A DNA stretch of 61,531 nucleotides, counting the filler, from Sphacelaria rigidula (taxonomy: Eukaryota), in assembly GCA_964200075.2 (NCBI GenBank). It is 7 parts of 7 records of this genome, joined end to end, with 100 filler letters (N's around TTAATTAATTAA, not from the genome) between each part and the next. Parts side by side here need not be neighbours in the genome. Positions count along the whole stretch, not along the records: positions 52,828 to 61,531 come from CAXNAA020010328.1; 6 more parts are not named here. One strand, given 5' to 3'. Numbering within the stretch: position 1 is the first letter of the stretch; every line of letters starts with the position of its first letter. The position numbers were made by a program, and so were the translations under genes. Positions 1 to 61,531 of the stretch are shown piece by piece. The notes beneath the pieces were generated by a model. The model was not told the DNA's origin and searched no databases. It worked only from the letters and a program-made list of their open reading frames with translations.

Positions 1-265
1 TGGAGTCATGTAGTATGAAATCGTTTGATGCATTAGACAGGAGGGAGAAAAACGATGGCTATACTAGAAGATAGATGGTGGCCACAGACGGCGAAACAGG
101 ACGCGGATAAGATATGGAATTTTTTTTTGTGTAATGTATGGAAGAAGCATAATGAGCGCCAGAATGTTGGAGGTGTCTCTATTAGGAGTAGGAGCGGTGC
201 TCCGTCTCGAAAGGGATGCGTGGTCAGTTGTCGAACGACTAAGGCAAGCAACACATGAGTACGCC
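1..265 (+). mobile_element. 3' end of non-LTR retrotransposon family A (ORF C-terminus AILEDRWWPQ...RKGCVV...TKASN*), followed by a C-rich tract
   Basis: Same peptide and tail recur at 27990-28130, 31995-32062, 43808-43872, 61250-61531 (+) and 17611-17641, 26123-26252 (-). Confidence 0.75.
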
Positions 266-850
266 CCCCCCCCTCCCCCTCCTCCCCCCGTCTATCGTTG
301 AAAGACTCACCGTCTCCCAAGGTATACAGTAGCAAGTGGCAAACTCCGTCTAGCATTTTTTCGGGTGTAAACCCAGGAAAAAGGGCCGAGAAGAAGGCAT
401 TTTCCCAGGATACATTTTCGAATCATGAGAAGTGACCTCATCACAGCAAACGTTTGATCCCGAATGCTGCGCATCAGGAAGTATCGAAGGAGGTGTTAGT
501 ATCCGCCCCGAGCTCCGGAATGGGAATCATTTCTACGATCAACATTGACGAATTACGGGCTGACATGTCCTGTCTTAACGGAGGTCCTGCGACTATGCAG
601 CCCCAGGCTCTCTCTCACTCTTACGTATTATGCGCTTGATTAATTCAATCCTTGTTGTCATGCTGAACCATCGTATCAAGCTATTTTGGTTTTTTTTCAC
701 CACACCTACCCGATGCGCTCCAGGTTGAAACCCGTGTCAAAAGTAGCATCCCCATATGCGGAGTTTTTCTCTGCCGGTGGGATAACATAAAATGGGAAAA
801 TGTGTCGTTTGCACAATCTGCTGTTCTTATCACATCTTCTGACTCTACGA

Positions 851-1130
851 TACGAGCTGGGGCAGCCTAGAAGCGGACCTGCAGGTTACAGGTGGACTCT
901 CACCTAAATTGTGAGAGTTGCAATGAAGAAGTTGGTGTGGAGAATCGGTAGGGGATATTAAAAAGAGAGAATTACCAACCGTAAGATGTTTTTCACCATT
1001 TAAGGGCAAAAATCAAGATGCATATTTCACCAAAACGTCCCTGACGTTTTTCATACTGTGTGGGCGGGGAAATTTCTCTTGTGCTCATACCATTTTCCAC
1101 TATATCGTCCCTAATTTAGTCAGGAATGCT
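851..1130. mobile_element. End of non-autonomous TIR element starting TACGAGCTGGG(G/C)CAGC (Tc1/mariner-like TA|CGAG terminus)
   Basis: Terminus recurs at 30708, 31485 (reverse), 35060 and 37530. Sequence at 1466-1660 resembles the interior of the copy at 37840-37970. Confidence 0.55.
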
Positions 1131-1173
1131 GAGGGTGGGGAGATTGCTTCATCACCCCATACCAATCTAAATA

Positions 1174-1463
1174 AGGTGAGACATCTATGAGGCAGTGTAT
1201 CAGCCGTGACTATTCCTGGAAGTGGCGATACCAGACAATAAAGCAACTCATTGTAGGCAGTCATCCAGATACAAGGTTATCAGTAGGCTCCAGGCCGAAC
1301 AATCTTAGCAGGATGCAGCTCACCCTCTATGTGACTCGCCGAACACACCACCGCGCTTCGCGCTTGGTGATTGAGTGCGAGCCTGGTCCGGCGAGAACCC
1401 GGCTTTGTAGGGATGCGAGGTCAATGGTCTTATGACTATAGCATGCATGATCATGAGTACACC
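1174..1463 (+). mobile_element. Non-LTR family B 3' fragment (tail GGGATGCGAGGTCAATGGTC..ATGACT..GCATGATCATGAGTACACC)
   Basis: Alignable to 32081-32389 and 18441-18737 (+), and to 30222-30420, 26256-26315 and 52560-52657 (-). Confidence 0.75.
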
Positions 1464-1666
1464 TCTACGAATTTTCCATATCAAATTCTCAATTGCAACT
1501 CTCAAAGTTGAGGTGAGAATACCTGGTTTACAGGCCGATTCAGTCTACAAACCGAGTTGTATGTTACAGGTCATTTCGCAGCTCAGTTTTGAGACTTGTG
1601 CTTTGGCATTGTTTGTAGAGAATCGCAAGGGCAAAAATGATGGAAATAGAAATCTGCGGGATATAT

Positions 1667-1985
1667 GTGATTGATTGTCGCACTTGAACTAATCTCCCAG
1701 GAATCCAACCGTGGTCACCTGATAGACGTACTCGAGATAAAACAAAATGAAAACGTCCGATGAAAAAAAGTGAAAAAAAAACGCTAAGGTTGAACAGGCA
1801 AACAGAGAAGACCCAGGAAAGAAAAGAAAAAGGAAAGCAAAGAAAAAGTTCAATAACTAAAAGAAATAAAGAAAAAAAAACTACAAATGGCCGGCCTCTA
1901 CCACATGGCTTCGTTTGAAAGATCTTGCGCAATAACCACACTCATACCCAATCGTGAAACACGAAAGGCCGTGGAAATAGGTTAC
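1667..1985 (-). mobile_element. RTE-type LINE 3' end with (TCAA)n tail
   Basis: Reverse complement of the tail at 42040-42130 and 25050-25142 (GTACGTCTATCA..TGACCACGG..TGGA...CAATCAATCA). Confidence 0.7.
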
Positions 1986-2009
1986 GGCTCCTCTATTTCG
2001 ACCTCGCTA

Positions 2010-3110
2010 TTATGGGCATGAAGCTCTCATCCATGAACCCGCGTACGGAACGAAGCGAGGCACCAAACTGCTACTTGCATACACCAGGAGAAAAGAACAC
2101 ACACACAGAGACGGGGAAAGGACAAAATAGAGAAGGGGACTACAAAAGTGATGAAACTCGAAGGACACAGTATTGTAGAGCAGGTAAAACTCATACCAGG
2201 GAGTACCGCAGAACCAGCGACTAAGTAAAAAATTAACAACCGGTAGGAACAGACAGGGGTACATCAGTTGCCGTGTCAGCCGTATTTCTCGTGTTCACCC
2301 CTGGTCGGGTGCGAAGCGGGTCATTCTCTCGGTCACTTCCATTTAAATTTTTTCGCGAGCCGTAGTTGTTGTTGTGCTAGCGCGGGTAGTTCTTCGTTTG
2401 GCGCCTCTCGACGCAGCAGCCTCTCGTTTGTGACGGCGGTCCGATTCTCGTTCGTCTTCGCGTTGCCACACGAAAACCTCCCAGCTCCTTTCTCGACTAC
2501 TCTAGGATGTCATTCGCCCATGTTCTTCGCCGCAGTAATCCAATCTTGTGCGTCGTCAACCTCTGCACCGTAGACGAATCACTCTCGTCGTGCTCCGTTG
2601 CGTGGAAGAGCCCCTAAACACGGGATTTTACAAATTGGGGATGGATTTTTCATTGGGGATGAGAGCCCGGAGAATAAAAATCTTCGTATCCACACCAAAT
2701 CTTCGAAATATGGCTCCATTTTTTCACTCGCTGGTAGCTATTGACAAGTACTACACGCCATACAAGTTTGGATGTCGATGGGCGAAAGTTTGGGGTGCTA
2801 GGTGAAAAACCATCTCTAGGGTCCGATCGGATCATCTAAATTCCCCAAAATGTGTTTTCACCTAGGAACCCATCAATTCGGTCATCAAAATCCAAATTTG
2901 TATAGCGTATAGCAGTTGTCAAAAGCTACTAGCAAGTGATAAAATGGAACCATATTTCGGAAATTTGGTGTGGGTACGAAGATTCTATTTCTCCGGGTTT
3001 TCATCCCCGATGAAGAATCCATCCCCAATATGTGAAATCCCGTGTTCCTAGTGCACGTAGGTTCTTCTGGAGGTTGTGCCCCAAGAGTTTAGGGGAGCGA
3101 CCTATTTGAT
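2010..3110 (-). mobile_element. RTE-type LINE 3' fragment interrupted by a foldback element
   Basis: 2030-2612 and 3047-3110 align collinearly with 48410-49040 of the long RTE copy. Confidence 0.7.
2617..3046. mobile_element. 430-bp foldback/MITE with ~200-bp imperfect inverted arms and 4-bp TSD (CCTA)
   Basis: Ends AACACGGGATTT...AAATCCCGTGTT; CCTA at 2613-2616 and 3047-3050; diverged copy at ~14345-14755. Confidence 0.85.
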
Positions 3111-5279
3111 AGCTCCATGCACAGTGAAGACTCGACAGAGGGGAAAATATATTATCTTGTTTTTTTCCACTCCTTCACGCTTGACTCACCCATCAAACAT
3201 AAACAATAGAACGCACGCTCCTCCTGAGCTGCTGTATGCGAGAAGCCCAAGCCAAGTGATACGTGGTGAGCGTCTCCTGAGATATGCGGTATATCTGCCA
3301 TGATACAATCCTGCCTTTATGATTGGTCCACTCTCGGACTGTCCCGTTAATTCATTCTGCATTCAATCTGATCGTGCTGGCATACGATCCAACACTAGTA
3401 CACATGAACAAGGATCTAGTCCAGGCATATTCGAATAGCCTCCCTGACTGGAGCTGTCCTTGAAACTGATTATCACGCGGACAAAATCTTGCAGCTCCTT
3501 ACCTATACCCAACCTAAATTATGCTCACAACCTAATCACAGGGGAACTCGAATACTCGGCAATAATATGAAAGGCCATATCTGTCTGGAAAATTGTATTT
3601 CCTACAATATTGGCCCCCCTAATCCAATATTACTTTCCCATTTGCGGGAATATACTTCATGTCAATTTCAAGCCATGTTCCTTCTGTAATCCAACATAAC
3701 GTATATTCCAAAACCCAAAATCAACGGATCAAATCGACCAAGATAATCTGCTGCGTGCCATGATATATTAATGGGTTTACGTCATCAAATCCCCTGATCC
3801 CCTGATTCGTGACCATCTTTCATACATGAATTGACCAAGAGCTTCTTGAATTTTAACATAGGCATTGAAAAATTTTCGGATCAATCCTCTATTAGCAAAT
3901 AAATAAGGACGACCTCGACGATATCTATAATGATTTTCCATATATTGTGGTTCTGTTCATCCACAAGCTATTATAATTAATCTATTATCTAAACACATAA
4001 TATTGTTTAAAAGACTATTTATTTTTGTACATTTGATTAAAAACATAAAAAAATATAGCGTCAAAATTAGATTTAGTTATTATTAAGACTTTTTCCTGTC
4101 TCCTATTCGCTTGTCTTTTAATAGTATTGATATAGTCATCCTCCATCATTAACATCTTCAATGTAGCAAACAGCACTTGGTTCGAAACATTTGCGATCAC
4201 GTCGGGAACTAAACTCAGGCGAAGAAACAATTCAAACTACATTAGCATCTCAATGAAAAGCCGAGGTGAACACGATCAATCTCGAACCTAACAACAGAAG
4301 CATATACCAGACGATCCTCGAAAATAGGGTTGAGCCGAAAACTGAGGTTCAAGTGGCAAAAATAAATAAAATTCAGGTTTTGTGCCGAACAGTTATGCCA
4401 AGGGAAAACATCTTTCCAAAAAAAACAATCTGTCGCAGTTAGGCAGGTGTGGCTAGGTGCACTGAATGATTGTGGTGTACACGTGTGTCGATTACGATAC
4501 CACCGGAGGAGCAAAGGCGGAGAGGAAGCTCCTCGCCCGTGTCCCTTGTGTCCTCGTTCGACGATTCTCATTCGCTGGGGAGATTGGCATCATGTTACCA
4601 GCACATAACTAATTTTCCATGTTCCGGTAGGCACTTAATTGCTGCACAGCCCCCCCAAAAACATCGAGGTGCCGAGGGGTGTCGCATCTTGACTGATATA
4701 ATCTTCTCTAGTCTGTGACGCCGACCAATGCAAAGATTGAATCCTCTCTGCCTCTCTTCTTGGATTGGACGCGCCTCTGTGCTCTGCAGAACACGTCATC
4801 GAAAACCAGGACGATGTTCCCGTCACTGCTACGGTTCTCTCTCTCACACACATGCCAGTAAGGACTGTGTTGCGGCAATAAGCATATCCAATCGCAACTT
4901 GGGGGGTGTTATTGTCATCGTTGATATTACCCGACCTCTACAACCACATGCTCACATCAAGGACAAGTCTACCACACCCCAGTGGGGGGATGTATGAGAT
5001 ATCAAACACTGGTGAAGACCTTTATAGCCTCTGCCAGACAATCTGGACAAGAGGGCTATTCAGTGAGAGACTTCTCCAGAATCCACTGACCTCACGCTCG
5101 ATAAGATCTTCTCTCAGAGCTTCCATTCACGAAGTAAGCAGCCGCGGCCTGTACCTTCAGGCTTAGGCTACACAAGGGTCATCATCAACGGGATGCCCTC
5201 GTCCCCTGGTCATTATCCAGGATCCTACATGCTACATCTACTACGCCTTGGTGTATTTTGGTTACGGCACCCCCAAAGC

Positions 5280-5900
5280 GAGTTCAAGACAAACGAACGA
5301 GCTTGACAACCAACAAAAAACCAAGGCGAATTCGCATGCTTCAAATCACAAAGAAATGCCATACTCCGACGCTAATTCACACGTCAGCGCCCGAGTCAAC
5401 CTCAGTTCACGCAATTCCTTCGCAACAAATTCAGGCGCAGGAAAAAATATCTTCCGAAGAGACTTCTACGTACTTTCTTCAGTACCGAACCCATCTCAAT
5501 CGACCAAAACAATAGCATGACCATTGCTTCAGAATCATTCGACCAATGGATATACGCAACATCAAATGGGTGTTGCACCTCCAGCGCGTCGCTCTGCTGC
5601 GCGATTCTTGTACTTGGTTCTCGAAGTGCGTGGCGGTATCACTAACCCACACACGCCACACCCCCAAAGTCTTGCATCATTGCGACAAATACTTAGCCGT
5701 AACCTCGGCAGTGCAAGCCTCGGTTGGTTCCAACCGAACGAAATTTGAAAAATCATCCGGGATAACAAACATACAGCAAACCACCAGGCAGCTAGTACCA
5801 TCAAGTTTGCTTCTTCCGACGTACAAAAATCAGATTGAACAACCTCCCCTGGCGCAATACCTTTAACAATATCGCCAAAAGCGTGCTACGGGCTAGGATC
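5280..5900 (-). mobile_element. Degraded Ty3/Gypsy integrase fragment
   Basis: Minus-strand translation DDFSNFVRLEP...GVWRVWVSDTATHFENQV (integrase core), with stops; paralogous to the integrase part of ORF 6532-7965. Confidence 0.7.
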
Positions 5901-6531
5901 AGTTTTTCATACATGCATGATTTTTCATCCTCAAACACACGAGAACTCGTGTGATCTCTGCTCACAGACAACGAGCCTACACATTTCGTAAATCCAGCTC
6001 AATATCACGTCATCAGCAGCAGTCACCTTCTCCTGCGGTCAGTACGAGTCGACGCATTTCGCTCATCATTCAGCAGTATTTTGTTCACTGCCTCACCCTG
6101 ACGGTCATCAGACACCATGCACATCAGTAGCATTCGAGCGGAAATTCGACTCATGCATGCCAACATCCCACTCAGCATACGAAAATTCGTACATGCATGC
6201 CAATATTTGACTCAGGGCCTGCAATGCAACCCGTGTTGCACAAACCATGCATCATGCATGCTATTCAGAGCAGCACAACACATGCATACCAAATTCCACG
6301 CGTACACCGGCGTTTTCCAGCGAACGCAACACGAGCGCACCCGCTCTACTGTCATGCTTCATGCGCGAACAGCAACACAGATATGACCCCAAAAGCACAT
6401 CATAACAACCTTTGATTTTCAGAAAACGATTCGGAAATACCATTCATCTTGTGTGTTCTCATGCTCTACAAGTACCCTTACAAGTAGTTGGTCCTCAACA
6501 ATATTCAATCCGGGGCTCACCACTATATCAC

Positions 6532-8669
6532 TCATCTCAGGTGATCCCCGCTTTGTAGGCTTCCAGTCCGCTCCTGCGAAGTAGCAGCACTGGAACTAGT
6601 ACCTTTTGCACACCATAGAGCAACAATTCCTCTCGTACGGTAGCTCCCAGCAGCCACGTCTAGCACCCCCACGGTGAATCTCAACAAGCCACCAAACAGC
6701 ATATCCTCACTGCCGAACCAATGCGACACAAACTCTGCCTCCACAGAAGCTTGCGCTTCGACGATTTCTCCTGTTTCAGCCACTTTTTTAGACGAGATGA
6801 GAGGTGGAACGGGAACAACCATGCAGTTCCGCATAGCAACAGCTCTCGAGGGCACCACACCATCCTCACTAGGCACCTGACCTGACATCATATGAGCAAT
6901 ATCACGTATCATTCGCTTACATTTACGATGGGACGAAGGCGAATTGACCATCCGAAATCTACGATACATCAACGCCTTATTAAACGCTCTCACCGCACAG
7001 TTATTCATATGCCATCCCGTATCGCCGATCCATACCTCCGGCGACCCCATCACTTTTGCTTTGAACCATGTCAGAAATTGCTCCACCTTCTTCGCCTCCA
7101 CATTAGACTGTGCGGGCTCCAACCACACGAAGTTGCTCACATCGTCTTCGATCACTAAATTTTCTTGGATCGGATCTCCGTCGTCCAACCCACCATTTTC
7201 CAGCTGACCACTCGCTCCATCGCTGAGGAAATTGAATTTTATCACCTCCTCCAGGTGAGTACCCTGCACCTTATCCCCACCATGCACCATATCCTCGTGG
7301 GGAGGGGGAATGTGCGCCCCCACCTTGGATTCGCTCACCCGTCGCGAGCAGAAAGGTTTCGGCTTTTCCATCGCCGCTCTCTCCAAGCTTGACTGCAAAC
7401 TCCAGTACAGTAACCCAAACGCCACCAAAACTTCAACACACGAAGTTAGCCACCCGGCCTTCACCGGATCGTTGCAATTGGGCTGGGCCTTCGCAGCCGT
7501 CGCCTGTGGCTGTGGTTGCACCCTCATAGGCGGTACGGCTCCACTCTCAGGAGCTTCCTCTTCATTTCCACCTGTATCCTTTTTGCTCTCACTTTGAAAC
7601 GACCACTCAGGGACGATCACCCGCCTAACCGGAAGATAGTTGGGGTTGTTCACGCCGGTCTGCACCGGCACAGCACGCGGGCGTAACGTTTCCAAAGTCA
7701 GCGGATACATATCTACCCCGAGTTCCTTCATAGTCGCCATGCCACACAACACCACGTCATCATTGCCGGGCATGACCGCGAAAGTGATTGGCGACATTTC
7801 CCCAGCTCCCCACGGCGTTCGCACGCTTACAGCAATAGGCACCGTTTTATGAGAAATAGTCACGGGCGCACCCGTGGCGCTCTGTGCCATTTGCGGTCCA
7901 TTTTCGAATGGTTGCTGTAGCTGGGCGTACCCAAACTGTGGAGACATCTGTTGCAGCAACCCCACATTTATTGATGTGATTGCTGATCCAGAGTCGAAAA
8001 AAACTCAAGCCATAAAAGAACCAACAGAACCTGGTATAGATAGATCAGCGCGCAAACATTCTACTCTGCGGTCGACAGGTACCACACCTGCCGAAGAAAA
8101 ACTCTGGTTGGTACCTAGAGTCACTTGACGCCAAGGCAGTGCTCCAGCACTTGGCATCGATGCTTTTGTATTCGTCGCAACAGTGGAAGATACACCCTAC
8201 ACGAATCCTGCCGGGCCTATGGGTTGCGAGCCTTCCGCTCCAGCACTCCCAACCAAAGTATTACCTTCCCTCACATATGTCAGCCGCTCCGACACAGACG
8301 AACCTAGAGATCTAGCGTCATCGTTCGAAAACGCACTTGAGGATACAGTAGCGACGGAATTACTATTCTCCATCGCTTGGTTTCGTTTTTGGCCCCTGCC
8401 TCTGCACCCGTATCTCTGGTTGCTTCGACCTTGTTCGCCACAGCAACCGCCTCGAGATCTTGACCTATCTCGCGCATATCCTTGCGCAGCGCCTTAGCGC
8501 GAGGCTCGGGGCAAAATATTAAAATGTGCCCATGGTCGCCACAATTGTAACATACGCGAGTGAACAACGCCCGCGAAATCGGCAGCTGTTTCTGTTGCTT
8601 ACGCTCGTCATACTTTGACGTTTCTAACGGTTTATCCCAAACCAGCGGCATCGTTGCCGCTTGAGCCAT
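6532..8669 (-). mobile_element. Internally deleted Ty3/Gypsy element: gag zinc knuckle, protease, start of RT, integrase
   Basis: CYNCGDHGHILIFC (CCHC) in ORF 8304-8669; FDSGS protease motif (DSG at 7987-7995); RT-proximal PMRVQ..DPVKAGWL..VAFGL; integrase DDVSNFVWLEP..GSPEVWIGDTG. No RT core or RNase H seen. Confidence 0.85.
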
Positions 8670-8705
8670 GTTCTCTATGACTCAAAAATCACGGATAGAC
8701 TCTTG

Positions 8706-8805
8706 NNNNNNNNNNNNNNNNNNNNNNNNNNNNNNNNNNNNNNNNNNNNTTAATTAATTAANNNNNNNNNNNNNNNNNNNNNNNNNNNNNNNNNNNNNNN
8801 NNNNN
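8706..8805. other. Artificial scaffold linker (44N-TTAATTAATTAA-44N)
   Basis: Six-frame stop spacer; identical 100-bp structure occurs six times. Confidence 0.99.
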
Positions 8806-8939
8806 GATGCGCCCACATATCCCGAAAGAGGTAGACTGGCGCCCAGAATAAATGGGACAACACACAACAAACACAGACTCTGCGCTACTGCCCTTTACAA
8901 AGCCGAAAATCTGAAGGAGGCTAATGTTGCACATCGGTG

Positions 8940-9072
8940 TGGTTCGCAGCAAGTGGCTGTGTGGTGTGTGGTGTGTGTGGTGAGTGGAGCGTGGTGGGGT
9001 GGTGGGGTGGTGGGGTGGTGGGGTGGTGGGCAGTGGGACGGTGTGCTGTCTACCACCCCCCCCCCCCCCCCG
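8940..9072. repeat. GT-rich simple repeat, (GGTGGGGT)n and poly(C)
   Basis: Directly visible low-complexity sequence. Confidence 0.9.
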
Positions 9073-9089
9073 GTAAAATAAAAAAACAA

Positions 9090-9225
9090 GTATATCGGCC
9101 ATATCAAAATCTGATATTGATATCGATATTGATACGTATCGACAAAAATCGGATATCGATACTGATACGTATCGACCGATATTATCGAAATCGTATCGAG
9201 TATCGATATCCGATTTTCAACACTG
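9090..9225 (-). mobile_element. hAT-like transposon end with ATCGAT/GATATC subterminal repeats
   Basis: Reverse strand begins CAGTGTTGAAAATCGGATATCGATAC and is followed by dense ATCGAT/GATAC motifs. Confidence 0.55.
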
Positions 9226-9256
9226 GGTTCTATCGTTCTATCGTGGAGGCAGGTTC

Positions 9257-9680
9257 TGTGAATCTGCCTGTACAGGCAGATATACGCCGGCCGGCCGGCC
9301 GGACATGTGCTCCTTTCTCTTCAAACGCACACTGAATATCTACGTATCGTCCACCCAACGCTTCGATTCTGGGGGCATATAGATGTTCCCTACGAAGAAG
9401 TCCTTCGTTCCCCGCTCTCCCGGTACCCTTATTCATATGCTCTCGTCGCATTTCGTGTCATACATTACTTCTATTATGTCACACAGGTATGCCTTGACTA
9501 AAAACCCTACTCCCCCCGCTCCCCTACACTTGGCCTTCTGTTCCTTCCGCTTTTTCCCTTTCCAAGCATACTCTTCACTTGTCGAAGTACTTCTACGGAT
9601 ATTAGCGAGAGTTTGTTCGCTCCTTCCGGGTTTCTGTGAGCCGATGTTATTTCCCTAGTACATCAAATGGTGTGCAGCGA
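9257..9680 (+). mobile_element. Putative LTR followed by primer-binding site
   Basis: TG at 9257, CA at 9664-9665, then TGGTGTGCAGCG at 9668. No second LTR in the scaffold. Confidence 0.35.
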
Positions 9681-10809
9681 TCTGCTGCCCTTGCCTGTAG
9701 ACGCCCCAATGTCCAACCTCTCAAGTTCCACTACCTGCACAGTCAACCTACAGACTGTAGAGACAGCAGTATTACTGCTCTGATGGAACATTCGGAACAA
9801 AAATAAATCTCCATTCGCCAATTTTGAAACCGTCTGCCGAGCAGCTCTTGCACCCGGAGGCGTTCTGCAGCATAGTACCACGAGTAATGGTGCTGCACAA
9901 ACAGTGCTCCACTGCACAGTTCCGTGGTATCCGCTGAATCACTGATTTGAGTTGCATCGCCATCGAAGACAAGAGTGTAGTTTGTCGGCGGTAAACAGCA
10001 ATGGGGATGAATAGCGTAGCAAGGCCGCACTCAGCTCCGTTTGAGAAACGGAGTGGGCGGGATGTGGGACTCAGGCCGCACACAGCAGGCCCTACAGCGC
10101 CGCACAGGTGATCATGCTGCACGTGCTTATTGTCAACAGTAGAGGCAGCACTGCGTTATAATGTTTTGTTTTGCAATGCCAGTTGAACTCAGCGGGTGTG
10201 TGCTCTTGAAACGACACCGGGTGTGCTGAGTGATGGGTGCTGATGTTTGCTCTTCGTCTGGGGTGTGCTGCCTTCAGTACTCATCGTACCAGTGGTAGCT
10301 GAACGGGGTGTGGATTTTACACCCCGACTATCGAACGCTGGGAAAACGATGCAATGATACAGTGTAACGCCGCCGGCCCCCGCTGCACCCCAGTTGAGTT
10401 ATTCCTATGTAGTGCTGCCGCACTGTACTTGCGCTGGACTGTACCGCGTATACCTATCGAGTACCTCTACATTGGTGATTCCTACTATATGCACAAGCTG
10501 GGTCGGCCAAGAAAGGACCTTGTGCCAGATGGTCGCATCTTCGAGCAGCACCGAGCACAGGCGAGCCGAACATATGGTTGTGATATGCTAGCTGAGGTGG
10601 CCACGCACATCCATCGAGCTTGAGAATCTGTGAAGCGGTGGTGTGATGCTCGCGTCTGTGTTTTTACTTCTTGAATCAGGATTTTGCGTTGCGCTTTTGA
10701 ATCGAATTCGCTGAGAATAACTATTCCGAATTTGTCCAAACTTTTTTTATCATGAAACACCCAAGGCGAGAACGAAAAGCGGCGAACGTCTGATTCCTTC
10801 ACCTGTCGG

Positions 10810-11310
10810 ACAGCCCATGAGCTCAAACGTATGTGGGCTATAGCTCACTTGTGGTCAAACGTGTGCAGATTTGCTCCGTCCGATAGCTCGCCTGGGATGA
10901 ACACGCGCGAGTGAGCCGCGGACTGGTAGCTCACGCGGGACGTACGTAGCTCATGTAGCTCTCATAGCTAACCCTGACCAAACATGCATAGCTCTCGCAG
11001 CTCGCCTAGAGTAGACATGCGCAGTTCACGTCGTTCTCATAGTTCATCACGGGCGGGCACGCACTGCTGAGCTATATCCCGTAGCTCACCCAGAGCGAAC
11101 ACGCGTAGCTCATGCAGTTCTCATAGCTCATCCAGGGTCAACATGTGAGAATGAGATATGTCCCGATAGCTCACCCAAGATGAGCAGAGCCCAGGTGAGT
11201 TACGTCCGGTAGCTAGCCCAGGGCAAACATGTGTAGCCCATATAGCTCTCATGGCCAATTAGGGCTACGTTCAAAAAGAGCTAGCTCAAGCTAGGGGGGG
11301 CTGATCTGTC
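10810..11310 (-). repeat. AGCT-rich ~40/81-bp subterminal tandem array
   Basis: Reverse complement of arrays at 20678-21150 and 23202-23745, including the terminal GATCAGC..TAGCT(C/T)GAGCTAGCTCTT. Confidence 0.85.
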
Positions 11311-11499
11311 AGACTTATTCAATATTTTGAACGCTATGAGCGTTGGGCCTCGTTTCGGTGCATCAAAAGGCCGGCAGTCGTGCGGGGAATGTGCGGCCAG
11401 TATATTATTTTTGACCACCGAAAATTTCCTTGCAAAACAATTGGCCGATCAAAGAACTGCGGACACCTTTACTGTACTTGTTATTATCATTTAAAAAAA

Positions 11500-11792
11500 A
11501 AAAAACGGATGTGTCGCACTCTGAACCCCTCCCCTTCTTCGGGACGAGTCCGGGGTCGTCTCAAGGGAGCAACCCATTTCTCCCCGGTACACGCCTTGCA
11601 TTTTGGTCTCGCGGATTGGATCAGCACCCCCGCACCGCGTCAACTCACGTCGAAAAACCTCAGTCAACTCACGTTCCCATGCTTTCCACGGTGGAAATCG
11701 GATACTACGAAGAGAAAGCCCAACGCATCGGGAGTCTAACCCTCGTTCTCTCGACCCTAATGGCGACAGTCAGGCCATTACACCACCGGGGC
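11500..11792 (-). mobile_element. tRNA-derived SINE
   Basis: Minus strand starts GCCCCGGTGGTGTAATGG (A box), then GGTTAGACTCC (B-box-like), a ~220-bp unrelated body and a T-run. Confidence 0.65.
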
Positions 11793-14344
11793 ACGGCGGC
11801 TGGGTTAGGGTTTCTGAAAAATGTGAATATCGTGCAGTGCAGAAAGTACAGCACTGTCAGTACTGCCTACATATAACAGGGTGTACATGCGAGTTTGCCG
11901 TAGTACAGCAGCCGCACTTGAAAGGTTTCGAACAACGTGTAGTACAGACACTGCATACTGTCTGTACTACCGGCAGACGGTAGTACAGCGGTCATTGGAG
12001 AAAAATACTGGCAATGCGGTGCATGCGGCAGTGCAACAAGATGATGTATGATGGCGACCGAGAACCGCTGGCCAGAGGCCATTGCCTGCCTGCGTTTCAA
12101 TGGTGCCACGGATGTGCCAGGAATATCCACCGGCGAATAACGCAGAATATAGATACTTGAATGTTCTCATGTATCGAAGTGCATGGCCATCGGAACAGAA
12201 ACAGCTCCCCACCGTGGCGCTTAGCCTCGAGGAAAATACACTAGTCTGGATTCAGAACAACGTTTCAGTGCTTGCTTCAAAGGCTTCCTCCCCGGCAGGG
12301 CTTCAGAGACTTTAAGGCAGAGCAAGTATACAAACAGCTGTCTTCGTTGAACCGGAAGGTGTCCTTTGCACCTCTTCCTATGTCAAGCAGTCATTGTCAT
12401 GCTCCAGAGAAAATCCCATGACCTAGTCTCATGTAAATATAATATCCGTATCTCCTTCCCGCAGTCAGCATACCATGCACCTGCTCGTGTACGGAAGGTG
12501 GACTACTCTATAGCACCCCCAAAAATCCGCACTATTCGAAGTAGAAAGCGAGTTTGACGAACAGTAGACACCGACGATCACGTCCATGCTCTCCTGTAGT
12601 TGGTGAGACACAACCATACAATCATGCTCCACAAGAGAAAATGACAATGTGCACAGCCAGTGTTGCGCCGGGGGTTAGTGTTGTGTTCCCCACGACCACC
12701 CCCAAAATAAAGACACGGCGGAGTTTGCACAACCGGTGCCGGGGGTCAGTGTCATGTTCCCCACCCCCTCCCCCTAAAATGAACACACGACAGAGCCGAA
12801 GAAGTGTATAGAGGGTAAGATCACAACGATAGTGATACAAAGCTGTAGCATGTATCCGGAGCTACGTTCTGATCGAAGTCTGGCTCAATTCCACCCAGTA
12901 CAGCACACAAACCAGTGACGGATACCCCTCACAACAATTGATACTATTTATACAAGCGAAAAAGTCATTTTCCAACATGCCGCTCGAAAACGCAATCGAA
13001 GATTACTGATACTGTACGAATGCCTGCAAGCCGAAGCTCTGGAGGATAGTACAACGAGCTACTAGCCGTCGTTCAAGCTCAATAGTGCTTCAGTTGGAGA
13101 TCAGAATAGTTCAGTATCTGCAGTACACTATCTTCGCGTTACTCCCATTTTTTCATCTCTGACAGAGGTCCGCGCAGCCACAAACTGGAGGACTGGTAAG
13201 CGTACGTGTATCTACACAGAGCAACTTGATTTGTCTCTGCAGCTGCCGTGTGTATCGATATATTGCCATCCCGATGGGGGGTGTCAGGACATGTGAAATG
13301 CGGCGCAAATACGCATCCGATCATAGGTGGTATCCAAATTGAGCGGCAAGTAAATGCGCCGCGTTTAATCAGTTTTGGTTCATCCTACGGTGAGGGTTAC
13401 ACATTTGGTCTCAAATCTTCATCATTCAGGACCTCCTAAAGCCAGGGGTAACATAAGATTATGGGTCAGGATATTGCTGTTTCCAAATGCTATCCGGATA
13501 TCCCGAGCCCTCGGGAATGCTGCTCGTGGCGTGCTTACATCTTTCATAAAGCATTTTTTTCGTTATATTGACACTTCGAGATACGACTGAGAGTGAGAAT
13601 CGATGGACCGATAAACGAAATGATTTCCGGTTAAGAAATGCTCCTCCGGGCTTCATATGAGGACCGGAACGCTTTCTGTGGCAGGTTGCCATGAAGCCTT
13701 TGATACCCTCGAGTAGGATATCGACGTGAAGCTGTAAGCAGACGCGAGTGTTTCAGGGAAACACACACATAAAAAAAAAATGAAAAAAAAGCTGTCAAGT
13801 TGGAGTGAAACATGAAAAACTAATTCCTAATCAACGCTAGAGTCTCAATCTCGCGAAAAAAATGTTGTAAGTCGTGTTTTGGATGAGAGAGAGGGCACAT
13901 AATATTTCGAACCTCAGAATATCTTTGTAGACCCCTATACCGTTACATAGCACCACTCTAGGTATCTTGGGGATATCTTCTTCCGCACTCATACATGCTA
14001 CAATCAACAATGCCCGCCAGTAGGGCGGACGTAACACACATGTGCATGCCGTTGTCGCTGGGATGGCGCGTGAAGCGTGCTTGCGGGATTGCCGTGCAAC
14101 GTATAATGCACAGCCACGTTCCACCGGCTCGTTGTGTCGTCCGCGAGACCGTAAGCTGTAGGAATCAATAGAGTGGTACCGCTAAAATGGCGCCGGTGTT
14201 CGCTTCGAAGAATAGGTGGTCACATCGACTGTCCGGTGTGGTGCAGGCAGAATGTCGGTGAAATATTGGCAAGTAGAGAGCGAGGGAAAACATCACCCGA
14301 AGTTGTCTCTCCAGCGTTCAGCACATTGAACATTCGGTCATCAA

Positions 14345-14755
14345 GATTGAGGGTGGAGCTTTTCATTGAGGATGATGGCCCAGAAAGCTCAAATCGTTGT
14401 ATCCACAAAATTCGGAATAGTGTTGCATCCCTTCACCCACCGGTAGCTATCGATGAACACTGTACGCGGTACAATTCTGGATTCCAATAACCAAAACCCG
14501 GGATCCTAGGTAAAAACAAAATTTGGGTAAGGTACGTGATCCGTTGTGATCACCTACATTCCACAACTTTGGTTTTTCATGTAGAACCCCAAATTTTCGG
14601 TTCTCCGAATCCAAATTCGTTTTGAATGCAGTTGTTGCCAATGGCTGCCAGTAGGTGGACGAATACATCAATATATCGAAGAATTGGTGTGAAAAAAAAG
14701 ATTTTGCCTCTCCGGGTAGTCATCTCATCGACAATCTCCATCCCCCAATTATGAC
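14345..14755. mobile_element. Diverged copy of the 2617-3046 foldback element
   Basis: Both arms alignable (CTAGGTAAAAAC; AATTGGTGTG..AAGATT..TCTCCGGGT..TCCATCCCC). Confidence 0.6.
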
Positions 14756-16255
14756 TACCGGCTGCCATCGGTGTTACCAACGACGCCTGGCGGCTCGCCC
14801 GCTGTGCAGAACAAAATTGGAGACCGCCTAATGACTCGAGTCGATGCGAATGCGGTGGCCGGGTCGCACAGCATTCCAGTCTGTTGAGTGCAAGATTATG
14901 GCTTCCACCTGGTTTCTGTTTCCTGAATCATTTGATTGGTATCGATGCTTTTTTTCGCGTCCAACAGCCGATTCACCCAAGGGCGTCGCCGGACTACTTA
15001 CCATGTTCACGTACGCACAAGAGCGCATCACACCAAGCACAATGCACCTTTTCTATCAATGCAAGGCACGGGCTATGAGTACCTAGTGGAGGAGACAACC
15101 GCCACGGTCGTATGTACACGTGTGCAACCTATCTACACGATATATGTCTTCAACTCTCTCTACAGGTTCAATCGAAACGCGAATTCATTGGCATGGTCTT
15201 TGCCCGCTTTCGATGCCGAATCCTCTCCCTCCGACCCGCTGCACTGGGAATCTGAATCTCCAATCCAGAACGCCGCTGAATACGTCAACCCGCCCTCTGA
15301 GAGTCCACCTCGTCCGCCGTCGCTGCAGTTACGACTGGTAGGACCCGTTACCAGATCCGATCTCTCTCCCACCACCCTCCCGCCGTCGCGCCAGAACGAT
15401 TCCCCATCATGAGTAATATTATCATCTACACCCGGCGCCTTCCTCGCTCAATTCGCCTCGCCCCCTCCACACAACGCCGCCGCTGATCGTCCCTCCCATG
15501 GATCGCCGCGGACCCGCCCCTTGCATAGTTCGCCGCTGACCCGCCCTTTCCATGGCTCGCCGCTGACCCACCACTCCCACGGTTCGCCGTCGATCCGCCC
15601 CTCCCGTTATGACGTCGGCGGCGTGCACCGACGTTTACTCCGGCGGAATCACGTGGAAGTCGCGTCGGTTGCTGGGGAATGGGGAGGGGGCAACAAGCAT
15701 CAATCCTGGCAACCGCACCTCAGCGTGCAGCATCTCAAACACCTGCACCCCTGCCCCCTGTGTCGTCTTTGCGCCGCTGGCTTTCAAGCACATCTGAGGG
15801 TTCGCACGTTCCCGGATGACGAGTGATCAATACGTCGCAGATGACAACAGTCGACACAATAGTCCCGGTTGCCGAAGCGCCATGATACAAACGGAATATA
15901 GTTGTTCATAGTGGTCGTCCACATACATGTCTCTACTGTACAAGTCGAGTGCTACAGCGAACAACAATAGCATTTCGGTCATGCAGGTTACGAGGTTTTG
16001 CTAGCTCATGCAAATATGACTTACTTTTACTCTACACATTTCACCATTCCATTTGGCACAGTTCGATTTTACTATCATGTCAACATTCTAGCATCTGCTC
16101 GATGCTGGAATCAAACATCTTACTGTCTCACCGTTATTCTTGAAACAATCGTAAGCTCACAGCATGTGGGTAAGTCCAACGTAGAATGACACAGGACGAA
16201 CGTCACGATATGCTTGGTCACAGATCAAGGCCGATTTCTTTTCTCTTTCTCTCAT

Positions 16256-17510
16256 TGGTGGTGTCGAGACTTCGCACTTCCGAAAAGGAGTGGACACCAG
16301 GGTGCACCCGATTAGGTCGGTCCTCGGAAAGAACCGGATCCAACCAGATGTAAAGAGGCATGTTTATGTATTCCGTCTCTCGACGGATTTACATAACGCC
16401 TCACCCCTGACTGCGGTAGTAGCCAGTCCCGCAATCAGCCCTCCGGGCGCGCAAGTCGTTTTGAATCGACGGCCCATCATCGTACTACCCATATCCACCA
16501 CGCCACGCCGCGATCCGTAACATAGCATCATGCACCATGCTCTCCTTCTTGGCAGGGATAGCTACATGCGGTTCGACCAACGTACGTACCGCACCCTCCC
16601 ACCGTTATCGCCTCAGTCGGCGCCTCGTGGAGAGCTCCAACTGGAACACTTTGGTACCCTCAATGGTGCCTTAGCCTACAAAAAGAATGAGCAGGCAACT
16701 GGAGCGGCTTACCATCTTCGGTACAATGGCAGTTCCGGTGTCACCCTTCCCGACGAGCCTCAACTCTTGGAAGTTTTGCTTGTTCGCCGCAACGGCATGC
16801 CTGCCCTCACCGACCACCACCTTGCAGAACTACTGCCTAAAGTCGGTGCTCCCGCTGGCACTGAGCATTGTGTCTCGGACGGCGACCAACTCCTGCCTCT
16901 CAGAGGCCATGCTAATTTGGAACCTGGCGATGTCTTGGGCATCGCCGCGGCTCCTCTTATGCACATTCCTCTAGAAACCTGTGTCGCCGACCCTCCGGCG
17001 CCTGACCTTACGCCGCCGACTGACGGCTTTGTCCACTGCATCGATGAGCCATACTTCAATCTCTCTGCCCCATCGCCGACTCCGATTTCTGCGGTGGAAT
17101 CTGACAGACCCCCTGCTGAACCTCCTGATGAATTGCTTCAACGCTTGTCAGTCGATTCTCGGGGACGATTCTTGCAAATGTGGCACCAACTTCCACCTCA
17201 TTTGCGTGATATCCATTTTGACCTACATAGTCCGGGCTGGGAGCCCGCCGTCATCCAAGAGCTACAAGATGTTCTCCTGGAAATTCAGGACAGATTTTCA
17301 TGATCCAAGACGGATCTCGGGCATTGTAAAACATTGCCATTCGAGATAACACTGCAACCTGGCGTTTAGCCAATCTCATCTCGACCATATCGAACGAATC
17401 CCCTCCTCACCAAAAAAGTCAATGCTATTTTGGATGCCTACTTAGGAGCTGGTCTGATTCAACACTCGTCTTCGCCATGGGCCTCACCCCTCGTGGTCGT
17501 CCCCAAAAAA
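16256..17510 (+). mobile_element. Ty3/Gypsy pol remnant (PBS, protease C-terminus, RT N-terminus), cut by scaffold end
   Basis: TGGTGGTGTCGAG after CA at 16256; LLLGRD in ORF 16530-17303; same frame continues past stops as SKTDLGHC..RPYRTNP..GLIQHSSSPWASPLVVVPKK. Confidence 0.9.
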
Positions 17511-17610
17511 NNNNNNNNNNNNNNNNNNNNNNNNNNNNNNNNNNNNNNNNNNNNTTAATTAATTAANNNNNNNNNNNNNNNNNNNNNNNNNNNNNNNNNN
17601 NNNNNNNNNN
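17511..17610. other. Artificial scaffold linker
   Basis: 44N-TTAATTAATTAA-44N. Confidence 0.99.
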
Positions 17611-17976
17611 ATTTGTTGCTTGCCTTAGTCATTTGACCATTGTAGGGCTTTAGGGGTTTGGGGGGGGGGGAGAGGAATAGAGGAGAGGGGAGAGGGGAGA
17701 GGGTGAACAGAGCAGCGCTGACTAGAGAAGGAACAGAGCAAGGGAAAAAAGGATCAAAAGAGAACACAAGAACAGTAGAAAAATTCAATAGCCAGGCAAA
17801 GGTCCATTACCGGTCCCGAGAAGCGTGTGGTTAGATCTTCGACATGTGTTGTCACGTGTGCCTTACCGCCTCCCGCCCCCTTCCACCCTACCTTCTTCCG
17901 GCCATTGATTTCTGCCGCAATCTTACCCTTTCACCATTCGGCCTTCACAAACTGCTTGTGTCTGGTGCACAAAAAG

Positions 17977-18179
17977 TGGCTGGGTTGGTTGTAAGTGTGG
18001 GCGGACTGAGCGAGTCTGTGGTGAAGCAGTCGTCTTCAGCGCTGCTGCAATGGGCCAGGGCCTGCAAAACATCTGGGAACCAAAGAGCGCTGGCGGGGCT
18101 GGGCTTACGCTTGGTGGCTATGTTTGCGGAGGCCGAAAGAGACTCCCGTGTAGTGGTACCGCTGCTGAAGACAGTCGAG
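17977..18179 (+). CDS. TBCD: Tubulin-specific chaperone (cofactor) D, internal exon
   Basis: AG|..|GT bounded; AGLVVSVGGLSESVVKQS...RVVVPLLKTVE matches the TBCD C-terminal region; ends in phase 0. Confidence 0.9.
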
Positions 18180-18440
18180 GTGAACCCAGAGGGTTTGGTT
18201 GAAGTTCCAGTGCGTCCTGCAACGGTTCAATGAAGTTGGTTGATTTTGTCGAGTGTCTGCGTCAGTTTATGAACTGCGTCAGTTTCCAACATGAAGATGA
18301 ACATAGTAATATTGCATTTTATGAATACCTTGTTTTTTTGTGTATATATATCGCTGTTGAATCATGCTGCTATGTTTTGGTCACTTCAAAACAGGTTTTT
18401 TCGTTCGTTTCGACTCAATTTTATACCCACCCTACCCCCC

Positions 18441-18737
18441 TATGGGGTTGGCGTCTGTTGGCAATGACGCTGTGAAACACGCCACTCACTGCGTAAGGTA
18501 GGCAACCAGGTTACCGATTTGTTTTTCGCGCTTGCGGGGTGTTTCGCGGTAACCATGATGGCCGTGCTAGAACATATTGTGCGGGGCGGGAGAACCTCAA
18601 TTCCTCGCAAAGGGGATGGTCAAACTACATGTTGTTCGAATGGTGAGACACTTGCAAAATCTGGCGTTCTCCGTCCCAGTTCCGTAGGGATGCGAGGTCA
18701 ATGGTCAGATGACGATGGCATGCAAGATCATGATTAC
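18441..18737 (+). mobile_element. Non-LTR family B insertion in a TBCD intron, with C-rich TSD
   Basis: 5' part aligns with 32836-33060; family B tail; flanks CCCACCCTACCCCCC and CCCCCCCTGCCCCC. Confidence 0.7.
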
Positions 18738-19762
18738 ACCCCCCCTGCCCCCTCGGAACGTATTTTATGAAACTTCAAAACGGGGCGCAAAACTCTGTAA
18801 AGGCACTGAATGGTGTATTTTTCTAGTCTCCAATCCCTACTCGTGTTTATGTTTCGCTCCCGCAGAGCTGGCAGATGGGATTTCCTGCCGAAGTTGTGCA
18901 GTCGGCAGATAGCTAAGTCGCAACCTGCTTTCTCGGCCTTGCTCTTCGCACGGCCTCTTTCCCTCAAGTTCTGGTAGGAACCTTTCGGGAGGTTCGCGAC
19001 CGGTTGTTAGATATGCTGTTTCCTTTCCTTGACATCCCTTGCTTCTTCGTTTCTCTCTTATTATTTGATCCCTTCATTCTCAAGTCATGTTTCTTGTTTG
19101 TTCCCCTTCTTGTTTCGATTTTTCAACTGATCGAGTTTGCCGTAGCGAGATGTTTACAATTTTCCGCCTTCGCTGAACACGTTCATTTTGTACCCCTGGA
19201 TGAGCACGTGTGCGGGGTTCTGTTGTAGCTAGATCATTATCTGAAGTAGTGCACGCGACCAAATCCCTTCCTTGAAATAGGCGATGGCCCTGTTTTAGAA
19301 AAAAACATGTTTTTACGTGACACGTGCATGCTGTGTGGATATTTGGAATATGAGCGGCGATGTAGATGCGGGACTTCAGCCGCATCGCGGACGAATGGGT
19401 GTGGTACTGTGTGCGTGTTCGCTGTACAAGTGGTGTGCGTTATTGTCAGCTGAATCGATTGTAACTGTGTACTACCTTGAAGAATCTATTTGGTTCCGCG
19501 TTTGCGTGTCTATTGTTGCGTCACGTGTTTAGCCACCGCCGTCTGAAGTTGTTCAATCCAAATGCAGTTCTCCGTCTGTCATTGTTGATATTCGACAATG
19601 ATAGGTATGCGTGAATGTCCTCACAGCATGTCTCATGTCTCCCTCTTGCTACTCGCTGCTCTACACTATTCAAGCGGACAACAAGCAGCACCTTCACTTT
19701 TGTTTTTGTTGACCTCCCCACAACCCTCTGCGGTCCCCACGGCGTCTCATGACTTGTCACAG

Positions 19763-19893
19763 GTGCTTCTGGCGAATGACACGTTCGATTTCCTATCTGC
19801 AGGTGACCACCCCTTCGCTGAAGCCTTGCGGGCTGCCGTGGCCGGCGAGATGAAAGGGTGTCGTGACGTCAAAACGACGTGTCTGGGCGCCAG
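19763..19893 (+). CDS. TBCD: Tubulin-specific chaperone D, internal exon
   Basis: CACAG|GTG...GCCAG|GTATGT; VLLANDTFDFL...EMKGCRDVKTTCLGA; phase 0 in and phase 2 out, compatible with both neighbours. Confidence 0.85.
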
Positions 19894-20677
19894 GTATGTA
19901 GTGTGCATGTACAAGGGGTGGGCCTCAATTCCTAATCATACACCGCACTTATTGCACGCCTGTTCTACTTGTGTCGCCCCCCCCGCCCCGAGGTATGCAA
20001 AACCTGTACTGATATAGTACCCTTTTTTTCCCTTCTGCACGCTCTCGAGTCACGCTTTCAACGCGTGCCCTTTCGCGGGACGATTTGGTGTTGTCGAGGG
20101 ACCAACCCATCTCCCCATCATGTTTGCAGTATTGTTTTGGCGAAATACAAAGTTGCGCGGAAGTAGATGAAACCCCTTGTTTCGAATTCGCACCAGAAAA
20201 GGAATCTATCAAGCCTAATATGTCGCTCCTAAAGTACCTGCGTGCCATGTGCCGTTATACGGTGAGTACGCCGTTGATCAGGTAGGGGTAATTCCCGAGC
20301 AGTATTTTCTTCATTATGAAGAACTGGATCGGTCTGAACAAANNNNNNNNNNCCAACACTGCGCTCCATAATCACCCTCCTGCCCTGTGCCGTTTTTCTG
20401 TGATCTCCCCCCCCCCCCCCCCCCCCCCCCCCCTCAACGCTTCGACTGTCGGTGTGGCGCAACTGGGCCTTGCAGTAAAAATAACCCCGAAGAAACCTTG
20501 ACTGCGCAGAAGATCGCACGGGGTGCGCTACCGTCGGTCATTGTTGAGAGTATATCACCTTGGGTGGTGACAAACCCCGGCCAAAACTGAGCTGTAGATG
20601 AGGTCCCGCGCTGCGAGATCAATTCCCGTTTATCTAAAATAGCCCGACGAAATATCTGAAAACTTTCTAAACGTCGG

Positions 20678-21150
20678 ACAGAGCAGCTACCTGCAGCTCC
20701 AGCTAAGTCCTTTTTTGCGCGGCCCACTACAGAGCTATGAGAGCTACGTGAGCCATCGCATGTCTATCCTGGGTGAGCTGTGAGAGCTACTCCAGCTACG
20801 CGTGTTTGCTCTAGATGAGCTATCAACCCGTAGCTCATCAGCGCATGTCTACCCTGGGTGAGCTATGAGAGCTACATGAGTCACGCATCTTTGCCCCGTG
20901 GGAGCTACCAAACCCGTAGCTCATCAGCTTATGTTCGCGCATTTTCGTCGTGACCGAGCTGTGAGAGCTATGTGAGCTACGCATGTGTGCCCTAGGTGAG
21001 CTGCATACCCGTAGCTGATCAGCGCATGTTTCCGCTGGGTAAGCTGTGAGAGCTACATGAGCTATGCCTGTTTGTTTTGGATGAGCTAGGAGAGCTACGT
21101 GAGCTACGCATGTTTGCCTTAGGTGAGCTACCGGACGTAGCTCACCCGTG
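20678..21150 (+). repeat. AGCT-rich ~40/81-bp tandem array
   Basis: Repeated GGTGAGCTATGAGAGCTACATGAG / CCCGTAGCTCATCAGCGCATG units. Confidence 0.85.
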
Positions 21151-23201
21151 CAGGTTCAGAAAGGTATTTCGGGTTTCCGTTCCGAAACGACGGAGTCAGG
21201 AAAAGGGGAACAGCTTCACGAGCATTCCCACAAAGCGACGATTCATCCTGCAGAACAATTCAAAGCCTACTCAGCACAATTTCCTCGTTCGTACCGTTCG
21301 CACCGTACTCTTGACAACGCCCCGTATACGAGTTGGTCAGCGTCGATAAAGATGCCACAGCTCTGAGCACAGGTTGCTCACAATGTCGGAACATTGATTA
21401 ACATCCAACACATCTGTGTGCCGTGATGATATGTATCGAATCCTTGATCTCTTCATATCCAGCAGGAACCCACCGAGCTTTCCTTACCGTAGTGGTCTCA
21501 ACTTTATCATTACAGTGGAGTTTGTACGAAGTCGGCGACGATCGTTGCCGGTGTACCGGCGGTTCTACAAAAGTCGCCTGGATCCGCAGAATATGAAAAC
21601 ACCGGCTTACACCGAACATACGCTCGGCGCTGTGTCACTCGTGCGGGCTGTACAACACATGGGGTGATTCAAGATTACTACAGATATGCTATGTTATCCC
21701 ATACAAGACAGACGCTCGCTGTGATGACGTCGTAGCTTTACAAAATAGGCGTTGGAAATCGTGCTCGCACAAGGGGAGTTCTACAGGCTGGTTCAGTGTG
21801 GAGGCCTAAACTTCATTCCCCACTAGCTACAGAACGCAAAACTGACCCGATATAAACATGTTCGGTATCGTAGTGACCCCCACGAGCAAGCGAACAGTTG
21901 TGACACGACCAGATTCAATTTCTTGCGTTCTTTGCCGTGCCGCTGGCAGTGAAGATGTTTCTCGGCCAATCAGCGGCCTTCAAATTGTTCTGAGATCGGG
22001 AATGCGAATTTCCGACTCAATCTGTGCCTAATCGCATCGCGAATTAAACCTTGGTGACCACCATCAGCTAGGACATCCAACGCAAAATAACATATGTGAA
22101 AACGGTTGGAATCAGATAGAGTTTTATCCCAGCAATTGGATATCGGTGATGTGGGGTTGTGGCGTCGTCGGATTTCCACCGATAATATGCATCGAAGACC
22201 CAGAAAGCCTCTCGACGTTTTTCCTTGTACCTTTTGTGGAAATGCTCGGATCATCCTCAAACTTGGTAGCATGGTAGATATGGGTGTCGCGAATGGAAAA
22301 AGAAAAAAGAAAAAAACGTTGAAGAATGTTTCAGAGTGTATCCGTCTTCCACCAGTTTCCAGGGGTCCCAGTATGAAGACCCCCAGGAGCCAGTAGATTG
22401 CTTCGAAATAAGAACAAATCGAGGTTAACTGGTCCCGAGATGGTCCAAGGAGCGTTTGCACAAAGATGCGTTGCGTAACCTAAAAAGCTGATCTCAAGCT
22501 GTCGGTTTTAGCTCAAGCGCACGAGGACGACGTCGATAGCATTCCCTATTCAAGTAATACGGGGGATTCCGTGTACATTTTTATACTTCAACGCACATAC
22601 GGGCGATTGTTCTGGCCATTCTTTCGAGTTAGAACCTGAAAGTTTGCAAAAAGGTGCTCTGAGAGATTCAAAAAGGCTGTATGAATAGGATCTGTGGATT
22701 TATTTATTTATTCGCAAGATATCCCCAACCCACCGCCTCCTGGGACCCCGGATATCTGGCGAAAAAATGGGGGAAAAAAATAAATATTATTCATACCACC
22801 TTCGTAAATATCTCAGAAAAATCTTGTGCAAACGGTTAGAGTCTAGCTCGAAATAACGGCGTGAACAATCGCTGGGGAGTAGATTCCGGTCGTTCACCCT
22901 GAACCAGCCTGCACACCGTCATGCAGACTGCACTAACGAAATCGCGGTGTAAAAACCTCGTGTGCTTGTCGTAAAACAAGGAAAGTGTTTTTCTTTGAAC
23001 CCCTGTATGATGTTTGGTGGTGTGAAGGGATCGGTCTCCGGTCAACAAACTTACCGGAGATGTAGAAGTGATCGTTGATGCTTCCTTGTTCTCGAAGATT
23101 CGTATGAGGTTCCACCCCGTGTTTGTCGGTGCTGGCTGCACGTGACCGTGTCCAACACACTGGGTGATGTACAATGAAACAGCAATATTGCTCACGTCGA
23201 A

Positions 23202-23745
23202 GAGATCAGCTCTCTGTAGCTCGAGCTAGCTCTTCTTCAGCGTAGCTGCCTACGGAGCTATGAGAGCTACATGAGCTGCGCATGTTTGCCCTAGGTGAGC
23301 TACCAAACCGTAGCTCATCAGCGAATATTCGCCCTGGGTGAGCTATGAGAGCTACATGACCTACGCGAGTTTGCCCTAGATGAGCTGCCATCCTGTAGCT
23401 CATCAGCGCATATTCGCTCTGGGTGAACTAGAGAGCTATATAGCTACATATTTTGCCCTAGATGAGCTGCCATCCCGTAGTTCATCAGACATATTCGCTC
23501 TGGGTGAGCTAGAGAGCTACATAGCTACGTATTTTGCCCTAGATGAGCTGCCATCCCGTAGCTCATCAGCCATATTCGCTCTGGGTGAGCTTGAGAGCTA
23601 CACAGCTACGCATTTTGTCCTGGGCGAGCTACTAGCCCGCAGCTTCAGGGCATGTTTACCCTGGGTGAGCTATCGTGAGCTAGCCCACAGTCACATATTT
23701 GACTACAAGTGAGCTAAAGCCCGAGGATGAGCTAACTCACGAGCT
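23202..23745 (+). repeat. AGCT-rich 81-bp tandem array
   Basis: Near-identical 81-bp units, visible as a 27-aa repeat in ORF 23380-23712. Confidence 0.9.
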
Positions 23746-25029
23746 GGTGGACGTGTGTATTTGTCCTCGGCGTCTCCGCCACAATTGTAGAAATCTCGAG
23801 CTTGGGTTTCATGTCATGTTCCCCGGTGTCATCATTTGTTCAAGAAGCACCTGAGGTTTCAAGGTGAGGTTCGTTTGCATCGGGGCGGGCAAGGAGGGAA
23901 GGAAACATAGTTACATGCAGTTCGCGGCGGCGTGCTGCCTAGGAGGTATACAATACCTTCGAGCACAGTATGTATGTCTATATATATATGTGTGTGTGTG
24001 TACAAGCCGCACGGGACCCGGGGCTGCGCACCGGTCCCGTCCGTCTTTTTCGAGGGTCTCGGTATTCTTGCCTTGCCAAGCCCTCGTGAGAACAGATCGT
24101 CTCTCAAAATATTCATGCCCGCCGGAAACATTGCAGGACCACCGCGATCGCGCGTCCGTTCGAACGGTCGCGAACGCATGTGTACCCCCGCACCAAGTAA
24201 AGCACGAATCCGCTAACCGGGCCCCTAGCATTGGCATTGGCCCGAACAGTCATCTCCCGGGTCGGGTGCGGAGGAACTTGCACACTAAAATCAGACGTAA
24301 ATCTTGTGGACGCCTCGTCACAAAGTATGCTTGACGCTCGTGAGTTTAAAATATTATATATATATATATATATATACGATGTCTGCCAGGTTGTACCTAA
24401 CGTATGCTGTCGGTGCATGGCCACGACGTGTCACGGTACAGCAAGCAGAATTGATGGACAACCCCTGCGCCTTTCGCTGACGTGCTGCCGCATAGCGCAT
24501 AACACAACAAAAAAGGACGGTTCAACCCTGCGTTGTCACTTGTTGGATACCTCCCCACACTGCTACTGCTCCGCCAACCGCACCGCACACCCGAGTGCCT
24601 CCCCACGCAGTGGGAGTTCCAGCATAGTGCAGTGAATCGCCAGCACGTAATGGCAGCACTGCGCTGGGGTAGATATTTTCACAGCGGATCAGACGTGTGA
24701 TCGGTTCCTCTGACCGCACCGATGTAGGGATCTACTATCTGATTGATGCTGTCCCTCTCACTCTCATGTTGTACGGTCCACGACACTCCGGCTTTATATC
24801 ACCTTACATCGGATACCGGAACACATTCATGTTGTGTACTTCGAAGTACATCGCAATTTATCGGAAAATGTGCATGTGCCGGGTGACGCCATGTGTACCA
24901 TGGCTACCTCTTTTCGGGGAATTCAAAACGTGTTCTCGAAAGTCTTGGTGTTTCGGGGCTTGCGTTTCACGAGCGTCTTTGTTTCACCGTCAATAGAGGA
25001 TTCTCACCGCCACCAGCTTATTCTTTTCT

Positions 25030-25142
25030 TGAGCGCATGTTTCAGTTTCGCTTTTCGTGGGTACGTCTATCACGCGACCACGGCTGGACCCATGGGTGGT
25101 CAGTGAAAGTGCGGCAATCAATGAATCAATCAAATCAAATCA
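25030..25142 (+). mobile_element. RTE-type LINE 3' tail with (CAAT/CAAAT)n
   Basis: Aligns with 42030-42130. Confidence 0.7.
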
Positions 25143-25585
25143 GCTTTGAGCAGTACAAACCTGCTGCTTTGTGATTTCGACCTCGGTGTACAAGAACTGT
25201 ATGTATGTTTCATTGCACATGCAGCTGACCAATGAAGCAAATAGCAAACGACAAGGTGCACCAGCCCTGCTTGCTTCTGTCGTCCCGACCGTACTCACAC
25301 AGCAACCTCTCAGGCGATGCACGCGCTATGTTGTTAACCGACATGCGCGAATTAAGTCTGACCAACCTCACTTGAGTTGAACCTGTTCCGAACTGATGAC
25401 CACTCTTGCTGCACTGCAACCACCACTGTATTTAACTGGAGATCGATACTGTGGGTGCCTGTGTGTTGTGTCCGCTCTCTGCGTGTGCATGTACAAATAT
25501 GCACTGTCTCTTCTCTCTCTCTGCCCGTTGTGCCTCTGTGCTTCTCGTGGCCCGTGTCTTTCCTTCCGTCCCTCCATCTTTGCAG

Positions 25586-25742
25586 CGTGTTTGTCTGCAT
25601 ACTGGACTACGAAGATCCTGTTCGATCCAAAGCGCTGAGGAGTTGTGTGCTGTTCCTTGCTCACCGATTTCCGACTGTCCGCAAGACTACTGCCGAAGCC
25701 TTGTACCTCAAGCTTCTCGCCAATGAAGCCGTCATCGACGAG
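25586..25742 (+). CDS. TBCD: Tubulin-specific chaperone D, internal exon
   Basis: Long pyrimidine tract, TTTGCAG|C...GAG|GTAAAA; FLAHRFPTVRKTTAEALY matches the TBCD motif LxHxFPxxRKxTA. Confidence 0.92.
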
Positions 25743-25974
25743 GTAAAAACTTCACTTGAACGTTCACGATGAGTCATGTTTTGTAGCCGATATGGACAAC
25801 ATCTTGACGTCAAGTTAGCCCATAGTCCCACGCCCCCCTCCCTTTTTTAAGCTTCGTAGTAAATTTGAACCCAAGATCAAGAATGAATCACACGTGCCAT
25901 TCCTGACTGGTTCGAGATTTTTTACTATTCACGTTATACTTACTGCCCCCTTTCCCATGATGAGAAGGTCGTAA

Positions 25975-26315
25975 TCCGTGACTCTCTGGAAGTGGCGATA
26001 CCAGAAAATGAAGCAATTCATTGGAGGCTGTCAGTCATATGCAAGATAAGCACGCCTCGGGTCGAACACTCGTGGCAGGATGCAGCTCACCCTCCATGCG
26101 ACTCACCGAATATATCACTCAATCGTTGCTTGCCTTGGTCGTTTGACCATTGAGCACGCATCCCTGTGGAGACGGACGGGGGGGGGGCGTACTCATTTGT
26201 TGGTTGCCGTAGTCATTTGATAATTGAGCACGCATCCCTTTCGAGACGGAGCAGGGTGTACTCATGATCATGCTTGCCATAGTCATCAGACCATTGACCT
26301 CGCATCCCTACAAAG
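25975..26315. mobile_element. Cluster of family A and B non-LTR fragments
   Basis: Family B body (+) at 25975-26115, two family A tails (-) at 26123-26252, family B tail (-) at 26256-26315. Confidence 0.7.
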
Positions 26316-26415
26316 NNNNNNNNNNNNNNNNNNNNNNNNNNNNNNNNNNNNNNNNNNNNTTAATTAATTAANNNNNNNNNNNNNNNNNNNNNNNNNNNNN
26401 NNNNNNNNNNNNNNN
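26316..26415. other. Artificial scaffold linker
   Basis: 44N-TTAATTAATTAA-44N. Confidence 0.99.
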
Positions 26416-26439
26416 CTCGTCCCACAGCGTTGCCAGATT

Positions 26440-26865
26440 CAGTCGCCTTGTGAACATGACCACATATATAGTGTACATTTACCCCCGAAATCCCCCGAGC
26501 ACTACGTGTTAGTGTTATCAACTAGGGTTTACAATAGGACGGTGACCCAACAAAAATTCGGGGGATGGGATGTCGGGCCTACATAAAATGCAAGTAAATG
26601 ATGATAAAGATCGGGAATCCGAGCCCCGACAACGTGGGCTTTCTTTTGCTTCGAAGGCTTTTTTGTGGGCCAGGGACAGGGTACACCATCTGTGCAGTGG
26701 CATCACTCCCGGCAACGCCCCTCCCCCCCACTGGTTGTTCTGATGTGGTCGATAAATTTCGCCTCGCCCTGATTGGACAAGTCGCCCCCAGATTTTTTAT
26801 TATTATTATTTTAACAATACGTCGTGAACATTGTGTAAGTGAGCTTCAGTCCCAAAAGGGTCAAT
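26440..26865. repeat. Unclassified dispersed repeat
   Basis: Alignable with 40470-40880 (TGGGCCAGGGA.AGGG, ATAAATTTCGCCTCGCC..GATTGG, AAAAGGGTCA). Confidence 0.6.
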
Positions 26866-27735
26866 AACTATTCTTGTGTTCCCCTCTATTCATACCAAAA
26901 AATGAAAATCCCAACCCCACTTCAAACACTAGAATCATTTTTGAATCATTTTTGAATCATTTGCAATTGTACTTTGAATTTCAAGTATCGCTAAATTACT
27001 GCGAAATATACCGTGAATCTCGAGTTGGTAAAAGCTTCACGTAAGTTCATCGAACTTTTCACACATCGGACAGATCGTGAGCTACCTGAATATCACTTGT
27101 TATTCATGCACTGATCCGGATCATGAAGTAGCTCATTTGGCCCCGCCTTGTTTTTCCTCATATTTGCTCGCTACAGTGCGAGACGCCGAGCGCGCGGAGT
27201 AGCACAAAGGTAGCGCCTTGACTTCTCGGACCCCCCTGTCACTTATTTTGTGTCACTGGAGAAGTGAGCCGACAGTGCTCTTTGATTAGTTATCTTGAGT
27301 ACCTCATGAGCTGCCCGACATGTAGAGGTATTGACACGTTCCACATCATTCACGAACGAAAACGCTTCATTTCTTTCTAATATCGGTTGTATGCAATTGT
27401 TCTGCCCCCCCGCTTTGTAGTGGCGAATGAAATTGGGGCACTTGACGCTACAGGTCACAGTTCGTTACACGTCACAACTTAACGATGCACGTCCCAACTC
27501 AACGATACGCGCGAAGCCCTGTTTCAAGTCAAGTCAACTGAAATCAAGCCTCGAGCCAGGCTAGTTAGTACCTACGATGGGCGACAACGTGATCCCCTAC
27601 CTTAGTACCAGCCTGACTTGTAATTTTAACAAACTTTGGGACGTGTAACATCAAGTTCCCAGTGTAATATATCTTCCCTCACTCTCTCCCCATGCCTCCC
27701 TCTTGACCCATTGATGTCATGCACTCGACAAAAAG

Positions 27736-27901
27736 ATATCGAGGGGAGTTCAGGAGAGGGAGGCGACATGGCCCCGGCTGCATGGTTAGTCCTAGCGGCG
27801 CTCAATTCGAGGGCTGGTTTCGAGATGGTGCGCCAAATGGCGACGGCGTCTTGACCTGGCCGGATGGCGGAAAGTTTGTCGGGAAATATGTCGCGGGAAA
27901 G
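27736..27901 (+). CDS. MORN-repeat protein exon
   Basis: AAG|A...AAG|GTGAGA; YRGEFRRGRRHGPG..FEGWFRDGAPNGDGVLTWPDGGKFVGKYVAGK fits the MORN consensus YxGxFxxGxxxGxG. Confidence 0.9.
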
Positions 27902-29194
27902 GTGAGAAATAGGTTTCGCTTGGGGTATGGTCTGACCACTGTATTTTTTTGTCACACTTTGAACCTCTCCCCTTTGTTTGGGGTACATCAGATGGTAGTG
28001 AGAAAAAGGTTGCTATGCTGAGAGATAAGATGGCGGCCACAAACGGGCGAGACAGGAAGGGGGATAAGCTATGTAACAGGTTTTCGTGTGATGTGTAGAA
28101 GAAACGTCATGAGCGCCCAAATGTTGGCGGCATTTTGTTCTGTGGATACCCACCACAGGATTATACAGATTGAAAATGGACATACGGAATCTTCACGAGC
28201 ATCGAAATGTAATCGACATTAAAAAGCAAATGCACTCTCCGGCGGTTGGTTATATGTGATTTCGCTCGTCCTCGAAAGAATCCATGCGCAATTGAAGAAT
28301 AAATCCCGTTTTTTAACTGACCTTTTTTTGGACCTCCGTTCATCCCCGCAGCAGAAATTGGTGTTGATTTTCCAAAAATTCCCTGTTGACGCGGAATTTT
28401 ACAGAAAATGCGGATGGACTTCCCTGGGGGTAAGCGAGGCCGCACATCACGGCCGGATAGTGCATTCCATTTCGTTCTCGGAGACTATTTCGATGCTTTT
28501 TGTTAGATGGCTCCCAAAGTTCATCTCAGAACAAAGTCCATTATCAACTTGTACGATCCCCTGTCACGTGACGTACCCTACCGTAGGATGCCCTGTCCCG
28601 TCGGCAGTCGCAATCACGGGGTACTCGCGGTATCCGAGGTATTAGCGCGACTGAGTGTCTCGGGAACCGCAGTACTCGATTCACATTTTGCAGTGGGTGG
28701 CTCAGGTACCGTATTCTTTAGTACCCTGTATGTTCGGTTGGCAATGTTACTGGCTACCCTGAGTATCCGGTAGTGCCACAGCCCCGCAAACTCAGGAGAC
28801 TCACAGTCACAGTGGACACGATACGCTGCCATGACCACCTTCGAGCCTCGAACCAAGATGACCAAAGTGACTTTTTGTATTGCGCCTGCCTTTCGTAACG
28901 AGTTTTCTTCACGTGCATACTTCCGCGAGTTTCTGAATCATTGTTTTACTTTGCGTAGATTTTTTGGCTAATATGTTCGCTCTCAGAAAATAATGAGGGC
29001 TGCTGACGAAAGAGGGGGCTCATGTAAACCCGTACCTGAAGCGTGTCGCCGAAGGTTACAACCTCTCCCCCCGACATGATGGAGGAATGCGTGTTCAATG
29101 GTCAACTAGTGGAGCTCGGAAATGGTACCAGTATAACTGGCCATTATCATTATAATGGTAAAGATGGTAACGGTCACAGGATTTTTTTCGAGGG

Positions 29195-29426
29195 TCTACA
29201 CGTTACACTCGTCACGTTCACGTTTCACATTAAAAGTCGTCAAACGTTAAGCCAGGCTAGTACTACGGTGGGGGATGGGGACCACGTGGGCAGCCCTGAT
29301 TTGACTTGATTTTTGAACAGGGTTCCCCACGTGGTCCCCGTCCCCCACCGTAGTTAGTACCTGCCTGGCTTAATTTTTGACGTGAAACGTGACAAGACGT
29401 GATACGTAACGAGTGTAACGTGTAGA
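29195..29426. mobile_element. ~230-bp palindromic MITE
   Basis: TCTACACGTTACACTCGT...ACGAGTGTAACGTGTAGA with inner inverted arms; related copy at ~27460-27650. Confidence 0.8.
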
Positions 29427-30221
29427 TGCTTGATTTTTTTTTATAATAGTTCCAAACCATTATTTACCGTTACGGGCTACGAATGGTATAAGCTGGGCTA
29501 GCCAACAGTGAACGGTTTTATCGCTCAGGCGACGCACGGCGCGACATTGGGAGTTGGATGCTGAAATTTTGACAGCAGCTTTCTATTATCGACATGCAGA
29601 ACATCACGTGAGCAGCAAAGAAGAAAAAATAGAAAATGAGAGGAAGTTATGGAGATTTGAAATATCAGCAAAAACGAGATAATGTCATGAGTCCAGCGAA
29701 AAAATGAGGATCGTAGCTACTCACGGGACGTATCATTTCCTCGGGTGCAGAAGGTTTTCGTGAAATTTTAGCTCAAGAGTTGTCGAATTGGGCCGTGCGT
29801 GCAACGTTTTCGTGACGCTGCTGCATCCCACTAATACCCAGTGCGGGGTGGTTGCTGATGTGAACCCACCGCATTAGAAAAACAGCACTCCGACACGCTA
29901 TCGTCCAACGATACGAGGCGCACTCCGTACTGTATGCAGTACAAAAACGTCATCGGCAATACGACGCCAATCGAACAGCGACGCAATCCTCTGTCATCAG
30001 GTGTGTCTGTAGTTCACAGTGACATGCTTACATCGGGTTCATTCGGGAAACTGGGAAAGCTGTGGTGTGAGCAACTTTTGGCCGTTTTTAAGCTGGCCCC
30101 GCTCGTACATCGAGCCCTTGAAAATTGGCCCAATTTGAACGTATTTTTAAGCTCTCGCAAAGCCAAATCGTGTAAAAACGGGCCTCCGGCACGGCGCCTC
30201 CGGCGGAGTCCGCTTTGCCGG

Positions 30222-30420
30222 GGGTGTACTCATGATCATGCATGCCATGGTCATACTACGCCGGACCAGGCTCACACTCAACCACCAAGCGCGAAGCTAA
30301 GATTGTTGGGCCAACTGATTATCTCGCATTTGGATGACAGCCTCCAATGAATTGCTTTATTATCTGGTATCGCCACTTCCAGAGACAGCAAAGGCTTATA
30401 CACTGCCTCATGAGTGTCTC
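30222..30420 (-). mobile_element. Non-LTR family B fragment
   Basis: Reverse complement of 1174-1463 with deletions; G-runs on both sides. Confidence 0.7.
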
Positions 30421-30707
30421 GCCAGAGGGGGGGGAGCTTTTTGGCTCGTGGCTTCGCCGCTCGATGGCCAAACCATTATGTACCCCTTAACTGGTTGATG
30501 AGTGCGCTACGCGTAACCATTCAACTGGTTAGACAAATCATTTCCAAGCTCTATCAAATAACCAAAGCAAGCGTCCATTGAGTACGCCCCTCCGTCCCTG
30601 AGGTCGATGGTCTTATGACTGAAGCATTGGTTGATTGTTGATTATCTCACATTAGCTGATGGCAACAGTCCAGCCCGTGATCAGGAGCAGCAAAAAAAAA
30701 ACGTAAA

Positions 30708-31485
30708 ACGAGCTGGGCCAGCAGCGAGAAGCGAATTTGTAGTTTGCAGGTCCATTCACCGGCCAATGTTTGATATTCAGAGTTGGACCCTGAAATTTGG
30801 TACGTACAATGAATATGGCATCGTGAAAACAAATGCCAGTGCACACAGGTGCTTTTTATTTTTATCATGAGGTAAAGGCATGTTACTGATACCTGAGAAC
30901 TGATTATTGCCCCTAACTCATGGAAAAAAAATCTTGTGTGCACTGGTAGTTGTTTTTATTATGACCGATTCATTGTCCGTACCAAATTTAAGGGTCCAAC
31001 TCTAAATGTTGGCTGGTGCATGGAACGTTTAGTGACGAAGTCAGAAGAAATTCGGAACAGTATTTTGCAGGCCACTCACCGGCGCACGTTTGGTGTCTGT
31101 GTATTGAAACTTTGTGTGGGCCGTGGCTAGGTCATAATTGACGGAACAAAGTGGGTCAGTTTTTTTTTTTTTCGCTGGTTTGAGGCGTTTTAGTGCGGAA
31201 ACGACCATTTTTTACAAAAACGCCCGAACCTCTCCCGCTGAATGTATCGATCGGGAGTTTCATATAGATTTTAGCGTGGACGCTATCTCCGTTAGGTATA
31301 GAAATTACTAGACATGAGGTTTAATCAATTAGAAAATATTGCCCCAGACTTTAAAGCAGATGGGTACCTTCCTCATGGTTAGACGATCCATACAAAATGC
31401 AGATGAGGATCATGACGCAACTCGTCCATGTCGATGAGATATTGCTGTGAGAGCTTGAATCTGTTCGTAGGCTGGCCCAGCTCGT
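30708..31485. mobile_element. 778-bp non-autonomous TIR element
   Basis: Perfect 15-bp TIR ACGAGCTGGGCCAGC at 30708-30722 and 31471-31485. The TA flanks are not intact in this copy. Confidence 0.75.
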
Positions 31486-32080
31486 GATGAAAGCAAAAAA
31501 AAAAAGAGGAAAGAAACAGAGGAGGAGAGAAGTAACAGCCTCAAAAAGGAAGAAGAAAGAGAGCAGCGACAACAATAATAGCAGCAGCACCACCACTAAC
31601 TAACAAGAAGAGCAAGAACAAACAACGATAGTAGTGACAACAAAAACAACAAACAAACCCACACACAAACACGAACACAAAAGAACACAACGCGATAGTT
31701 ATCTCGCATTACGTAGCTGACGGCAACACTCCAGCTCGTATCAGAGAAAAAAGGAGGGAACTAAATGAAGGAAAAGAAAAAAGAGAATGGAACGTAGAGA
31801 AAGGTATACAAGAGACAAGAAGACAGAGCCAAGCTCGGCATGCAAGATCATGAGTATACCCCCGGCATGAAGGATATCACCAAAATATGTGTCGACCGAA
31901 AACGATAGTCTGGCATAAAGACTAGAAGTCCACTCTTCATTCCCTCATTACAGGTGACCCCCCGACGGGCTATATGCTGTGCATCGCCCCCTCCCCCGCT
32001 CCGTCTCGAAAAGGGTGCATGGTCGATGATTGAATGGCCGAGGCAAGCAACAAGCGAGTAACCCCCCCCTTCCGGTCTGC

Positions 32081-32389
32081 ATGGTGAAACACCCATGAGG
32101 CAGTGTATAAGCTGTTGCTGTCTCTGGAAGTGGCGATATCAAATAATAAAGCAACTAATCGGAGGCTTGTAATCCAGATGCAAGATAATCAGTGGGCTTC
32201 GAGCCGAATAATCTTAGCAGGGTGCAGCTCACCCTTCATGCAACTCGCCGAACACACCACAGCGCTTCGCGCTTGGTGGTTTAAGTGCGAGCCTGGTCCG
32301 GCGGAAACCCGGCGTTCTCCGTCCCAGCTATGTAGGGATGCGAGGTCAATGGTCCTATGACTACGGCAGGAATGATCATGACATCACCC
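32081..32389 (+). mobile_element. Non-LTR family B insertion with 10-bp TSD
   Basis: TCCGGTCTGC at 32071-32080 and 32390-32399; inserted in the C-run that follows a family A tail. Confidence 0.85.
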
Positions 32390-32531
32390 TCCGGTCTGCC
32401 CCTATGTTCGCGAGCTATTACTCATGTGACGTGGCTGGTGTTATCATATGAGGGTGCTCGCTGTACCCACAGAGAGGGTACATTCCTTGTATTTACATTT
32501 GCGTGTCTTTGACTCTTGGCTTCTCGATCAG

Positions 32532-32573
32532 GAGCACGGGCGAGGGCAGATTATCGATCCTTTTGGCTGTAAG
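32532..32573 (+). CDS. MORN-repeat protein 42-bp exon (EHGRGQIIDPFGCK)
   Basis: Pyrimidine tract, CAG|GAG...AAG|GTATGC; completes the MORN repeat begun in the previous exon (YVAGK-EHGRG) in phase 0. Confidence 0.75.
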
Positions 32574-33256
32574 GTATGCGATGTGGAGTGTGCGGCCGGC
32601 GTGCTTGTGGGGGGTCGGACGGTTTGCCCAGGATCGCACGGAGGGGGAAAGGGTCCGAAGTGCCGAGGTGAGGGGGATACCGGCGCTGCGTTCTAAATTT
32701 CCACGTAGGGTAGTATCCGCGGCGCTCCGGCGGGTTGCTTGATACAGCTGAAACATGCTGGAGCGGAAGAAACAGGCTTCGGTGTCCGGCAGGTGCGTGT
32801 GGTTTACTTCCCCCTGGAGAAGTATTTCCCTTTTCAGGGTTCGCGTCGGTTGGCAACGACGCTGTAAAACACGCCAGTCACTGCATAAGTGAGGCAACCA
32901 AGTTGCTTCTTCTTCTTTGTTTTTTCGCTTGCGTTTCCTTCTCTGCGGTAACCATGATTGTCGTCAAGCTAGGTCATGTAGAGTGTAGGAGGTGGAGAAG
33001 CCGAACTCCGCGCAAAGGGGGACAGTCATAACTACGTAGTGTTTATATGTTGAGACACCCATGAGGCAGTCGGTTACCAAGTGAGATTGTCCCCCTGCCT
33101 GTTCAGGCTGCCGAAAAACCGTTTTCTTGGATCGTATACGGTAAATATCACTCTCTCGATAAACGGGATTTTACTCCGTAAGACGAAGTTGGGAAATGCC
33201 TCCTTAGCACGGCCTGCTTCTTTTTCCAACACTTACCGGCTGCCGAACGTTCGAGT

Positions 33257-34190
33257 GAGACCGTTGCTTGTATTAGACAAGAAACGAAAATCTGCACAAG
33301 TGCGTTTTCGGAGCGTCCACGTCGTTTTTTGCAAGAGAGGTAGGCGGAGTTTGGCATCTTGGAATGACTTGCCCCACTACTCCAGACGGTTTCAGGACAT
33401 CTTCCCGTTTTCCGGTAGCGACAGTTTTTATTTTGGTCAAACACGGATGTGTGTCCAAGGCCGGCCAAGTCCAGAGAAAAATGTCGTTTTTTTCTTGATC
33501 CGACCGTTCCTTGCTGCTCTTCGACGAAGAATATAGTTTGGTCGAAATATAAACTATGGCCACCGGAGATTTCCCTGGAACCGCTTCAACAAGTGGAGCA
33601 AATCATTCCAACGTGTCGAACCCCGACTAGCTCTCTTTTCGGGCGTAAAACGACGTCGAAGCTCCAAAAAGGCACTTTCCAATATTTTTCTGTTTTTGTT
33701 TGTTATAAGCAGCGGCCTGAGGCCGCTCTCAACAGACGAGAATATAAATCTTGAAAAGTGCCTTATCGGTACTTCCACGTCTTTTTATGCCCGAAAATAG
33801 AGCTAGGCGGGGTTCGACACCTTGAAATGACTTACTCTACTAGTTGAGGTGGCTCCAGGACATCTTCCCGTTTTCCGGTGGCCGCAGTTGTTATTTTGAC
33901 CACACAAAAATTTTGTCCAAAAACGGCGAAGTCCAGAAAAAAATGGCGTTTCCGACTAGATTTGACCGTTATTGACCGTTCTTGGAAAATGATTCTTGTT
34001 TGGCCGAAATAAAAACTGCGGTCACCGGGGAACGGGAAGGTGTCATGGAATCACCTCACCTAGTTGAGCAAGTCATTCCAAGGCGTCAAGCTCCGCCTAG
34101 CTCTCTTTTAGGGCGTAAATCAACGTGAAAGCACCGAAAAGGCACTCTTGAAGATTTTATTTTTCTTGTCTGTTGAAAGGAGCGGCCTGG
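33257..34190. repeat. Alternating inverted array: four ~230-bp arms (two ~465-bp palindromic units)
   Basis: Central symmetry AGCGGCC-TGA-GGCCGCT at 33711-33727; GGACATCTTCCCGTTTTCCGGT repeated; related sequence at 57480-57770. Confidence 0.85.
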
Positions 34191-35119
34191 AGGCGACGAA
34201 GTCTCTCTTGTTGAAAAAAAATGATTTAGGGAGTCCCATACTTGAACGTTGACTACTGCATATAATCCCGGGTTGAAAACACGAAACGAGAATCACCACA
34301 TCCCGCACGAATCTTGCTCGCCCGCGCTTGGTCTTTCCTGGCATCATGGTGCATGTACAAGCACGGCGGTGGTGCATTCGAAATGAGTGACTCTGGGGAG
34401 CTAGCTCTGTGTGGCCTCCGCTGCAGTCTCCGGTGTTTTTCATATTGTGCTGTCTTGACTGTTTTATAAATCTCATTTTGATCTACGATGGGATGCCGCC
34501 ATTGTATCTGCGCGTGCACCGTAGATACACTGGCATCATCCCGTGGATCAAATGAGCTTATCAAAGAAATAAGATCAAAGAATAGCAGTATATGAGAGGA
34601 AGCCAGGAGAAGGAGCCATGCGGAGCTGCCCTCACCCTTCTTTATTTATTGAGACCAGCAGTGTAAGGTGTACTCACGCATGTCGACGTGTCCCGGTGGG
34701 CTGATGGTTCATTGTACTAGGCTTTTACTTATTTTGCTAGGATAATTTCTGGCATAATTCCACGTTGGTAGCATGAACACCATAGCGTTTCAGCAAGTAG
34801 CAGTAATCTAGCGTAATATTCCACATTGGCGGTTGGCACACTCGTCTAAATGCTGGCCTGCTGGAATGTTTTGGGCGAAAACTCTATTATCATCGACCGC
34901 AGATCTAAAATACGTGTATGCTCTAGAACCTGGGACTGATCTTTCACTGATACTGAGGCCGCTTCTGATAGACTGAAAAAAGTCACAGAAAGAAGTTCGG
35001 GCGGACGACTTTTCTCAGTGACTTCCTTCAAAGAAGTCGGTTTTCAAAGTAGCACCTTATACGAGCTGGGCCAGCCTAAAAACGGATTTAAGCTCTACAA
35101 GCGATATCTCATCGACACA

Positions 35120-35219
35120 NNNNNNNNNNNNNNNNNNNNNNNNNNNNNNNNNNNNNNNNNNNNTTAATTAATTAANNNNNNNNNNNNNNNNNNNNNNNNN
35201 NNNNNNNNNNNNNNNNNNN
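35120..35219. other. Artificial scaffold linker
   Basis: 44N-TTAATTAATTAA-44N. Confidence 0.99.
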
Positions 35220-35782
35220 TGCACTTTTGGTAGCACAGGTGACGCATGTTATGTGAACCACTCATGCATCGTATAACACGAGTAACACATGTTATAGCTA
35301 GGGTCTGACTTGAGAGCAACTTAACACAAATTCCTAGGCACTACGTTATCCGAGGTGTGGAAAGTTTGGCACGGATCTGACTGATGCTCAGCGTGGCAGC
35401 TTAGTCCGTCAATCGACGGCGGTGAGGAAAGTGCTGTAGGTGCCACGCGACCGTGGAATGCCTTAGCTTCTACACGAGAAGGATGCGCTGAGGGCGTGCG
35501 AGGCCACCAACGAGTCACGGGCGCTCCGACACCACGGCCAGTACGATTCTCCCGTGGGTGCGCGAGTTTCGAACGCTCAATGGCCATTTCACACGTGACG
35601 GGAGGCAATTGTACAGACGGAGATGGCCCCTTGCTAGTGAGGATGTTTAGCACACAATCTTGAAACTGCTGAAGGCTGAGAAGCGCTTGTCAGTGAAGAA
35701 AACACAGATGTTGCTCAACACCTTGCTAGCCCAGGATGGGTTTGTGAACCTAGAGGCAGACAGCGGAGGCCCCGTTCATACT

Positions 35783-36452
35783 CTAAAAACCGGGCCCGCC
35801 GACGGGGTTCTGCGCCTGCGACTCATTGGTGGCCTCGCACGCCCTCAGCGCCTCCTTGTAGTGTAGAAGCTGAAGCATATCACGGTCACGTAGCACCTCC
35901 AGCACTTTCCTCACTGCCGTCGACTGACGGACTAACCTTCCCCGTTGAGAATCAGTTAAATCCGTGTTCACTGTTGGCATCACCGAAAGTTCCGCATCAG
36001 ATGCGGCACCCCCGCGCCAGGTGGGGCACTTCCACCAGCGGGTCCTCCTATAGGTGCCACACCCGCGTCGAGTGCTGCGCTCTCCCCGTCGAACATCAAC
36101 GTGGCGATCTCGCCCGGCATGCCGTTTCAATCTGGGGAAGGAGCGCATCGAGTTCCTCGACCCGCTTGGCTAGGTTGGCTGTACGCGACCTAGGGTAGCA
36201 CGTGCGGTGCCTGAAATTCTTGTGGAGCTTCGCTTCGCGCGTGCACCACTATCGCTGCAGCAATCGCTTCTTCCCATCCGTCATGTAAGTGGACGCCGTC
36301 CATTCCTCACGTGTCATCTGAAGGCCTTGCCGCCGCTGTTTCTTGTACAAACTCTTTTGTGCACATGATAGTACGCCGAGGATGTTGACAGATTTACCTG
36401 TGGGTTGCGAATTCCACGCGTGGTGGTATGGAACGGCCAACGAAGGATACAT
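35783..36452 (-). pseudogene. Frameshifted remnant of an unidentified protein, with an inverted paralogous fragment at 35370-35524
   Basis: TDLTDSQRGRLVRQSTAVRKVLEVLRDRDMLQLLHYKEALRACEATNES; differences from the paralog are enriched for synonymous changes. Confidence 0.5.
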
Positions 36453-37529
36453 CTACGTGATCACTCGAGGATTCCTCCGTGGGCACACTGAGAAGGGTAC
36501 AGATAAAGCACGAGATCCCGCTGCACAGTTCTGCACCGTACAGTTTCGAAACGCATGAACAAATATGGATCGGAGGGGGTGTTATACCCCGTCAGCTACG
36601 GTACACGTTGCTAAACTGACCTAGCGCATGCTCGAGGAAGCAACCAAGGCCCGTACGATACTAGACAAGTACCGCTTGTACTGCCCGGCCCTTTTCACAT
36701 TGAACACAGCGGTGCAGAAGTGACTGCATGGTGCTATACGGTAGGGCATGACCCCGGCCACGCATCGAATGCAGCTGTACTGATCGGTTCTAGCTTCGAC
36801 AGGGATGTAAATCGATACACGTACGGTATGGTACTGGGCTGTACCAGACCATATCGTGCAAGAACGTGCGGTGCCGTGGTGCACAGTATGGTACGCCAGA
36901 CGTACAGTATCGCTACAACCTGCATGTACAAGCTTGGATCGGGTGGTGTTATACCCCGTCAGCTACGGTACACGTTACTGAACTGACATGACGCATGCTT
37001 GAGCAAGCATCCAAGACTGGTACCGGACAGTGCAGCAAGGAATAGTATATTACAGTACAACACAGAGCAGTACAGTACAGTATGCCGTCTGCACGGTACT
37101 GCGTTGCACCGTGCATGGCCGCGGCACCAGGATTTGACAAAAACCCGCCAAGTGCACGCAGTTTGAAATTGACGGGCCAGGATACACACATTTTCGAAAC
37201 TCGCCTCGGGGAAGCCTGACGGATGATCCTGCTCCCTTTCTCTTGCATTGTGCATTTTGAAGGAAGTCTTCAGGCAGACGGAGCTCACAACGAAGGCCTT
37301 GTTCCCAGCTCAGTCGCAAGTGCCCTGCAGCTTCTTCTGCCTCCTTGCGAGATGCGACCCATTTTGACCTCTTGATTTGCCCCTTTGTGCCTTTGCGTGT
37401 AGAGTCTTTGTTGCAGATAATTAGAGGTATCTTAAAAAGCGCGCTTCATAAAGCACTCTGACGTCGTTTCCAGATGTTTCTCAAATTGGTTGTCGTGGAA
37501 GCTTTCAGAAAGAGCGTGTGCGAGATGGG

Positions 37530-38470
37530 TACGAGCTGGGCCAGTCAAGAAGCGCATCGGTAGGTTGGAGGCAGATTCTCACGTCAGGTTTGAGAGTTTA
37601 CAGTTGAAAATACGGTTCAGACAATCATTGGTGCATGCGCAAAACAAAGTTTTGCGACCCTGAGACCACGTTTCATGAGTTCAGAGCAAAACAACAAGCT
37701 CAACGTTTCACAAATACGTGCCTGACCAATGAAAGGAAAATCTCAAGGTGCCAAAATGTTATTCCGTATCATTCCTCGGCAATTCTCGATACGACAGTTT
37801 CAAGTGCACTTGTCACAACTTCGTTGAGGAATCCAGACTCACAGGCTGGTACAGCCTACAAACGAAGCTGCATGTATTAGGCCGTACAGCAAACACATTT
37901 TTGAGTGTTGTGCTTCAATCTTTTGTGTAGAGAATCGCAAGGGCATATCGAAGGGAAGAGGCGATTCTGAAGCACATTGATACTTTGTTTGTTTCATGAA
38001 TTGATGATACTTTGGTGTCATGAAGACATTTTGGGATGAGAACGTCCTGAACTCGGTAAAAATTGGAATACACTCAAGGTCCCGACCGTTTTGTTTGTGT
38101 AATGCCCTTGGAGTTCTCGATACGAAATTTGTATCACACCTCGCGTAATTGCTGATAAGTTTAGTGTGCAATGAGTTCGTAAGTCTTCAAGGAAGAAAAT
38201 CTTGATGTCTAGAATGTGTTTTTTCTTTGGTTGAAATTCTTCATGCATATTCGAGGGCGAAGTTCTCAAAACTGACACACGAACTCCAGATTTAGTGCAT
38301 CTTGTGTGTTCAGGGCGCCTCCTCGTAACGTGTTGAGTTTGGGGTGGAATTATGATGTTCATCATATTTGCTTTTTGCTTTTCTTGTATCGTGTCTATAT
38401 GAATTATTCATGGGTCCGATTTATTTCCATGAGTTTTTCATTTCACCCTAGCTTGAGGTAGTTAGCCTGT
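37530..38470. mobile_element. Non-autonomous TACGAGCTGGGCCAG-family element (right end not found)
   Basis: Terminus at 37530; interior similar to 851-930 and 1466-1660. Confidence 0.5.
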
Positions 38471-39201
38471 AACCACGTGAGGCGTCCACATCAGGTGCCC
38501 AGTACATAGTACTGCGCAGGTATAGGAAGGGTTTTGATGTAACGACGACAAAAACATTATATCTGTAGATTGCGGATCACCTGAGCGGGATGGTATCAAT
38601 CATTTCCCCGTGCGAGAGGAAGTGTTCGCAGCAAACCGCCACCCGCTGAGTATATCGCTGGGGCTTTGGCGAAGACTTCGGCAGATGGATGTCTTCGTAT
38701 GTGACGGGATTCACTCGACATGGTGTTCCATCAAGAACAATTTACGAGGTGTTTCAGCTGAAGGGCGTCTGTTGCCCCTTAATTATGCGATTACTGCAGT
38801 AACATGTGCGGATCATGATTCACTTCATTTGTGTCGATGATGTATGGCTGCTAGAGCTTGAGTGTGTATTACGCTGGCCCACCTGGCCCACCTCGTAGTC
38901 TTCCCGCGAGAGATGCTTTCCACACCTGACTGTGAAATAAAAGAACAAACTCTTCCCGAAGAAATCAAAGTCGGAGCATGGGGTAATCAAACACGCCTCT
39001 AATAAGTACGATGCAAACAGCTGTATAGGCAGTAGGTGAAGTATAGCTTGACACAGTAGGGTACATAGCACCCAGTATGCAATGCAACCCATGCCGCTGT
39101 GCAACGATGCAGCCAATACACATAGCTGTAGCACACAGGTGTAAAGTAAATCCATGCATAGGCAAGCGGCAGCAGGATACAGTGCAATGTATGCGATACA
39201 G

Positions 39202-39262
39202 CCACACATTTAGAGCACTCTAACCACACATTTAGAGCACTCTAGCCACACATTTAGAGCAG
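39202..39262. repeat. ~21-bp minisatellite (CCACACATTTAGAGCACTCTA), about 3 copies
   Basis: Directly visible. Confidence 0.9.
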
Positions 39263-39675
39263 TCTCAACTACTATAGATGACTCCAGACGATGGGCAGTA
39301 CAGCGGCCGCTGTTTCCTACACCAAGTAAACCATGGTCAGTACCACGGCGAGCGGGCGTCGTCTTGGTGTGAACGCGCTGAGCGCTGTTCAGTCCTTGAG
39401 CAAAGATTCTAGATTCTTATTCCAAGGATGACGTCACTGTCCGACCTCGTTGCAGTGTTCGGAATATACGAATTAGCCTCAACATGAGAATCGTAAGAAA
39501 ATGTCATTATTCGAAGGAATCGAACTGCAGTTTGACTTGGCATTTTCACCTTTGAGTCACACAAGATGTTATTACCGCGGGGTTTGGATAATGTTTTCAT
39601 ACGTCGGACAAGCACGAGTGTGACTCGTGGCACTCACACTCGTTGGGCTGCTCGTTGTCCGTACAAATTAATAAA

Positions 39676-39843
39676 GCGAGCACTCGAGTCATTGCTCTTT
39701 GTGGAAAAAAATAATAGGGTAAGCACTCGAGTCATTACTCGTTGTGGAAACAAACTAATAGGGCAAGCACTCGAGTCATTGTTTGTTGTTGAAAAATATT
39801 TATAGGGCGAGCACTCGAGTCATTGCTCGTTGTGGAAAATATT
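39676..39843 (+). repeat. 44-bp tandem array (GCGAGCACTCGAGTCATTGCTCGTTGT...), block 1
   Basis: Four units, each containing the CTCGAG core. Confidence 0.9.
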
Positions 39844-40880
39844 CACCCCTTTGGGACCGGGCCTCCAGAACGACCAATGAGGCTGGTCAGGAATGACGTG
39901 TCTGACGTCGGCACGAAACGGTGGCATGTTGCTGAAAATCCGCGTATGTAACCGCAGGGTTATGGGAAAGACCGAAAGTTTTATCCAAAATATCTTCAGG
40001 TGCAGGGTGCGCATTAGGTAATGTACATCTGATGTACCAAGCAGTATGGGTCGCGGTAGAGAGCTTTCAACAAGATGCGGTGACCGGCGGGTCGCCCGCC
40101 ACTTGTGGCCTTGGATGGTAATGATGTTCCCATCACCTTGCCACACAGCCCTTCGTGGTCGGGTTGGGCCGCCATTTCTCTCTTCGTTGCATTAGACAAA
40201 TTCTCTTCAAAGAGTATGGGCGTTGCTGCACACATACGTACAGTACAGTGTAGTACAGTAAGTGCAGTACGCCTCTCCGACTGCAGCAGCAGCTGCCGCT
40301 GCATACTCCCTTGCACATTCTGGGCAGTTCTCAGCGACGAAAATCAGCTATTTATACACAGCTTGTTCATCCCCGCCCACTACATACATGTTCACAGTCA
40401 TCGGCAGAGGGGTAAGCAGAATAATTCTTGACGGTAGTTCCTTTTGTTTTTCCACGGCCCACCTGAGTTCAGTGCCTCATGAAAATGACCACCTTGCGGC
40501 ATGTACACTCCCTCCCGGTTTTACCACTCCACCCTGTGTGAGTGTAATTACTACGTTTTAGTATAGGCTGGCGGCCCCCCAAAACTCCTGGGAAACCCCG
40601 GGAACGCTATACTGAGTGCAAGTAATACGATAAGCCATGCTCCGAGCATCCTGGCTTTGGAAACCTGGGACGCCTCATCTGGGCCAGGGATAGGGCCCCC
40701 ACACTATCTTTGCGGTGACATCACAATTGACAAAAGTCCCCGCTCTGGTCGTTCGGATCTGGTCTATAAATTTCGCCTCGCCGGGATTGGGCAGGTCGCT
40801 CCCTGACTTGATTGTTTTATTTCACGAAGACATGGTTAACCTCGTGTTAATGGGGGGTCGGTCCCATGCAAAAGGGTCAG

Positions 40881-41140
40881 TAGGGCGAGCACTCGAGTCA
40901 TTGCTCGTTGTCGAAACAAACTAATAGGGCGAACACTCGAGTCATTGCTCGTTGTCGAAACAAACTATTGGGGCGAACACTCGAGTCATTGCTCGCTGGG
41001 GAAACACACTAATACGGCGAGCACTTGAGTCATTGCTTGTTGTAAAAAGAAGTAACGACTCGAGCACACGAGTCATGCTCGTTGTCTTTTCAGGAAACAT
41101 CCACGAGTGTACTCGTTTCGACGAGTAATGACTCGTCCGA
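40881..41140 (+). repeat. 44-bp tandem array, block 2
   Basis: Four to five units of the same consensus, decaying rightwards. Confidence 0.9.
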
Positions 41141-41169
41141 CGTGTGAATGTTCTCATCATACGATATCT

Positions 41170-42130
41170 GCGCTGTATGTTATCAACGCAGATGCGAAAA
41201 TGTCCATCGAAATCAATCGTCGAATGAGCGCGGTGTGGGTGCGTATCCAAAAATATAGCTTCCAACTTTACGACCAATCAAACACCGAGCGATCCTCGCA
41301 AGTTCGACTGCTTGAAGCGGAGGTGGCAAAATCTCTGTTAAATGGATGTGCCACATGGACTCTACTTTGTGAGGACTTCGACAGTCTGCGGACTGTTCAT
41401 CACAAGCCCTCGCTGCGAGTGGTTGGACTCCGCAGGAACGTTCGAAATAGCTACAAGACTAATTCTTGCAGAGCGGTGCTCGAGATGACCAACTGCGAAC
41501 GTATCGAGACGACTGTCTGCCAACGTCAACTCTGGTTCGCGGAAGCCCTTGTGCGACAGAAGAAAACACGCCGTCCTAAGCGCGTCATGAATAATCGCTC
41601 AACCACACGAGGGCCCAAGGAGGCCGGCCGCCCCCCCGAACGATAGGAGGATAACCTCCAGGAGAACCTGCGTGCATTGGGGGCTGTCCCGCACGAGGGA
41701 GCCCGACGGAAATGGTTCGTCTACGGCGTAACGGTTAACGGTGCATACGATTGGGTCACTGCGGCGAGGAACATGGGCAAATAGCATATTAGAGTCGAAA
41801 AAGGAGCGGAAGAGTCGAAGGACACGTGATGACGCGCGGACAAACGAGAATCAGACCGCCGTCACCAACGAGAGGCTCCTGCGTTGAGGGCCGTCAATCG
41901 AAGGATTCTGTCTTCTCATATCTGTTGTTGATCATGTCTTAAGTCGGTGGCTTTGTGGTGCCCTCTGGTGTGTTTTATCTTCTTTGTCGTTCTGTCCGAC
42001 TTTTTCTGTTCTTTCCATTTCTTCAGCATTTTTTTCAGTTTTGGTTTTCGTGGGTACGTCCATCATGTGACCACGGCTGGATCCTTGGCGGTCAGATGAA
42101 GTGTGACTATCAATCAATCAACATAAATCA
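41170..42130 (+). mobile_element. 5'-truncated RTE-clade LINE (post-RT C-terminal region, 3' UTR, (CAAT)n tail)
   Basis: EINRRM..LLNGCATWTL..IETTVCQRQLWFAEALVR..RRPKRVM, typical of the RTE C-terminal region (LLYGCETW, RxLRWxGHxxR, RLPKxxL). Confidence 0.9.
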
Positions 42131-42225
42131 AAGTTATGTGTAGTTGACGGTACGGTTCGGCGTGGTACGCGTAATCTGTGCTACGGGAGGGTACGGCACT
42201 GTACCAGAGATTCGTGATGTGGTTC

Positions 42226-43625
42226 TTATCGAAATGTGATATTCGATCTTGCCGTTTCCAGGTAATGGTAGGGGGTTGGATTTGCGCATTTGTACAAAAA
42301 TGATGGAACTTTTCGATATAATGTAATCCTAAGCGGAGGAATATCCGGATTGCAGGAAGTTGCCTGATTTGTAATATTTTGCTGGGGGTCCCCGTCCTGA
42401 CCTTTCCTCACCCATCGGAAACATGTATTTCTACACCAGGGAACGTGTTGTGCCGCTTGTGACGGAATGTTGATGCTCGCTTGGTTCTGTAGCTGCTTTT
42501 CAAGGCCCGTCTTCATGTATGAAATACGTTTGCCACCGCTTGCTAACGAGTGTTCCCTCTTTCTCACGGTTACATCTTCCGCGTAAGTGTCGTTCATAGC
42601 AGCTCAACACATGATACTTTGTTTCTCCCTCGTGGGTTGAATTGGGGGTAGCTTCGTTTCCTATTTCGAAAATATCACAGTTTTACCTCCAATACACTGT
42701 TCCATCTCGTGCTCCAGCACTCTCAACAATTGCGGAATGTTCTTGAGTACACGTCTAAATGGGAATATACGTGATCTAGCACGTCGTGTTTTGATCCTGA
42801 GAGTTCATGCACTCATATTTGGGGAATATTCCACAGCTATGAGTGTCACTCCAGCTCTGCCCCAGATCGAAGATGCACTGAAACCTGCGTTTGCATTATT
42901 TATTTTTATTGTGAAACATTACCTTAATTCAATTGCTCCGCAGCAGGATATTGTCATCTCCATCGGGAATGACACCGTCAAATATTTCGTGCATTGTGTC
43001 CACGTCACAACTGTGACACCGAAGCAGACACGATTGAAAGTACGCACTGCGGCTTTATTTCCCTGTAGGCACACAACTTCGCACATTCGCCGTCCGCATG
43101 GCTGCCGCTACCCTCCGTCCAGTGCAATACGCGGCTATTGTGCAGTAGGCGACCGATTTGTAGATGTATGAGCACGCCCAGGACTCCTTGTGTCCGCATT
43201 CTGGCGTTGTATCAGAATACTTCCGGGACTTTCGACTTCTGTGTTTGAGTTTATTCCGCCCAGTCAAAGCGTTACAGGTATCATCTTGTAGACCCTCCAC
43301 GTGAGGGGGAAGCGACGGAGTGACGTGTCCGAGAGTCGAAGCTCGATAGCGGGTTGCTGATCTAATCACAGCTTCGCGTTATATTTTCGCCTCGTGAGTG
43401 CCGTACGACGGGTATAGTAGCATGCACGGTCCCACTGCCATTGCCCACCATCACACCCTGTGTAGTGCACCCTTTGTCTACCCGCACAAGGTTAGGGGGT
43501 TTTTCCCAACAGTTCATAGGGCGGTGTTTGCCAGCAGTGCATGGCAGTACGTTCGACACGTGAAAATTCATTGTATGCTCCCCATCTTCACAGTAACCGC
43601 CTGAAGTGTACTTTCGGCGCCACTT
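42226..43625 (-). mobile_element. Heavily degraded Ty3/Gypsy internal region
   Basis: PBS-like TGGCGCCGAAAG at 43622-43611; GVIPDGDDNILL resembles AVMPGNDDVVLCG of the element at 6532-7965; many stops. Confidence 0.45.
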
Positions 43626-43923
43626 GATAATTGCTGGGGTATATCGATCACATAAGCTGATTGTCTAGCCTATATAACCCCCGATCCAAGGGGAGAAAAA
43701 CAGAGTTGTCACGGACGCTTCGTGTGTTGAGCAAATCTGGCAAGCAGGAACAATACCAGTGACTTTGGTGCTGTAAGAGTCTGGATATATTTCATTTTCC
43801 CCCCTTGCTCCGTCTCGAAAGGGATGCGTGGTCAATGGTCAAATGACTAAGGCAAGCAAGAAATGAGTACGCACAGAAACCACACCACCCACCCACACCA
43901 CACCCGCACCCACCCGACAGCAC

Positions 43924-44023
43924 NNNNNNNNNNNNNNNNNNNNNNNNNNNNNNNNNNNNNNNNNNNNTTAATTAATTAANNNNNNNNNNNNNNNNNNNNN
44001 NNNNNNNNNNNNNNNNNNNNNNN
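43924..44023. other. Artificial scaffold linker
   Basis: 44N-TTAATTAATTAA-44N. Confidence 0.99.
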
Positions 44024-44095
44024 CTCCAGGAATCGAACCCCCCAACTCAACCATCAGAAGGTTACGAGGTTACCAACTGAGCCACAGTACGGGCG
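44024..44095 (-). mobile_element. tRNA-derived SINE head (cut by scaffold end)
   Basis: TGGCTCAGTTGG (A box) and GGTTCGATTCC (B box) on the minus strand; no convincing cloverleaf. Confidence 0.6.
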
Positions 44096-44811
44096 AAAAT
44101 ATCAACAGAAACACAGACAAAGCCCGTGACGACGGACAGGAGAAAAGAACCCTACTAGAGATTAGGTGAGCAGGGGAGGATTCCAAAGTTTGACTACAGT
44201 GATCCGACCATAGCGGCACGCGGGCGTTTCTGAGCCAAGCGACGGAATAAAGTCTCTTCCTGCTCTCAAACTGCAAGAAACGCAAAGGAAAAGCAGCTGC
44301 GTGAAAGGCACTGACAGTGCACCTAACACGCACTACAGTACATGCAAAAAAAGTTTGTTCATGCAAGAGTAAGAACATAAAGCGAACTCGACGCTCTTCC
44401 GACCGGGTGACTTACAAATGCTCATCAGTGCCATCGCCGACACGGGTATGAATACACCATCCACTCCGTAAGAGGCTGCCATCAAAAGAAGCAGAAGTCC
44501 AGTTGCGTGTGACGTCCACTTCAGGGCGCCCACGCGACCCAGCCGGTGTTCAGAGCACAGCCAAAGTCCGCCGATGAATCCTGGTATAACGGCAAGCGCA
44601 ATCGAGTGTGTCTCCTACTTCTAGGCGGAACGCTTCGGGCTGCTGCATATCTGAGCCAAGGACGGATGTATCTGTACTCATCTCAATAGAGATCTCCTTC
44701 ATTTCAAAGCGCAGGAGAGGGATGCTACGAAACTCCTGCATCCGCTGCGGAAAAACATCATGATCGTGAGAGAGTGGTGGGGCCACAGCGCTACATCGTG
44801 GCGTTGTACCG

Positions 44812-44921
44812 CACGGGTGGCCACTGGGGTGCCTGTAACCTCAAATTTGGACGTTACAGACGTTACAAAAGGTCTGTAACGTCCAAATTTGAGGTTACAG
44901 GCACCCCAGTGGCCACTCGTG
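44812..44921. mobile_element. 110-bp near-perfect hairpin MITE with CAC...GTG ends
   Basis: 50-bp arms with one mismatch and a 10-nt loop; CG on both flanks. Confidence 0.8.
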
Positions 44922-47900
44922 CGTGTTCTATGTGACCGTTCTACTGTCACGCCGTTGCCGTTCTCACGTGTTGTCGTGCGGTGAGATTGTTGCCGTTTCA
45001 CCGAACGGGTAACTTCTACTTGTACAGCTTGCAGTTTACATGGGTACTTTGCAGCGACCGTTGTACCGTTACGCCGTTGTACGCAACCGTTACATCCGCC
45101 TGTCTACATCGCACAGTGATATTATATCATTGTACCGTTTCATGAGAATTTTCCAGCACGAAAATTCGCGCCCGAACGTTTTCTCACCGGGAATGTAGAG
45201 GATTCCAACGAGACCAGTGAGCACGAAGGTGAAGTTTGAGTTCCCCTCGTCAGCAGCAGCGTAGTACCGTGGCAGTAGGAGCACGATTCCATAGTAGCTG
45301 TTGGATAGCCGACAAGCAAGGTCAGAGGACGTTCCATTTCAAGAGTGTTGTTCTTGTTATGTGAGTACTCGTCTTGTCATGACAGTGAGAGTTAGTCTCG
45401 TTATGAGTGTCGGTCTCGTCGAAAAAGTGTTATTTTCATCCCAAGAGCATGTCCTCATTGCTATTGCTTCTATTGCTTCGTGAAGAGATGCTGTTTCCCA
45501 CTCTGAGAGCGCCACTTCACCTCTGAGAGACCTGTCTCTGCTTTCGAGGGCCATGCCCATATTGTCTGAGTGCCCGTCTCGTTACGACGCTATTTACTCT
45601 CTCGCCAACGAACTGACTTTGATGCACCCCCTTTTCTTCGGCATTCCGTTTTCGCCACACGGCGGAAACCCTTCGGGGGGAGCTTCCTGCAACATGTATC
45701 AGATCGCAGCCTGACCGAGCATTTGTCGATCATGTGGTAATTTGACTCATGAGGAACAGACTAAGATTCAAGATACTTTTACTAGATCGTTGGTACAAAA
45801 TGCGGCGGGTTAGTCGATGCGAAACGGTACTGTTCAGATTGATTGTGAGAACGTTCTTACAGGTGTTTCCCCATTTTTGTTCTCAAATTGGCTATGATTT
45901 ATTAAAGGGTGAAACACAGAGTTCTCTTGTGTTACCCTGTACGCTTCAGCTTGATAGAAAGTACGGAGAGTTGTCTCAACGTGTGCTGTGCGTTCTCGAT
46001 TGGAAGAAATAAGAGACGTTTCTCTTATTTCACGAAGGAGCTGATGGAGATGCGTTCCCGCACCCCACGCCCCTCCGTAGTCAGTGTGTGTGTATGTTTC
46101 CCCTTTCTTATACCGGTGGTGTTCAACGCGATAAAATAGATATCTACATACCTCTGTTTGATCGACTTCCATATCTCGACTACTGGTGTTGTACGAGCTG
46201 ACTTCTACTTTTTGGTCAAACGATCAGTGCTGCATAAAACCAGTGCATGCCAAGGGTATATCGACCGCATTTGTTTTCTTTTTATGCGCTCTCCTTCCTT
46301 CTTGAACTTAGCTCCGTCTTCTTCACTCCGTCTGCTTGTTCGTTCTTTCAAATCGATCAATATTACCCCTCTCTCGAGTTTCCCCATCGCGAATGTTTCC
46401 CGCTCATTTGCTGTACTTCACGCACATCTATCTCGTGAGCACGGGTGGATTCGAAGTGAATGCGCGATAGTCAGTCAATAAATCTAGTGGTCAATTTGGC
46501 AAAAATGGGACCAGCTGCAGTGTACAATCTGCCGTGTACGCCAGAGGTAAGCGCTAGCCAACGCAAAACACTCAACAGCGGCGACGAGTACTCCGTATGC
46601 ATGGTGCATCTGAACGTCGCACTTCCCGTGCGTAAAAAATAGGGCTCGTGCTGCTTGCACACAAGCGTAAGTGAGAATAGGCTAGTGAAACACGCGTAGC
46701 AGCACTTATTTTCCTGAAACTTCGTCCTCGATGCAGAACGCGGGCAGACGAAAGCCACGAGTCTCAACGATAACAACCAGCGCATACGTCAAACACAGAA
46801 CGAGAGCTGTTCCGCTAGAAACAAGTGAAAAAAACAGAGCACCACAGCAAGTCACTACTTTGCTGTCCTCACCTGAAATTTTCGAAAAACCACACCGCCC
46901 ACCTGTTTTTACAACAACATCGGCAGCAACGACAGCAACAACGATAACAACCACGACAAGGAGCAAATGCGAAGACGCAACGGCAAAAGACGGGAGCGTC
47001 AGTCACCATTGGGGAGGCAGTTTTTACATGCGCAACACAAGCCATCACTACGGCAAAAACCACGTCCACCAGAACAAACTAAGCAGCAAGAGCGGCAGAA
47101 GACTCCGCCCCTGGCAGTCCAACTTGTGCTGTACTACACTGCACGGTACTGGACAGAAGGAATTGTTATTCAAGGCGGGAGGGCGTGGCTTCGAAACCCG
47201 TACGAGTTTCCAGCAGGACCTGGTTTCCGCCTGTGAGGACGTGAAGGCGCAAGCAGGGAATATAATTTGACAATTGTTCAGGAAGCGAACCGTGTACCCA
47301 TTAAACCAGTGAGCGCTCTCTGGTTCAGCGGGTACACTGTTTACTTCCTGATCATGGTCGACGGGGTTCGGGAGTGCCGATCCGATCAGCAACACCCAAA
47401 TGTCAACCATGTACCGGGATAAAAAAAACAGGGTTCATTTGCAACCACGGACTTGTCCGGGTGAAGGAAATGCGCTCAAGTATGACGGGAAAAAATAAGC
47501 CCCCTGAGACGAGGTCGTCTTTCATGCATCTGCTCGACGCTCCGCACGGTCCCCATCCAGGAAACGGACACATGTGAGCGAGAAATTGTTGACCTACAGC
47601 ACGCACAAACACACGAGCACAAACATGGTGAGTTTTGGTGCCTGTGTGTGTTGTTATTTTCTGTCTTGGTTTTCGCGCGTTTTTACCTCTCCTACCGCTG
47701 ACCCAGCTCGTAGCCCCTCATCACTCAGTCAATGACACAACCAACGGCTTAGTGTATGCAATCATCTTTTCAGCAGCGCACTCATCATACACGATGTTTG
47801 CTGGCAATATTCAAACCTGTACTTACAGACACAGCGTCACCCGGCGCAGGATGGGAGTATGAAACAGCTCACGTACATCTCCTGCTACAGTCCCCCCCCC

Positions 47901-48074
47901 TTCCGAACCTTGGGCCCCACCAACACTGTCATCGCTTCTTCCGCTGTAAGGGGCTACGCTTCCGGGTAGCTTGGGGACCGCCATTTGTACTAGTAGCAGT
48001 GAACACCATTACGCGAATGTTCGAGGGGTGGAAGAGAGCGGTGTGAGATAGGATATGCGTAAGCGGGAGCATCG

Positions 48075-51000
48075 ATTGATCCATTGATTGATTGTAGCAC
48101 ATTAAGTGATCCCCTACGTATCTAGCAGTCGTCATTATCCACAAGATAGACGTACCCAGGGTATTGTTAACGAAGCGGGAATACTCGCTGAGGAGAAGTG
48201 AAGAAGCAGAAATATTGCAGGCAGAATAGGCTTTAAAACAAGACCCAAACAAAACACAACAAAGACAAGGCAAAAACATGGCTTCAGGTGGCATAGGTTT
48301 GGCGCAAGGAACAGATCCGTTATACCCGAATGAAAAAAAACAGCTGTGGGAAAATGTGGCGCCTCGCCTCATCTATTTTGGCCACACTTTTGTGGGTATG
48401 AACGCTCAGCCATGACACTTGCGGAAGCAAGGCACCAAACTACGACATGCATACACGGGGAGGGAAGAAGCACACAGACAGAGAGAGAGGGGGGAAGGGG
48501 GAAGAAGGGACAGGGAAGGAGACTACGGGGAAGTTGAGCTCCAGGACAGTACAGTAGAGCAGGTACAACGCACAACCACCGAACACCGCAAGACCAGTGA
48601 CCGAGGACCAAATCGACAATTGTTAGGAAATGATTAGGGTAAATCAGTTGTGTGTTAATCCCTCTACCCCCACTCATCCCTGGTCGGGTACAAAGCAGGT
48701 CATTGTCTGGGTCACTCCCATCCGGGGTTCCCCGCGAGCTGTTGTTGTGTCAGCGGTGGCAACTCTCCGATTGGCGGCTGTCGGCGCAGCAGCTCACGTT
48801 TGTGGCGGAGTCCGAGTCGCATTGTCGCATCCCACGTCACCTCGAACTCTTCCGCCCCTTTCTCGACTCCAAGGTGCCAGCTGCTCATGTACTTCGCCGC
48901 AGTGACCCAACCGTGTGCGTTTTTGACCTCCACCGTGTAGACGAACCATCTCCGTCGTGAGCTTTTGCAGGAATGGCCTCTGATGCGCGCAGGTTCTAGT
49001 GGACCTTGTACCCCAGTGTTCAGGGGGCGGTCAGCCTCCTTGGGCCGTTGTGCGGCTAACCGTCGAACCATGGTGCATTTTGGAAGACGTGTTTCATCCT
49101 GCCCGACAAGAACCCCCGCGAACCACAGTCAGTGCTTGCGGATTGTGTCTTGATACGTTCACAGTCGGTCATCCCGAGCACATCTCTGTATGAAAGATTC
49201 TTGTGACCCCATCGGTGTTCCCCGCCAAATCTAGCCACTCGCAGCAAAGCTTATCGGGATCAAGGCGCAAACTCTCAAAGTCTTCGGAACGCAGCGTCCA
49301 CGTAGCACATCCGTATGACAGAGCTTCAACGCCTCCGGTTCGAGCAGCCGGAGTTTTAGAGATAGCTCGGCGTTGCATCGATTGTCGAGTCGGGAACTAC
49401 ACTTTTGGAGGCGTGCCCACGCAGCGCTGATGTGGCGGTTAACTTCGACGGAAGCATTTTCAACCGCGCTGATAACACCACGAAGGTAGACAAACTCGGG
49501 CGTCTACTTATACCGTTGACCTGCCGCGCTGATGCGCAGGCGGTCTCTGCGGAGCTGGGTACTAACCAAAGGCGCATGGACTTTGCCCTACTCTCCGATA
49601 CTGTCTATCTGAACTCCTGAGAGACAACCACTACCGCGACCATCTAGCAAGTCCGCCTGGGGACCTCGAGTCTATGCCTGCGTCATGCACGTATAACATT
49701 GCCCACACCACGCGTCGTGCATTCTGCAGCGGCGTCTCTACTTTCAGAAGTTCACCACCATCACGTTTGTGCGCATCATCAAGAAATACCAAGTCTGAGA
49801 CGGTGGCTGAGTTTGCCGCGAACCGCGGTACGATCATGTCGACCGAGGCTGCGCCGAAGATGCTGAACAGTAGGGGGGATGAGACGCACTCGTGTCTTGA
49901 GTTCCCAGCAGACGTGGAACCACGCTGATAGTTTGTCATCACCTAAGTGTACCCGAGCTCGCATGTCGTCTAGAAACATACCGGTGACCGTGATCATTCG
50001 CGGCGGGACTCCGAACCAGCTAAGCACTTCCACAGGAGCGTGGAGTTTACAAAATCGTGAGCCTTCTGCAGATCGATGAAGCACATGTTTAGTGGGAAAC
50101 CAACTCGTGTAGTCGGCATGCCACGAACATCATGCCCGTGGTCGACCGTTGGTGTCAGAATCCGCATTGCTTTTCTGGAAAAAGCCTTGCCTCCTCGCAG
50201 AAACTGCCAAGCCTGTCGGCTACGAGTTTGAGTAAAGCTTTACCCGCATGTGCCACGAGTGAGACGCCCCTGTAGTTACCACACTCGGCCCTATCCTTGT
50301 TTTCGTTTATAGCTTTGATAGCGGTCAGATGTCCAAGCTGCAACCATGTCGCTGTGGAAGTGGCACCGAAGATCCCAAGCCCCCCCGATCAGTGCAAAGA
50401 TTAGAAGTTCAGCAGATAGACCATCCGGACCCGTCGCTTTGTCGGTCGCCATAGCTCTCAGAGCCTCGTCAGCTTCACTTGGGCCTGGCGGATCTGGCCA
50501 AGTGGCAATGTTATCGGTCGTTGCGCATTTTTCTCGATGACATCTTGATCGATAGTTGCCGTTCCCATCTCTCAAAGATTGGGCCTTCGTCTGGCAGTAG
50601 ATTCCCGCCTCGTCTCTCGTACACTGTTCGCTCTTTACGTTTCGTCCTGTCAGACTCCACCCGCCATTCAGGTGTCTGTATCATCCTCTCACGTCCTCAA
50701 TTCTAGTATATTACTCCAACTCCCTATCATAGCATACACATCCAGGTATCTGTCCACCACACCGTGGATCACCTCTTCGAATTTTCTGCACGTTGCTCGC
50801 AATGTGAGTCATGCCGATTTATCCCTAGCTTTCTCTCTTGACCCCAGTCGCACCGTCGACCTCGCCCTTCCCCTCTCATTCCAGACCTGATCGAACTCCG
50901 TTCGGATGGCAGGATCCTCGAACCACCCCGGTATACATGACTTTCGGGTCTGATAAGGCACCACCTCCTGAGCGGAACTCACGGGTGCGTCGGCAAAGTT

Positions 51001-51760
51001 CACGCTCAGTGTATGGACTGTATCGCCACTTGTACCCCGCTTGAGTTCGCTGATGTTGAGCTAGCTGGATGAGTTGCTCGCACCTATCGGTGTAAGATCT
51101 TATTGGCTACATGTCGATCGGTTTGCGCCCAACTGGGATTCGCGTGGGTCCGTTGGCTGCGAAGCAACCATGGAGCAGCATTGAGGTACATACGATGTTG
51201 TGGTCGAAGTCCGGCGAGTTGGGTGGCTGAAGGTGGACAGTAACATTGCGAACAAGCCCACGGCAATCTTGCCATGTGAGGATGTAGGCAATGCGCCTTT
51301 TGTCCGCAGGACGGTTCACGTTGGACGTGACCGATGTGCTTTCCTTGGGGGCGGGAAAAAAACGTGTTGACCAGGGCACGCCTGTCGTCACCCGCAAATT
51401 GTAGCGATGAAGTGGCGTTGTTGTCATTGGTTCGGGAGTCCCGGCCGTATGCCCCCACTATTTTACATCCCTCCACTCCTGTACTCACCTCAGCTCTAAC
51501 GCTAGCGTCCAAAATTATCAAGGTGTTCGTTGTGGACTCGGTTTTCAATGCTGTCCAGCTCAGCCCAGAAAATGTCTATCTCGTGTCTTAACTTGGATGT
51601 GTCTACAGGGGCATATGCATCGACGAACGTGGCAGCGTTTGGTTCGAGATTGAAAGTGATCGACATCAGGCATTCGGGTATGAGTGCCTGAGTCCACGTC
51701 GCCTTATTGATGATCGCCTCATTGACCGTCAACCCGACCCCATGTCGTTTACCCAATTCC
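48075..51760 (-). mobile_element. Long degraded RTE-clade LINE (APE endonuclease + reverse transcriptase + 3' region)
   Basis: HGVGL..AYAP..NTFF..DHNIV (APE); KATGPDGLSAELL, CGNYRGVSLVAHAGK..EKQCGF, LYVHDAG (decayed YADD), LSYGCATWTL; multiple frameshifts. Confidence 0.92.
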
Positions 51761-51789
51761 TTCCACTCTTCCGCCCCGTAGCGGCAGAA

Positions 51790-52525
51790 ACAATATCCCG
51801 GGACAACGGACTCGGTTCAGCGCCTTCATTGATGGGCAGTATTTCGTCCTTGTTTCCTCTTATCTCCTTCCATACTCCCTGGACTTCTCTATTACACCTA
51901 ATTCCGGCCAATCATTTCATCATTTTCTTCCATACAGCCCAATCAACTATGGCTGGCAATCTCTTTCTCTGCATGTGCTTCACGCTATATTGCCGTCGCA
52001 ATTTCATTATGTATCTGTTTCAAGTGATTGCATTCCGAACTCTGCCCTGAAAGCTGTATTACTCGTCGTTTTCGAGCACCCAAGAAATTTCTCAGCTGCT
52101 GCCATCTGTACTGCTTCCAGCTTCTCCACCTACTTCTCGTTCCCCCCCATGCTTCTCCTGCATATTCCAATTCTTGAACAGTCACGTTCATCAGGACACA
52201 TATCTTAATCCTGGTATTGAGGTGCGGGTCTCTCAGGATCACGTCCATCCTGCCTCTGTGCCTTACCCTTCCGTATTAGTTTCTTGATGTGTGCATCCCA
52301 AGAACAGAGTTTTGATAACTCCACGCCAAGGTATATATAATGGTCTCTGATCGGTGCGTCCTCCGTTCCCCACCTTCATTTGCACTTCACCGTATTTTTC
52401 TCATCCATGTTACACACGAGTACCGCGCATTTGTTGACGTTCGCTGTCACTCTCCATTTCCTAGTGTATTCTAGCACCTCCCCTATTTGCTTCTGCAACC
52501 CTTCTAGTGTTTCTGAGACTCTCAC
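51790..52525 (-). mobile_element. RT C-terminal fragment of a second LINE family
   Basis: SETLEGLQKQI..KWRVTANVNKC..YIYLGVE..LEYAGEAW; post-YADD RT domains. Probably the upstream part of family A (inference). Confidence 0.8.
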
Positions 52526-52559
52526 GAAATCAAAGAGGAAAAGGAGGAGGAGAGGGGGT

Positions 52560-52657
52560 GGGGTGCACTCATCATCATGCATGCCATAGTCATCAGACCA
52601 TTGACCTCGCATCCCTACAATTCCGAGACGGAGCACGCCGGGTTTTCGCCGGACCAA
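52560..52657 (-). mobile_element. Non-LTR family B tail with purine-rich TSD
   Basis: Flanked on both sides by AGGAGAGGGGG. Confidence 0.7.
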
Positions 52658-52727
52658 GGAGAGGAGAGGGGGGGGGGGGGGTGGATGTTGCTGGTCACCG
52701 TGCAAGCAAAAAAACTAAGACCATTGA

Positions 52728-52827
52728 NNNNNNNNNNNNNNNNNNNNNNNNNNNNNNNNNNNNNNNNNNNNTTAATTAATTAANNNNNNNNNNNNNNNNN
52801 NNNNNNNNNNNNNNNNNNNNNNNNNNN
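52728..52827. other. Artificial scaffold linker
   Basis: 44N-TTAATTAATTAA-44N. Confidence 0.99.
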
Positions 52828-54479
52828 TTTTCATCGCAATTCGCCGATTCTGTGAGCTTACAGCACTGACCGAAACCGTCATTTTCGCTGATGTTACCCC
52901 CCTCAAAAAGGGGGCAGAAAATGCACGTGAAGTGTCTCGCCTTCATCAATCTATTGGTCCTAACTTTGAGAGTCTCTCGATGATGAACATCTGGGCCGAA
53001 ATGGCAACCCCCAACCCCCCTTCCACTCTGAACGTCCATTAAAAATGATTGCACAATTCAAAGGAAACGGTAAATACGTAGCAGAAAAGACGAAATAAAT
53101 GAGTGCATACAGCAGAGACAAACATAAAGAGGACCGACGGAGTATCGAAGTCCAGTCAGCACGAGTCAATGTTGAGCACGACGGAAAACACCCACTTCGA
53201 TCTGTCATCATCCGATGGTGCCGCGGATGAGATTTTTTTTCTTGAGATGATGGGCATAATACATTCTGTACGATGTAGACTTTACGGTATAAAAGTAGTA
53301 CAATCAGTGCCAGGGTGTTGCAGCAGGCAAGAGTATTCGCAATATATGCCGTGGATTTTGCGAGCAGTACGACATTATAACTATAGGCTATGCTTCGCAA
53401 ACACGGTACAGCTGTAGTCTGTACTTGTTATCTTGTACTACTCCATGTCCGAGTACAGGTTGTACTGTCAGGTTACAAGCACGGGCCGTACTCGCGAGCA
53501 CAGTACGTAGCTGTGCTTTACCAATACAGTACAGTACTATACCTTCTTCACTGTGGGGTTCGAGGTCACATGCAGCTGCACGTCCATGGCAGTGGATGTA
53601 GATGCAGAGGATATGACTACTAACTACTGCCTGCACTACGGTACTACACATGAAGGCTCTAGTTTGTTTGCGCACATCCGTGACGGGCAGCCGATTCAAA
53701 ACATGTGGGCTCCCGAATTAAAAAAACAACAACGTGGGATCGGTCATGATAACAGGTTACGGTGGGAATAAGGATCCACCGATATAGGTGGATATAATTT
53801 TTGCGACACGTGAATGTAGGACACATGTATAGACAACAATACAGGAAAGTCCCTGATCGGTTTTGATCCCGCAGTCAAGTGCATGCAAAGTCAGTACAGT
53901 ATGTACCAGTATGTCTTCGACGAGCACCTTTCAGTTTCCGTAGTTACACGCACGCTGCTGATGTCTCTGCTTCGTGTTTCCCAACAACACTACAGACAGT
54001 GTGAAGCTGTGCTGGCAACGGGAGGAGGGTCAGGTACACCAGAAAGACTGCGAGCGGAGTCTTTAAATCCAAAAACAAATAGTTGACTTCTTCAGCTCTC
54101 CGGCTGTTCGTGAAACCCCCCTGCCCTCTGGGAACCCGCGAATGTTCCTGGACTATCAGCCGGTGAAACTGTGCGGACCACGGCCGCAAAACAGTAAAAC
54201 GGGATACAGTGATCGATTTCGATATCCAAACCTGTACCGGTTGTTTTCGCTGGGTACGATAGCAAGAAACAGTAAGCCGGTATGTGTCGGCCGGCGCTAC
54301 AGTAAAGCACGGTTACAGCAGACTGTGGTAACACACATTTTCGGTCTATTTTGACGTCGCGCTTGCCTAGTACAGTACCGCCGTATTTTGTGTGAAATCT
54401 ACATGATAATATGTTCGCTTTGCTACACGACAGCGGTAGTCACACATCTTCCCAAACTTGGCGACGAGATATAAGATAT

Positions 54480-55132
54480 TCACGTGGTTCTCGACACCGA
54501 TGGAGAACCCGGGTTCCTCTTGGCGTTCTCAACGAGGTTCTTCGACACAGCAAACGCTCTTGTGAAGAAACGATTACACACCACGCCGTCAGAAGCATAC
54601 ATTGACCCCATGTTTTTACCGGGTTTCTGATACGGCACGTCTCTCGAACCCAAGCCAGTCTTGCTTTGCGCGCGACGACATGACTGAGGTCCTCTTGCTC
54701 CGACGCCAACCTCTGAGCATCAAGCGTCCCTTCCACGAACCGTTCAACACAGCGTAGACGGCGACAGCACTCGAAACTCGATGCAAGCATATCTTGCAGT
54801 GCAATAGGCTGTGTGGGGAGAGGTGCACCCGCCACCGGAACGATCGACTCGAGAGGGGATTGCTCTTGCCTTCTTTTTGGAGTCAAGCCGCCCGTATGCC
54901 CACATGATTCGATGCTCCGCTCTGTGGGTTCAACCGAGGTCGCGAACAGGAGGCGGCCCGCCTCTGTAATCGGCATGAACGCACGCGTCACACTATTTCC
55001 TCTGGTAAGTGAGTATTTGAGAGAAGGCGATGTCGATACGTTGATGACAGCGTAGGCGGGGTGGTCATGTCTGGACAGCAAGAACGATGTTGGTGTTGTT
55101 CCACGTTTATATAACTCTTTCCGACACCACAA
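54480..55132 (-). pseudogene. Transposase-like N-terminal region (Sola-like), frameshifted
   Basis: FECCRRLRCVERF followed, after one frameshift near 54640, by VCNRFFTRAFAVSKNLVENAK; resembles the Cys cluster plus VCxxFFxxxxxISxxxV motif. No DDE core visible. Confidence 0.5.
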
Positions 55133-55642
55133 ACCAACGTGCCCTGACCGTCAGAATGTCGGGACAAATATCCTGTGGTCCTGTGTACAACTGACCATGT
55201 GCACCCGGAGCGTTATCAGAGAATGCGACACATGTCGACAAATATCGGAATCTTCAGGTCTTTTCACCTGCCTGACTGATGGGATTGTTTCAGTGGTACG
55301 GCACATGACACGCGACAAGTGGGTCACCATCCTACGGAAAGTGGAGCTCGTAAGAAAGACACCACTGTACTAGCTACTAAGCAAGATATTATCGAAGAAT
55401 ATGGCTTATTAGTACTCATGCGAGACTGATATGACCCAGATATGTTGTCGAATTCAGAGTACAGGTGGCGTTGTGGATAAAGGTGGGTAACGTGTCCCAA
55501 TCGTGACCTGCACTTAACCGCGATATTAGAACGTTCTCGCCCTCCCTCGCTCTACCCCCATCCCTTACACAACCCACTGCACTGCCGCCCGCAACCTGCA
55601 TACCACAACAGTGAAGAAGCAGGCAACGGTTGTTTCAGCCTA

Positions 55643-56054
55643 ATGGATTCCCCTGATGTCAGGAGTCAGCCGTCAGGGACAGTAGCGCCAGTACAGCGGA
55701 ACATGGAAACCCTTCTCACCAGCCACTACGTAGGTACGTTTCCGATAAAGTTATCTCAAATCGCCGTGACGTCCCTCACCCGCGAGCTGAACCCTCGTGG
55801 AGTGGAGAAGGTAATCACTTCGTTAAAGTCAAAGGGGTGGCTCACGCACAACCCGCCAGCCATAGTGATGCCGCATGAAGGTGTCCCGGAGAATGAAGGA
55901 ATAACGTCGGAGTTTCTCTCGACGTGCGAGTTTCGCTTCTTGGACGGAAATTGTCGGATATCCGCGGCGAGATCGGTTCTCGAGCAAGATCACAGCGTGT
56001 CGTGTCGAGTTGACCATGAGTTCGGCCCAGAGGTCATGCGAATCCTTGGCGACT
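55643..56054 (+). CDS. ParB/Sulfiredoxin-like domain protein, exon 1
   Basis: RELNPRGVEKVITSLKSKGWL..PPAIV..FRFLDGNCRISAAR (GxxRxxA); donor T|GTGAGT, phase 1. Confidence 0.75.
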
Positions 56055-57192
56055 GTGAGTCACCAAATTGATAGATGGTATTGTCTGTAGCCACGTGCCT
56101 CCGCAATCGTTTCGAGAGCATTGAACTATCTGATGCAAGGTGAAAAATTGGCGCACGGCCTAGGGTTTAAAAAACGCCAACGTAATGATTAGGTCATACG
56201 ATTTTAAGAATGTAAAAACAAACGTGTCGGGGTTGAGCGTGCACGCTGTGCATGAGGATGAGAACCCCGTTCTCCGCCTGTACCAGCCAGGGATGTCACG
56301 ACTGATCTCATTGGGGGGGGGGGGGGTTGTTGTGGCTACACACTAGTTTAGCGCCAGGAATTCAGGCTTGGCCTCTAACACGGCTCGTCCGCAGGTCTAT
56401 GATTCAAACGACGGTCCGCGTGTGCATGAGGTGTAGACTTTGGATCCTTGGCTACTTTTCCTCGTGTTTTTCTGGTACTGTTTTCATGCTTTTCGCCTCT
56501 TTTGTTTTCGTTTTCGGCGCAGTTTTGTTCTTGTTTTACGCCTCTTCCTTTTTTGTGTGCCTTTCTTCTTTTTCAGCCCCTAAAAAGAGGAAATCGGCGC
56601 CTCAAATGTTTCTATGCGCCTTTTCTCTTTTTCGGGCTCTAAAAACAACAGTATGGCCCTACACTTCGCAGACACGAGTATGCCGGCACATATACCCTTG
56701 CGTGGGCGCCTGGGTGCTTCTGGTTGTTGTCTTGCACACATGTTTGTCAGCGAGATTTCGTGCGTCTCACACACCCAATGACGTCCCTGCGGGAAATACC
56801 TGGGAGCCTTGCGACAAATCTGCGATGTTTTCCCGAAAGTTCCCAACTTCTATTCTTTGTTCTGCGATAATGTTTTACGGCCGTTTTTCTCCGACAAAAG
56901 GCAGAAATCTGTTTCGTTTCTCGCTTCTTTTGTTAACCCTGGTAAGGTGGGCCCTTCTCGCATTTTTGTGCATGGCAAGGCTGCGATTAGTCCAAACATT
57001 TTGCCATTTATAATCTTCAGCCTTCTCTCTGGGCCCTGTGCGAACACGTGGCGGCGGGGGGGGGGGGGGGGGGCAGTGGACGATCGTCATCGACGGGACG
57101 TGTTTAGGCGCATTTTGNNNNNNNNNNGCGGTTATTGCTCGCATTTTTGTCTCGGTTGTGCGCCCGCCCCCTGTGCCGGGCCCGGGGGGGCG

Positions 57193-57231
<39 letters not shown>

Positions 57232-58013
57232 ACGATCGTCATCGACGGGACGTGTTTAGGCGCATTTTGTTTAGACCTTTCGTTCAACTTTCAGATTCGA
57301 AACGAAAACAAAACAGAGAAGATTCCAACGCCACAGTTCTCAAGTAACATGCAGTCGGACTTACATTGTTCGGCTTGTCGACATTATCGACAGCTCGGCT
57401 GCCGCCATTTCTCATGCCGATTCTTATGGCAGGCAAGAATAATCTGACACGAACTGTTTATGTGATCCAGATGCGTCGGGTTACGGCCCGAACGCCGACG
57501 CCTTCGAATGTTGTGCTTCAGCCGTTAAGATTATTGCAGGACACCTTCGCGTTTTTTCTGGTGGCCGTTTTCGATTTTGGCCGAACGAACAACCTTGTAC
57601 GCGATTGTTGACACCTGCGATTGTATTGCTGCACTCGTTGAGACGGTTCCGAAACACCGTTGCGTTTTCCGGTGGCCGCAGGTGATTTTTGCAACAATCG
57701 CATTTTTGCCCAAGAAGAACGGTCTGTTGGATAAAACACGGGGCGTTTTGTTTCCCGGCTGACCGTGCACGGACCAACACACGAGTCTGGCAATGTTATA
57801 CCTCTATCCGCCTTCGAACGCAAAGTGTCTTGGGATCGTCCGAGCGAACACAGAATGGCATATGAAGGACCAAAGAGGCGACTTCATAGATTTATATTGT
57901 TGTTGCCCAGTATCAGCTGCGTCAGAGATGAAAACATTTCGAATAAAAAGTCTGGCACAACGGTGAATAATAACCGCGTCAACCGTTGCTGCTGCCTGCC
58001 TGCCTTCGAACAG

Positions 58014-58156
58014 CTTTAAACGATGTCGGCGAGACTCTGTCCCCCCGCAACACGTACGATAAGCTTTACATGTACGTTGGGATCATAACGTCGGTCCAAG
58101 AGAGGACGGGCAGTGATGCCGTTACGGGGGAGCAAATAGCAAAGGAGTTCACGAAC
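58014..58156 (+). CDS. ParB-like gene, exon 2
   Basis: CAG|CT...AAC|GTGAGT; phase 1 in gives ILGD-S-LNDVGETLSPRNTYDKL...GEQIAKEFTN. Confidence 0.7.
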
Positions 58157-58657
58157 GTGAGTAATGGAATGTAAAAGACGGGGTACTACAAAACCGGGCC
58201 TGCATTACACGGGGACGATAGTGGGCATTGGGTGAAGTTTAAAGTCGTATTGTATCTTATGTGTGCCGCGGGTCATTTATGGTACATCTCGGAACCGAAT
58301 CAACTCCGCTTATGCTGTTGTAAACTAGTTGCCAGAGGGTTCACGACGCGTGTACTGCGTCTCCCACCCGCTCATACGCCGAGAAACAATCCTGTGTGCA
58401 GCGACCACGACAGACCTCGACCACGTATGTAATGCAGCACGCACGACGGTCGCAGTGAAGTTGCCGCTCTGGAGCGGGGGGGCGACGATTCAATGTGGGG
58501 GCCGGTACCGATGTTCTGTTCAGTCGGGAGAAGTTGTGTACGGTAATATGAATCATTTTGAACTTCCACGGACGCTGAAATGATCGACTCGGATTCACCG
58601 CATCTGTTATATGTTTTTCTCCACGGTCCGTTGGTGTCCCCTCGTCACCGAAAACAG

Positions 58658-58878
58658 CTGGGTTTGAATTCTCTGTCGCTGGTGACGATGCGGCACTGGT
58701 GAAAGGCCTGCTTCGCCACTACACCGGAAGCAATGAAAGCCATTGCCTGGGCGTTCCAGGCGCCGGACCCCGGTATCGACGCGAAATGTATTTTGCTGAC
58801 GTACCTGAAAAGCAAGGCTTACGGCGATCTACACGCCAAACCCGCAGCGCAATCGATCGCGGTCAATATGCTCGTAAG
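58658..58878 (+). pseudogene. ParB-like gene, exon 3 (HTH-like; in-frame TGA at 58700)
   Basis: CAG|CTG...AG|GTATGC; LGLNSLSLVTMRHW*KAC... continues in frame; phase 0 in, phase 2 out. Confidence 0.6.
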
Positions 58879-59744
58879 GTATGCACCGCCGGTACACCCA
58901 GTCGCTTGTTGTGATAATCTCGAGTTACCTTCCATTAATTCGCCGCACCGAAGGATAACGAGAGTATGTCATGTGGTATGTGTCCTGTTTGATGGACCGC
59001 CAGGACCAATTATCCAGGGTATAACTACACATGCCCCCCCCTCCCCCCTCCGCTCGAAGCAGTCTATTTTCAAAATTGAGGATAGATTTTTTGGTAGAGG
59101 ACGAACCTCGGGAACCTTCATGAACATCGAAAAGGTTTCGAAATTAAAATTTAAAAGCATTCTCCGGCTATGATGTGCGACCTCACTCATCGTAGCAAAC
59201 TAAATATAAGATCGACAGTGTTTTGTACCAGAATCACTGGAGGACGATATCGTTCCGTGTAAACACCGGAGGTCACGAATTGCAGATGGCTGTTTTCGAG
59301 GATGAGCGAGGCCACATTTCACAGGCGGAGAGTATAGATGTGTCTTTATTTCAAATGTATCGCGATGCTTACGAAAGATCCCAAGGACGGCACCCAAACA
59401 ACACCCATCCTCGATTTTCGACCGTACCACGACAGACATTCGAGGGCGAACAAGATTACACCCACACCGAAAGATTGAGATTGGATCACCAAAAACGCCC
59501 GCATCGCGCACAACCTGGTGGAGAGAAGCGAGAGCGTGGTACCTCGTCTTGCTTGGACGGACAGGTTTAAGAAGTGAGTGCCGTTAATCTGTAGCCCGGC
59601 CACCGCCCGAGGTAAGGCCCTCTGTCTATATCGAGACCACATAAGACTGCGCCGCCGTGTGCGTAAATATCACTGCACACTAGTCGACCTGTCACAGAAT
59701 GTGGTGCGACGTTTGATGTTTTCGATTCCGATTTCTGTGAACAG

Positions 59745-60372
59745 CGGCGTGCACAAAATGATAGACGGTACGTACGGGTTGGAAGATGTCCAGCTGTTCG
59801 TGGGGGACTATATATCGTCCGTGGACAAGACGATATCAGAGACAAGAGAAAGCTTGCCGGCTGAAGAACAGGAAGGCGATGCCATGAAGGAATTTGAGGC
59901 GGTCTACAAGGGAAGACTTCAACGGCCCTTGGAGCTGGTGCGTTACTCCCCGTCGGTAGTCGACTCTATCCTAAGAAAGTTGAGACATATATTCGCTGTC
60001 GCGAGCTGATCGGTGACCGACCTCGATGCTCAGGTACGGAAGTCAACTGTATCTTTCCCGGTAGTACTGGTTGAGGAGTGTAAAACACCACCGCCTGTAT
60101 ACAGCTGCACTCCAGAGACAAAGCAGAGCCAAGAGTTCCCCGACCGCCCGCCGTCGCCACCATGGAAGAGCAAAGGTGCAGAGATCGCAGATCCAGACGA
60201 GCGTTTCCTCGTGTGAAAACAGTCGCCGTTGAATTTCATCTTTTCAGCACGTGTCTCTCAGCGAGTGTCCTTGATCACATAACCCTTACTCCCCCGCGGA
60301 TACACCAACGCAGCAAAAGACCGATCGGTTGGCAACTATGGCTTTGTAGCGTTCATACTCTCGGAGTACACC
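59745..60372 (+). pseudogene. ParB-like gene, exon 4 (3' boundary uncertain; in-frame stops at 60007, 60214, 60280)
   Basis: GAACAG|C completes phase 2; GVHKMIDG...helical region. Candidate donors after 60033 or 60372. Confidence 0.5.
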
Positions 60373-60958
60373 GTGAGAGTGTTCCTACGTCAGGGTGGGG
60401 GAGGGGAGGGGTGTGGCGGCGCAAGGCAATACCATAGGTCTCAATCAGACGCCAACATTCGATATATATTATCGTCTTCTATACTGTGTTTGTTTGTTAC
60501 CACTCTTGTAATACTTGCGGTTCGTTTGTGCCACGATTCGTCGAATCTGACAATGTTCCGATGTAGATATGGCCGACGAGTTATAAACAATATAACTCCG
60601 TCATAGTACCGCGGGGTATATGTCGGCGACACTTGGAGGTAGCCCACTGTGTGTCCCAGGTAGATGGACGGGAAAAAATGTTTTGGAGCCATGCCGTGCT
60701 CCCCCCCCCCCGCAAGAGTTGCGCTCGTAACAAAAACACATCACAGGTTAACGCAATGAGGAGACCATAAATCAAAGGGAGTCGATGTTAACTGCAGGCT
60801 AATAAATATGGAAGCGGAAATACGTAATAATACCCCCTCGGGTAGGATTCGTGTGTCGACGGTGCTTTTGTTGTCTGCCTCAGGATCGCACTTCACTCGC
60901 GTTCTTACGTCGGATATCGATATGTACCGTGTGGGATGGCCTTAGTTTTTTCGCACAG

Positions 60959-61226
60959 GCGCAAGAGTTCTACCACGCACGCGGAAAGCCTACTTCGTAG
61001 AGGGTGTGAGCTCATCGATGGAGGCGACTCACTGGCTGTGGCACGCCATCCGAAGCTTATCCTCGTCTCCTTGGATGCCGAGAAAAGCATCCTGACACTT
61101 ACAGACGACCACGTCAAGAGATACTTCAAGCGGTTCGTGGGCAAACTGCTGAGCACCTTGCATCCTTCGGGGACGATCGCATTTGCCGTGCTCGGCCGTG
61201 GTTTCCGCGTACAAATCGAATCAGAG
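60959..61226 (+). CDS. Putative exon 5, amino-methyltransferase-like segment
   Basis: TTTTTTCGCACAG| ... GAG|GTGCC; ELIDGGDSLAV..PKLILVSLD..YFKRFVGKLLSTLHPSGTIAFAV. Confidence 0.45.
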
Positions 61227-61249
61227 GTGCCACTGCACACGCAATACAT

Positions 61250-61531
61250 GGAGGGGGAAATGCGGGATTGAAATGAAGGTGGTATGGACTCGTTTGGTAC
61301 TTGGAATTGTAGCGAGGAAACGATCGCTATACTCGGAGATAGATGGTGGCCACAGAAGGTGAAGCAGGAAGGGGATAAGATATGTCAAGAAGTTTGTGTC
61401 ATGCATAGAAGAAACGTCATGAGTGCCCAAATTTTGGAGGTATTTATTAGGTGCAGGAACGGTGCTCCGGCTTTGTGTCGCGCGGTCAATGGTCAAATGG
61501 CGAAGGCAAGCAAAAAACGAGTATGCCCCCC
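61250..61531 (+). mobile_element. 3' end of non-LTR family A
   Basis: TIAILGDRWWPQKVKQEGDKIC...GGTCAATGGTCAAATGGCGAAGGCAAGC, ending in CCCCC; aligns with 1-265. Confidence 0.8.

Follow-up and report, generated by a model that had tools for sequence, protein, structure and literature searches.

A decayed pair of divergent genes, one putatively ParB-like and one with an unannotated Cys4-helix-turn-helix domain, in a high-copy repeat of Sphacelaria rigidula

ParB-domain accessory genes on giant DNA transposons have been reported recently (2025), in Ectocarpus and red algae, and their proposed role is that the transposon binds and epigenetically modifies its own DNA. In Sola1-1_Ec32 of the brown alga Ectocarpus, a ParB-like/methyltransferase gene lies opposite the transposase (PMC12477816). 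The text and supplementary table of the same paper put this Ectocarpus Sola-1 family at 21.5 kb and 1989 copies, of which 2 are intact, and the paper also describes giant Ectocarpus families whose genes lack transposase homology. In the red alga Bostrychia moritziana, the Plavaka gene PAG3 has an N-terminal ParB domain, and ParB-domain accessory genes occur on both Plavaka and Mutator elements (bioRxiv 10.1101/2025.02.11.637652).

Here, we analyse two genes in a stretch of joined Sphacelaria rigidula DNA of 61,531 nucleotides, called the window. Gene A on the minus strand and the ParB-like gene B on the plus strand lie head-to-head on its last piece, which is multi-copy in the genome. The original prediction took their linkage as no linker artefact, and indeed both are on the same piece between N linkers, its sole gap being 10 N (57118-57127) inside intron 1 of gene B. 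The features are as follows.

52828-61531 (8,704 bases): last piece of the window, an S. rigidula contig
52828-53118, no strand: different, far commoner repeat at the left contig end, with a summed depth ~10x that of neighbouring bins in 3 runs
54483-54976, minus strand: conserved coding stretch of gene A, probably its first exon, with ATG 54976, a low-complexity linker, the Cys4 box and the helix-turn-helix part (14 phmmer relatives, alignment A1)
54531-54581, minus strand: VCNRFFTRAFAVSKNLV, the hairpin and helix-turn-helix part of the domain, with V71, C72, F75 and F76 invariant in alignment A2
54639-54641, minus strand: one-base deletion (frameshift) specific to the present copy, from homologues and other genomic copies
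54737-54775, minus strand: CCx4Cx3F box FECCRRLRCVERF; C8, C9, C14 and F18 are shared by all 14 rows of A2 and by the window row
54977-55642, no strand: 666-bp spacer between the divergent ATGs, a candidate shared control region
55152-55247 (55152-55172 and 55218-55247), plus strand: two direct copies of CAGA(GA)ATG...GACAAATATC, from the exact 10-mer count
55643-56054, plus strand: exon 1 of the ParB-like gene (MDSPDV...RILGD) from ATG 55643, followed by GTGAGT; 91% identity to the paralogue P0003 over 138 aa
56055-58013, plus strand: intron 1 (GT..AG) with poly-G runs, the 10-N gap and a 68-nt duplication adjoining the gap, placed by the tblastn HSP ends
58014-58156, plus strand: exon 2 (LNDVGETLS...KEFTN), followed by GTGAGT; tblastn with P0003, 96% over 49 aa
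58655-58885, plus strand: exon 3 region, interrupted by an in-frame stop (MRHW*K); 75% over 77 aa to P0003 by tblastn
59353-59571, plus strand: exon 4 region, interrupted by an in-frame stop (PKD*DW); 59% over 73 aa to P0003 by tblastn
61267-61531, no strand: different, far commoner repeat at the right contig end, from the depth and from blastn matches of 73-90% to 10-269, 27992-28135, 43826-43872 and others in the window

The locus resembles Sola1-1_Ec32 by description: a high-copy brown-algal element with mostly decayed copies, spliced genes and a ParB-like gene opposite a second gene. However, the Ectocarpus accessory protein has 1104 aa and an N4C/N6A DNA methyltransferase domain, whereas ~300 aa are recognisable here with no methyltransferase signal. 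Its partner gene is a recognised Sola-1 transposase, whereas the partner here has no detectable transposase homology, and no counterpart of its termini (AACCG-CGGTT, a 282-bp TIR and a 4-bp TSD) was found in the 8.7-kb piece.

PAG3, an accessory gene with an N-terminal ParB-like domain on a giant DNA transposon, resembles the putatively ParB-like gene B on its probable transposon. The repeats adjacent to PAG3 are proposed as its binding sites, and the spacer that precedes our ParB-like gene has a short repeated motif. However, PAG3 is fused to a 2OG-dependent oxygenase, of which no domain is found at the locus, and its repeats form tandem arrays of inverted repeats, whereas ours are 2-3 direct copies of a 10-mer with modest statistical weight.

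Two more distant systems share single traits. DUF3723 (PF12520; PMC9156397), a fungal Starship accessory gene of unknown function on large cargo-bearing elements, is close to exon 1 in language-model features, but Starships move by a DUF3435 tyrosine recombinase, of which the locus shows no sign. PIF/Harbinger, with its transposase and Myb-like DNA-binding protein, serves as a working analogy for a catalytic protein accompanied by a separate sequence-specific DNA-binding protein. In Ectocarpus, the Harbinger genes lie tail-to-tail, whereas our pair is head-to-head, and neither a Harbinger DDE nor a Myb domain was found.

On balance, we favour the reading that an internal fragment of a high-copy DNA-level repeat of S. 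rigidula survives here in decayed form, and that the repeat is most likely a large (>8 kb) DNA transposon of the recently described algal kind. The mobility of the repeat and its superfamily are what we infer, and Sola-1 would be the leading superfamily candidate from the likeness to Sola1-1_Ec32. In such a transposon, both genes would be transcribed outward from the 666-bp spacer. Gene B would be a multi-exon ParB-like accessory gene, and gene A, opening with a conserved unannotated domain of ~110 residues, would be the 5′ exon of the element's transposase or else encode an accessory DNA-binding protein of its own. Both genes are dead in the present copy, and therefore any movement would require intact copies elsewhere.

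The contig belongs to a multi-copy repeat, because thousands of diverged contigs, from three runs, match every part of it. At ≥80% likeness, 8747, 9923 and 8228 contigs match the piece in runs X1, X3 and X4, respectively, most of them <95% alike and together covering 30 of 30 bins. Summed contig depth is not equal to copy number and cannot rank exons against introns, and X1 and X4 are runs of unrecorded type. The other pieces of the window contain no copy of either gene.

On the minus strand, a stop-to-stop ORF at 54440-55150 encodes 236 aa. The original prediction started gene A at 55132, but the conserved start is ATG 54976, where MPITEAGRLLF is matched by MPLTNAGRLLF and MPITDAGRFLF in P0005, P0006 and P0008. 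It rightly described an ORF with CCxxxxCxxxF followed, after one frameshift, by a second motif; the frame of a 79-aa ORF (54480-54719) carries the latter. The ORF ends at TGA 54480-54482, within GTGAAT, and contigs of other copies have GTGAGT there (with a loose end at 54509). An annotated partial model, P0004, matches the gene A locus with 100% identity.

The frameshift is real, because 13 homologues stay in one frame across both motifs (alignment A1) and other copies carry an added G. This extra G lies behind 54640 in 3, 3 and 2 contigs of X1, X3 and X4, respectively. Restoring the frame with it yields AWVREHVPYQKPGKN by sequence reading, comparable with WVREHVPF in P0006. Gene A in the present copy is a pseudogene.

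The protein family of gene A has 14 representatives including the locus's own model (phmmer, E≤0.001, 1.84 billion representatives searched), 3 of them at E≤1e-10. The 13 others have E-values from 1e-12 to 6e-4. All are 107-292 aa long (n=14), the longer ones extending at the N-terminus only, and 9 of the 13 homologues stop 7-16 residues past an AKRNP motif. The residues C8, C9, C14, F18, L28, P53, G62, V71, C72, F75 and F76 are invariant in A2. The window rows match CCx4C...F...L...P...G...VC..FF and the order of its elements, one frame supplying CC, C, F and L and the other P, G, VC and FF.

The original prediction also called gene A transposase-like, which the searches do not support. No homology to a named transposase was found: Pfam gives 0 families for the gene A peptide and the other-frame ORFs, 0 of the 14 relatives reach its cut-off, all are ≤292 aa, and among them the locus's own model alone has a name. 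Over the piece, 0 of 57 ORFs (4 + 53 of 68 ORFs ≥70 aa) reach the Pfam cut-off; Pfam is not known to have a Sola-specific model. A word-indexed search with the 79-aa ORF among proteins of 140-2000 aa and one with profile A2 among those of 512-2000 aa give no relative, and proteins of roughly 300-512 aa were covered by the phmmer search alone. The Protein Atlas with the 236-aa ORF offers no lead (best score 0.82, low recognition of 1072), and A3 gives nothing against JGI metagenomes, IMG/VR and prokaryotic genomes. A metagenome locus (L001), the sole match to P0016, was discarded as spurious, its match being only a 26-residue proline-rich stretch.

The unannotated Cys4-helix-turn-helix domain is the new item of the locus. 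Its structural model has a mean pLDDT of 72.8 and a pTM of 0.62, and shows helices, a hairpin and a helix-turn-helix, the hairpin spanning residues 64-71 and the last two helices 73-80 and 84-92. The best fold rows in VIA-align wide are the ParB/Spo0J and KorB DNA-binding domains with weak Z of 4.0 and 3.8, and no row has Z≥5. Foldseek against PDB and the fold search against BFVD both yield nothing at E≤0.001, and the family has no match in Pfam, PDB or fold searches. With its four invariant Cys (CCx4C...C), hairpin and helix-turn-helix, the domain would be zinc-stabilised and bind DNA sequence-specifically.

Gene B has at least 4 exons and 2 in-frame stops, and its paralogue P0003, 91% identical, matches four exon blocks of the window. 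The window has LDGNCRISAAR versus LDGNHEISAAR in P0003, both of which we take to resemble the ParB DG-x-HR-type motif. Similar decay of the two genes, part of the original prediction, is borne out by one frameshift in gene A, and by the two in-frame stops and a Cys replacing the His of DGNHR in gene B.

The ParB likeness of gene B comes from language-model neighbours and motif likeness and is not confirmed. The neighbours of exon 1 are hypothetical proteins of Cnidaria (0.96), DUF3723 (0.95, 8 of 30 hits) and an Atlas cluster with ParB_N in 11% of its members (0.93). Pfam gives no family for exon 1 (E≤1) or for P0003 (E≤10), neither the ParB/Srx N-terminal domain (PF02195) nor DUF3723. PHROGs and NCBIfam give nothing for the gene and PDB sequences none at E≤10, while IMG/VR and prokaryotic genomes contain no relative of P0003. 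The P0003 structural model, from a 2-sequence alignment, is unusable for fold search because its pLDDT is 45.

As to a modifying function, no Pfam domain is found in P0003 or in the scanned plus-strand ORFs to 61531, and the gene may run past the contig. In the piece, no (D/N/S)PP(Y/F/W/H) motif in plausible context and no methyltransferase or oxygenase domain or motif was found.

The spacer was predicted to be ~510 bp, but measures 666 bp from ATG to ATG because gene A starts at ATG 54976, not 55132. The repeated CAGA(GA)ATG...GACAAATATC motif noted in it exists. In the entire 61.5 kb window, the 10-mer GACAAATATC has two exact occurrences, 55163 and 55237, and SGACAAATMT has a third exact match at 56812. 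If one mismatch is tolerated, neither motif pattern is enriched in the window (5 found versus 3.9 expected, and 16 versus 13.2).

A DDE core and TIR/TSD, expected from the original prediction, were sought in the 8.7-kb piece and none was found. At 52828-61531 there is no long inverted repeat, the best pairs being 18-22 nt and either poly-G/poly-C or 83% matched, and the blastn self-comparison gives none; the element may exceed the contig. An 18-nt inverted pair, 54073-54090 and 60039-60056, 83% matched, was rejected as TIR because it is short and imperfect and the matching contigs run on at both sides. The 1.6 kb downstream of the gene A ORF, up to the contig end, has no coding signal by eye and no Pfam match. 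Of the idea of one dead two-gene element, what stands is the decay of both genes, their place inside a multi-copy repeat and the published Ectocarpus precedent; for the transposase identity of the minus-strand peptide, no homology was found.

What gene A was can be read in different ways. It is possible, though doubtful, that gene A encodes the N-terminus of a Sola (Sola-1) DDD transposase, as its first exon, and that the pair is a dead Sola element with ParB-like cargo, homologous to Sola1-1_Ec32. A Sola-1 family whose ParB-like gene lies opposite the transposase is known from the same algal class (PMC12477816), but ParB accessory genes ride Plavaka and Mutator too, and therefore the ParB gene does not single out Sola. 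The ORF end in GTGAAT, GTGAGT in other copies, fits a splice donor and further exons, and the common end of most homologues shortly after AKRNP also agrees, whereas the 1.6 kb past the ORF shows no coding signal by eye and gives no Pfam match. Nor was anything found in the piece like the 1104-aa Ectocarpus accessory protein with its methyltransferase domain. The literature searches gave nothing useful on Sola N-termini, nor did a passage on Sola in bioRxiv 10.1101/2021.09.26.461848.

It is rather doubtful that gene A encodes a small protein that is complete at ~160-290 aa and acts on its own as a DNA-binding accessory or regulator of the element, comparable to the Harbinger Myb-like gene or Plavaka PAG1, with the transposase elsewhere in the element or absent, as in a non-autonomous giant element. 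All 14 relatives have 107-292 aa and the longer ones grow N-terminally only, and no longer protein came from the 140-2000 or 512-2000 aa searches. Yet the relatives are mostly from ENA, Logan and JGI assemblies, a first exon cut by an intron stop codon would have the same lengths, and the GTGAGT with which the ORF ends in other copies points to splicing. The giant Ectocarpus families without transposase-homologous genes (PMC12477816) offer a precedent for such elements.

A further, unlikely reading is that the Cys4-helix-turn-helix and ParB-like proteins are a conserved two-gene DNA-binding module of an undescribed class of giant algal elements, with their own binding sites in the shared spacer. 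Such elements would be without a DDE transposase, or the Cys4-helix-turn-helix would be a new transposase DNA-binding head, and the module would mark or partition the element DNA with no cutting.

Quite unlikely, too, is a host divergent gene pair, not mobile, that multiplied through tandem or segmental duplication and is now in decay. Adjacent opposite-strand genes are favoured in brown algal genomes (bioRxiv 10.1101/2024.02.19.579948), the introns are kept and no termini are found in the piece. However, the whole 8.7 kb is matched by thousands of diverged contigs in the three runs, the family is multi-copy in other assemblies as well, both genes have disabling mutations, and the nearest literature analogues of the ParB-like gene are all transposon-borne.

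ParB-like domains occur in viruses too. That the locus is part of an endogenous insertion of a giant virus (Phaeovirus-like) is nevertheless highly improbable: such sequence is integrated in brown algal genomes including Sphacelariales (bioRxiv 10.1101/2024.02.19.579948), but IMG/VR has no relative of either gene, BFVD gives no fold match at E≤0.001, PHROGs gives nothing, the ParB-like gene has spliceosomal-type introns and the copy number is high.

The preferred reading, a decayed fragment of a large DNA transposon, would carry the ParB-accessory pattern into a second brown-algal order (Sphacelariales). The locus pairs the ParB-like gene with a conserved Cys4-helix-turn-helix domain absent from domain libraries. 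Should the domain be the head with which the brown-algal Sola-1 transposase binds DNA, it would help to annotate elements hidden from gene prediction by repeat masking. If instead gene A encodes a distinct partner for the ParB-like protein, the two would form a DNA-recognition module of two proteins, directly testable on the shared spacer.

One 90% cluster of the gene A family has 12 members, and one member is on 15 contigs. In run X6, whose kind is guessed as RNA, one 374-nt contig spans 54549-54921 with 1 difference and no splice.

The divergent gene pair in the final piece of the window (52828–61531, 8,704 bases) is the decayed, two-gene remnant of an element present in many copies, which is on balance most likely a large DNA transposon. 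It comprises a minus-strand Cys4-helix-turn-helix gene (gene A) and a plus-strand ParB-like gene (gene B). The original prediction of a dead two-gene transposon with a Sola-type transposase is supported in part, namely in the decayed pair and its multi-copy nature. The window is seven separate pieces of ~8.7 kb each joined by linkers, and therefore adjacent pieces have no physical linkage. The other six pieces hold no copy of gene A or gene B.

Features of the window and the gene pair (P0003, a paralogue of gene B, was the tblastn query)
8706–8805, 17511–17610, 26316–26415, 35120–35219, 43924–44023 and 52728–52827: linkers, N44 + 12 bases + N44
54440–55150, minus: stop-to-stop ORF of gene A, contains FECCRRLRCVERF
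54480–54719, minus: overlapping 79-aa ORF of gene A, contains VCNRFFTRAFAVSKNLV
55643–56056, plus: gene B block 1 (exon 1), tblastn; GTGAGT donor after the exon
58013–58159, plus: gene B block 2 (exon 2), tblastn; AG before and GTGAGT donor after the exon
58655–58885, plus: gene B block 3, tblastn; in-frame stop
59353–59571, plus: gene B block 4, tblastn; in-frame stop

A single minus-strand gene with two motifs and one frameshift between them had been proposed, and the alignment bears this out. The CC box occurs in all 13 non-self relatives of gene A and is followed in the same frame by the VCN..FF..AFGVS...I..AKRNP part in ten, while both frames of the window's gene are needed to match them. 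Contigs of other genomic copies (three, three and two from sequencing runs X1, X3 and X4) have a G inserted behind 54640, with which the minus strand reads AWVREHVPYQKPGKN, comparable to WVREHVPF in the relative P0006. The frameshift therefore comes from one base that this particular copy has lost.

The gene pair stands as located, with its start and spacer corrected. Because three relatives begin MP(L/I)T(N/D)AGR(L/F)LF, like the window's MPITEAGRLLF, gene A starts at ATG 54976 rather than 55132, and 666 bp instead of ~510 bp separate it from ATG 55643 of gene B. The repeated motif reported in this spacer is real, as the exact 10-mer GACAAATATC occurs in the whole window only at 55163 and 55237, and the form SGACAAATMT has a third exact occurrence at 56812. 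The motif is not enriched once one mismatch is permitted, which leaves it only modest statistical weight.

The locus also has an annotated model, P0004, found by phmmer as 'unnamed protein product, partial [Sphacelaria rigidula]' (107 aa, 100% identical). This model splices out approximately 54756–54869, the stretch encoding the conserved CC box, and a 374-nt contig of run X6 spans 54549–54921 ungapped with one difference. The public model of this pseudogene is probably mis-spliced. Separately, a variant from 54637/54639 to 54871 has ~231 bases, CC box included, replaced by 8–10 other letters (one X6 contig at depth 173.5; X3 at depth 65.6), and therefore some copies are without the Cys box.

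Gene A belongs to an unannotated Cys4-HTH family, which is the new item here. Among 1.84 billion representatives, phmmer found 14 proteins of 107–292 aa at E≤0.001, three of them at E≤1e-10. Across the 14 sequences, eleven positions never vary (C8, C9, C14, F18, L28, P53, G62, V71, C72, F75 and F76). The family is multi-copy in other assemblies too, one 90% cluster having 12 members and one member lying on 15 contigs. Neither the gene A ORFs nor any of the 14 relatives (0/14) reached a Pfam match, and gene A had none in PHROGs or NCBIfam, nor by profile search in the PDB at E≤10.

The AlphaFold2 model from the 14-sequence alignment (mean pLDDT 72.8, pTM 0.62) places three helices, a hairpin and two more helices in order. 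Foldseek gave no match in the PDB or BFVD at E≤0.001. VIA-align scored the Spo0J/ParB (Z 4.0) and KorB (Z 3.8) DNA-binding domains highest, with no row reaching Z≥5, and the likeness of the predicted fold is only a generic helix-turn-helix resemblance. Together with the four invariant cysteines, it suggests a zinc-stabilised DNA-binding domain.

Past the AKRNP-type motif, nine of the 13 relatives run on for 7–16 residues and a tenth for 51; three drop out of the alignment ahead of the motif. The window's ORF ends 9 residues past the motif, at a TGA inside GTGAAT, where other copies have GTGAGT (loose end at 54509). This GTGAGT is consistent with a splice donor leading to further exons. The 1.6 kb of contig downstream has no Pfam match and nothing coding-like by eye, and phmmer and further protein searches found no relative longer than 292 aa. 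That gene A is instead a self-contained DNA-binding accessory gene is a live, if rather doubtful, alternative, with these short relatives on its side and the candidate donor on the other.

For gene B, the language-model neighbours are the sole leads, and its ParB-like nature is putative. They are a Cnidaria cluster (0.96), DUF3723 clusters (0.95; 8/30 matches) and, at 0.93, a cluster in which 11% of the members carry ParB_N. P0003, a 301-aa S. rigidula protein, is 91% identical to exon 1 and reads LDGNHEISAAR versus LDGNCRISAAR in the window; the two are altered at different residues of what we take to be the ParB DG-x-HR motif. Gene B had no match in Pfam, PHROGs, NCBIfam or the PDB, and its structure model from two sequences was unusable (pLDDT 45).

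Downstream of its last recognised exon, a 143-aa open frame (59578–60006, plus; e.g. KMIDGTYGLEDVQLFVGDYISSVDK) looks coding-like by eye, has no Pfam match and may be an additional exon. The piece gave no sign of a methyltransferase or an oxygenase. Some contigs (three X1, two X3, three X4) join 55623 to 57984, skipping exon 1 and intron 1. The short side of these joins is only 25–38 letters, the intervening letters are not known, and CAAC(G/C)GTTG lies at both sites (55624–55632 and 57970–57978). The joins could reflect copies that lack the ParB-like exon, or could arise from the alignment itself.

At ≥80% likeness, the piece was matched by 8747 X1, 9923 X3 and 8228 X4 contigs, most of them <95% alike, and 30/30 bins were covered. 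The X1 contigs divide into 433 at ≥99%, 1255 at 95–99%, 3275 at 90–95% and 3784 under 90%. A host gene family is an unlikely reading beside such numbers, and a viral insertion, with PHROGs empty for both genes, is a very improbable one. As to the transposon reading, no inverted repeat able to serve as TIR lies within the piece. Both contig ends (52828–53118 and 61267–61531) are parts of different repeats of much greater abundance, and therefore the repeat unit with both genes may extend beyond the contig.

An Ectocarpus transposon survey describes giant KDZ, EnSpm and Sola-1 elements. Among them is the 21.5-kb Sola1-1_Ec32 family, in which the transposase and a ParB-like/methyltransferase gene lie on opposite strands; it has 1989 copies (2 intact), AACCG-CGGTT termini, an imperfect 282-bp TIR and a 4-bp TSD (PMC12477816). 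In the red alga Bostrychia, the Plavaka accessory genes include PAG3, a ParB N-terminal domain with a 2OG oxygenase, adjoined by repeat arrays (10.1101/2025.02.11.637652). In fungi, DUF3723 is a conserved accessory gene of Starship elements, with no known function (PMC9156397). Thus, the proposed two-gene architecture is of a known kind. By analogy, Sola-1 is the leading, still tentative, assignment of the element.

The right contig end, 61279–61531, is a very abundant short repeat, also found at 10–269 (73%), 27992–28135 (79%), 43826–43872 (87%) and elsewhere in the window, and numerous contigs break in it at 61309 and 61385. A 68-nt direct duplication (97%; 57050–57117 and 57202–57269), preceded by long poly-G runs, flanks a 10-N gap (57118–57127) and resembles an assembly error at a homopolymer. 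In the previous piece, a different contig, minus-strand ORFs at 51592–52714 resemble a LINE-type reverse transcriptase by eye.
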